DNA of 64,000 nucleotides, taken from positions 43,772,001 to 43,836,000 of the forward strand of contig OX597833.1 of the NCBI GenBank assembly GCA_951406725.2. Direction: 5' to 3'. Positions 1 through 64,000 of the stretch are shown here, piece by piece (positions within the stretch are counted from its first letter, which is position 1; each line of letters starts with the position of its first letter). The position numbers were made by a program, and so were the translations under genes. The DNA comes from Octopus vulgaris. Lineage: Eukaryota. The notes under the pieces are model-generated. The model did not search any database and was not told where the DNA came from. It saw only the letters and a list, made by a program, of their open reading frames with translations.

Positions 1-240
1 AACGAGGGACATATTCATACGGCACAGAATGTTCTTTTACCCCAATGGACGTCAGTAATTGGTTGAAATTACAGAAATTGAAGAAAAAAACCAACAAATA
101 TCTTATAAACTATAGAATTTTCTCAATAAAGCCAAGAGAAAAAGATGTTTTATAAACTCATTCTACCAGTATACGAAGTTTAAATTTTTTTAGTTACCTA
201 GAAATTATGTTAAAAATTGCCGTTCAAACCGAAAAGATCC
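1..240. mobile_element. Right part of GGATC-terminated MITE (family A), truncated by window edge
   Basis: Ends in gccgttcaaaccgaaaagatcc; near-identical to 11912-12152. Confidence 0.85.
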
Positions 241-643
241 GGTCTTTCTATAATTCTGTCCGTTCCTGAAAATACTCTTTCAGAGTTATCCCACTTAACG
301 CAAACTAGTGAAAAGAAAAAGTAAAAGAGGGCAAAGAACCACACATCAAATGTCAATAACTAATTATCATATAATGAATATCTTTTATAATAATATAATG
401 GGAGAAACGGGATGTTGTCACGATCGGAATTTTCCTTAGAAAATCAGTCATTTAGATCTATATAATGATTTCTTTTAACGAGCCATATTTGATAAGGTGG
501 AGTGCGTATGGAATTCAGGAAAGATAGCGAGGAAGCCTCAAGGCAGCCGCTTGACTCGCAAAAAATTGTAGTCGAATGTAAATACTTTGTGAATGTAAAT
601 ACTTTGTGTTTGTGTGTGTATACATAAACATAAACAAATATAT

Positions 644-992
644 TACTCTTTTACTTGTTTCAGTCATTTGACTGCGGCCATGATGGAGCACCGCCTTTAG
701 TCGAGCAAATTGACCATGGGACTTATTCTTTGTAAGCCCAGTACTTATTCTATCGGTCTTCTTTTGCCGAACCGCTAGATGACGTAAACACACCAGCATC
801 GATTGTCAAGCAATGCTAGGGGGACAAACACACACATACATATATACGACAGGCTTCTTTCAGTTTCCGTCTACCAAATCCACTCACAAGGCTATAGCAG
901 AAGACACTTGCTCAAGATGACATGTAGTGGGATTGAACCTGGAACCATGTGGTTGGTTAGCAAGCTACTTACCACACAGCCACTCCTGCGCC
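644..992 (-). mobile_element. tRNA-derived SINE, family 1 (CORE-like; resembles octopus OR-type SINEs)
   Basis: Head ggcgcaggagtggctgtgtggtaag with A/B-box-like motifs, tail aaacaagtaaaagagta; about 10 related copies in window. Confidence 0.85.
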
Positions 993-1183
993 TATATATA
1001 TGCACATATACACATACATATATGTATACATACACGCATAAACGCATAATAAATACACGAAAAATGCATGAACTAGTGATACAAATGAAAGAAATAAAAA
1101 AAAAAAATTGAGTACGGTTATGTAAAGAATGCCTGTACAATGAACAATTAGAATCCCAGTTGAAAAACGTATTCTTCACTCAC

Positions 1184-1589
1184 AGAAGGCGGCGAACTGG
1201 CAGAAACGTTAGCATGCCGGTCGAAATGCGTAGCCGTATTTCGTCTGCCGTTACGTTCTGAGTTCAAATTCCGCCGAGGTCGACTTTGCCTTTCATCCTT
1301 TCAGGGTTGATAAATTAAATACCAGTTATGCACTGGGGTCGATATAATTGACTTAATCTATTTGTCCTCTCTGTGTTTAGCCCCTTGTGGGTAGTAAAGA
1401 AATAGGTATTTCGTCTGCCGTTACGTTCTGAGTTCAAAATCCGCCGAGGTCGACTTTGCCTTTCATCCTTTCAGGGTCGATAAATTAAGTACCAGTTACG
1501 CACTGGGGTCGATGTAATCGACTTAATCTGTTTGTCTGTCCTTGTTCGTCCTCTCTGTGTTTAGGTAGTAAAGAAATATAGAGAAACAG
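1184..1589 (+). mobile_element. tRNA-derived SINE, family 2, head plus two tandem bodies
   Basis: Head aaggcggcgaactggcagaaacgttagc, B-box gagttcaaattcc, central gcctttcatcctttc..gtcgataaattaagtacc; 15-bp TSD gtattcttcactcac at 1169-1183 and 1590-1604. Confidence 0.9.
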
Positions 1590-1897
1590 GTATTCTTCAC
1601 TCACTGATATGTTTTTCACAGAGCAGGTAGGTATTTGCATGAACAGCGCTCAAAAATATATGCAAATGATAAGTATTATGTAATGTAATCATACAAACAC
1701 AGAAGAATCATACAAATACAAACATTTATCGTGTCTAGAAGATTATTCAGCTTTATAACGATGGCAGCAACACTGAAGATAAATCAAATTGTATTTTCAT
1801 TCAATTGTCACAGGTCCACACAGAATGCGTTTAACAGTAAAGGTTTCACTTGCAACAATGAAATTTGTTTGCATGACACACATAAAATAAAATAAAA

Positions 1898-2427
1898 GGC
1901 AAGACTTCCGTCTGTCCCTCACCCCTCAAAAAAACACCCTTAAAAATTTTTTTTTTCGACACAAGCCCCGCTTTTTCGTCTACGGGAAATACGAATCTGC
2001 AAAAAATTGGCAAAAATCAACATTTCTAAATTACCCCCGACCCATTTCCTTCATTTTCAACTTTTTTCACATTTTTTTTTTCAAAATATGCTGAAAATAC
2101 GGATATTATGATTCTGAAAATAATTTCCAAACACCTTTGTAAAATTTTTTTTAAGAATTTTTTTTTTTTATAAATATGCGGAAAAATACTGACATCATGA
2201 ATCGGACAAAACTTTCGAGAGATTTCTGTACTTATGGTTAGAGTTTTAGGGTTTGGGTTAGGATTTTAGGGTTTTAGGGTTAGTGTTGGGGAAAAAAATT
2301 TCACAATACCAATTTTTGGCAATTTTCTGGAACCTCCTTATCTGAAAATGGGGATTTTTAGCAAAAAAAAGTTACAAAAATAAACAAATTTGGGAGAAAA
2401 TGGTGGGGGACGGGCAGAAGTCTTTCC
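1898..2427. mobile_element. Degenerate GG-terminated MITE with TTAGGG-like internal repeats
   Basis: Imperfect ~26-bp TIR ggcaagacttccgtctgtccctcacc / ggtgggggacgggcagaagtctttcc; A-rich flanks aaaataaaa / aaaacaaaa (possible 9-bp TSD). Confidence 0.6.
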
Positions 2428-2597
2428 AAAACAAAATTTCGCTGGCCATGGTTTTGTGGCTAACAAACTCGCTGTGCAACCATGTGGTTTGAGATTCAGT
2501 CCCACTTTGTGGTATCTTGGGCAAGTGTTTTCTATTAAAGCATTGGCTGATGAGTGCTTTGTGAATGAATTTAGCTGATGAAAACTGTGTAGAATAT

Positions 2598-2748
2598 ATC
2601 ATCATCATCATCGTTTAGCGTCCGCTTTCCATGCTAGCATGGGTTGGATGGTTCAACTGGGGTCTGGGAAGCCAGAAGGCTGCACCAGGCCCAGTTCGAT
2701 CTGGCAATGTTTCTACGGCTGGATGCCCTTCCAAACGCCAACCACTCC
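2598..2748 (-). mobile_element. 3' end fragment of RTE LINE with (ATG)n tail
   Basis: Matches 44040-44217 end of the longer RTE copy. Confidence 0.8.
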
Positions 2749-2812
<64 letters not shown>

Positions 2813-2814
<2 letters not shown>

Positions 2815-3014
2815 CTTATAAGTGAGGGCTAAAGAAAATTATTTCAATGCCAACAATCTGATAAAAGACTATTAAATCGTCAATTTCCACATATTATTTA
2901 CAGTTCTTTGTGTTTTTCTGTAGCGAGTAAATAATATGTGGAAATTGATGATTTAATAGTCTGTTATCAGCATATAGGCATTGAAAAAATTTTCCTTAGC
3001 CCTCACTTATAAGT
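2813..3014. repeat. Imperfect inverted repeat, ~88-bp arms, ~26-bp spacer
   Basis: aacttataagtgagggctaa...cacatattatttac versus gtaaataatatgtg...ttagccctcacttataagtt. Confidence 0.85.
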
Positions 3015-3293
3015 TGTTTATAATTTTAACCGTAAAGGTATTTTAATATGCTGCCAAATTTTTTGATGGAATTTTTTTGTAGAAAAAAAACTTCATCCTA
3101 TATTAGTAGTATATATATATATATATTTATATATACATATATATAAGCAAGTTAAAAATAATGGCCGTTACATATTTTTCCTTTACTGGAGCAAATTTGA
3201 CTCACAGCTGTTTCCAATAGTTATTATAGGTACATTACTGATAAGTTTACTCAGTTGGTCTATTGCTCAACTCATATATATATAAATATATAT

Positions 3294-6200
3294 ATCATCA
3301 TCATCTTCATCATCATCATCATTGTTGTCATCTAGCATCCACTTTCCATGCTGGCATGGGTTGAATAGTTTGATTGGAAACTGGCCAGCTGGGAGGCTGC
3401 ACCAGGCTCTAATCTGATTTGGCAAGGTTTCTACAGCTTGATGCCCTACCTAACGCCAACTACTCCAAGAATATAGTGGGTACTTTTTACATGCCACTAG
3501 CACAAGTGCCGGTCAGGTGGCACTGGCATCAGCTATGCTTGAATGGTGCTATTTATGTGTCACCATCATGGGTGTTTGTCAGGTGGCATGGCATCGGCCA
3601 CCTGTACGATTTCACTCAGTTCAATAAGTCTTCACAAGCACAGCGTATCAACCAACAATTGAAGGTTGCTTTTAAACAGGCCAGTTATGTGATACTGGCA
3701 TCAGCCACGACTATGATCTCACTTAGCTTGCTGGGCCTTCTCAAGCATGGCATATTTCCAAAGGTCTCGGTCACTTGTCATTGCTTCTCTGATGCCCATG
3801 CTTCATCACCTCATCCTAAGTCTTCCTGCGTCTGTCTCTTCCACAAGTTCCCTCCACTGTTAGGGTGTGACATTTCTTCAACACAGCTGTCGTCATCCAT
3901 ACACAACACATGACCATACCAGCGCAGTCATCTCTCTTGCACTCCACTCCTGATGCTTCTTAAGACCAACTTTTTTATCATGGCACTTACACTCTGTCAT
4001 GCATGCATACTGACATTATACATCCAGTGGAGCGTACCAGCTTCATTTCTTTCAAGCCTATGCATGTCCTCAGCAATCACAGCCCTTGTTTCACTGCTGT
4101 GTAGTATAGCTGTTTGCGCACAGGCATCACACAGTTTCCCTCTCACTCTGAATGAGAGGCTCTTTGTTACCGGCTGAGGTAGGAGCTCTCAGAACTTTGC
4201 CCAGCTTATTCTTATTCTAGCAGCTACGCTCTCAGAGCATCTACCCCCGCTACTGACTTGGTCACCTAGGTAACAGAAGCTATTAACTACTTCTAATTTT
4301 TCCCCCTGGTATGTGAAGGAATCTGTTTTCTGAACATTTTTGGTGTTTACTGCACCTGTGCATCTTCCACACACAAAAATCATCTTCCCAGTTAACCTTC
4401 CTTCAATATCACTGCACCTCTTATGTATCCATAGCTTACACCAGGTACATCTTATGGAGTTTTTGCCTATGCCTATTCTACAGATTGAGCAGGTCCATCT
4501 ACTTGAAGGGATTTGTGATTTGTCCACCTTCCTACTTACTAAGACTGATTTTTTGCTAGGTTAATTCTAAAGCCTTTCGATTCTACATCTTGCTTCCACA
4601 TCTGAAACTTTTTTTCTAGTTCTGATAGTGACTCAGATGAGCTCCCAGGGGCAGCCTGTCTTGAATTCCTCTCTTATTGCCTGGGGAACTATGATGAACA
4701 AGAGAGGTCTGGGGACTGATCCTTGGTGAACTCCTACTTATACCCAGAACTCTTCACTCTACCTGTTGCTAAACCTCACCTTGCTTACAGCATCCCTGTA
4801 TATGGCTTGTACAGCTGTCACCAACCACTCATCTATCTCTAGTTTCCTCATTGACCACTAGATAAGTGAACCAGGGACCTTGTCAAAAGCTTTCTCCATG
4901 TCAACAAACGCCAAGTACAAAGGTTTATCTTTAGCTAGGTATTTCTCTTGCAGCTGTCTTACCAGAAATATAGCATCAGTGGTGCTTCTCACTGGCACAA
5001 ACTCAAACTACTTCTCATCTAAACTAACTCTTTCCCTAATTAGTTGAACTATGACCCTCTCCGTGACTTTCATCACCTTTCCAACAATTTGATACCTCCG
5101 TAATTATTAATTATTTCTATCTAAGGTGTCACTTTTACCTTTGTAGCAATTGACTATGGTGCTGCTACACAAGTCATTGGGTATGACTCCTTCATGTATC
5201 ATCTGGTTAACTATACAGGTAACTAGACTATAGCTGACACCGCCAGATATTTTAAGCATTTCAGCAGTGATTCTTGATGGACCTGGGCCTTTTCTGTCTT
5301 CATGCCCTTAATTAATTTATCTACTTAGGTACTATCAATTCAAACAGCCTTTCCTCTAGTGGGTCAACATTTGGCAGACTCTCTTTCTCCCATTCATTCT
5401 CTTCATTTAGCAACCTTTCATTGTGGCGTCTCCGAGTCTCTCTCTTTGTAGCATCATTAAATGCAAGTGAGCCATCATCCATGTGGGCACATTTCTGTCC
5501 TATGACATCATGAGTTTCTCTCACACACAGTCTTGCAATTTGAAACACTTCAAGTCTCCAGTCCTCACAATACAGAACAATGGCAAATTTCTTCTTATCT
5601 TACAGTTCCTTGCTACCACCACACTTCCATGCCTATTTCTTTTCCCTAATGTTCCTGTCAACTACATTGTTCCACCACCATGTCGCCTTAGGTCAAGATG
5701 GGACTTTGCACCATCCACAGCTCTGGTCAGTAGCCTTCAACAGGTTCTCCTATAGGAATCTCCAGTTGTCCTCCACATTATGTAGGGCTATATCTGCTTT
5801 TTTGTCAAAAGCTTCAAGTAATACGTCTGTAAATCTCTGTCCATTCAGAGGATCCTTAAACCTCCAGACCTTTCTTTTCCACACTGGGCAACCATTTAGT
5901 CCTGATCTTCTGGGCAACCATTTAGCCCTGATCCTGAAGTTGCTAACAATTAACCTATGTTGTGGGGTGCATTCTTCACCTGGGAAACTTTTGGCATTTA
6001 TAAGTAGCTATCTTTCTTGTTTCCTGGTGAGGATGTAGCCAATCTGGCTAGTATAGCTGCCAGACTGGTAGGTGAACAGATGACTGGCACATTTCCTGAA
6101 GTGAGTATTACAGATCATAAGATCATTTGCATCACTGAACTTCCACAACATGGTTCCCTCCTCATTGCAGGAACCAAACCCATTGCCATCATGCACACCA

Positions 6201-6615
6201 TGGGAGTTTCCTGGATGTTGTCCAACACGCCCATTGAAGTTGCCAGCCACGAAGAGAAGGTCCCTGTCATTCATCAACAAGGTAGTCTGCAAGAGGATAT
6301 CATAAAATCAGTATTTCTTTTCCTCGGGTAGCCCTGGCTGAGATAATGGTTGCTATTCCTTGTTGTTGCACTAGCCTAAGCTTAAGTATTTTATCACAGA
6401 CTCCGACTACCTCGATTATGTTATCAACCCATTTCTCAGCAGGGCGTATACCAATGACCTCAGCCCTGTCACTGTTCCCTACCCAGAAAATCTTATAGCC
6501 ATGTTCTGTGAGGAACCTAGCTGAACTTCCTTTCCACCTTGGATGCAACACAAATCTACATTACTCTGTTCAAGCATCTCAACAATCTCACCAGACTTAC
6601 CTTTCAGTGTGCCAA
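3294..6615 (-). mobile_element. Degenerate RTE-clade LINE (APE endonuclease + RT + PHD-like finger), frameshifted
   Basis: ORF pieces LFVAGNFNGRVG / NDLMICNTHFRK (EN), collinear with the second copy at 44038-47210; (ATG)n 3' tail at 3294-3330. Confidence 0.9.
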
Positions 6616-7720
6616 ATGATAGAGACAGAAAATAAAATACATGGGAAATCATTGCTCACAACGAAGGGTGGCAAACTATACAACTAGTTGCGGTGAATCC
6701 CTTGGTGCAAAAGTGTCCCATCTGGTGATGTAATAAGATAGTGACAGCACTATCTATCTAGCTAACTGTCTATTTACCTATCTATCTATCTTTCACACAT
6801 GCACACACACACAGACACACACTCTCTTTCTCACTGAATTTCTCTCTCAACAATAACTTTTTCTCCTTCCCTTCTTCCCTTCCTCTAATAGATGCTGTGA
6901 CAGACAGCTAGATGGTATAATATATAAGATTAGGTACCTAAGAGAAAGACAATACAAAAAAATATTGACCATGTCTATGAATATTACTGTGACTTTGGAA
7001 GACAAATAAAGATAAGTGTCCTGTAAAAGTAAAAATATGAATACAGAAAACTTGTGAAAGTTATCACAATACTGAAGGTAAAGAGAAATGCATAATTAGT
7101 CAACATTTCAAATTTAAAGAATATAAGATGAATCATTTTCAAAAAAATTTGGACGAAATGAAAACTGGTTCATTAAAAACGTTTTTCATTTCAAGTGTAA
7201 GATTACTTAAAGTTGATGGTTTGAATACATTTTTCATCCTTTAGTATTAAAAAGTTACATCTGTTTAGAATTAAAAACCCCGTCTGTTTTATGCAGAATG
7301 TCAAGGCTAAAACAGGTGAGTGGAACAGGCACTTATCTAGTATATCAATTCAGTCTAGAAATTTGAGATTTTAGAAATTGTTCGTACTCAAACTGTATAT
7401 ACAAGTGAACCAAAAAGAACTCATTAATGTCACTTGACACACCCAGAACTTGCTTGTTCATGTTGAATCAATATGTATAGTTATAGTTTTGTCTAAATAT
7501 ATTATTCATATTCTTTCAATAAATAATATAGTATCTGTATTCATCAACTAATTTAAGTTTGTCATGAGGAGTGGATTGTGTTGTTTAACCCATCCAGTTA
7601 ATTTTCTACATTATCATAGAAACCAATTAATAAACTTTAAATAACTACTCAAAATTTAAATAAATTATCTATTATCTCTAGAATTATAATCAACTATTCA
7701 CTATAAGAAATGAAAGCTAT

Positions 7721-8745
7721 TGTTATGGAGGTGAATAAACAGAAATACATTGTGCCCCTTGTTCCGTTGGTTGGAGTTGAACTGGCGCTCCAGCTGTTCA
7801 GGACGATGGAATCTTCTTTGTCCTGTCAACGACCACAATAACTAATGAGCTAAAGAAGTGACTTTGGATCCTAACATGGTCACGGAGAGTTGATAAAAGA
7901 AATAAAAATGCCACCCTTTAAAAAGGCGACGGGCATTGGTGTTAGGAGTTCAGTTGGGAAGAGACAGTCAGTTGATGTGGGACAGCTACGCAGAAGTGTG
8001 AGCAGAGCGGAGAAGGGAGATGGTGGAGATGGCGAGAGGCAACGGCAAAGCGAAGAAGACAGGCAGTGAATGTGAGAAATGACAAGCGGGAGGAAGTAAG
8101 GGAGATGGCAGTGAAGGGGGGCAGAGAGAGACATTTTGAATTCGGACTGATATAGTGGGGGTTTTGTGATAAGTGTTGCGGATGAGGAACATACGGTAAT
8201 GTTTATTTATGTTTGAATTTGTTGTTGCTTTTGTGGAGAAAAAAAAAGAGAAAAGAAATCTTTGAGAATGAACTCTCTGTGTTATAAGAAAAAGAACATT
8301 GTGTTAGAAGGAAGAGAAAAGAAAGAGAAAAAGAACTGTAGAATGTGTTGGCGGAGGAGAGAGAAAAGAAAAGAAAGAAACTTTAAGAGACTGTTAATTG
8401 ATTTGTTTAGAAAAATCGAACGGTTGTACTATGTTTAAATGTATTTGAGTGTTATTCGAACTCTGAGTATGATCTGTCAAATGTTTGTTAACCTTTGTAG
8501 TTAAATGCTTTTGTTTTGAAATGTTTTCATTTTGTGAAGTTAGAAATTGTTAAATTACGCAACTCCCGCTGTCTCTCTCTCTTTTGTTGTTGTTGTGTAG
8601 GTTTCTGGCTTGCGTTTGCAGTCCACCCCCGCTTTCTGTCGTGAGCTTCCGTTTGACTGAGCGTCGTCGTTGTCGTGACTTAGGGCCCGTTATCGACACG
8701 GAAGGCCTATTGTCTTAGGGTCCTGAGTGAGTGCACGGCGTAACA
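7721..8745. mobile_element. Solo LTR (~1025 bp), probably Gypsy-type
   Basis: TGTTA...TAACA termini flanked by identical 4-bp TSD ctat (7717-7720, 8746-8749); composition differs from flanks; no internal coding region. Confidence 0.75.
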
Positions 8746-9163
8746 CTATTTTAATCAATGTTTTGTGAAAATATTTTTATAGATATAACATTTTATCTTA
8801 TGTATTTGATTCCTTACCTTCACTAGACAGAATATTTCAAAATGATGGAGAAAATAAATTTTTAATAAATTCTTCATTGTTACTGTTGTTGTTTACTTTT
8901 CCGTGGGTCAGAATTTATTGAGGCAGATTTTGGTTAACTGGATGCACTTCCTATCACTCGTTCCATGTAAGATAATATTTACTTCACGGAAGACTAGAAC
9001 TAAACATCACTTACATGATGATGATACTCATTTACAATCATTGCATAAAGTCAAAACAAGGGTACACAGAAACAAGCACATATACACATACATACATGTA
9101 TGATTGTGCATATGAGGGGCTACTTTCAGTTTCTGTCAAATGAATCCACTCAGAAGCCTGGGG

Positions 9164-9490
9164 TTATAGTAAAATGCCACTGACCATTCCGAGCATGATG
9201 TCCTTCTCCAGGGATTCTCTCCGCATAATACGACCGAAATATGCCAATCTACGCTTGATGATCCCAGCTTCTAGCGACATTTTTGGCCTGATCTGCTTAA
9301 GAACTTCTCCATTGGTGAGCCTCGCTGTCCATAGAATCCACAAAAGTCTTCTCCAACACCAAAGCTCGAATGCATTAATTCTCTTCTGGTCAGCTTTCTT
9401 TAGTGTCCAGGTCTCACATCCATATGTTGCTACTGGGAAGACAATTGCATTCACCAATCTGCATTTAGTAGCGAGTCTGATCTCTCTACT
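9164..9490 (-). mobile_element. BovB-like RTE LINE fragment (post-RT region)
   Basis: VFPVATYGCETWTLKKADQKRINAFELWCWRRLL...YFGRIMRR, typical of the BovB branch of RTE. Confidence 0.8.
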
Positions 9491-10609
9491 CAGTAATTCA
9501 ACTAGAGTTAATAGGTATCATAAAAGATACAATTTACCTAACTGTAAATAGGTCACCTAAGAAGTACAAAGCCCTATACATATGTACACATTGAGACAGA
9601 ATCCACCTCATTTTGGATAGATATCATTAAGATGTACAGATAGCATTTGTAGCATGCTAAATAGGATCCATATAGAGGTAGCTTTGAGATATAGTGGTTT
9701 AGCATATAATGAATATGAGTAAATAAAGGAAATGTAAAAATGATATTCAAGTTGAGATGAAAATGAACTGGTAAGCAATGATTTATTCTCTGTTATAAAA
9801 TACAATGATTGCTATACATGAAGTAAAATATATATAACAGGTTACAACAAAAATGTGTGAGAGACTTCATAGTCAGCTTGGACTGTTGATCTTGTAGACA
9901 AAGTTGATGTACTGTTTGCTGGTGTGTAGAGGCAACCGTTGGTCTGTTGGTTGTGTGGTGTTCATACAGCAGTGATGTAGGCAAGTGTCTGGTGGAGATG
10001 AAAGCAGAGACTGGCTGGTGTCAGATACAACTTAAAATGAAAACGTCTCGCACATAATGACAGAGTAAATCACTTCTGCTACAAACAGGGTCAAGCATTT
10101 CAAAATAAACTTTATAACAGAAGAACATAGAGACAAAAGTGAGAGACTTCAGGTAAATGTGTTTGTAACCAAAACAGTGTTCATAACCTTACTCACAGTT
10201 CATAGCAATACAGAGCATCAATAGATGTACACTTTGCCCAAAGCCAGATATAGAAAATATAGATAAGATACTGTGTTACAAGTCAGCATAGAATCAATAG
10301 TCACACACTGTTCATAACAGCAAACATTATATACAACAATGTCCATAGCTGCATACATAGTCCATAGAAACAGACAGAATTTATATCTGCACATGGTGTC
10401 CTAGATACACATGGCTTCCCAAGCAACACTTATTAATTGCACATATGCTGCAAATTGTCTATAGATAAGAGACCGTGTCCACAGTTACATTGTTTTATCT
10501 ATGGAGTAGTGAGATCATGAGGAGACTCATTTTAGATATAGCTTTTTATCAGGTAAAATATGAGAGGTGTTGCTTAATCTATGGAGAAATAGTTAAACAC
10601 ACCATATAT

Positions 10610-11013
10610 ACTCTTTTACTTGTTTCAGTCATTTGACTGCAGCCATGCTGGAGCACCACCTTTAGTCGAGCAAATTGACCCCCAGCACTTATTCTTTGTA
10701 AGCTCAGTACTTATTCTATCGGTCTCTTTTGCCGAACTGCTAAGTGACGGCGACGTAAACACATCAGCATCGGTTGTCAAGCAATGCTAGTTGGGGTACA
10801 AACACGGACATACAAACTCTCTCACACACACACATATATATACATATATACGACAGGCTTCTTTCAGTTTCCATCTACCAAATCTACTCACAAGGCTTTG
10901 GTAGGCCTGAGGCTATAGTAGAAGACACTTGCCCAAGGTGCCACGCGGGGGGACTGAACTCGGAACCATGTGGTTGGTAAACAAGCTACTTACCACACAG
11001 CCACTCCTGCGCC
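10610..11013 (-). mobile_element. SINE family 1, full length
   Basis: Homologous to 644-992 and 56116-56534. Confidence 0.9.
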
Positions 11014-11046
11014 TATATGTATGTCTATTATAAGGTTTACATATTA

Positions 11047-11222
11047 TACAAGGATCAGCTGAAAAGTTCATAGGCTTACAAAGATACTATCATAGGATGT
11101 GACCAAATGAGGTTCATTTTTCAACATAGTATCCCTTGTGGTCCATACACTTCTTCCATCAGTGTTGTAGTGCTTGGATCCCATTGGTGAAAAAGTTTTC
11201 ATCCTGTTGCTCAAAAACGTCA
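11047..11222 (-). mobile_element. Mariner transposon 3' end relic
   Basis: TA + TIR-like caaggatcagctgaaaagttc; minus strand gives FFTNGIQALQH.WKKC...YVEK, the mariner transposase C-terminus. Confidence 0.7.
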
Positions 11223-11226
11223 ACAG

Positions 11227-11612
11227 CAGGAGTGGCTCTGTGGTAAGTAGCTTGATTACCAGCCACATGGTTCCGGGTTCAGTCCCACTGCGTGGCACCT
11301 TGGGCAAGTGTTTTCTACTATAGCCTCGGGCCAACCAAAGCCTTGTGAGTGGATTTGGTAGACGGAAACTGAAAGAAGCCCATCGTATATATGTATATAT
11401 ATATGCATGTGTGTGTTCGTGTGTCTGTGTTTGTCCCCCTAGCATTGCTTGACAACCGATGCTGGAGTGTTTACGTCCCCGTCACTTAGTGGTTCGGCAA
11501 AAGAGACTGATAGAATAAGTACTGGGCTTACAAAGAATAAGTCCCAGGGTTGATTTGCTCGACTAAAGACGGTGCTCCAGCATGGCCGCAGTCAAATGAC
11601 TGAAACAAGTAA
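11227..11612 (+). mobile_element. SINE family 1
   Basis: Homologous to other family-1 copies. Confidence 0.9.
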
Positions 11613-11718
11613 AAAAAAAAAATTTAGCTTACTTTATAAGAATGGAACCCAGCGCTTAATGTTTATATCTCCCCAAAGGTATAAAACACAAAATTAACCA
11701 CAGCGGAATTTGAAGTCG

Positions 11719-12152
11719 GGATCTTTTTGGTTTGAACGGCAGGTTTTTCTAGCAGTGTCATATGAAATTGTCACCCATAATTATGACCCTAGTATCGATC
11801 TATTGCATTTCAATCTGTTTTAAGGTTAGGGTTAGTTAGTGTTAGGGTTAGGGGCGGGGGGAAGGGTATTTTTTTTCTTCACAAATGTAAATAAACCCAA
11901 TCTGTTTCTTAAACGAGGGACATATTCATACGGCACAGAATGTTCTTTTACCCCAATGGACGTTATTGATTGGTTGAAATTGCAGAAATTGAAGAAAAAA
12001 ACCCAACAAATATCTTATAAGCTATAGAATTTTCTCAATAAAGCCAAGAGAAAAAGGCGTTTTATAAACACATTCTACCAGTTTACGAAGTTAAAAATTT
12101 TTTAGTTACCAAGAAATTATGTTAAAAACTGCCGTTCAAACCGAAAAGATCC
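11719..12152. mobile_element. MITE family A, complete (434 bp), inserted in a decayed family-2 SINE
   Basis: TIR ggatctttt(c/t)ggtttgaacggcag; perfect 8-bp TSD tgaagtcg (11711-11718, 12153-12160). Confidence 0.9.
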
Positions 12153-13047
12153 TGAAGTCGGAACGTGAATAACTGTAACTAAAAATCATTTTGTCAAAGC
12201 TCTGACGATTCTGCCAATCTAATCTACCACCCCTTTGTCTAATTAGTCCATCAGTCATTAACCAACACCTGGAAAGCACATAGCTTTCTGTTAGAAAATA
12301 AGATTTGTTCAGTAATGCCATTCATCTACCATCTCCGCTCACTATTTCTGAGAAGGTTTTGGAAGTAAAATCTAGAGATACTTCCTCCATAGGATCTTAT
12401 CAAAAGCAGCAATTACGAGGTTTTTGAAGACAAAATAAGAATGATTAAGGGGACATAATTCTGTGTTACTTATGAATTTCAGAATGTTTGAAATCGAATC
12501 TCGGGAGAATAGAAAACTTCCATTATTGATAGATTTAATTAATGGTTTTTCTGTTAGATTGTATCATTATAAGGTGCTAAATAAAAAGTAATTACTTTTT
12601 ATCATACGTCTAAAGCCATTATATATATTGTATTGTCATTATGTACAAGTTAAAATATTGTTTATTTATTTTAAATTATTTATAATTTTCAGAAATATGT
12701 CAATTTTTACTGTGACTTTTTCCATGAATTTACCTTCGTTTTTTGTGAGGTCTGCCAGGTAACCGAAATTCCATCTTCATGGATATTTAGTAGAGTAACT
12801 GAAAAAAAAAAATGCCTTGTGGTATTTAGTTACATCTTTCAAGTTGTGAGGCTTAAATCCCGTCAAAATACTGGATCGATGTAATCACCTCCATTTCTTA
12901 GCAGAAATCAATGTTAAAACGAAATATTATAACACCGTTCGACATATCAAGCAAATTCTAAATTATCACCAAAATATATTTTATTACAAATGACTTTATT
13001 TGTACTTGGATATCATCCTATCATTATCATATTTGCTTAATGTGTAC

Positions 13048-13203
13048 TTTGTACCTCGACTAATGAACATATTTATCACAGTTCTGAGTTCAAATTTGCC
13101 TTTCATCTTTCACAACTGGTACTTAATTTATCGACCCTGAAAGATGAAAGGCAAATTTGAACTCAGAACTGTGATGAATATATTCATCAGTCTAGGTACA
13201 AAG
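13048..13203. repeat. Hairpin, ~65-bp arms and ~25-nt loop, partly made of family-2 SINE sequence
   Basis: ctttgtacc...atcacagttctgagttcaaatttgcctttcatctttca versus tgaaagatgaaaggcaaatttgaactcagaactgtgat...ggtacaaag. Confidence 0.85.
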
Positions 13204-13383
13204 TGCTATATAAATTTCTGAATCTTTCGGTCTTTTATTTAGATATAAGTTGGATCCGATCAGGATACTTTCGATAAATTTCATTGATCAGTCAACGAAA
13301 ACAAACAGTTAAAATTATATTTATAGAAAGCAAGTTTCAAAATTTGCATAATACAATTACAACTGTTTATTTTACAAATACAT

Positions 13384-13740
13384 CAGGAGTGGCTGTGTGG
13401 TAAGTAGCTTGCTAACCAACCACATGGTTCCGGGTTCAGTCCTACTGCGTGGCATCTTGGGCAAGTGTCTTCTGCTATAGCCCCGGGCCGACCAATGCCT
13501 TGTGAGTGGATTTGGTAGACGGAAACTGAAAGAAGCCTGTCGTATATATGTATATATATATGTGCGTATGTGTATATGTTTGTGTGTCTGTGTTTGTCCC
13601 CCCTAGCATTGCTTGACAACCGATGCTGGTTTGTTTAACTTAGCGGTTCGGCAAAAAAGAGACCGATAGAATAAGTACTAAAGGTGGTGCTCCAGCATGG
13701 CCGCAGTCAAATGACTGAAACGAGTAAAAGAGAGAGAGAG
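13384..13740 (+). mobile_element. SINE family 1
   Basis: Homologous to other family-1 copies. Confidence 0.9.
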
Positions 13741-14483
13741 TTTGAAAAAATGTCTTGAGACATTAAATAAGGATTTGTGATTTTAAAAAAAACATTCCAA
13801 TGTTTGACTTCTTTTATCTTACTACCACAAGTCTCTCTATCTCTTATTTTTATCACCTTATCATTCACTCATTTACTCACTCTAGATAATATATTAGACG
13901 TTCTCTTCTGACTGCCTCCGACTTACACTCTGTCACTCATAACTATCTTCCTTTTTTTTCTCCGTCTTACCTTCTTTTCTCTACCCCTCCTTTCAATACT
14001 GGCTTTCCCCCCACTCCCTCGTATTCCTCTCACACTTTAACTACTTAATCCTCCTCTCTTCCTTCCACTATTAAGAAAAATGGAAAACCTGTTACTGTAC
14101 AACCTGCTACGCTTCACCACTTTTAAAAGTTGACCGGGTACTAGTAGCGTAGACTGGACCCTGTTTGCGCACGCGCGCAGACGCGCTGGACAGACGTAGG
14201 TAGTCGATAGCCGATCCTACGAGCTGACTGGCGCATGCGCGATATATACTTGTATCAGACGTGCGCTATTCGCGCATGCGCGCTACATCCCCCACCCCCG
14301 CAATTTTCATTAAGGAAAAATTTTTTTTTTTTAATTCGGATTTTTTGCGTGGAATCAAGTACTTTGACCTCCTTACCCTAATATGCTGCAAATCCCTTAT
14401 TTTGGTTCGGAAATTTTACAGAAATAATATTTCCTGGATGTGAATTACATGGTTCGTTATTAAATATATATAGAAATAGTGTA

Positions 14484-14730
14484 GGATCTTTTCATTTTGA
14501 AGGCCAGATTTTTCAGATTTTTCTAGTTAACTAAATAATTTGAAACTTCGTATACTGGTAGAATGTGTCAAAAGAAAACATTAATTTCAACTAGTTTTTT
14601 TGAGAAAAATATATTTTATAAGTTTAAACGTAGTTTAAATCTGCGAATTTTAACCGATCGTATTGTCTGTTTTGATCTGAAATTATTAGCTGCGTAGTGT
14701 TACTGTGGCGTAGACAGCTATTTTGTGAAA
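14484..14730. mobile_element. Diverged MITE family A-related end; further related ends near 15510-15581 and 15785-15991
   Basis: ggatcttttc terminus followed by aaacttcgtatactggtagaatgtg shared with family A; no matching TSD found. Confidence 0.6.
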
Positions 14731-16209
14731 ATTTTAAACAACGTAGGTAAGAAGTAAGCAAACAGCTGTGGTAGATGTGGTTATCATGGCAGTGGTGGTG
14801 GTGGTTGTGTAGTGGTGACAGTGGATGTGTATGATGGCAGCAATTATAGTGTTGGTGTTTTTGTAGAGGTGGTGGTGGCGGCAGTGGATGATGATGATAA
14901 TGATGATGATAATAGTAGTGGCATTGATTATGTTAGGATGTCTCAGTGGTGGTTGTGAAGATGATTCTGATATTGATAGTCTTTGCATTGAGGTGGTGGC
15001 AGAGTCAGAGTAAATAATAAGAGCCCAGTTAACACAAGATTCTTAAATTTCGGAGATCATAAGATAGAGAGCAAGAAGTTAAAAGTTCCAATACTGGCCC
15101 AATTCGTACACCCCATATTCTTCAACTATTTTATAAGAAAGGGGTTAATGGCAGGATAGGGATTCAGCTTAAAAATAAATTGTATAACAAAAAATACATA
15201 AATACATAATTACATCCAACGATGTAATTTTAGTATGTGTGTATGTATGGATCAAAACAGTTTGATTCAAATTCCGTGGTACTTATATATTCATACATAC
15301 ATATACATGTAGATGTATATAACATATATATATATTGTATGTAAACATCTTTTATATATATATAATGTATGCATCTATAATACACACACATTATAAATAT
15401 ATACACATATATGCATTAGCATATGTGTGTATAGGTGTATATATATATATGCATATGTTTGTATACATGTGTGTGTAGCTATTTAGGATCTACACAAATT
15501 TTATATATACTCCACGAAGTTTGAAAGTGTTTAGTTAGAAAAAATTATTTTTTAAATCTGTAGGTCAAAAGGTAAAGATCCGGTATTTTAAATTTTTGTT
15601 GCATTTCTAATCTTTCTGATATCTAAGGATGGATATTTATGCGTATGAATCTTTTTATTTTTATTTTGTTTCAAATATAATTCTAGGGAACTGAAAAAGC
15701 TGTGTATGATGCCAAGTGAATTTAGCTGTTTACGATAAGCGGATGTTTACGTTTTAGCTATATACATGTTTACGTTAACTACATCACAAAATAGCTGTTT
15801 ACGTCATTGATTGGTTGAAATTGCAGAAATTGAAGAAAAAAACAACAAATATCTTACAAACTATGGAATTTTCTCAATAAAGCCAAGAGAAAAAGATGTG
15901 TTATAAACACATTCTACCCGCGTACGAAGTTTAAATTTTTTTAGTTACCTAGAAATTATGTTAAAATCTGACGTTCAAACTGAAAAGATCCGGTCTTTTT
16001 ACAATTCTGTGCAGATCATGACGAAATCGACTAAATCTGTCCATTCCTGAAAATACTCTTTCAGAGTTATCCCCCTTAACGCAAACTAGTGAATAGAAAA
16101 AGTAAAAGAGCGCAAAGAACCACACATCAAATATCAATAACTAATTATCATATAATGAATATCTTTTATAATAATATAATGGGAGAAACGGGATGTTGTC
16201 ACGATCGGA

Positions 16210-16212
<3 letters not shown>

Positions 16213-16275
<63 letters not shown>
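16213..16275. repeat. (TA)n microsatellite
   Basis: Direct inspection. Confidence 0.95.
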
Positions 16276-16279
<4 letters not shown>

Positions 16280-16444
16280 TTTTGGCAAATTAATTTCCTT
16301 AAAATAATAGGTATATTTATAAAAACATATAGTTTATATTCATTTACAGAAGAAAAAGAAAATGGAGATCGGGAAGTTAATAACTGTTTATTATTAACAG
16401 CAGTTTAATCATCATCCCTAACAGCTGGTTCAATTAATATTCAG

Positions 16445-16866
16445 TGATTTTTTCGGTTTCAACGGCACTTTTTAAAAATAATTTCAACATAACTAAACAC
16501 TTTTAAACTTCGTATACTGGTAGAATGTGTTTATAAAACATCTTTTTCTCTTGGCTTTATTGTGAAAATTCTATAGTTTGTAAGATATTTGTTGTTGTTT
16601 TTTCTTCAATTTATGCAATTTCAACCAATCAATGATGTCTATTGAGGTGAAAACATTCTGTGCCGTATGAATATGACCCTCGTTTAAGAAACAGATTGGG
16701 TTTATTTACATTTGTGAAGAAAAAAGATACCCTTCTCCTAACCCTAACCCTAACTCTAACCCTAAAACAGATTGAAATGCAATAGATCGATACTAGGGTC
16801 ATAATTATGTGTGACAATTTCATATGACACCGCTAGAAAAAACTGCTGTTCAAGCCGAAAAGATCT
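16445..16866. mobile_element. MITE family A, complete, older copy
   Basis: Collinear with 62519-62936; degenerate 8-bp TSD atattcag / atgttcaa. Confidence 0.85.
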
Positions 16867-17139
16867 ATGTTCAATAGTAAATATTAAGTAAATGTTAAAT
16901 TTATATGACCTGAGCATAATATCTTCAGAGGGAAAAGAATATATCCTTGAAAGCTTTATATGTGTTTATTGATTCCATATAGCAGATTGAATGATAGGAT
17001 TTATAATGAATTTAATATTTACTTCATATTTTCTGAGTATTAATCGAAACAGCTGTAAGGGATGATGATTGATTTGGTGTTAATAATAAATAACTAACTT
17101 CTTAATCTCCATTTACTTTTTCCTTTGATATACATACAT

Positions 17140-17380
17140 ATGTGGCTTAGTGGTTAGGGTGTCAGCATCATGATCGTAACATTGTGGTTTCGATTCCTGG
17201 ACCGGGCGACGCGTTGGTTTCTTGAGCCAAACACTTCATTTCACGTTGCTCCAGTCCACTTAGCTGGCAAAAATGAGTAACGCCTGGAATGGACTGGCAT
17301 CCCGTCCAGCTGGGGAATACATACGCCATAGAAACCGGGCCCATGAGCCTGGCTAGGCTTTAAAAGGGCGCATTTATTTT
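17140..17380 (+). mobile_element. tRNA-derived SINE with V-domain-like motif
   Basis: gtggcttagtggttagg A-box, ttcgattcc B-box, atggactggcatcccgtccag, 3' end shared with 29887-30196. Confidence 0.75.
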
Positions 17381-17433
17381 AAATGGCGGTGCCCCAGCAT
17401 GGCCACAGCTCGTGAGTTGAAACTAGATAAAAA

Positions 17434-17484
<51 letters not shown>

Positions 17485-17624
17485 CACACACACAAATATT
17501 AAATGAAATAGAGAAATATAACTGACAAACTAAAAATTTATTTACATTATAATATAACATGCTATGAAAAGATGCAATATAATATAACATAATAAATCTT
17601 TAAAAAAGGAATATAAAGCCAACA

Positions 17625-17655
<31 letters not shown>

Positions 17656-17866
17656 AATACAGTGTACATTTAAACACATAAGAGATGGCCATTACAGGAC
17701 ATCTGACTCGCTACAAAGAGTAGTTAAACTACAAACCACTAATAGTTGTTATTCTGAAAGGGAATGAAAAATAAAAACATTGACTCTATTTTTTGCTATT
17801 CTATATATATGTATGCATGTATTTATCTTTTTTTCTCTTTTCTCACAGAAACACTCATACATATGA

Positions 17867-18011
<145 letters not shown>

Positions 18012-18352
18012 GGATAACTAATGAAAAGCTGTATACAGAAAAGAAAGTTATTTTATTCAATACGGGTAGAAATATAGAAAAAAGTTGAAAATGCATTGGG
18101 ATTCGCTTGGTGAGTGTGTGTGCGTGTGTTTGTGTATATATATATATATATATATAAAGGAAATGAAGAAAATGCTGACAAAATAATTTAAGTAAAGGAG
18201 AGTGTATTTAATTAGGTGAAAGTTCTTTTTACCGGTTGCGCAATGCGGAATGGTCATTTTGCCAGTTTAGCCAATAAAAACACACGCACTATATATTTGG
18301 TGTTATTTTGCTTCAGTGTTATTTATTTTTTACATGAATCTTAATCTTATTT

Positions 18353-18398
18353 GGGCCAGAGTTCTTTCGTCACACTCCTGTGACCGCATCAGTGGTCC
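18353..18398 (-). ncRNA. Minimal type I hammerhead ribozyme-like motif
   Basis: ggacca-CTGATGC-G-GTCACA(ggag)TGTGAC-GAAA-gaac-TC-tggccc; helices I and II pair, A9 replaced by C. Confidence 0.55.
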
Positions 18399-18435
18399 TT
18401 TCTTTCCACACATGACTTCACATAAAAAATCTTGC

Positions 18436-18507
<72 letters not shown>

Positions 18508-19387
18508 TATATATATATAACGGATTAAGTCGACTTCATCGACCCCAGTGCGTAACTGGTACTTAATTTATCGACCCCGAGAGGATGAAAGGCAAAGTCG
18601 ACCTCGGCGGAATTTGAACTCAAAACGTAGCGACGGACTAAAAACCGCGAAGCACTTCGCCCGGCATGCTAACGTCTCTGCCATTATTTTCATAAAAACT
18701 GCAGTAAATTTTAAACTTTTCTTAAAATTCAAATTACAATGAATAATTCATTTGATTATTTACCCCCAGTGGTGATTTACAAGTAGGAAATTGATCTTTG
18801 TGTACACAAAATGGTATTTAAAAAAAGTTAAATTAAAATTGTTTCCTGCCAATAAATTTGTAAAAATATTCAGTGACCGAGATATATGTGTTATATGCAT
18901 TCTATGATATATGTTATATGTATTGTAAGTACAGTGATGTGATTTTATTTCTGAAACACACGACATAACTGACACATTTTAAGTAGATCTTAAAAACCGC
19001 CATTTTACTGACCGTTAGACTTTCTAGATTTAATTAAAAAATAACAACTTTCTGAAAATAATTTAGTAACGTTAGAGTTATGTCCCTTTTCTTTATCTCA
19101 TTATTACTGTTTACTTTTTGAAAATTTTCCGTAGCTGATAGATAGATTCCTAAATTTGTTTAAAATGTAAGAAATAATATCGTGTTTTAAAATAAAAGTC
19201 CTTAAAAATCCGTGATTCTGCCTTCGTTTCCATATATTTTTGTAGTTTTTCTTGAGTTTTAAAATTAAGTGGACATTAGATTAAATAGAGATCCTTTAGC
19301 ACTTTCGTAAACATATTTGAAACATACATCCTGTGTTTCAATTAATTTTAGAATAACTAAAATAACATTGTCATTATTAAGCTGGAG

Positions 19388-20014
19388 GGTTAATATATAG
19401 TTTAATTCTGGTCACAAAAAAAACCCAGTCTTATCGGTGTAAGAAAATGTGTTGAAAACGAATATAAGAACAAAAATTTGCGCAAACGAACGGGTGTCGG
19501 GAGAAGTCTTTTGGAAAATTATCACAATCCGATTTTCCCCTCATAACATTCAGAAAAAAAGGATATATATCAATGAAATTTTATAGAAACACCTTTTAAA
19601 TGGCATAGATTAAGATAATAAAGAAATTTGTGGAGAAAATGTTTTCCGAAGGGATGGGGAGAGGACTGTCGGAAAATTCACATGATCCGAAAGTTATGAG
19701 AAAAAAAATCGGATCATGTGAATTTTCCAAAATCTCCCTTCCCCTTTGGAAACATTTCCCTGAGAAATTCCTTCATAATCGTAATCTGACATTTGAACAG
19801 CATTCCTCTAAAATGTCAGTAATATATGTCCATTTCCCTGAAAGTTATGATGGAAAAATCGGATCGTATGAATTTTTCGAAAGTCGTCTCCCATCCACCT
19901 CCGTTCATTTGTGCAAATTTTTGTTTTCATATTCTTTTTCTATACATTTTTTTACACCCATTAGACTGTTTTTTTGTTTGTTTTGGTGACCGGGAGTTAA
20001 ACTATATATTAACC
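19388..20014. mobile_element. Foldback MITE (627 bp) with ~300-bp imperfect TIRs, GG termini
   Basis: ggttaatatatagtttaa ... ttaaactatatattaacc; perfect 8-bp TSD agctggag (19380-19387, 20015-20022); palindromic centre ggaaaattcacatgatccga / tcggatcatgtgaattttcc. Confidence 0.9.
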
Positions 20015-20070
20015 AGCTGGAGTTTATAACATAAATTAATTTGAAATTTTAACGGAAAGTTTTCATTTCA

Positions 20071-20445
20071 CTGTTTGACGTTCGTAAAATCATAGATATC
20101 GAAAAAGTTTATTTCAGCAAATCATTTCATTATTATAAGTAGTTCCCACTGCGAATAAGAAGTAAAAAGCAAGGAAAACGTTAGACTTAATCTGAATAGA
20201 GTTTTGCCGTGGGGACATGTGAGAATTCTCCCACATTCACGGCGGGTACACCAGGCAATAAAAGTCGCCGAGTTTGAAGATCGAGCCAGTGTCGTAATTG
20301 TATGCCTTTCATTATCTGCTGAACTGTAAGTACTTCATTGGGATTCACAATAAAATGAGGAGCAGCAGCGTGTCAACAAGACATTCTAATCAAGTTGAAA
20401 TGTAATCGAAACGAAAACTAATTCGATTTTACGAACGTCAAATAG
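20071..20445. mobile_element. Putative MITE with 21-bp TIRs and central hairpin
   Basis: ctgtttgacgttcgtaaaatc / gattttacgaacgtcaaatag; no clear TSD. Confidence 0.55.
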
Positions 20446-20596
20446 GAAGCTACTACTATCTGTATCGTAAGATCTGGAACGGTCTCCGGTGCATTGATAT
20501 GAAACAGATTAATACCGCAGATTGTAGCTTCAGTCGAATGAATACGTCTTGAGCGAAATTTTCAACTAGTACCACTTGGATGCGGTAGATTCAGAA

Positions 20597-21130
20597 TATA
20601 TGGGACTTTTGGGAAAGAATTTTTCTGAGGGGCGGAGAGGAATTTTGGAAAATTCCCACTACCCAAATTTTTTCCTTCACAACTTTCAGGAAAACGGGTA
20701 TGTTTTAATGAAATTTTATACAAGTACCTTTCAAACGGCTTAGATTATGATTCTAAAGAAATTTGTTGGGAAAATTTTTTTAAAGAGGAGTTTCGGATCA
20801 CGAAGCCCACATAGGTTGGAATTTCTCCGTTTTGACGGAGATGTTTTTTTCATTTTTTCCCCCACAAACTTCGAAACGATGGTGGTGGTGGGGGGGGGGG
20901 GGGCATATTTTTTTTTGAAAAAAGTTTTGAAAATATGTTTCTTTTCACTTCCCCTCACCACCACACTCCAGACCGGTTTTGGCCATTTATTTATTAAATT
21001 ACACTACGCACTTAAAAACCATGGGAAAAACCTTTTCGGTAAGAAAAAAAGTTGTAAATATTTTCAGAGTAAAGGTGTACGATTCAAGGGAGATTTGACT
21101 GTTGTTTCTTGCACATCCCAAAATCACTCT
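20597..21130. mobile_element. Dispersed repeat related to the foldback MITE internal motifs; reverse-complement copy at ~49935-50415
   Basis: Collinear similarity between the two loci and shared ctgaaagttatga motifs with 19388-20014. Confidence 0.65.
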
Positions 21131-21696
21131 CCACGCTTCTTACTCACTCTGATATATATAGATGTTTTTTAATAATTTTCTCCCCCAAAACACATTTATG
21201 CTATTAAAAAATTTGAAAATTTATCATTGTTTTTCAGTATCACTTTCGGACCCCGACTGTTCAGTTTATAATTTTAAAATATTGAAAAGCCCGCCGTCAT
21301 TTCCGGGATTTATCTACAGGGATTTTAAAAAAGTATCCATTTTTCTGGAAGTTGTGAGGTACACATCTGTAGTTATGCTAAATTTATTTATTACTGAGAA
21401 TAAGAGGAATATGTCGAAGTGTTTATATCCTAAATACCATGATCTAACAAATCGACCTCCCTATTTACGGCTTCGTAGATTGTACATTCGGCCGATAACG
21501 ATTTCCAGCCGTGTATCATATTTCTATTTATGTAACCTTACTGTCAATCCATATATTACCTATTCAATGTTAGGTAGTTCAACCAAAGTGCATAATAAAT
21601 ATCACGTCAGGTTGAACCTCTGTATAGTACTTGATTATAGACAATACGTATTTACTACTTCCATATAGTACTTAATTTGTACTAAGGTGACAATAC

Positions 21697-22113
21697 CTAT
21701 TTCTTTACTACCTACAAGGGGCTAAACACAGAGAGGACAAACAAGGACAGACAAACGGATTAAGTCGAATATATCGACCCCAGTGCGTAACTGGTACTTA
21801 TTTAATCGACCCCGAAAGGATGAAAGGCAAAGTCGACCTCGGCGGAATTTGAACTCAGAATGTAACGGCAGACGAAATACCTATTTCTTTACTACCCACA
21901 AGGGGCTAAACACAGAGAGGCCAAACAAGGACAGACAACGGATTAAGTCGATTATATCGACCCAGTGCGTAACTGGTACATACTTAATCGACCCCGAAAG
22001 GATGGAAGGCAAAGTCGACCTCGTCGGAATTTGAACTCAGAACGTAGCGGCAGACGAAATACTGCTAAATATTTTGCCCGGCATGCTAACGATTCTGCCA
22101 GCTCATCCGCCTT
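21697..22113 (-). mobile_element. SINE family 2, head plus two bodies
   Basis: 14-bp TSD taaggtgacaatac (21683-21696, 22114-22127). Confidence 0.9.
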
Positions 22114-23024
22114 TAAGGTGACAATACAACTCTTCTTACGATAAAATTCTTGGAATAGTTTCGCCAACATTTGGTAGGCGTAGAACTTATTTGAAAAGAG
22201 GTATTCTGTAAAGTTCATTATTAGGGATTGAAGTGTATGTTGATGTATTTATTATCCTAAACATGTACAAATTGTCCTCTACATAGATCCTATTTACATC
22301 TCGCTAGATTGTAATTTCGCTTGGTAAGTAATAAGTTTGCAAAATTTATATCTTGACCATTTTACTTAAATTTTATTCTGAAAAGAAATCACGAATCACT
22401 TATTTGAAATTTTCTCTTTTAACAAGCATTTTGAAAAATTTCATTTCTAGAATTATAAAATTAATGGAATAGAATATTATAGACGAAAGATATTTTATTC
22501 AGATATTTATTTATTTAGGTATTTACGCTGTTCAGTAAAGAAAGCAATAGTTATAATTTATAAACAACACTGATGTAATTATCTGGTGATAGAATAGGGG
22601 AGATAACTTTAAATGGCAAATTAATTCTGAGGTGGTCCAAAAAGAATTCCAAATTATCTATACGGCGGTAGTGGTGTTGAGAATAAAGAAAGGTGTAGTC
22701 GAACACAACAGAATTTTGATGGAGATGATATAATTATAGTCAAAATACGTGAAAACGAAGTAAAATTGCTGTGACGAAGTCTGCTCTGAGTTTCTTCTGC
22801 ACAATACAAATGTCCTGTTTTTTTGCTTTATCCTTTTATTGCATATTCATATGTGATTGAAAATGGATTCTCTATGACAATCAGAGCATCCTACTCAGGG
22901 GCTAGATCAAGTGAAGCATTTGCTCTAGCCCCTGTTCCGTTCTTGGGTTCTTTTTTCTTTTATTTCCTAGCCGCTAGGTTCTTTTCATAACCGAAGCTAT
23001 TTCAAAAAGTTATCGTCCTTGTTT

Positions 23025-23265
23025 TAAATAATAATAATAATGAAATTATTGTATACAGTGCTCAGGTGCACTACAACTTGTCAGAAAGTGCGTATAAAGT
23101 ATATGCAGTAATGTACAAATGTCTGGAAAGTGAACAGTGTATGAGTCAGATACATCCTTGCGTGTGTATGGAGGGGAGAAAATCAGGTGTAGTGTCGGCG
23201 AATCTCAGGAAGCATGGAAGTTTTGAAGGATGCAGTGCTCCGACAACTAACAACTGATGCCGGCA
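23025..23265 (-). mobile_element. Probable CR1/L2-group LINE 3' end with (ATT)n tail
   Basis: Minus strand VVSCRSTASFKT followed by a 3' UTR and short trinucleotide tail. Confidence 0.45.
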
Positions 23266-24147
23266 TATTGTTGTCAATATGTGGAATCAAACATTATTAA
23301 TTTTTTAATTATGGCAAAATCATCCACAACAGAGAAGTATTGACAGGAAAATGACAAAATGTGTCAAAAACTGCGACGTTTGTGTCCGAAACTGGTTAAT
23401 CGGGGGGTGGGGAGACCAGTTCTTCGTCGTGATAACGACCAGCCTTGCCGCCTTCCGTGAGATTAGACGAGTCGCCCAGAACGGACCGCCACTCCTCGTC
23501 TCCCCCTAATCTTAGGTACGCTACTGGAATCCTTCGCATGTAGCAGATTCCACATATGGAGAGTGAAACACTGTTGTACAGGGTCAAGACCATTATTAAC
23601 GTATCACTGAATATTTTTGAGATATTTTAGTCAAGAGTAAAATGAAATGAGCTCAACTAAAGATCGAAACCAAGTTAGGCACTCATTGCACTTCTACTCC
23701 TAAGTACCAAACAAATTCGTTCTTTTTTTTTTATTTTTTATTTTTTCATTTATTCTCATCCTTGTCAATGGTGTTTGAATTAACGCGAAAAATATTTTTA
23801 TCGTAGTAATGCATATTTGCTGCAGCATTATTCTTACTCTACAGCTTTTGCTTCTTGTATTTGAAATTTGAATACATTTTACCGTTTTTCAATATAGGTA
23901 GTGTGTTGAATTTGTAATTCATAGCAGAATTTGATAGAGTTAGAATGAATAACAGACCAATAAATTATATAAAATTATTATTTTCCTGATGATTTGAAGG
24001 GTTTTGAAAACAAACAAACAGTTCACCTGTGTAATGAAAAACCATTTCTTTTGTTGAGTTTTAATCGACCCATTCTGCATATCACAGTTAGTTCTTATTC
24101 ATTGCAAACTATTGAATATTAATATGTTTTAGTCTAATTACAACATT

Positions 24148-25081
24148 CTTTTCTACACTAGGCACTAGGTCCGAAACTTTTTGTGAGGTGGAGCAGTCGA
24201 TTAGATCGACCAAGTACGCAACTGGTACTTAATTTATCGACCCCGAAAGGATGAAAGGCAAAGTCGACCTCAGCGGAATTCGAACTCAGAACATAAAGAC
24301 AGACGAAATACCTATTTCTTTACTACCCACAAGGGGCTAAACACAGAGAGGACAAACAAGGACAGACAAACGGATTAAGTCGATTATATCGACTCCAGTG
24401 CGTAACTGGTACTTATTTAATCGACCCCGAAAGGATGAAAGGCAAAGTCGACCTCAGCGGAATTCGAACTCAGAATATAAAGACAGACGAAATACCTATT
24501 TCTTTACTACCCATAAGGGGCTAAACACAGAGAGGACAAACAGGGACAGACAAACGGATTAAATCGATTATATCGACCCCAGTGCGTAACTGGTACTTAT
24601 TTAATCGACCTCGAAAGGATGAAAGGCAAAGTCGACCCCGACGGAATTTGAACTCAAAACGTAGCGGCAGGCGAAATACCTATTTCTTTATTACCCACAA
24701 GGGGATAAACATAGAGGGGACAAACAAGGACAGACATAGGTATTAAGTCGATCACATCGACCCCAGTGCGTAACTGGTACTTATTTAATCGACCCCGGAA
24801 GGATGAAAGGCAAAGTCGACCTCGATGGAATTTGAACTCACAACGTAACGGCAGACGAAATACCTATTTCTTTACTACCCACAAGGGACTAAGCACAGAG
24901 GGGACAAACAAGGACAGACAAACGGATTAAGTCGATTATATCGACCCCAGTGTGCAACTGGTACTTTTTTAATGAAAGGCAAAGTCGACCTCGGCGGAAT
25001 TTGAACACAGAACCTAGCGGCAGACGAAATACGGCTACGCATTTCGCCCGGCGTGCTAACGGTTCTGCCGGCTCGCCGCCT
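24148..25081 (-). mobile_element. SINE family 2 tandem array: one head, five ~183-bp bodies, last body with a different 3' module
   Basis: Four junctions gaaatacctatttc; degenerate TSD tagtctaattacaacat / tagtttaactacaatat. Confidence 0.9.
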
Positions 25082-25992
25082 TAGTTTAACTACAATATCG
25101 CGGTAACTTTAAGCATTCTTTGTTTATCTTTATATTTTAAAACAAAACTTCCCTCTTTCAGATTTTCTTCAAAGTTGAACTTACTTTCACTGACAGTTGT
25201 TAAATATGTTTCTGTAAGAATTCCCTGAACGATTCTTACTTTCATGTAATATTCCTCTTCCCTGTCCTTCAGTTGCTTTTCGTTTCTGTATATCTAATTG
25301 CTGTTATTGACAAATGGCATCTTCTAATTATGTTGTGTTACATCAACAAATCCATCTCAATACCAATAATATACAGAAATAAACTCAATTTACTGAATCA
25401 CCTATGGCCAGTCGGCATAAATATTTATGTAGATGTACGTGGTAAAACTCATCAGAAAGACAACGCAACAACATCCTGTTCCTTCCAGTCTATGGTTCTG
25501 ATGTATCTATATCTAATTATTGATAATATTCACGTGTCTACTTGGAATTTTATACAAGAATGGTGACAATTGTTATCTGGGGAAATAAGCCTGAATGATA
25601 ATTTAGTGACTTGTTTTGATGATCTGTTATCTAAAAATAGGCAGAGTCAGAATTGAGAAGATTTAAACGTAGAACAATGAGTCTAAATACCTGAAAGGTA
25701 TATCGTCACTGTATGTTTAATTATTGAAACGCAAAGAGAAACATGATTTATCCACAATGATCTGGTTCCGCATACCAATGCACCGAACACAAATTGTCGA
25801 AGTAAATATTATAAACATTTATTCCTCTACTCCACTCCACTCGCCTTTCTTAGAGTTCAGCATCTGAAATGCTTATAGTTACTGTTACGACAGCGTCAAG
25901 CCGGCAAGTGGTATATAATTTCCGAAACTGCAACCGTAACTTCAGCCCTGAAGGGGTGGTCGGGGAGATGACGGATAAGTACTGATATTATA

Positions 25993-26388
25993 TTAGACTC
26001 GCAGTCCCTGTGCAAATTTCACGGCTCATTTTGTGCTACAGTGATAGCCAAAAACATCTCCTCTTTCCGTGATAATATTCTGTCATCTGTTTCGCTTCAT
26101 AATTTTTCGAATAGTTTTTAGGAAAGCTTGTCCATTCTCTTCAATCGTGTTTTCTTTTCTAGCCTATTTTCTCATTCCGGTTGGTGCAAAATATCCTTGT
26201 CTTTCATCATCGTTAGTATTTTGCCTTCTTTATTGATTAATAATTCTTTCTCTTTCTTTATTAATTTCAGCTTCGTCATTCGCCATACGACAGATCTCTT
26301 TTACACTACAGGAATCTGTCGTTAACACTTTAATATAAAATGTACCACAAAATGAGCCGTGAAATTTGCACAGGGACTGCGAGTCTAA
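25993..26388. mobile_element. Tc1/mariner-type MITE with 48-bp TIRs and TA TSD
   Basis: ta-ttagactcgcagtccctgtgcaaatttcacggctcattttgtg(c/g)taca inverted at 26341-26390 with one mismatch. Confidence 0.85.
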
Positions 26389-26757
26389 TAGGTGAGTATA
26401 AATGGGGAGAGGAGAAAGGGAAGTATGGTAGCTTGTTTGTAAATGAAAAGTTTGTGGGAAGTGAAATAGGAAAAGAAAGCAAAACAGATATAGAAATACT
26501 GTTAGCTGCAGTGAGCAAAGTAGGTGAAATCATCAACTTCATTGATGATGTCTCCTGTGCTGTTAGTGATGGATCCTTGTTGACTGTGTGTAATGAACTT
26601 TGATTAACTAAGATTAACAAGTTGTCCAACAATAGAGTGCAAGGGAGAAATTCAAAAGCAGTAGAAAGAGAAAGAGGGCTCGATAAAGTAGGAGGAAGCA
26701 AAAACAAAAGAATACGTTGAGGTAGATTGAGTGGGAGGAGAAAATATCTGATTTGTT

Positions 26758-26807
<50 letters not shown>

Positions 26808-26808
<1 letters not shown>

Positions 26809-27468
26809 ACCTACAAGGGGCTAAATACAGAGAGGACAAACAAGGACAGACAAATGGATTAAGTCGATTATATCGACTCCAGTGCGTAACTGGTACTTGT
26901 TTAATCGACCCCGAAAGGATGAAAGGCAAAGTCGACCTCGGCGGAATTTGAACTCAGAACGTAACGGCAGACGAAATACCTATTTCTTTACTACCCACAA
27001 GGGGCTAAACATAGAGAGGACAAACGGATTAAGTCGATTATATCGACTCCAGTGCGTAACTGGTACTTATTTAATCGACCCCGAAAGGATGAAAGGCAAA
27101 GTCGACCTCGGCGGAATTTGAACTCAGAACGTAACGGCAGACGAAATACCTATTTCTTTACTACCCACAAGGGGCTAAACACAGAGAGGACAAACAAGGA
27201 CAGACAAACGGATTAAGTCGATTATATCGACTCCAGTGTGTAACTGGTACTTGTTTAATCGACCCCGAAAGGATGAAAGGCAAAGTCGACCTCGGCGGAA
27301 TTTGAACTCAGAACGTAGCAGCAGACGAAATACCTATTTCTTTACTACCCACAAGGGGCTAAACACAGAGGGGGCAAACAATGACAGACAAACGGATTAA
27401 GTCGATCATATCGACTCCAGTGCGTAACTGGTACTTAATTTATCGACCCCGAAAGGATAAAAAGCAAA
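26808..27468 (-). mobile_element. SINE family 2 tandem array, about four head-less bodies
   Basis: Three gaaatacctatttc junctions; 5' truncated. Confidence 0.9.
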
Positions 27469-27858
27469 CGATGTACAGAACGGGTGTATATTTTATACAT
27501 CATAACAAGAAAACGAAGTATTGAACGTACATGAATGCAAGTAGAATTGAGTGACTTTTTTTAAAGAAAAAAAAAAAAAAAAGGAAGAAACAGCTCATAT
27601 ACTACAGCTTAATCCTCTTGAACAACGCCACCGCTTTCCATCAGTTTTTCGCGTACTGCCGAGTAATGGTACAGGATCTAAGATATATTAACTGTCTTGG
27701 CCATAATGTGTCGAGGTGCAAACCAGAGAAAGACATTTTCGGTAAGGTGCGTTGCTGAATATTGTGCCCTCAACAGTAGACCTTAATTACTCTTTTTAAA
27801 ATGCTTAAAATATCACTTGGAAATACAGAACTAGATGCTTGTGGACATGGCGTGATCA

Positions 27859-28015
27859 GAGTGGCTGTGTGGTAAGTAGCTTGCTAACCAACCAGATGGT
27901 TCCGGGTTCAGTCCCACTGCGTGGCATCTTGGACAAGTGTCTTCAGCTATAGCCCCGGGCCTACCAATGCCTTGTGAGTAGATTTGGTAGACGGAAACTG
28001 AAAAGAAGCCTGTCG

Positions 28016-28049
<34 letters not shown>

Positions 28050-28292
28050 TGTATGTATGTGTGTGTATTTGTGTGTCTGTGTTTGTCCCCCTAGCATTGC
28101 TTGACAACCGATGCTGGTGTGTTTACGTCCCCGTAACTTAGCGGTTCGGCAAAAGAGACCGATAGAATAAGTACTGGGCTTACAAAGAATAAGTTCCCCG
28201 GGGTCGATTTGCTCGACTAAAAAGGCGGTGCTCCAGCATGGCCGCAGTCAAATGACCGAAGCAAGTAAAAAAGTAAAAAGAGAGAGTAAGAG
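27859..28292 (+). mobile_element. SINE family 1
   Basis: Homologous to other family-1 copies; internal (TATG)n. Confidence 0.9.
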
Positions 28293-28630
28293 TATTGCAC
28301 TGTCGTTGCTTCCGGCGCAATTTTGTTTCACTTCTTACGTAATTAAACTAATTAAACTTCACATTAACGGAGTCCTCTTAAGAGTACTTACAATGAGAAC
28401 AAAGATAGAAATTGTCCAAATGAATGCATACAGTTCTTGAGAAGTTCAATGCTTGAGAGAAAACCCTCGCCGTTTTAACTGCAAAACCTTTGAATATTTT
28501 CCATATGACTTGAATCCATTTGAATTAACACTTCCGTTTGATTCGTACTCATAAGATTCTTTTTCATTGGTTATGATAACATGTGATGCCACATGATGCA
28601 CTGATGTGACAACGGAATCAGTATTAATCA

Positions 28631-29104
28631 AAACCAGCCGGGCTCTTAATACTTTGTAACTGCTATGTTTTTCGTTTTCGGTGTTTTACCAGTATCCCCA
28701 TTTATCTTTGGTTACATAGAACAAATTATACTGCTGATGATAACGATATGATAATGATAAATGGTGTAAATGGCTATAATGAATATGCAAGTTACATAGA
28801 ACAAATTATACTGCTGATGATAACGATATGATAATGATAAATGGTGTAAATGGCTATAATGAATATGCAAGAACATGTACGCACACCGTATTCAGGCACA
28901 AACAAACTCATAAAATATATGAATACTTGGCATGTTTAGAAACCAGCCGGGCTCTTAATACTTTGTAACTGCTATGTTTTTCGTTTTCGGTGTTTTACCA
29001 GTATCCCCATTTATCTTTGGTTACATAGAACAAATTATACTGCTGATGATAACGATATGATAATGATAAATGGTGTAAATGGCTATAATGAATATGCAAG
29101 AACA
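28631..29104. repeat. Perfect local duplications A-B-B-x-A-B (A and B each ~80 bp)
   Basis: 28711-28790 equals 28791-28870; 28631-28790 equals 28940-29099. Confidence 0.9.
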
Positions 29105-29159
29105 AAGCGGACAACATTTTCACAGGTACAAACTAATGGTCACCAAAATAGCAAACATT

Positions 29160-29502
29160 CTTTCTACTATAAGCATAAGATATGAAGTTTGGAGGATGGG
29201 AGTGGTTGATTATATTAACCCAAATACTTGACTGGTACTTATTATTTTTTCTTTACTACCCACAAGGGGCTAAACACAGAGGGGACAAACACGGACAGAC
29301 AAAGGGATTAAGTCGATTACATCGCCCCAAGTGCGTAACTTGTACTTAATTTATCGACTCCGAAAGGATGAAAGGCAAAGTCGACCTCAGCGGAATTTGA
29401 ACTCAGAACGTAACGACAGACGAAATACCGCTAAGCATTTTGCCCGGCACGCTAACGTTTCTGCCAGCTCGCCGCCTTTCGATTCTGTCAGTTCGTCACC
29501 TT
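29160..29502 (-). mobile_element. Old family-2 SINE (alternative tail) interrupted by a young family-2 copy (~29245-29478)
   Basis: Outer 16-bp TSD caaaatagcaaacatt (29144-29159, 29503-29518); two successive head remnants. Confidence 0.8.
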
Positions 29503-29886
29503 CAAAATAGCAAACATTAAAAATGTATCGACATTTTAACTTTTACTGGGTTCAGATATTAAAATGCGACCATGCTGGGGCACCGTCTTAAAGGTATTTA
29601 CTCGATTACATCGACCCAGATACAGGTTGAACCCCAGTAATTCGATATTACTAATCAGGCAGCTTCGATGATTCGGATCGATGATGGGAATCTGGCAAGC
29701 ATTAGTTTTCATGACGGCCGATAGGTTAGTTTTGGGGTTTCATATTGCTTGTGTAGCGGTGATTCGAAACCGAATCACTGGATACGCGGTCAGACATCAT
29801 GAGCAAATCACCAGTTTTACGTGATAAGTCTATTAACCGACCAATCGGCGTGAAGCGATTGTTTTTCATATCTGTATGTTTTAAAA

Positions 29887-30196
29887 ATGTGGAGGTGCAA
29901 TGGCCCAGTGGTTAGGGCAGCGGACTCGCGGTTTCGATTCCCAGACCGGGCGTTCTGTGTGTTTATTGAACGAAAACACCTAAAGTTCCATGAGACTCTG
30001 GCAGGGGGTGGGTGGCAACCTCTGTTGTACTCTTTCGCCCCAACTTTTTGTCACTCTTTCTTCCTGTTTTTTGAGTAACGCTATGATGGACTGGCGTCCC
30101 GTCCAGCTGGGGGGGAACACATACGCCATAGAAACAGGGAAACCGGGCCCATGAGCCTGGCTAGGATTGAAAAGGGCGCATAAATAAAATAAATAA
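29887..30196 (+). mobile_element. tRNA-derived SINE with V-domain-like motif (family 3)
   Basis: aatggcccagtggttagggc head, gatggactggcgtcccgtccag motif, TSD atgttttaaaa. Confidence 0.85.
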
Positions 30197-30199
30197 ATG

Positions 30200-31500
30200 T
30201 TTTAAAATTCACCTTTTCGTAAACTTTAGAATTTTTCGTAGTAGCGCTTTTATCATTATTGTTATTCCAAGATTTTTTTTCCTCTGCTCGAGAGCAGTTT
30301 GTCGAATATAGACTTAATCTTTCTCGCGAACATAGGCTCGGCTGAGGATTTACATGATGATGCGTTTGAGTTTGGAGTAACTATATGCTTTTAGAAATTT
30401 TATTAATGCCGGGTCGTCAATTCTTCCGTTGTTCGCTTTTCTTAACGCCCTCTTGAACGTGTTCACGAACCGTTCCGCCTGACCATTTGACCGTGGGTGA
30501 TATGGTGGTGTGGTTAGATGATCAATTTGGAACATCTGGCAGAAATCTCTGAATTGAGATCCTGTATCCGGTATACTATATCGAGCAAATATCTCGTGGA
30601 GGAAATCAATTATTGCAGATGATGTAGGATTTCTACATTTACATATTTACGGCCATTTTGTGTAGCTTTTCACTACTACAAGAAAATAGTTTCCATATAG
30701 TGGGCCTGCGAAGTCTGTGTGAAGCCTGGACCACAGTGTCTCAGTCTTTAGCCACGTTAAAGTAGGTGATTTCGTTGTCAGAGCACAGCCTCTGCAGAAC
30801 CTTACAAAATTTTCGATATCTTTATCCATTTTCGGCCAATACATATATAACTTTTCATAAGTGCTTTCATGCGTTACATACCTGGATGTCTAGCGTGAAA
30901 TTTTTTACAGAATTCTTTTTTGCAGTGTAAATGGTACTGCAATCTTCTGTGCGTACATTAGTATGTTGTCGCACACAGAATATGAGTTCGAATTTAAATT
31001 TTCAGTCCGGCGTGAATTTACTATATTTTCTTTCAAGGTGACTTTTATTCTATTTATAAAGTCATCTTTCGCTGCTTTGGCTTTAATTTCTTCAAGTTCA
31101 CAGACAATTCATTAATCACGTTACACAAAATGCTTTTTATCTCCGTTTCAGCTCTTAACGATGCAATTACACTTTCTTCGAACGGTTCAGCCTTTTTTTT
31201 AGGTATTATCCAAAATAACCCATCTACGTGGCTGAATGTTTTTGAGGGGAGGTATTCCATTTTGAAATTGTTGCTCAACAAAATGGTTCCCTGGCAGTAT
31301 GTGCTGGAATGCTCTTCATAGAGCTAAATATTCAATAAGGGGCGATGATCGGCTTGCAGACAAAATCTTCTGCCATGGATGAATTTATGAAACATTTTAC
31401 AGCATAAATGATAGCCAAAGCTGCTTTCTCAGTCTGGCTGTAATTCATCACAGCGGACAATAGTGTACGTGATGCATGTACTATTTATTTTCTCGCCACC
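30200..31500 (-). mobile_element. Degenerate Gypsy/Ty3 pol (RNase H + integrase)
   Basis: HASRTL..NYSQTEKAALAIIYAVK (RNase H), YWPKMDKDIENFVRFCRGC (HHCC), WSRLHTDFAGP and TTPPYHPRSNGQAERFVNTFK (integrase core). Confidence 0.9.
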
Positions 31501-31502
31501 TA

Positions 31503-32441
31503 CCGTAAATCGTCGAGTATAGTCCTCCCCTGAGTATAATACGGAGGGGATTTTTAGGGGGCTGTACCTCTGAAAAACCTAAACCTTGTGTATAATACGC
31601 ACCCCTTCTCTAACTTGAGTCAAAAAGGTCTATAATACGTCCTTGGCTTGTAAAAATGTATACGGTAACGTCCTTTATTATTATTGTATATATAACATAA
31701 TGCAAGCGTGTAGCGTTTTTGTGCATTTTGTTTGCAGAAAATAAATAAAGAAAAAAACAGTAATAACGTCAGTGAAAAATAAATATTAAGTAAATTGCCT
31801 TTACATATTTATCACTATCAGTTACAAAAGCAAAAGCAAAAACATTTATTCAAATCCTTCAAATTCAACGTCACTTTCAGCATCAAATAACTATTCCATG
31901 TCAGCATCATTGCATTGTAAATTTCCGTCATCGTCAGATTCATAGTCAACATCAGAAGATTCACTTTCATTTATTTCATCTTTCCATACAAAGTCATCCT
32001 GAGTACCATCCAGTGCAGACGATATACAACATTCGATAAAACTTTTCACAATAATCTGGGGATCAAGTTCATTCCATGCATACACGATCCATTTGCATAT
32101 CAAAGTCAGGTCGGGAGCGCGAAATAGGTTTGTAAATATGTTTGCAAAATGTCTTTGTTACATGTTATTTTGTGTTCTGAATACTTTTATTTTAATAAAT
32201 GTTACTTACTGCAAGTTATGGATGATTCTTTTATGACTTCATTGCTTTCAGGCTTAGCTTAAGGTATTTCCGCGCCCGACATCACAAAATGCGTCTGAAT
32301 AAACATTGCCGGACAGCAAATAGAGACTCGGACATTGCTTAGAAAATATTTTTCATTTTTAACCTCGTATATAGTACGCACTAAGGATTTTGACCTATAA
32401 ATTTTGGGGGAAAAATGCGGATTATATTCGAGAATTTACGG
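31503..32441 (-). mobile_element. Internally deleted pogo/Tigger-type DNA transposon inserted in the Gypsy relic
   Basis: TIR ccgtaaat.gtcgagtata / tatattcgagaatttacgg with TA TSD; WIVYAWNELDPQIIVKSFIECCISSALDGTQDD is a pogo DDE C-terminus. Confidence 0.85.
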
Positions 32442-32948
32442 TATTTGAAATCATTACATTGCAAGTATTACATCATCATTTCGTATTGCTACATTATATT
32501 TAGCAGTAGAAATTGGCCACCACAGTTGTTGTTGTTGTTGTTGAAGTTGTGGGAACCCAAAACATCGTCAGGAGGCAGGTCCTTTTTTTTCAAGAAATAT
32601 TTTCTCAGATTTGACTGAGATTGCTAATAAAATAACTGGATAATTTTTTTCTTTTTTTGTATTTAACAATCAATATTCTTTTTGTATCTAATCGGTTTGG
32701 CTGCAGTCAAAACGACTAGATCCTTCTTCTCTCTGTCGGATACTAAGTTAATATGTTCTCACACTAAAGCCAAATTTGATAATTTTAAATTTTTAGGAAA
32801 ATGATGTCTAAAATGGAGTAAAATGATTAATGCCTAATTTCAGTAATCTCTTCTCTTTAACATAAATGGTGAGTAAATATATCACGAAGAGGACACTCCG
32901 GCAGATCCTGAAGATGCTATAGCTAATGAAAAAGAAACACTCAACACA

Positions 32949-33522
32949 GGCGTAGGAGTGGCTGTGTGGTAAGTAGCTTGTTTACCAACCACATGGCTCC
33001 GGGTTCAGTCCCACTGCGTGGCACCTTGGGCAAGTGTATTCTACTATAGCCTCGGGCCGACCAAAGCCTTGTGAGTGGATTTTGTAGACGGAAACTGAAA
33101 GAAGCCCATCGTATATATGTATGTATATATATATATGTGTGTGTGTGTGTCTGTGTTTGTCCCCTCCCCCAACATCGCTTGACATTGGGCAAGTGTCTTC
33201 TACTATAGCCTCGGGCCGACCAAAACCTTGTGAGTGGATTTGGTAGATGGAAACTGAAAGAAGCCTGTTGTATATATGTAAATATATATATATGTGTGTG
33301 TGTGTGTGTTTGTGTGTCTGTGTTTGTCCCCCCGACATCGCTTGACAACCGATGCTGGTGTGTTTAGGGTCCCCGTAACTTAGCGCTTCGGCAAAAGAGA
33401 CCGATAGAATGAGTACTACGCTTACAAAGAATAAGTCCTGGGGGTCGATTTGCTCGACTAAAGGCAGTGCTCCAGCTTGGCCGCAGTCAAATGACTGAAA
33501 CAAGTAAAAGAGTAAAAGAGTA
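32949..33522 (+). mobile_element. SINE family 1 with internal tandem duplication
   Basis: Segment ttgggcaagtg...acatcgcttgaca occurs twice. Confidence 0.9.
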
Positions 33523-33805
33523 ATGCTGTAAACACATTTCATTTCGGTTCACGCCTACATATGTACACACAACGAGCTTCTTTCAGTTTCCATTAACCAA
33601 ATCCATTCACAAAGTCTTGATTGACCCGAAGCTACACTGTAAGACATATGCCCAGGGTGACACGCAATGTGAATGAACCCGACACTATGTGGTTGTGAAG
33701 CATACGTCTTTCCGTACAGCCACGCCTGCGCCTAACTTCTTACTACACAATAAACACACATAAGCACTCATAGAATTACATACAAATACACATACATACA
33801 CATAT

Positions 33806-34037
33806 ATTTCTTTACTACCCACAAGGGGCTACACACAGAGAGGACAAACAAGGACAGACAAACGGATTAAGTCGATTACATCGACCCCAGTGCGAAACTG
33901 GTACTTTATTTATCGACCCCGAAAGGATAAAAGGCAAAGTCGACCTCGGCGGAATTTGAACTCAGAACGTAACGGCAGACGAAATACGGCTACGCATTTC
34001 GTCCGGCGTGCTAACGTTTCTGCCAGCTCGCCGCCTT
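33806..34037 (-). mobile_element. SINE family 2 monomer
   Basis: TSD acatacatacacatat. Confidence 0.9.
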
Positions 34038-34615
34038 ACATACATACACATATGTCACAATGACCAAACATATGACGTTATTTGTGAGAAATGCGGGCGT
34101 CAAATAAGACAATAAACCTATTTTCAGTGATGCAATGTGTATCGACAACTAGATCGGACAACTGACTGGCATACTAAACAAAACTAAATACTAAACGTCG
34201 AATTGCGACATATTATGCAATATCAAGAATTAAGTATTGTAAAAAAGAAATAGATAAAAAGTATTTGTTTCATTCATGTAACACTCGAGTCATATCAAAT
34301 TGATGAATTTGTTAATTTTATCTATATAGTCGACATACATACACACATACATATATTATACGTACATACATACTGGCGCGCAAACAATCAAGGCTAGAGA
34401 TGGGAACGATGACCTCCCTCGCAAATACTAATCGGACCACAGATTGTGTGTCGTTGGCCAACTGGAGATGTCTTCCGGGGGCTAAAAACAAACAGTAACA
34501 ACATCCGCTATAGGACCACCACATTTAGTTGGCAAATATATTTTACGATATATAAGCGAGAAGTTGAGGTTATAAGTGATAAATGGTGTCATTGAGACCC
34601 AAATGTGTCAGGTAA

Positions 34616-34999
34616 TCTCTCTCTATATAAACGGCAGTTTGTCTGTGCGTGTTTCTGTGTGTCTGTTTGCTTGTACCCTCACTCTGACCACGGCTTTCAA
34701 CCGATTCTGATGAAACTTGACACACACATAGCCCAATGTCATAATTCAAAACTAACGCAGCGAAAATTTTGAAAAGTTACCCCAGTTCAGAAAAAGATCG
34801 ATAAATTCGACATGGGGTCGACAATCAGAAACACAAACCGCAGATGGTCTAGGGGACGCAACTCGGCCTTTTTAACTATCAAAAAAATTTACCATCATTT
34901 TTTTCCCATTTTTTTTGCTATTTTTTGGCTATAACTCTCTAAAAGTGCTTTATAGTTATTTCCCTTACAAACCCGAGCAACGCCGGGCGATACTGCTAG
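34616..34999 (+). mobile_element. Non-autonomous Helitron
   Basis: 5' TC, 3' hairpin cccgagcaacgccggg then CTAG, inserted between A and T, no TSD; related copy at 61445-61884. Confidence 0.85.
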
Positions 35000-35027
35000 T
35001 ACTGAATAAGTGGTATAGACAGACGTT

Positions 35028-35029
35028 TG

Positions 35030-35107
<78 letters not shown>

Positions 35108-35322
35108 CTCTTTACTCTTTTACTTGTTTCAGTCATTTGCCTGTGGCCATGCTGGAGCACCACCTTTAGTCGAACAAATCGACCCCAGGACTTACTCTTT
35201 GGATGCCAAGTATTTATTCTATTGGTGTTCTTTGCCGAACCACTAAGTTACGAGCACGTAAATACACCAACATCAGTTGTTAAGCGATGGTGGGGGACAC
35301 ACACACAGACATACAAATACAT

Positions 35323-35381
<59 letters not shown>

Positions 35382-35425
35382 ACGGGCTTCTTTCTGTTTC
35401 CGTCAACCAAATCCACTCATAAGGC
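35028..35425 (-). mobile_element. (TATC)n tract followed by partial SINE family 1
   Basis: Direct inspection and homology to family 1. Confidence 0.8.
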
Positions 35426-35749
35426 TTATTTTTTCAGAATCCAAATCTATCTATTTTATTTCTGTGTAATTAAATTTTGAGAATTTCAAATGATGGTATA
35501 ATTTATTATTTTAATTTTCTAGGTGTTTGGTGTTATTTAGGGTTAATATGTTTTATTTTCAATATATTAATTGTATCTATTTAATAGGGGTATGATTCTG
35601 TATGTATCACATGTACAGCGTTAGATTTTAATTAGTGATTTCTTCCAATTAGTGAGTGTACATTTCACTTACGTTTATTTTAATTAATTTAATTTCATCA
35701 GTGTTTTTACTTACATATAATTCATTTAAAATTATTAGATATACATATA

Positions 35750-35982
35750 TATTTCTTTACTATCCACAAGGGGCTAAACACAGAGGGGACAAACAAGGAC
35801 AGACAAAGGGATCAAGTCGATTACATCGACCCCAGTGCGTAACTGGTACTTAATTTATCGACCCCGAAAGGATGAAAGGTAAAGTTGACCTCGGCGGAAT
35901 TTGAACTTGGAACGTAACGGCAGACGAAATACGGCTACGCATTTCGCCCGGCGTGCTAACGTTTCTGCCAGCTCGCCGCCTT
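35750..35982 (-). mobile_element. SINE family 2 monomer
   Basis: TSD attagatatacatata. Confidence 0.9.
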
Positions 35983-36059
35983 ATTAGATATACATATACA
36001 CACACATACTCTCACATATTATCATTATATCCATATATATACACATACACACACACATA

Positions 36060-37670
36060 TATCGTTATATCCATCCACTGATGTTGATTTTGCTGTGGAG
36101 AAATGTGTGGAGGTGATCAGCGAGAGCGATTTGGAGTTTCGTGGTGTTGACACAGAAGGACTGGGCCTTGTCCTGAGACTGACCTGTGACAACGGTCACT
36201 TAGATTAACATGACCTTAGTTCTTTCTGCTCTATTAGATCGGTAAGCGGTAGATCCCCAGCTATAGCTTCTATGGCCAGGAAGACCACTAGAGAGAAATG
36301 GAACGGGTGAACCAGAGCTATACGGATCCCCGAAAATGATAATCAGGTTACAAAGATGGTCGCACATGCAGTGGGTGTGAGTACCATGATCACACTCAAG
36401 GGCCACCTATTTAAGTTTAATAATAAGATATATGCCCAAGACGATGTTGGAACCATCGGTGTCAGTATCGCTGGCCATGTGGTCAACCTATTTAAGATTT
36501 GGTGGGATAGGAGACTCGAAGAAAAATTAGCAGACAACTCCATAACTCTAACCATGTACTCCCGCTATGTTGATATCAACATAGTAGCCAAAGCACCCCT
36601 ACAAGACGATGTTGATGAAGTAGAAGTTAACACTATGGAGAGCATCTGGAACATAGCTAACTACATTCATCAGAGTATCATAGTAATGATAGACTACCCT
36701 AACAATCACCCCAACAATAGGCTACTAGTTTTAAACGCTGACCTCTGGTTAGAAACCAAAATTAATAAGGTCCAGATGCTTCACTCCAGTTATGCCAAAC
36801 CAACCTATGGCCTCTAAATAACTTGCCCACAAGAACACAGCCATGGCTGACAACGCCTAGTTCAATATTTTTATGGCGGACTTGGTGAGAATGACGAGGA
36901 ATGTGTTTCGCATATGCGGCGATCCTATGGAATTGGAAAGACACATACAACACTTCATCCAGTTCTCTGACTATAACCAAAGGACCCAGGGCTAAGTACA
37001 AGGCCATCATAGAGAGTGATGCAAAGAGGATCAGCCCGTTATACAGGAGTAAATCCAGGAACATCACAGAAAGGACCACAAAAAAGATAGATAAGGCCAA
37101 CTCATGGTATGAGAACAAAAAATACCACAGTGTCATGTTCGTTGATGCCATCCATGGCGACGAACTAGCATATCTTTTTAGAAAAACATTAGATAAGGCC
37201 AATCTACGGATAAAAGTAGTAGAAAGGCTTAGTGCCCCTATAAAATCCCTGATCCGTAAAACTTATCCATTCGATAGGTCCCCATGTACAGAGAGCAATT
37301 GTATTGTATGTAGGATGAACCCACAAGTTAACTGTAAAGTTATGAATATAGTGTATTGCTTACAATGTACCGAGGGGCGGTGCAGAAGCATGACAACTAC
37401 TTCCATTGGAGAGACAGCACGCAGCATAGGAGAGCGTATAGGTGACATTGGCGAGAGCCCAAAGAAGAGAAAGGCTCGCAAGTGCTCTGCCAACATGCTC
37501 AAGTAGAACATAGAAGCTTAGTCAATAGAATAGAGGTCAAAATATTACCAATGCATAGAACTGACACGATACTTAGACATATCACAGAGGCTATACACAT
37601 AGCAATAGAGAGACGTAGCCTCAACAGAAAACACGAATGGAACAATAACACCTATCACCACACAACATGA
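36060..37670 (+). mobile_element. Degenerate Penelope-like element (RT + GIY-YIG endonuclease)
   Basis: SLYPS (motif A), GTIGVSIAG (motif B), YSRYVD (motif C); C-terminal CIVC..CKVMNIVYCLQC..C..SIGETARSIGERI. Confidence 0.8.
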
Positions 37671-38084
37671 CGACTAAAGACTAAAGACTGAAGACTGAAG
37701 GGAGAAAAAAAAAAAACAGATACAAACAACGTAATAAACATACAATAGACGTATATGCACATACCTATGATAAATATTTTAAAAAAATAGCGACATTAAA
37801 AAAACTGTACAAAGGGCATGGATACAAATAACATAGGCAGTAAACCCATATACATACACAAACACACATACGGTAACTTCACAGACGGCCGCAACAAAAT
37901 CAACAACACGATTAACAGCAATGGCAACAACAACAACATCTGCCATGATGGCAGCAGCGTGGGCGAACACACAAACACAGTGATTTACAAGACCGGCACA
38001 TAAAGTCGGGTTCAAGGGTAACAGCAGCGGCAACGGAGTAAGGGACGAAGCTGAAAGGAGGGTCATAGTGCTACTAAAAACAAT

Positions 38085-38128
<44 letters not shown>

Positions 38129-38900
38129 TACACACAAACACAGACGCATGCGCATATTAGGATACACACCATAGAAGAACAGGATGGAATAAGCAGAGCA
38201 AGAGCACTCACGAAGACGGAAAGTGTCGCTGAAGAGGTCACAGATGTGTGACGAAAGATTTCCGGATAATGGATATGAGTTAGAATAAGAACAGTAATCA
38301 ACGAATATATAGTGCGTGTATTTATTTGGCAAAAAACCCCCAGAAAAATTACCACCCCGAAATACAAAAACATATTTATTTTTGCTATAAATTTGGGACG
38401 AGAACTAGCCACTGTCCTCCTACGGTCAAACTTCAAATTTTGGCTATTTTTAGAACTGAATTCCAAAGGCAAATAAGCTGATTCACACACTTACATAAGA
38501 AGACACATAGGACAATTCAGCTTCAGTACTAACACACGTTCACACACAGAGAAAATGTATGCTGCTGTCTTAGTCTATAATGAACACTTACTCTATTAGG
38601 ATGTAAAGAAATATGTTGATTTTAGCCCTGAAGAGATCTCTACGTTTCAAATTCATAATGCATTGTTAATTGTAAAATGAATGAAGGTGGTTATTGAAAC
38701 GATCGTTGGACTTATGTAATCGACAGTTATGTAAATAAATTGATTTTGCTGTATTCAATCTCTCCATTTTCTTTATATAATACCTGAAATTATGTTCGCA
38801 TATATCGAATTAGATGACAGCATCTATACGGACTACTGGAACTCCATAATGTGTATAGTACTAGTGTCTAATGAATACTAATGCTAACACAAAGAAATAA

Positions 38901-39119
38901 ATTCCAATATTTTATTATTGAAAACAATGATTGAACAGCGAACTAATATTTCTCCTGCTCCCTAACTTACAGCACTTGGTCTACCAATAAATTCACAGAT
39001 ATATGGATAAACCGGCAGATGCTTGGATCTAAGACATTCTTAGAAGGGCATCTCTTTCTTTACAAAACTTGTGTGTGTGTGTATAGATAGAAACACAAAG
39101 ATATATAGATACCTATCTA

Positions 39120-39161
<42 letters not shown>

Positions 39162-39348
39162 GATCGATCGATCGTATCGTATCTCTCACATCTTATTTGC
39201 GACGTATGAGGCGTCCTTTTTTAATTTGTAACTGTGCTAAAAAAATTGGCCTGCATCCAAGGATGGTAGACCAAGTGCTGTAAGTTAGGGAGCAGGAGAA
39301 TTATTAGTTAGGTGTTCAATCATTGTTTCCAATAATAAGATATTGGAA
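38901..39348. repeat. Inverted repeat (~85-bp arms at 38901-38985 and 39264-39348); right arm continues into a possible GIY-YIG relic on minus strand to ~39780
   Basis: ttctcctgctccctaacttacagcacttggtctacca / tggtagaccaagtgctgtaagttagggagcaggagaa. Confidence 0.75.
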
Positions 39349-39791
39349 ATGAGCCAAAGTATTACAGTCTGTAAGCACAAACTTTGTCTATTTAGGAATG
39401 GTTCTTCAGAGTTCACGTGTGAGCGTGGACTGCTCAGCCATTTCGCACCCCTATTCAAAGGGTAGGTTGTCCTGTGGTCCTGCAAACTGAGGCTCTTTCA
39501 TGCTGAAATCCTCGTGAGATGCCACTTGACATCATATGTATGTTTGAATTTTCTTTGATTATTTTTTAGGTTCTGATTGAGAGAGTTTACACCGGTCGCT
39601 AAGAAAGTGACAAGACTTTGAGTTAAGAGAGTTCCTGGTGTTTGAAAATATGTATTTGAATTCGTGTGTTGGTTGAACTGTCGAAGCATACAGCTATGTG
39701 TATGAATCTATTCACACAAGAATCTCAGATGGAGAATATTTGGAATGTCATACAAATCTTCACTGGGTCACTTATAAGTCGGATATTTTTA

Positions 39792-40092
39792 ATGTATGTA
39801 TGTATGTATGTATGTATGTATGTATGTATGTATGTATGTATGTATGTATGTATGTATGTATGTATGTATGTATGTATGGATGGATGGATGGATGTATGTA
39901 TGTATGTATGTATGTATGTATGTATGTATGTATGCATGCATGCATGCATGTATGCATGTATGTATGTATGTATGTATGTATGTATGTATGTATGTATGTA
40001 TGTATGTATGTATGTATGTATGTATGTATGTATGTATGTATGTATGTATGTATGTATGTATGTATGTATGTATAGATATGTATGTATGTATG

Positions 40093-40126
<34 letters not shown>

Positions 40127-40352
40127 TGTATGTATTGGTTTTAGCTGCCAATTCTGTCCAAGACATTGTAGATCTTTAGCTGGGCTAAAAAGTCACAATC
40201 GATCACAGCACCAATAACAGTTAAGCTTCGTGCAATGGCCATACTCGATAACGAGGGGGCAGCCATTATGTATTTATGTATGTATGTATGTATGTATGTA
40301 TGTATGTATGTATGTATGTATGTATGTATGTATGTATGTTTGTATGTATGTA
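39792..40352. repeat. Two (TATG)n microsatellite tracts
   Basis: Direct inspection; source of MYVC/HTYI pseudo-ORFs. Confidence 0.95.
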
Positions 40353-40399
40353 TTGGTGGATGGATGGATGGGTGTGTGATAGATGGATGGATTCAAATG

Positions 40400-40575
40400 T
40401 ATAGAAAACAAAAGACAGTGACGGGTGAGGGAACAACAAGCAGGTGTAATAGTTTGACACGCGGGAAAAATGCAAAAGTCTTTGCAGTTTCGAGCCTACG
40501 CTCTTCAACAGAAAGGGATTAGAGGGAGAGAGGGAGGAAACAGAATGAAAAAACGTGTCGGAATTAACGGTTCCA
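40400..40575 (-). mobile_element. Short repeat with hammerhead-like motif (same family as 52297-52480 and 55030-55215)
   Basis: cttt-CTGTTGA-A-GAGC(gtag)GCTC-GAAA at 40480-40515 minus; shared downstream acacctgcttgttgtt. Confidence 0.6.
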
Positions 40576-40991
40576 CATATGCATGTATGTGTGTATGCCC
40601 ATGCAGAGTTGGCTTTAACAAGGCTCAGTTCCCTCGTTCCTTTGTTTGACAGTTTCCTTGGAAGGAGTAGATGTTAAAGATGGTGAAGTTGCAGTCGTTA
40701 TGTTTTGATATTTTTTGTTTTAGATATTATTTGCTGAGGCTGGAGGAAGACGTAGAGCTGATGACTCTTGCAGGTCTTCCGTGACTTGTGTGATGCTATT
40801 AATGTCCCGTTTAATCTGTTGCCTATCAACAAATACAGGAAAGATATGACGAAATTCCAGTGGGCTGTTCTGGGACTGAAGGATTGATCATAAGGAGCAT
40901 TAGGGGAAAAAGATGGTTGAATGCACCAAGGGTTCCGAAAGATGAGAAGACAAGTGTGATTGGGGTGCCTGAGAGTTAGCGGTATGAGACA

Positions 40992-41222
40992 GGCGGCGAG
41001 CTGGCAGAAACGTTAGCACGTCGGGCGAAATGCTTAGCGGTATTTCGGCTGCCGTTACGTTGTGAGTTCAAATTCCGCCGAGGTCGACTTTGCCTTTCAT
41101 CCTTTCGGGGTCGATAAATTAAGTACCAGTTACGCACTGGGGTCGATGTAATCGACTTAATACCTATGTCTGTCCTTGTTTGTCCCCTCTGTGTTTAGCC
41201 CCTTGTGGGTAATAAAGAAATA
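40992..41222 (+). mobile_element. SINE family 2 monomer
   Basis: 11-bp TSD ggtatgagaca (40981-40991, 41223-41233). Confidence 0.9.
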
Positions 41223-41831
41223 GGTATGAGACAAGGCAGATCGGAAGATCAGAAGTCATCACAGTAGCAATAGAGAGGAGAGAGAAGAGAGAACATGCGT
41301 GTGGGCCAGAAGCTGGAGTGTGTGCACTCCGAAATGATTGCGACTGAAATCTAAGAGGCTGGATACAACCGGTCCCAAATAAGATGTTAACAGGCTCAAA
41401 GACAACAGTGTAAGCGAGATGTATTCACAGCAACTTAGATCTGTTCAACCTGGAGTATGTTCAGGGGGATGAGGCCCAACCCACCTCGGTGTACTGGAGT
41501 CTTAGACTCTGATGGCGCACTTCTGAATAAGGGGCCCAGGGTGGTTCATACTTTGAGTAGTTGTATAAAGTGGACCCACTACAGCGATAAACCAGTGAAG
41601 AGTGGGGAGTAGCCAGTGTTCGTGGCATCCATGGGTGGGGGTGATCAAACCTTCTGAAGGCTTGTTCTTGCGGCAGATTGCTCAATCTTGAGCAGCGGCA
41701 TCATACCGTTGGGAGGGAAAGAGTTCGGTCAGTGGCAAAATTGCAAATCAGACATCCGAAACTAACACGAAGACTGCTTTATAACTGAAGCATATGTTAA
41801 AGTTGAAGTTCCCAGAAATGTGAAGTGCTAA

Positions 41832-42338
41832 TATAAGCTAATTCCTCTAGATGGCAAACACTTTCAGAATATTGAAAATGGCGATGCAAGAACTGTTGAG
41901 TTTGCAAGGCGTGAAGGAACACGAACTGAAATGCATCGGCAGATATTTGAACAAGTTCTGACGTCTATTAAAAAAATTATGGTACCGGATACAGATTCTT
42001 CTTTCCTTCTTGATGATCTTGCTGACTCGAGGAAAACTTACCTCTACAACACTTTGATCATTTACTTGGATATCCTGAAAAATATTCTCTTTTTGTTTGC
42101 AAATAAGGGAATTATGAAGGATTTGCTTATTGAAGGAAATTCTCTGTTCCAATCGTTGAAAACTCAGTACTTGAGAAGAGGTTCTGAAAACTCTGCAAAT
42201 ATGAAGTCGGATTTAATAACAGTTGATGAAACCTCAGTGATTTCCAACAACACCGTTGATACCTTTTGGCATAAATTACGCAATCATATAGGTCACTTGA
42301 TAGTTAAGCTCTTTTGGATGAGCAGAGAGTATTGCTAG
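41832..42338 (+). pseudogene. Decayed PIF1-type helicase fragment, probably from a Helitron RepHel
   Basis: RQIFEQV...FLLDDLADSRKTYLYNTLI (eroded Walker A, cf. FFLDGPGGTGKTYLYNTL), ANKGIMKDLLIEG (motif Ia), DLITVDETSVIS (Walker B). Confidence 0.7.
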
Positions 42339-43382
42339 GCAATATGCGTTATACACAGGGGTTTAAACTCTGCATTTTGAGAGTCATCAGTCTATCAGCG
42401 AACTAACATTTACGTGCGCACTAGAAGGCAAGAAGATTTCTGTTGATGGTTATTGCAAATTAGTAACGGTCCAGTCGCCAGATATTACGATAGGTCACGT
42501 TTTATCTTTACGTGATATTGTAAGAAATATTTGCAAAATCTCTTGATTTTGAAAATAATGGTGACATGAAAGATATTATGATGAAGATTATTATTGTTAC
42601 TCCTCTAAAATAAAAGCCCATTGAAAGTAAATAAATCTAATCTGACTCTACGTAGGTAATGTCTTTTCATGTCCTGCATATTCATAGAAGGACGTAGTAA
42701 GAGGGATTAAGAAAGAGTAAGATGCGTTTATCTCAAGGATTAATCTGCCACCACATAATGCAAATTATCTTTCTGTGACAAATGGAACATAATTTCCAAT
42801 CATAGCTGCATTTGCTATTACCATCAACAAGTCATATCTAAGTAGCACTATTTACTTGTTTCACCTAGTTTTACCTAGAGTGTGTGTATGTGTGTCAAAG
42901 GAAGTTATTTTATGGTATTCTTTCGTTTGAAGAAGCAAAGTTGTCAACTCGACATATATGGGATCATATGATTGTCCGTTAATTTCCGTAAAATTGTTTT
43001 AATTTCTGTATGCTTTGAAGAGAGCAGAAATTGAAAGAGGATAAAGTGAAAAGGCGACACTTGCTTTGAAGTGAGAGGAGAAAGTAAAAGCAGAGAAAGT
43101 GTAGGATGCATGTGTATATGAAATGGATATGTGTAAGAGAGAAACAGAGAGAGAAAAAGAGAGAGTGAGTGAAGGTGTGTTGTGATGTATGAATTTTTTT
43201 GCATGGATAAGTGGTACTCACTCGCTCTCTCTCCCCCTCTCATACACACACACACCACACACACACGCATTATCTTTCATACACACGTACATAGTGGAGG
43301 TAAAGAATACGCACACCACCCGTTTTTGGCATAACCCTAACAGTATTCTTTACCTTCGTCCATAAATACATATACATATAAC

Positions 43383-43435
<53 letters not shown>

Positions 43436-44037
43436 AGAGAGTGTGTGACTGTATTTCCTCATAATATATAGAAAAATGGATGTCTTTCAATGCAATCTTT
43501 TTTTGGGGGGTTGTGGCTTATTTTAATACAATATTTATGTGCACATTTTCATAAATGTTTGTCTCAATAGAATTCTATGCATGCGTGAAACATCTCACGA
43601 AAGTGAAACATTGGAAGCAAATCGAAATATTGTCCGAATATGACCTGAAAATTGTGCGACCCAAAGTAGTTGCCGAGGTTATTTTAGTTGTAAAAAAGAG
43701 TTGTTGAGTCAAAAACATAGTTTATTTGGTAGACAGATAATAATCAGGTTTCTTTGTTATAATACAGATGTGAATAATTCAGAGAAACATTACTTTCATT
43801 ATTCACACATCGTCACTCTCATAATGCAACACTTTGTAATTTCGGTTTAAATTGAAAGTGTGAAACTATTTTCATTTTTTAAAGACGAGAAGCGTTTTTG
43901 AAATCACTATAGCTGATTATTGAGATAATGTAGAAAATATGTAAATATGTTTATTTTACATGTGTAATTGATGTGACTGTTCTGGTCTTAACATCAGTTG
44001 GTAAGAATAGAAGTCATCTAACGACACCCTTTTGTTT

Positions 44038-45650
44038 CATCATCATCATCATCATCATCATCATCGTTTAACGTCCCCTTTCCATGCTAGCATGGGTTGG
44101 ACGGTTCAACTGGGGTCTGGGAAGCCCGAAGGCTTGCACCAGGTCAGTCAGATCTACAGCTGGATGCCCTTCCTAATGTTTCTACAGCTGGATGCCCTTC
44201 CTAACGCCAACCACTCCGTGAGTGTAGTGGGTGCTTTTTATGTGCCACCGACACAGGTGCCAGACGAGGCTGGCGAACGGCCACGCTCGGATGGTGTTTT
44301 TTACGTGCCACCGGCACGGAGGCCAGGCGAAGCTGGCAAACAGCCACGATCGGATGGTGTTTGTTACGTGCCACCAGCACGGAGGCCAGTCGATGCGGTA
44401 CTGGCTACGGCCACATTCGGATGGTTTTCTTATGTGCCACCGGCACTGGTATCACAAAACTACAAATTCCATTGATGTTCATCGATTTTGATTTGATTCT
44501 TTGATTTTTGATTTTTTTGATTTTCACTTGCCTCAACAGGTCTTCACAAGTAGAGTTATGTGTCCCAAGAAGGAAGGTATGCACAGGTGGACTGACTACG
44601 TCCCAGGTAGGGACCATGGGTTATGGCCTCACTTGTCCTGCCGGGTCTTCTCACGCACAGCATACTTCCAAAGGTCTCGGTCTCTGGTCATTTCCTCGGT
44701 GAGACCTAAAGAGCGAAGGTCGTTCTTCACCACCTCGTCCCAGGTTTTCCTGGGTCTACCTCTTCCACAGGTTCCCTCAACCGCTAGGGTGTGGCACTTT
44801 TTCACACAACTATCTTCATCCATTCTTACTACGTGTCCATACCTGCGTAGACGCCTCTCTTGCACACCACATCTGATGCTTCTTAGGTCCAACTTTTCTC
44901 TCAAGGCACTTACACTCTGTCGGGTATGAACACTGACATTACACATCCAACGGAGCATACTGGCTTCATTTCTTGCGAGCTTACGCATATCCTCAGCAGT
45001 CACGGCCCATGTTTCACTGCCATGTAGCATGGCTGTTCGCACACATGCGTCATACAGTCTGCCTTTTACTTTGAGCGAGAGGCCTTTTGTCACCAGCAGA
45101 GGTAAGAGCTCTCTGAACTTTCCCCAGGCTATTCTTACTCTAGCAGTTACACTTTCGGCACACCCACCCCCGATACTGACTTGGTCACCTAGGTGACGGA
45201 AACTATCAACTATTTCAAGTTTTTCTCCCTGGAATGTGGCGGAAGATGGTCTCTGCGCATTTTCAGTGTTTATTGCACCAGAGCATCTGTCACAAACAAA
45301 AACTATCTTCCTCGTTAGCCTTCCTTTGACATTGCTGCACCTCTTATGTGTCCATAGCTTACACTTAGTGCATACCTACGCCTTTTCTACAGATCGAGCA
45401 GGGCTATCTACCTGAAGGCATTTGAGATTTGTCTACCTTCCTACTTATTAGGACTTTGGTTTTAGCTAGATTGACTCTAAGGCCCTTCGATTCTAATCCT
45501 TGCTTCCACGCCTGAAACTTCTCATCCAGTTCTGATAGTGATTCAGCAATTAGAGCAAGGTCATCAGCATAGAGGAGCTCCCAGGGGCATCCTGTCTTGA
45601 ATTCCTCCGTTATTGCCTGGAGGACTATGATAAATAGGAGGGGGCTGAGG
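44038..45650 (-). mobile_element. RTE LINE 3' half (RT C-terminal part to (ATG)n tail)
   Basis: LSPLLFIIVLQAITEEFKTGCPWELLYADDL; KGRLYDACVRTAMLHGSETW; GRGRPRKTW. Confidence 0.95.
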
Positions 45651-47210
45651 TGACTTCAATGGACATGTTGGACGGCATGTCGGGGGCTTCCATGGCATAC
45701 ACGGGGGCTACGGTTTTGGTTCTCGCAATGAGCAGGGAACCAGGCTGCTGGAGTTCTGTGATGCAAATGACCTTATGATTTGCAATACCAACTTCAGGAA
45801 ACCCACCTCTCACCTAGTCACCTACCGTTCTGGCAGACACACTAGCCAGATCGACTACATCCTCGCCAGAAAGAGGGAAAGAGGGCTGCTTATAAATGCC
45901 AAAACCTTCCCAGGCTAGGAATGTACTCCTCAACATAGATTAGTCGTTAGCGACTTCAGGATCAGGGCCAAATGGCTGCCCAGAAGAAGACCAGCTCGGA
46001 GGAGAAGAGTCTGGAAACTTAAAGATCCTGTAAATGGACAGAGATTTAGAGAAGTTCTACTCGAAGCTTTCGACGAAATAGAAGGGGATATAGCATCACA
46101 AAATGTGGAAGCCAACTGGAGGTTTCTACGGGACAATCTGCTGAGAGCCACTGACAAGATCTGTGGATGGAGCAAAGTCCCATCTCGTCCCAGGGTAACG
46201 TGGTGGTGGAACAATGTTGTAGACAGGGCTATTAGAGACAAGAGACAGGCTTGGAAGGACTGGAGGAAAGGCGGTAGTAGGGAATTGTATCAGACTGCGA
46301 AAAGACAAGCTAGGAGACAGGTATATTTAGCCAGAGGGGAAGCAGATAAGAAAAATTTGCCAATGTTCTTCGCCGTGAGGACCAAAGACTTGAGGTGTTT
46401 CGTATTGCAAGACAGTGTGTGAGAGAGAATCGTGATGTGGTAGGAGAGAAATGTGTTCGCATGGATGATGGTTCACTTGCGCTAAATGAGGATGCAAAGA
46501 GAGAGGTTTGGAGACGCCACTATGAAAGGTTGCTCAACAAAGAGAATGAATGGGATAAAGAGAGCCTGCCGAATGTCGACCCAATAGAGGGACCAGCTAT
46601 CTGAGTTGACAGTTCCATGGTAGTTAAGGCAATTGGAAGCATGAAGACAGGGAAAGCCCCAGGCCCATCAGGAATTACTGCTGAGATGCTCAAAATATCT
46701 GGCAGTGTCGGCTATAGCCTAGTCACCCGTATAGTTAACCAGGTGATACACGAAGGAGTCATACCCAATGACTGGTGTAGTAGCATAATAGTCAACTGCT
46801 ACAAATGTAAAGGTGACGCCCTAGATACAAGTAATTACAGAGGTATCAAGCTGTTGGACCAGGTAATGAAGATTACGGAAAGGGTCATGGCCCAACTGAT
46901 TAGAGAGAGAGTCAACCTAGATGAGATGCAGTTTGGTTTCGTGCCAGGGAAAAGCACCACTGATGCCATATTTCTGGTGAGACAGCTGCAGGAGAAATAC
47001 CTAGCCAAAGATAAAACTCTGTACCTGGCTTTCGTTGACTTGGAGAAAGCCTTTGACAGGGTCCCCCGTTCCCTTATCTGGTGATCAATGAGGAAACTAG
47101 GGATAGATGAATGGTTAGTGAGAGCTGTGCGTGCCATGTACAGGGACGCTGTTAGTAAGGTGAGGGTTGGCAACGAGTACAGTGAAGAATTCCGGGTGGA
47201 GGTTGGGGTA
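45649..47210 (+). mobile_element. Inverted 5' segment of the same RTE LINE (EN C-terminal part to RT mid-region)
   Basis: Starts GDFNGHVG, contains KAPGPSGI, NYRGIKLL, QFGFVPGKSTTDAIF, FVDLEKAFDRV; ends EEFRVEVGV. Confidence 0.95.
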
Positions 47211-47923
47211 ATTGGCTATCTTGTTGCAGGTTCAATCCATGGAATATTGAAATGATATCCACCTTGTCCATTCCGCAGAATAAGAGTATACTGAAGAGCA
47301 TGATAGGTGGGACGAGCGTATGAAACACGTTCAAGGTTGTTATGTTGAACATAGATGATAATATCATGATTTTCATGGGGATCACCAACCATAAGGATGG
47401 CTACTTCATTAGATGTAAGCTCATTAAAACAGCGTAAACTGTTCTTTACTATAGTTTACTATAGACGTAAGGTGCACAGAAACCCACTCATAGAATTGAT
47501 AATATTGAAAACAGCAAAATGTACACATACGAAGTTCAAGCGACACGAAAAGTAGTCAATATAATTGCAAACCATACTTTCTGTAGCATAATTATGCTAT
47601 AAAAAAATGGAAAGTCAACTCTGTGACACCAATGTAAAAGTACAGAAAGTCAAATTTTATTTGGAACATGTACTAAACGCAGTTCTATATTTAAGAAATG
47701 AGGAATTATGTACATTATTTACAATTATCTTTAGTGGAAAATATAATGGTCAGATGATTTTCAAATTCTCTTAATGCTGAATCACACTACCTTAATTTTA
47801 TAAAGAGAAGCTTCAGTAATTTTCTATGTTAAAATGAGATTAGGTGTGTATCTGTGTGGTGGTGGTGGTGGTGGTGTTAATGAAGTGTAAGATAATGTGT
47901 TTTGATAAAAAAAAGTGGATGAC

Positions 47924-47972
<49 letters not shown>

Positions 47973-48082
47973 AAAACACAAGATTGGACTTGGAATGTTT
48001 GTTGATAGAAATATATCTTTTCATATTTATATTTGGTTTGGGGAAGTGCTAGCTCACATATTTACTTCCTACATATAAAAAA

Positions 48083-48115
<33 letters not shown>

Positions 48116-48135
48116 GCACACACACATATATACAC

Positions 48136-49805
48136 TACGGTGATGCAAAGAAGGGATCAAAAAAATTTCTTTTTTCAATTTTCAGGGAGACACCCTCCTA
48201 TTTTATTCATATTCCTAAGAAAGCATTGTATGCGAAATTAGGGATTAAAAGAGAGAAAATTAGAAGTTGCTACCAAGCTTTAAAAATAAATGTATATCAG
48301 TTTGAGCTAAAAAATATTGTTTTCTTTTTAAATATTTTCCCCGGAACCAATTTGATATATACCTAGTTAACCTAGTTTGAAAAACAAAAACGATGACATT
48401 TTAGGCTATAGTACATAGTGAGGTAGAGCTTATAGCGCGTTAACTTTTTTATGTGAAATATTTCGTTTTTGGATTTGGTTTGCAAGATTCTTTATATGAG
48501 TTCGTGTGTTGAAGCATATTCTGTTGTGTTTGGGGAGAGTCATTCTCTTTTAGAGAGTCAAGACTATTGAAAATTTTTTATGTGAAAGCTTTCCCAGTAG
48601 GCATATCATAACCACCGTAAGTTTATGTTTTTTTGTAAGCAAGTGTAATGTTTTCTTGTTTTGTTTGAGAGTGATGACCTGTAATTTTTAACAATTTAAA
48701 GACAGTATTGTTTCTACTCTTCATCATTGATTATCAGTTTGTTGTATTCCCCCATCAGTTGTACACCTCTTTCCGCAATGTCGTTTACCACTTTGATTCT
48801 GTATGCAATATCTCTTGCATTTGCATAACTTTCATCACCATTCTACTCTTCAGCATCTTTTTCAAGAAAAGTGCAATGCATCTCTAGGATTTTAAAGAAT
48901 CTTTTTGTGTTGGCTGTAACAAAATCCTGCACTTGTTTCCGCCCAGTTGATTCAGGATTTATTGATGCTCGTTTGTTCGGTTTTGAGTCAACTGGCTTCT
49001 GCAGAGCATGCTTCATCTTATTTTTTTCATGTGAAACAGCTGAATCAAAAAATGCAAGTGCCACAAGCTCCTCAGAGAGGTACCACAAATGTCTCAAAAA
49101 CTTATTGAGAGCAGCACTTGCAATTTTGTCATCCTTTTGATTGTAGAGCTGCAGACTTTACACAAAATGCAAATTTTAACAGAGGTGCACAAGAGGGTAT
49201 GGATATTAGATCTGATGTATAACGCAGCTGAAAAGCAGCAAAGATCTCTCAGTCCTTTTACCTCTGTTTCAGTTAGTTTAAACTGGATTTAAAGAACCAA
49301 ATTTTTAATGCAGAAAATTAGCTTGTCCATCCATCGTGCTCTGTGATAAGCTCCGGGTGCTTCAAAGCTGATTCCTGACTTGGGGATACTACCAAGGAAA
49401 ATGAGCATTAGCTCGAGCAATTCCTTGTAGTCATCACGAGGCTGCTGTTCATCAAACTGAACTTGAGCAAACTGAATGATTTCTTCAGCATCTGAGATTT
49501 TCTCTGCAATGTTAGGGTCATCTGTTTCTGTTTGGTAATTGTTCTTGTCAATTTCCACCAACATTGATTTGAATCTCTTAAACAGTTGTATGTCAGGGCC
49601 AGTAGAAAATGGTAAGGGGACAGAAAATGTACAATAAATACAACCTGAAAAATAACAATATACAAAATGTTCAGTGGATGGTAGCAAACTCTAAAATGTC
49701 TTCAATTAGGCTGAAATTTTGCATGTTGAGTTTTTGCACTAAATTAAATAAAATTAGAGATTGTCTTCAAGTTTTTGAAATGGTAAGTTATTTTGCATCA
49801 CCCTA
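48136..49805 (-). mobile_element. Internally deleted hAT transposon (hATm-like)
   Basis: TIR ta(c/g)ggtgatgcaaa; 8-bp TSD atatacac / atatacaa; transposase pieces QPRDDYKELLEL, PGAYHRARWM, HLWYLSEELVALAFFD, VVNDIAERGV. Confidence 0.85.
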
Positions 49806-50924
49806 ATATACAAACATGTACATATATATATATTCATAGATACACACATATATACACAAACACACACATATTTTGAAAAATATTTTGACACAAATGAAAT
49901 TTTAATGTTGAAGTGAAACTGGTAATACTTAAATACAGAGGGTTGTTTTAGGATGTGCTAGAAACAACAGCCAAATCGCCCTTAAATCACTCACTTTTCT
50001 CTCTGAAAGTATAAACAATTTTTTTTTTCTTTTTTTTACTGAAAATGCTCTTCCCATGATTTTGAAGTACAAAAAAAGAAAGAAAAAAACATTGGCCAAA
50101 ATAGTTCCGGAGTGAGATGATGAGGGAGCGGGGTGTAGAAAAAGAGTTTTCAAAACATTTTTCATACAAAGATACACCCCCACCCAACACCATCATTTCG
50201 AAGGCTGTGGCTTAAAAAAAATTGGGAAAATCCCCGAAAGAATTATCCCCACAAATTTCTGTATAATCATAATCTATGCCGTTTGAAAGGGATTTGTATA
50301 AAGTTTCATTAAAAGATACCCGTCTTCCTGAAAGTTATGAGGGCAAAATGTTAGATCGTGTGAATTTTCAGAAACTCCTCTCTTCACCCCCTTGGAAAAA
50401 TTTTATCCCATAAATCTCTATATACTTTGAAGCCACAACATCTAAGCAGTATTTGTAGAAAACGTTGTCAAAAAAGTATCCATTTTTCTGGATATTATGA
50501 GGCAACAAAGTCGGGGGTGTACACATTTGTTGTAATGCCCTTTTATTTATACGATTTTTTTTTCATTTCATGTTTATTTCATTCATTGTTTGCAGTGTTC
50601 TCTCTCCACCCACTTTCTCTCTCTCTCTCACACACTGAAAAGCTTACAGATGTGTTGCTGAATTGTTGTTTTGAGGGAAGGAAAAACTTGACAACCACTT
50701 CTCTCTCTGTTGCTGGACTACCGTGATGTTTATTTAAAAAAGAGAGATTATGACTGTGATAAAATAATGACAGCGAAATTTACTAAGCAAGTGAACACTA
50801 TAATACTATGAAATAATTAGACGTCATATATAAGAATTATTAGAATTTGGAATCAAATGTGAAAATATTATGGTGCCAGCAGGAAACCGCCCGGAGGGTG
50901 GTCATTCCGTTAGTATATATATAT

Positions 50925-51143
50925 ATTTCTTTACTGCCCACAAGGGGCAAAGCATAGAGGGGACAAACAAGGACAGACAAAGGGATTAAGTCGATTATAT
51001 CGACCCCACTGCGTAACTGGTACTTTATTTATTTACCCCGAAAGGATGAAAGGCAAAGTCGACCTCGGCGGAATTTGAACTCAGAACGTAACGGCAGACG
51101 AAATACGGCTACGCATTTCGCCCGGCGTGCTAACGTTTCTGCC
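50925..51143 (-). mobile_element. SINE family 2 monomer, head slightly truncated
   Basis: Homology to family 2. Confidence 0.9.
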
Positions 51144-51459
51144 AAGAAACACACAAAACTGTTAGTTTCACTTCAACATTGAAATTTAATTTGTCAAAAT
51201 ATTTTCGTCGCTTTGAGACCGCGACCTGTTCACTGACAAAGCTTCGTGCTGCACGAGATGCAGCACGAAGCTTTGTCAGTAAACAGGTCGCGGTCTCAAA
51301 GCGACGAAAATATTTTGACAAATTAAATTTCAATGTTGAAGTGAAACTAACGGTTTTGTGTGTTTCTTAAATTACTTATAAACACCTTCCATGCTGCAAT
51401 TGTTTTCGTTCCAGCACACAATCTCAGATCAGGTCACTTGCTATGCAAGTAAATCTCCG

Positions 51460-51460
<1 letters not shown>
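51144..51460. mobile_element. ~200-bp hammerhead-bearing element (51259-51460) preceded by an inverted partial copy, giving a 110-bp-arm palindrome
   Basis: Arms 51144-51253 and 51259-51368, 2 mismatches, loop cgaga; single copy at 53438-53635. Confidence 0.85.
51190..51240 (-). ncRNA. Minimal hammerhead-like motif with G3-C8 core
   Basis: tttgtca-GTGAACA-G-GTCGC(ggtctcaaa)GCGAC-GAAA-atat-TT-tgacaaa. Confidence 0.6.
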
Positions 51461-51501
<41 letters not shown>

Positions 51502-51535
51502 CTGAGAAATATTTTAATGAACTTTTATTTAACAA

Positions 51536-51878
51536 CTAGACTACTTGTGACCTGTTGGGTCACCAATATTTCAAGGTACCCGAAAAAATCGCGTATCTGG
51601 GAAACCCATGGTCTGATTTACGCGAAACTTGTTTAATTTCGTTTGTATTCACATGTCAATGGTACTTTACTTTCAAAGAATTTTTCCATTACGCGCTGGT
51701 TTGGCTATTTATAAAGGTTACCCGAAAAAAACTGTGTTTCTTAGGAACCTTTGGTCCAATTCACGCAAAACTTATTTTATTCCGTTTGTATTCACATTTC
51801 AAGCAAGCACGTAAGCAAGCAAACATGCAAGAAAGCATGCAAGAAAGCAAGCAAGTAAGCACGCAATCAAGCAAGCAC

Positions 51879-51929
<51 letters not shown>

Positions 51930-52043
51930 CGCAAGCAAGCACGCAAGCAAGCACGCAAGCAAGTAAGCATGCAAGCAAGTAAGCAAGCATGCAAGCAAGC
52001 AAGCACAGAAGCAAGCAATCACAGAGTTTTAGTATTATGTAGA
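51536..52043 (-). mobile_element. Non-autonomous Helitron containing (CAAG)n tract
   Basis: Minus strand: A|TCTACATAATAC...tgacccaacaggtca hairpin...CTAG|T; internal ~140-bp diverged tandem repeat. Confidence 0.7.
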
Positions 52044-52253
52044 TGAGAAAAACCCTAATATCACGACAAATTAATTCGTAACTCAAAAGCATGCAAATAG
52101 TTTACATTAACATTATTTACTAATAAATAAACTACGTCTGCATTAATGCAAAATGCAAAAGATTCGTTCAAAATGATGTAAAATTTGAGGTACGTCATCA
52201 GGTGAAAAAAAATCTTTTTACGAGTACTACCAGATTACTTGAATCCATATATT

Positions 52254-52297
<44 letters not shown>

Positions 52298-52346
52298 AGA
52301 TCGTTAGCTCCTACACGCATTTTTTCTCCTTGTTTTTTTCTGTGTA

Positions 52347-52384
52347 TCTTTCTGTTGATGAGCGTAGGCTCGAAACGTAAAAGA
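52347..52384 (+). ncRNA. Minimal hammerhead-like motif (A6U variant)
   Basis: tcttt-CTGTTGA-T-GAGC(gtag)GCTC-GAAA-cg-TA-aaaga. Confidence 0.55.
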
Positions 52385-52478
52385 CTTTTTCTATTTCTAT
52401 TTCTGAGCGCTATACTAATACATTTGCCTGTTTGTACTCCACCTGCCTTCGTCTTTTGTTTATTTTCGTAAACTTTCT

Positions 52479-52521
<43 letters not shown>

Positions 52522-52613
52522 ATCCAAACAAGAAAACACAAAAAAAAACACAACAACGCGAGGACGTGGAACAAATAAAGTATTGGATGCTCAGGAAAGA
52601 AAGGAAGAAGGAG

Positions 52614-52680
<67 letters not shown>

Positions 52681-53010
52681 GTATATGAGCGAGAGGATAT
52701 AGAAGAAGTTTTCATCAACTGACATAATGTAATAGATATGTACTATGGGTGCTCCGTTCAATTGATCACTAAGCCTCCAGCTTGAGCTACAAGTGACTAG
52801 TGTGATGTTGAGGCTGCTTATCAAAGACAGCTTGAAGTGGTTTCTTCTTGAAGATATAGATAAAAAATAAAACCAGGAAAAGAAAAACACTTGGTATCAC
52901 TCGAAAAAAAAAATTAATTTAGATAATATGATGTTTATATTATCAATCTAAATTAAAGAAACTTTCGAGTGATGTCAAATGTTTTTCCTTTTCTTTTTTA
53001 TTTTAATTTA

Positions 53011-53057
<47 letters not shown>

Positions 53058-53324
53058 GTCTGTCTATCTACATATACGTACATACATGGGTTATAGTAGA
53101 AGACATTTGTCCAAGGTGGCATGCAGTGGGACTGAACCCGGAACCATGTTGTTTGGGAAGCAACTTCTTACCACACAGCCACGCATGTAGACCGGCTGCC
53201 GAAACCCGGGATTGCTCTACGGAACTTTAGAACTTCAGTCTAATTCCCTTCCAACCGAGCTATTTCAGCTGGTACATACATACATACATACATACATACA
53301 TACATACATACATACATACATACA

Positions 53325-53357
<33 letters not shown>

Positions 53358-53437
53358 GCATAGAAGCTGCCCCAAAATGTCATCAGAGTACTACCTCCCT
53401 ATGCTACATGACGTTGTTGCAAAACAATATACAATAC

Positions 53438-53635
53438 AGCACAGAATTTTGTCAGTGAACAGGTCACGGTCTCAAAGTGACGAAAATATTTTGGCAAATC
53501 AAATTTAAAGGTTGAAGTGAATCTAACGGTTTTTGTGTTTCTTAAATGGATTGTAAACATCTTCCACGCTGCAATTGTTTTCGTTCCAGTACACGATCTC
53601 AGATGAGGTCACTTGCTATGCAAATACATCTCCGT
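53438..53635 (+). mobile_element. ~198-bp retroposed element with G3-C8 hammerhead-like motif (53448-53498)
   Basis: 12-bp TSD aatatacaatac (53426-53437, 53636-53647); homologous to 51259-51460. Confidence 0.85.
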
Positions 53636-54037
53636 AATATACAATACCATTCGGAAAAAAGACTGTCCTGGAATAAACATAGAGAACTCCCCTGTTATTG
53701 AATACATACGCAAATACCAACACAAGGAATACTGGTGGAATATTCCCATCAAAACAGGCCGCATATTATTGTTTGGGACAGACAAGAAAAAGTATGTACT
53801 GTCTTAGAAGTCAGCTGTCCTGTTGATGTGAATACCTCTTTGAAAATCAAATAGAAAGAAAATAACTAGTGACAACTGTTTCAAAACCTCCGGCTTCTAT
53901 ATCCAGATTACAAATTGACATCTATACCAATAATAATTGGAGAACTCGGTTTTCTAAGTAAATGCCTAACTCTCAGACCAATAAGCTTGGATTTTCAGAA
54001 AAAGAAATCAACCGATTCGCACATTGCAAATATAATC

Positions 54038-54502
54038 TTATTTCTTTATTGCCCACAAGGGGTTAAACACGGAGGGGACAAACAAGGACAGACAAAGGGA
54101 TGAAGACGATTACATCGACCCCAGTGCGTAACTGACACTTATTTAATCGAGCCCGAAAGGATGAAGGGCAAATCGACCTCGGCGGAATTTGAACTCAGAA
54201 CGTAACGGCAGATGAAATATCGCTAAGCATTTCGCCCGATGTGCTAACATTTCTGTGGAGGCGCAATGGCCCAGTGGTTAGGGCAACGGACTCGCAGTGT
54301 GTGTTTATTGAGTGAAAACACCCAAAAGCTCCACGAGGCTCCGGCACTCATTCACTCTTCCTGTTTCTTGAGTAACGCTGCGATGGACTTGCGTCCCGTC
54401 CAGCTGTGGGGAACACATAAGCCACAGAAACCGGGAAACTGGGTTCATGAGCCTGGCTAGGCTTGAAAAGGGTGAGAGAGCTAACATTTCTGCCAGTTCA
54501 TC
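54038..54502 (-). mobile_element. SINE family 2 containing a nested family-3 SINE (54256-54479, + strand)
   Basis: Nested copy has 13-bp TSD gctaacatttctg (54243-54255, 54480-54492). Confidence 0.85.
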
Positions 54503-54689
54503 CAATCTACAAGTGGGACATTAACCTATGCAAGACTTTTCTCAGATTTAAAATGTGTCATTGTTTCCGTTAGATGGAACTGTGTATCTTTGTTGGAAAC
54601 CAGTTCCTTCCTCAGAGGAAGAATTTAAATGATTAAATACAGAAGACACTTGTACACACACATGTATTTACATCATGTTAAGGTATATA

Positions 54690-55014
54690 GGAGCACTCCG
54701 TCGATTACGACGACGAGGGTCCCAGCTGATACGATCAACGGAACAGCTTGCTCGTGGAATTAACGTGCAAGTGACTGAGCAATCCACAGACACGAGTACC
54801 CTTAACGTAGTTCTTAGGGAGATTCAACGTGACACAGAGTGTGACAAGGCCGGCCCTTTGAAATACAGGTACTACTCATTTTTGCCAGCTGAGTGGACTG
54901 GAGCAACGTGAAATAAAGTATCTTGCTCAAGGACACAACGCATCGCCGGGAATCGAACTCACGACCTTACAATCGTCAGTCGAATGCCCTAACCACTGAG
55001 CCACGCGCCTTCAC
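54690..55014 (-). mobile_element. tRNA-derived SINE, family 4
   Basis: Head gaaggcgcgtggctcagtggttagg, B-box gagttcgattcc, body ccttgagcaagatacttt shared in part with 17140-17380. Confidence 0.8.
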
Positions 55015-55355
55015 ACATCATGTTAAACCGTTAACCACTATACATTTCTTTCTCTTTCCGTTTTCCCGTTCTCTCACCATTTTTTACTTCTCAACCCTTT
55101 CTGTGGAAGAGCATATGTCAAGAAGACATTTCCATTCTTCCCGAGCGTCAAATCAATACACCTGCTTGTTGTTTATACACCTGTATTCATCTTTGGTTTT
55201 CAGTAAATTTGAATTACGCGTGTGCATGCGTGTGTATGTGCGTGCGTGTGTGTGTATGTGTGTACATATATGTATGTTTACGTGTGTGTGTGAAGCACGA
55301 ACTCTTGCTTCTTGAGTCACCGAGTCACTTGTGTACTTTCTTTGTTAATATGTAA

Positions 55356-55714
55356 GTATGTATGCGAGTGTATGTATGTATGTATGTATGTATGTACGTA
55401 TGTACGTATGTATGTATGTATGCGAGTGTATGTATGTATGTATGTATGTATGTATGTACGTACGTATGTATGTATGTATGTATGTGAGTGTATGTATGTA
55501 TGTATGTATGTATGTACGTACGTACGTACGTACGTATGTATGTATGTATGTATGTATGTATGTACGTACGTACGTATGTATGTATGTATGTATGTACGTA
55601 TGTATGTATGTACGTACGTACGTATGTATGTATGTATGTATGTATGTATGTATGTATGTATGTATGTGAGTGTATGTATGTATGTATGTATGTATGTATG
55701 TATGTATGTATGTA
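55356..55714. repeat. (TATG/TACG)n microsatellite
   Basis: Direct inspection. Confidence 0.95.
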
Positions 55715-56115
55715 TGCATGCACGTACTCGTTCACACGCACACACATACGCTTCAGATAAGAGACAGAAAAGGGGCGCTCTAGAGATACGCTTAGTCGTA
55801 TCCACTCAAGTGACATCAAAAGCTAATCCAGAACTTATCAACTAATGATAAGCCTCTTAAACATGTTGCATCATGCTGATGTAAGGACTTTTTGGTGTTG
55901 TGCAAGAGTTAGATGTTGAGGTAGATGATGAAAAAAAAGGTAAAGATATTTCATTGTTGCCAAATTTGCGTGACTAAGTTTGGTCCGGAAATATCTTATG
56001 CCTTGAGAAGTGTGACGGTTTATGGGAAGTTAAACTGACCGAAATAGATATTTGGTGTATGTGTGTGTGTGTGTGTGTGTGTGCGTGCGTGTGTTATTTT
56101 TGATTTCAAGTGTAT

Positions 56116-56332
56116 TACTCTTTTACTCTTTTACTTGTTTCAGTCGTTTGACTGCGGCCATGCTGGAGCACCGCCTTTAGTCGAGCAAATCGACCCCGGG
56201 ACTTATTCTTTGTGAGCCCAGTACTTATTCTATCGGTCTCTTTTGCCGAACCGCTAAGTGACGGGGACGTAAACACACCAGCATCGGTTGTCATGCAATG
56301 TTAGAGGGACAAACACAGACACACAAACATAT

Positions 56333-56363
<31 letters not shown>

Positions 56364-56534
56364 CATATATACGACAGGCTTCTTTCAGTTTCCGTCTCCC
56401 AAATCCACTCACAAGGCATTGGTCGGCCCGGGGCTATAGCAGAAGACACTTGCCCAAGATGCCACGCAGTGGGACTGAACCCAGAACCATGTGGTTGGTT
56501 AGCAAGCTACTTACCACACAGCCACTCCTGCGCC
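56116..56534 (-). mobile_element. SINE family 1, full length
   Basis: Homology to family 1. Confidence 0.9.
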
Positions 56535-57237
56535 TATTGTTTGTATTAAGGAGTTCTTGTTTGTTCATATTCATTTTTTTGCTCGGGCTGTTCCTTTATG
56601 TGTGTTGCATATTGTGTAGGGTATTCATTTTTTTCAGTACTGATGTATATCAAATAGATTTTATTAAATATTCTTTATGTTCAGGTTATGTTACTTCTAT
56701 TATTTATGTTAAGCTTGAATGCTGCTGGGGCCTTGGCTATCTGGAATCATTGATAAATTTTAAAGGTCAATCGCTGTTTGTTTAAACATCTCAGGGCTTG
56801 TTCGTGTCTTGTATTAATTTAGTACAGAGGCTATTCTCGAAATCAAAAATAACACACACAGCTATTTAGAAGAACAAGGGACCTTACAAAGCCAACAATC
56901 TAGACCTTAACCTATTTTAAGACTATGTCCTAATGTTTCATTGCTTGGCATCTTGAGCAAAGTATTTTCTATAATACCTTCTTGTAATACTGGCTTTCGG
57001 CATGGGCACACAGAGCAGTTCTCCAAATGCTGCAGAAGTCTAGAGGCCCAATTTTGATCTATGCATGATGTGACTCACAATCAATAAATAAAGTCCAGTG
57101 CACTGATTTGCCCCTGAATGGGAGTGGAGGCATATAGTGCTGTTAAGATGCTTAAGTTTACAAGTGAAATTTTATAAACGGAAGCTGTGCAAAATCATGT
57201 CGATTGTGCGCGTGTGTGTGTGTGCACGTGCACACAT

Positions 57238-57535
57238 GTTAGTTAGTTATTTAGTTAGTTAATTTTTGGGCTCAAAAAGCAAAAAGCAAGGCCATGTAGG
57301 GGGACACGGAGTTATGTACAGGGTGGTGTTCATGTAAAGAGTTCAGGCCACTTGTGGTCAAGGGAGACTTTGAACCGAGCGGTCGCCGGCATCTTCACTA
57401 TCTCGTCCGGCAGCTTATTCCACGGATCCACAACCCGGACGGAGAAAGCCCCTCTCCTTCGATTGAGATGAAATCGTCGCAGATAGAGCTTTTCGGAGTG
57501 ACCCCGCAGCCGACGGAGGCTTCAACCTTTCTGAA
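57238..57535 (-). mobile_element. CR1-type LINE 3' end with (TAAC)n tail
   Basis: RLRGHSEKL...RRGAFSVRVVDPWNKLPDEIV...FKVSLD. Confidence 0.8.
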
Positions 57536-58539
57536 CACGTGTATGTGTGTGAGTGAGTGCGTGTGCACATGTGTGTGTGTGTGTGCCGTTGAAGGATGTA
57601 AGTACTGAAGGAAACCCGATGTTCTTCAAACGAAATCAGTATAGAAAGAGACGCCTTTGCACTAACTTACAGACAATCACTCACGCCGTCAAGATATACG
57701 TGGCACACTTTGTCACAAGACTTTTTGTCGTAGCTTCTCACCAAACTTTACGACATTTAATGCAACCTCAAAACAGATTTTCGTTAGATATTCTAGTAAA
57801 TAAAGGCGGCAAGCTAGCAGAATCGTTAGCATGTCAGGGAAAATGCTTAGCGGTATTTCATCCATTTTTACGTTCTGAGTTCCAACTTATCCAGGGTTGA
57901 CTTTGTCTTTCTTCTATTTGGGATCGATAAGGTAAGTACTAGTTGAACACTGGGATCAATGTAATCGATTTAACCCCTTCCAGAAATTGTTGATCTTGTG
58001 CCAAAGTCTGAAACCAATTGTATATTTTTTTTGTAAAACAAGAAAATGCAATGAACATGCAGAATCGTTAGTACTCTGGACAAAAATGCTTAGCATCATT
58101 TCTACCAGTTCATATTTAATCTTTCATTCTTTCGAAATTGATATAACAAACACCTTTGGAGCACTAGGATTGAATTCACTTTGCTCACAATTTCAGACCT
58201 TGTCCCTATAGTAGAAAGAATTTGTAAAACGAAAAGAAAAGAAAAAAAAAACTTTCTTCGGTTGATCAATTTTCAATTTCACTTTCGTCAGTGGAAATTC
58301 AACATGACGAGTATTTGTTACATTGCTGACTGTCTTGTTGCTAATGTATGAAAAGTCATTAAAGCTAGTTGAAGTTTATCTCTTCTACTTACACAATCTC
58401 TTAGTGATAGGCAAATATAATTGATAACGAGAAGATACGAGAGAACCATAAAGTGAACTAACATCACATAGGCAAATATTTAAACAAAAAAAAAACGTGC
58501 TCCCTTAGCCTGATCGCTCAACACATTACAAAATCAACT

Positions 58540-59510
58540 TTTTTCACTGCTTTCAACCATGGTTTCGGTTTTGTCTTTCACTCCCTTCTTTCTATACATT
58601 AATAACCTATTTGCAACCAAGCCCAACGCCACCCACTTTTATGCAGATGATATGACAACCATTCATTCACTCCAACTTCCTCAAAACACGTATCATCCAC
58701 ATATAGCCTATACACCACACACCAGATCTGTGTTGATTCCGTAAACGGTGACCAGAAGTGCATTCAACAGTGGGGCCATACCAATCTTGTGTCTAAGTGT
58801 AAGAGCTCAAACACAGTTCTTGAAGAAAACACCTTAACCCTTAAACATTAGCGGCAGTGAACTAAATCCCTAAGGGTCTTCCTTAAAGCTATGCCCCATT
58901 GTCATCGAGGATCTCTCCTGGTGGAAGCACATTCATGAAACTGCTAGAACCGCAACCACAAAACTGTCCTGAGCTAGGAGATATTTCAGCCCTCAATTAT
59001 TACTGACACTCCACAAAGCTCAAGTTAGAATCAAAATGGAATACTGCGCCCACGTAAGGGACAGTGTTGCTGCTATGCTCACAGACATCTATACTGCATC
59101 CTGAGAAGAGTCACTCGATTGATTGGAATTAAATCACTAACAGATACACTCAAGCCTCTCGCCCACGGGTGTACTATCTCTCCTTCCTCTGTTTTTTTCT
59201 AATGCTTCTATAATAACTTCTGTGCCACGGAGCTAGCTTGCCTTGTATTTCCTCCACTCAAGCTCTCCAAACCCATTCACCTATGCAACTTTCGTCTCAT
59301 TTATTGTGTATAACTACAAGATCTCGTACTAAGCACTGTGCCCGTTCCTTTTCCCCTAGAACATTGGTCCTCTTGAATTGTCTTCCTTCTGATGTCTTTT
59401 TTAAAGGTGTTGATCTGCAACAATTTAAACAAAACATTGACAGCATCAATCCCATCAGTCTCGAAAGACATGCAAAGGTCACAGACAGAGGGCATTTTCC
59501 CAAATTCACT
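58540..59510 (+). mobile_element. Highly degenerate LINE RT 3' part (CR1/Jockey group)
   Basis: GSVLS..FFLYINNL..HFYADD, KAQVRIKMEYCAHV, LNCLPSDVF. Confidence 0.7.
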
Positions 59511-60164
59511 AAGTAAAAAAAAAAAAAAATAATAATTATGAAACTAGATTAGATTGATTGAAAAGAGTCATAACCACATATGTCATAAATAACAGTGACA
59601 AACGAAATACACATCGCGATCTGCCGTTGAAAGGGAAAAGATCTGGCTAGTATAGTCGAGCAAGCATTGAAGCGGAAACGGCAGTATCTAAAATGCAAGA
59701 AACGAGCACAGTAACATTTTTGGCCTGATTTGAAACATTGTTTTTCCATTATTGGAGCTATGTGATTTGATTGACGAACAGATATAATAATGGTTCCAAA
59801 TTTTGGCACAAGGCCAGCAGTGTTGGAGGAAGGGTAAATTGATTACATCGACCCCAGAGTTCAACTGGTACTCATTTTATCGATTCCAGGAAGTATAGAA
59901 TGCAAAGTTGACCTCGATGGAATTTCGATCAAGACAGACAAAATGACGCTAAGCAATTTTCCCGGCATGCTAACGATTCTATTGATCAACAATTATTATT
60001 ATTCTATGTTTGACTTTTGCTTTACATTTGCACAAGCTGACTCCAAGTCTCACCCAGAGACCTCAAGAGACAACAAGTTGGAAGTTCATGTTGGTGTTAT
60101 GCCTAGGGTGCCATATATTTGGTTTTGTACTTAGTGTTGTACTAGTGAATGCCTAAATTATTTT

Positions 60165-60187
60165 TATTATTAATATTATTATTGTTA

Positions 60188-60241
<54 letters not shown>
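60165..60241. repeat. (TTA)n microsatellite
   Basis: Direct inspection. Confidence 0.95.
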
Positions 60242-60247
<6 letters not shown>

Positions 60248-60614
60248 CTTGTTTTGATATTAAGAGAGAGAAAGATCGACTTTGTAAAAAAATTTGGACC
60301 TGGATTTGAGCTCCCCCTAAGCAAATTTCGTTCCTGCACTTATGCTCTAAATCGCACTCTACTACTTTAAAAAGGGCAGGACATAATCATTTAGGATTGC
60401 CTAGGGGACTAAATAACAGCAACAAAAAAAACAAAAAAAAACGCGAACCAATTAATGGGTTTGGAACAACAGCCAAATTTCTCCCAAACCATGCACAAAT
60501 GTCCTGGAAAAGGAAGGACACATAGAACCATATAGTCCTTATATATATTCCAGATAGAGAGATGGTTGCAGCTGGAGCACCCTAGGCCATAAATCTACTC
60601 GACCATGACTTGCC

Positions 60615-61262
60615 GGATCTTTTCCCTTTCAACGGCAGATCGCGGTGTATATTTCGTTTGTCATTGTTATTTATGTCATATTTCATCTTAGTTACGTTTG
60701 TATGAATAAACGAGTGTATCTTAATATAATACTTCATGGCATCACCATAATCGTTCGTGCATTTCTACTGCTTTTAGTTTTTTTCCCTGATTTTCAGCTA
60801 CTATTTTTTGGAAAGACTTTTTGCCCTCCACCCTCTAATTTCTTCATTTTTCACTTTTTCCGTAACTCTATCCCTAAAACCCTAACCGTAACCCTAAAAC
60901 CTTAACCCTAACTCTAAAACTCTAACCCTAACCCTAAAACCCTAAAACCCTAAAGCTAAAACCAGTACAAATGCACGAACGATGTCATAAATAACAGTGA
61001 CAAACGAAATATACACCGCCGGTAGTTTTTGTTGACAAACAACGGCAGTAATTTTATTCAGCTGAATACACGTCATTGATTGGTTGAAATTGTAGAAATA
61101 CGTCAACTTTAACACGAAATAACTTTGAAAATAGAAACTTTTCTCAACAACACTAAGAGTAAAATATGTTTTATATGATACATTCTACCAGTGTACGAAG
61201 TTTGAAAGTGTTTAGTTACAAAAAATTAATTTCTCGATCTGCCGTTGAAAGGGAAAAGATCC
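60615..61262. mobile_element. MITE family A variant (648 bp) with CCCTAA-like repeats; solo end at ~59580-59645
   Basis: 28-bp TIR ggatcttttccctttcaacggcagatcg; degenerate 8-bp TSD gacttgcc / gacaagcc. Confidence 0.85.
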
Positions 61263-61444
61263 GACAAGCCTATGACTACACGACAGCAAAACGACATGAG
61301 CCAAGCAGAAACCACTTCGTGGATATTCGATTTGTAAGAAATAACAGCTAAATCTCCTTCAAATCACACTTTACCGTCATAAAAAAGGGTCTTATTAGAT
61401 AATGAGCTTATTGGTGCTCTGTGACTAAGAGAAATATAGAATGA

Positions 61445-61884
61445 CTAGCAGCATAGTCTGGCGTTGCCCGGGTATGTAAGAGCCCCTAGTAGGCAACGAC
61501 TAATCCCAATCTAGTCCTTTCCCTCTAGGGAACGAAGGCACATGTGTAGGTTGCAATGTCTTCTCTTCACTCGAATACTTCTGTGTATACGATGTTCCTA
61601 GCTGTCCCTTTGGGCGATAAAAAGGTCGAGTTGTGTCCCCTAGACAGAAAATGTGTTGCATATAAAAAGCTTAGATTCTCGACCCCATGTCGAATTTATC
61701 GATATTTTTCACAACTGGGGGAACTTTTCAAAATTTTCACTGCGTTAGTTTTGAATTATGACATTGGGCTATGTGTGTGTCAAGTTTCATCAGAATCGGT
61801 TGAAAGCCGTGGTCAGGGTGAGGGTACAACCTGACAGACACACAGACACACAGACAGACAAACTGCCGTTTATATATAGAGAGA
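61445..61884 (-). mobile_element. Non-autonomous Helitron (family of 34616-34999)
   Basis: A|TC start, cccgggcaacgcc hairpin region, CTAG|T end. Confidence 0.85.
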
Positions 61885-62137
61885 TGATCTTTAATCAAAG
61901 AATTAACTGCCTTTAATTATAGGTTTTGCTGAACAAGACTGGCCTGGAAGTAAACGATAACACCAACATTGACGCTTCCTCTAATAACAGCAGCAACAGC
62001 AACAACATGGACAATGCCTTAGAGTCAAATGATTTAACTCTAGCAATTGTATGGAATGAACAGAAGAAATTCCTGCAGAAACAAAACTTCATTCTAATTT
62101 TACCCAATATAGTGACAAAAAAAAAATGTTCATTAAT

Positions 62138-62320
62138 AATACCACCACCGCCGCCGCCGCCGCCACCACCACCACCATCACAACCGCCGCCGCTGCCGCG
62201 ACCACCACAGCCAAAACCACCACCACCACCACAATCGCCGCCACTGCCACGACCACCACCGCGACCACCACCGCCGCCGCTGCCGCCGACGCCATCATCA
62301 ATCAAAACAACAACAATGGC
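62138..62320. repeat. (CCA/CCG)n low-complexity tract
   Basis: Direct inspection. Confidence 0.9.
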
Positions 62321-62518
62321 AACAATCTCTTCACATTCCTATCTCGTCAGAGCATCAAACGGAAGGGCTAAAGCTCTTCAGAGCCAAGAACCGAGCCTTG
62401 CACGCAGTCACTCAAATTGCAAGAAATGATAGCTCATTGCCTGAAAAAATAAAATAACACATTAGGTAAATAAAATCCCACATATAATACACCTAAAGTC
62501 GGATGCTGAATCTTTATT

Positions 62519-62936
62519 GGATCTTTTCGGTTTGAACGGCAGTATTTTAAAATAATTTCCACGTAACTAAACACTTTTAAACTTCGTATACTGGTAGAAT
62601 GTGTTTACAAAACATCTTTTTCTGTTGGCTTTATTGAGAAAATTCTATAGTTTGTGAGATATTTGTTGTTTTTTTTCTTCAATTTCTGCAATTTCAACCA
62701 ATCAGTGACGTCTATTGGGGTGAAAACATTCTGTGCCGTATGAATCTGTCCCTCGTTTAAGAAACCGATTGGGTTTATTTACATTTCTGAAGAAAAAAAG
62801 ATACCCTTCCCTCCAACCCTAACCCTAACCCTAAAACAGATTGAAATGCAATAGATCGACACTAGGGTCATAATTATGGGTGAGAATTTCATATGACACC
62901 GCTAGAAAAAAACTGCCGTTCAAACCGAAAAGATCC
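62519..62936. mobile_element. MITE family A, complete (418 bp)
   Basis: TIR ggatcttttcggtttgaacggcag; perfect 8-bp TSD tctttatt (62511-62518, 62937-62944). Confidence 0.92.
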
Positions 62937-63133
62937 TCTTTATTTACTGTTATATAGAAAGTGCCTCTCTCTTCATCAGTTATCCTACTCTTTGATCTAG
63001 CATTCCAGTGATCGGTTATGAGTTCTTATTCTGTCCACAAAATTATTTTATAAACAAAAATACTTGAAAATATTCGTGTCTGTATGCATACATACATACG
63101 TACATGCCTACATATATTAAGATCACATACATT

Positions 63134-63549
63134 AAGGCGGCGTGCTGGCAGAAACGTTAGCACGCCGGGCGAAATGCTTAGCGTTATTTCGTCTGTTGTT
63201 ACGTTCTGAGTTCGAATTCCGCCGAGGTCGACTTTGCCTTTCATCCTTTCGGGGTCGATAAATTAAGTACCAGTTACGCACTGGGGTCGATGTAATCGAC
63301 TTAATACCTATGTCTGTCCTTGTTTGTCCCCTCTGTGTTTAGCCCCTTGTGGGTAATAAAGAAATAGGTATTTCGTCTGTCGTTACGTTCTGAGTTCGAA
63401 TTCCGCCGAGGTCGACTTTGCCTTTCATCCTTTCGGGGTCAATAAATAAAGTACCAGTTTCGCACTGGGGTCGATATAATCGACTTAATCCGTTTGTCTG
63501 TCCTTGTTTGTCCTCTCTATGTTTAGCCCCTTGTGGGTAGTAAAGAAAT
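63134..63549 (+). mobile_element. SINE family 2, head plus two bodies
   Basis: Junction aaagaaataggtatttcg; TSD acatacatt. Confidence 0.9.
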
Positions 63550-64000
63550 ATATATACATACATTCACGCGCGCACGTATATGATAGTGGGTTCGATACTC
63601 AGACCGAGCGGCGCGTTGCGTTTTTGAGCAAAATACTTCATTTCACGTTGGTCCATTGGGGAATGTTGGCCTGCTCACCTAGCCAGTGGAGTGGCATCAT
63701 TCAAAGGCTAAAATGATGCAAAAGAGGATTGTGACCAGCGATGTGTAACAACACCTGATAATCTGGTCGGCCACATGATCACGTGACACACACACATCCT
63801 ACTCTTCTATGGGTACAAGGCCTGAAATTTGGGAACAGGGGTTAGTTGATTATATCATTACAATGCTCAACTGGATAATCTTCATTGCAAGGACTCTTAT
63901 ATAGCAGAACAAGTTGATGTCAGTCCCACTCTAGCAACATGCCAAAAACCAACATAGAGGCACACTGGGTCAACTTGACATCCGCATTTTATCCAAGCAC

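Follow-up and report, generated by a model that had tools for sequence, protein, structure and literature searches.

The 64,000-nt stretch of the Octopus vulgaris genome analysed here (the window) contains a short insert with a motif that reads like a hammerhead ribozyme in which the core pair between positions 3 and 8 is G-C instead of C-G. This locus raises two questions: what kind of element the insert belongs to, and whether a hammerhead with such a swapped pair could still cut RNA. Our reading, to which we assign a probability of roughly 80%, is that the insert is a solo pLTR piece of a coding Penelope-like retroelement, and that its fixed G3-C8 hammerhead, by prediction, likely still cuts RNA slowly.

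The insert and its host

The features at the locus are as follows.
53361..53990 (ends approximate), plus strand: host, the degenerate 3' remnant of a non-LTR retrotransposon that carries restriction-like endonuclease motifs and is interrupted by the insert
53426..53437, plus strand: left 12-bp target-site duplication, present once in other host copies
53438..53635, plus strand: solo pLTR fragment of a Penelope-like element (hammerhead, ORF start and tail)
53448..53498, plus strand: minimal type I hammerhead motif, predicted cleavage
53546..53638, plus strand: first 31 codons of the parent-element ORF (tblastn, 74% identity to the parent N-terminus)
53577..53635, plus strand: optional tail between two preferred 3' ends (putative reverse-transcription starts), with two 3' end classes
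53636..53647, plus strand: right target-site duplication, 12 bp

The concept of a tail is taken from passages of PMC11167929. The original prediction described a 198-bp insert with a perfect 12-bp target-site duplication, and the duplication is indeed present on both sides. Other copies of the host repeat run uninterrupted through one related 12-mer and represent the empty site (about 8 of 11 loci align there, judged by eye). The insert was also said to split an R4-like ORF. A retrotransposon is split, but what remains of it is a relic full of frameshifts and stops rather than an ORF. Relatives of the host elsewhere in the genome are about 80% identical and correspond to the C-terminal part of proteins that bear RVT_1, a CCHC knuckle and restriction-like motifs; a 43-residue query from the host itself found no homologue.

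The insert's last 93 bases, which extend 3 bases into the right duplication, correspond to codons 1-31 of the parent ORF. Over most of its length the insert is 84-89.5% identical to the pLTRs behind ORF-bearing copies, and it has at least 53 DNA matches, counted from 40 scored candidates of 3868. Terminal inverted repeats of the MITE kind, suggested by short complementarity of the ends, were rejected because both ends lie inside the coding retroelement. Two tRNA-like matches, at 53197-53269 and 54944-55005 (minus), score 27.4 and 27.1 bits, just below the Rfam cut-off, and are probably tRNA-derived SINE heads.

The hammerhead motif of the window copy

Hammerhead core positions are named here by the established numbering. 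Helix I is formed by 53448-53454 and 53492-53498. The core GTGAACA occupies 53455-53461, with G3 at 53455 and C8 at 53460, and is followed by a bulged G. Helix II (53463-53467/53477-53481), GAAA (53482-53485) and a palindromic helix III (53485-53490) complete the motif, with the predicted cut after U17 (53491). All parts lie where they had been placed in the original prediction; together they make a minimal type I layout as in Penelope elements, in which the 3:8 pair is swapped to G3-C8 and helix III is a 6-nt palindrome. The literal core CUGANGA is not matched, the core of the insert being GUGAACA; the motif has a Watson-Crick 3:8 pair, U4, G5, A6, A9, G12, A13, A14, A15.1-U16.1 and H17.

A strict hammerhead descriptor that permitted any Watson-Crick pair at 3:8 matched the insert and the copy at 51190-51240, with no match in 20 shuffled windows. 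An Rfam scan of 48000-58000 (E<=10) returned 103 matches, mostly microsatellite noise, and no hammerhead family among them, in line with the expectation that standard searches miss the motif. The window copy folds only weakly better than its shuffles (z = -1.46, with 18 of 200 equally good); for a young ORF-linked copy, z is -3.16 and one shuffle in 200 is equally good. Cofolding gave -26.4 kcal/mol for a dimer with swapped helices I and II versus -21.2 kcal/mol for the helix III dimer. The helix III palindrome is thus not the lowest-energy dimer in cofolding; it is nevertheless present, and it changes on both sides between families.

Copies of the family in the window and the genome

The window holds further members of the same and related families.
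18246..18516: pLTR fragment of the sister family, head-to-head, with a C3-G8 and C9 motif on the minus strand (C3 at 18392)
36059..38265, plus strand: related Penelope-like relic, 5'-truncated, with a canonical-core hammerhead motif (C3 at 38229)
49877..49920, plus strand: same-family fragment, 44 bp
51144..51253, minus strand: inverted partial copy with an intact G3-C8 motif at 51190-51240
51259..51466, plus strand: long-form copy, head-to-head with the inverted copy, core mutated to GTAAACA

The copy at 51190-51240 is the inverted half of a head-to-head pair, whose partner at 51272-51460 (plus strand) carries the damaged core. Its helix II does read GTCGC/GCGAC on the minus strand, as claimed. 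The difference from GTCAC/GTGAC in the insert had been taken for a compensatory change; it turned out to be two independent CpG decays. Among all copies with both letters, the combinations G-C, G-T, A-C and A-T occur 69, 6, 16 and 3 times (Fisher p=0.38), and the corresponding counts are 47, 4, 5 and 0 in copies not selected for likeness to the window copy. Since both positions are CpG sites and change independently, the difference is not covariation, and the window copy simply carries both decays. Variation in CpG columns is 0.08-0.13 in the core, the helices and downstream, and 0.05 in loop II. Non-CpG variation, from samples partly selected by motif, is 0.021 in the core, 0.031 in the helices and 0.038 downstream; overall, non-CpG columns outside loop II vary at 0.02-0.04. 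Genomic copies decay neutrally.

A 30-base core pattern had at least 2,974 matches in the genome and none in a reversed control. Among 100 listed matches, inspected by eye, 98 have G3-C8, one C-C, one G-G and none C3-G8, and G3-C8 is kept in 87 of 94 aligned copies. The 3' ends of copies fall at two points, after about 140 and about 200 bases, both within the start of the ORF. (TA)n surrounds many copies. At 44 distinct loci selected by pattern, 27 copies have an inverted partner, 16 are single and one is tandem. Passages of PMC8557442 and PMC11167929 describe traits of this sort for Penelope-like elements. Clean duplications are uncommon (8 calls at 89 copy ends, about 4 of them distinct and directly at the 5' junction). 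Six loci (L035, L036, L046, L047, L048 and L057) have a common inversion junction and a common downstream flank, and therefore represent one insertion multiplied within a larger repeat. At two others (L144 and L145, on G000:C28), short tandem runs of the 140-base form lie beside ORF-continuing copies, the sole retrozyme-like arrangement noticed.

The parent coding element

The original prediction suggested looking for a Penelope ORF adjoining longer copies, and one was found: an RT and GIY-YIG frame that begins within the unit of about 200 bases. Two of 100 listed 3' flanks had a common continuation, and a pattern made from it led to 28 places that run into coding sequence, 22 of which were examined. 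One locus (L135) has the complete order pLTR-ORF-pLTR, with the motif in both repeats. Another (L184) has an open frame of 1025 aa with RT motifs and a CX3CxxC linker. Its residues 915-1005 match GIY-YIG (PF01541) at 25.4 bits, compared with the Pfam cut-off of 22.6, and RVT_1 was found in 3 of 39 aligned homologues, not in L184 itself. The structure model of L184 has a pLDDT of 85, and telomerase RTs rank 1-3 by fold, with low TM-scores (about 0.25). A PDB sequence search with the single protein gave no matches, and one with the profile gave weak RT matches only. Pfam on parent fragments returned nothing above cut-off. A search for the parent by way of the Pfam GIY-YIG domain led to other families, from which all of the 30 loci and the 20 longer regions came, with only two copies lying nearby by chance. 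The partial-tandem pLTR, the inverted 5' copies and the optional tail are all Penelope-like.

The C-terminal 200 residues of the parent have at least 150 matches in the genome, many at 97-98%, which indicates that a young wave of the element exists. In this young subfamily loop II is altered while stems and core are unchanged. Older, decayed ORF copies (73-86% protein identity) have pLTRs with the loop type of the window copy, at most 89.5% identical to the insert. Among the copies examined, none has the whole ORF unbroken from the first codon; L135, L150 and L184 have a stop or a truncated 5' end.

The insert had been proposed to represent a distinct non-autonomous family bearing a ribozyme. 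Coding elements have that same sequence as their pLTR and ORF start, which weakens the case for a non-autonomous or retrozyme-like family, and copies lie head-to-head or singly rather than in tandem. The insert is the terminal repeat of an ORF-bearing Penelope-like element and probably not a separate non-autonomous family.

Related families and the 3:8 pair

Structures and mutants have established the 3:8 pair as a tertiary contact. A sister family (L210-L217) has open frames of 1312 codons with an Asn-rich insert, and is 54% identical to the parent in protein sequence, with N-termini 39% identical. Its motif at the corresponding place has C3-G8 and C9 at 15 of 15 sites and U or C at position 17; one pair of helix I is unpaired. 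Between parent and sister, where the covariation proper is found, five pairs differ on both sides: helix I contributes two, and helix II, helix III and the 3:8 contact one each. Slid controls gave 0-1 such pairs. In shuffles, 37 of 500 reached five pairs with a change on both sides; these counts are not probabilities, since the alignment across families comprises 5 rows and samples just two families that are independent. The third relative is the relic in the window, a single old copy with an ORF at 36059-37664 that is 48% identical to the parent and up to 65% identical to the sister. Its motif has the canonical core CTGAAGA and the same bulged G and helix II as the insert family, with only 3 pairs in helix I. 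Judged from these two canonical-pair relatives, G3-C8 appears to be derived from C3-G8.

More distant GIY-YIG ORFs are followed by further variants. U3-A8 motifs were found at 10 of the loci L061-L110, two being repeats of the same places, and a pattern for the A3-U8 motif had 154 matches, with A3-U8 in 99 of the 100 listed. Each of the two families has its own 6-nt palindrome. An example of the latter (L093:4055-4093; G000:C4, about 868558) belongs to a young Penelope-like family whose helix II has 3 pairs and whose palindrome is ACCGGT. The U3-A8 family (L092, L099, L100 and related loci) is high-copy with intact RT/GIY-YIG frames of 781 codons, and its hammerhead lies about 900 bases behind the ORF, after tandem CCAAT/TGACGT-like repeats. 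The reverse strand of L092 holds, around 1971, a further and separate motif with the canonical CTGAAGA core; its helix III is long, and it sits in an inverted repeat next to a Penelope-like copy.

Taken together, the C3-G8, G3-C8, U3-A8 and A3-U8 families mean that all four Watson-Crick pairs occur at 3:8. We suggest only tentatively, and with more doubt than confidence, that these four states were reached within one genome and that G3-C8 and A3-U8 are active natural ribozymes kept by selection as slow switches that let RT copy through.

Origin of the short copies and cleavage

How could a coding element leave so short a piece? We propose that the element protein would bind its RNA near the ORF start and nick AT-rich DNA, and that reverse transcription would begin at one of two internal sites. 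When started on the front repeat of the transcript, it would arrive at the 5' end of the RNA about 140 or 200 bases later and yield a short copy. We would expect the hammerhead to adopt the fold of other Penelope-like elements, helix III being completed by pairing between two copies or with help from protein, and the 3:8 tertiary contact to be preserved by G3-C8. Cutting would be late or slow, leaving the copied RNA uncut.

The ends of copies bear on this model. In 75 of 119 alignments, a set biased to 5'-complete copies, the 5' end lies no more than a few bases from a single point upstream of helix I; the figure is 26 of 45 in the least biased subset. Among 100 listed copies reaching this point, inspected by eye, 32 extend into the coding element's upstream sequence. 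Of the remaining 68, about 41 have a G at this point, roughly half of those at inversion junctions, and no common sequence further upstream. One locus (L230) has an extra G immediately after its duplication. A fixed 5' point with an extra G fits a capped transcript start. The bases upstream of the point look like a branch point and splice acceptor, for which the Drosophila Penelope intron described in a passage of PMC4209133 is a precedent; a splice joint was not seen in four contig sets guessed to be RNA, and contigs cannot show transcript ends.

The sequence upstream of the cut site is kept in at least 95 of 100 listed copies (by eye), and 1 of 45 copies starts at the cut site. No excess of such starts was seen in the 100 listed copies or the 45-copy subset, with the limit that the start pattern used for the 100 bars T at the first place and so under-counts truncated copies. 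As copies almost never begin at the cut site, the inserted ones come from uncut RNA. This is compatible with slow cleavage as well as with none, and neither shows nor excludes cutting.

For the ancestral form, we predict that measurable cleavage is somewhat more probable than its absence. C3G/G8C partly restores cleavage in mutants according to a section of PMC11167929, and PMC3884650 mentions in passing (data not shown there) that G3-C8 does better with G17 than with C17. U17 in the insert family would avoid a G3-C17 mispair. Minimal Penelope hammerheads are described in parts of PMC4209133 and PMC11167929 as slow and in need of dimers or protein. Against activity stand the weak folding score of the window copy, the preference of cofolding for the other dimer and the sister's fixed C at the conserved A9. 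The last implies that the lineage tolerates core damage, and this may be a hammerhead lineage with weak or no catalysis.

Alternative explanations

The element could be as described and its hammerhead catalytically dead, kept as a fold (a protein-binding, promoter or translation element) or merely inherited. The almost complete lack of cut copies and the fixation of C9 in the sister family agree with this. So do published passages reporting that minimal Penelope hammerheads are poor cutters whose monomers do not cut (PMC4209133), and that insertion in vitro is unaffected by ribozyme mutants (PMC11167929). On the other hand, 3:8 is a tertiary contact of the active fold and is Watson-Crick in all five families seen, and helix III stays self-complementary despite its changed letters. 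We regard a dead hammerhead as a serious minority view. Resemblance by chance, for which one could cite the empty Rfam result and the weak folding z-score of the window copy, is the least credible explanation: related elements hold a canonical core at the same position with the same bulged G and helix II, pairs change on two sides between families, and the shuffles gave no descriptor match. The canonical-core relatives already largely refute it.

The other alternatives concern the unit rather than the fold. A self-propagating, SINE-like element of about 200 bp, with short copies as the source of its transcripts and the Penelope-like protein moving it in trans, would explain why short copies (at least 2,974 core matches) are so much more numerous than coding copies with a complete 5' end (28 places), why both ends are fixed, and why depth on the first 230 bases is far above that on the ORF, in contigs from runs only guessed to be RNA; non-autonomous Penelope derivatives are described in portions of PMC8557442 and bioRxiv 10.64898/2026.07.22.740005. 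We consider it unlikely, since no sequence private to short copies was seen, their loop types are the same as those of coding copies, and the 32 of 100 listed copies noted above continue upstream into the coding element. Moreover, extrapolating from passages of PMC11167929, internal RT initiation alone predicts such short products. Less probable still, and very improbable overall, is a non-LTR retrozyme whose tandem units are cut to monomers and circularised. It shares the type I hammerhead and the unit of about 200 nt, and a derivation of retrozymes from pLTRs is proposed in an excerpt of the same preprint (bioRxiv 10.64898/2026.07.22.740005), but only one locus in 44 is tandem, copies do not start at the cut site, and an ORF start lies inside the unit.

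Relation to known systems

A solo piece of a coding Penelope-like element with a swapped 3:8 pair, the reading we prefer, has close parallels. The pLTR hammerheads of Cervera and de la Peña 2014, in the parts of PMC4209133 that describe them, are likewise type I, with an extra nucleotide between 9 and 10.1, a G10.1-C11.1 pair, a palindromic helix III region and a pLTR location, and the metazoan Penelope-like elements there also have many solo copies and opposite-strand pairs. Unlike the octopus family, none of the 56 rows of Fig. S3 in PMC4209133 starts with G3 or A3, and the descriptors given there cover C3-G8 and U3-A8. Natural U3-A8 covariation is reported in passages of PMC4209133 and PMC3088659 and is the sole natural 3:8 change there.

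PAc (Poseidon, Anolis; Frangieh et al. 2024, PMC11167929) shares several traits with our element, in the passages concerned: the ORF begins near the hammerhead, a tail is delimited by two 3' ends within the ORF start, targets are AT-rich and the RNA inserted is uncut. Reverse transcription of PAc has two internal starting points, both in the ORF start, with uncut RNA as its principal substrate. In that source C3G/G8C was engineered as a rescue mutant, whereas it is the natural fixed state in the octopus family. Also unlike PAc as described there, the octopus protein joins RT and EN by a Cys-rich linker of Neptune/Nematis type, and its element has a tail of about 60 nt. With the Neptune and Nematis clades, as characterised in sections of PMC8557442, it shares a single ORF with RT followed by GIY-YIG, a DKG-type motif (here DKS), a CX3CxxC linker, pLTRs, inverted 5' copies and microsatellite targets. 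The linker of L184 agrees with the Neptune pattern CX2-5CxxC, and Nematis also has a Zn-finger-like linker (PMC8557442, same sections). On these shared features the two clades are candidate placements; no named family was matched. Non-LTR retrozymes, in excerpts of PMC7229834 and bioRxiv 10.64898/2026.07.22.740005, share short type I hammerhead repeats and a link to Penelope pLTRs; they are tandem and non-coding in the PMC7229834 excerpt, in contrast to the octopus unit, which is solo or inverted and part of a coding element. The small dimeric Penelope-like variants of Lünse, Weinberg and Breaker 2017, as the title and passages citing the work present them, have a similar short stem III, dimer cleavage and an association with Penelope.

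In the literature searched, G3-C8 occurs in laboratory mutants only. Natural G3-C8 was not found in it, with Lünse 2017 and Arkhipova 2017 lying outside the search and possibly listing it; passages of PMC6765202, PMC6155905, PMC7229834, PMC8495972, PMC3884650 and PMC10085705 contain none. Natural A3-U8 was not found in the literature searched either. The element class and the link between ribozyme and pLTR are already known, which limits the surprise; the natural G3-C8 core variant is the new part within that literature. The role of hammerheads in Penelope-like elements is described as open in passages of PMC8557442 and PMC11167929.

Implications

The natural series C3-G8-A9, C3-G8-C9 and G3-C8-A9, together with the U3-A8 and A3-U8 families, provides evolutionary support for the 3:8 tertiary pair and supplies test RNAs for distinguishing selection for catalysis from selection for the fold alone. 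Motifs of this kind would be overlooked by the thousand with descriptors tied to CUGANGA or UUGANAA, and some elements scored as being without a hammerhead may therefore have one. If G3-C8 and A3-U8 are truly active, there would be a large class of genomic hammerheads invisible to current searches.
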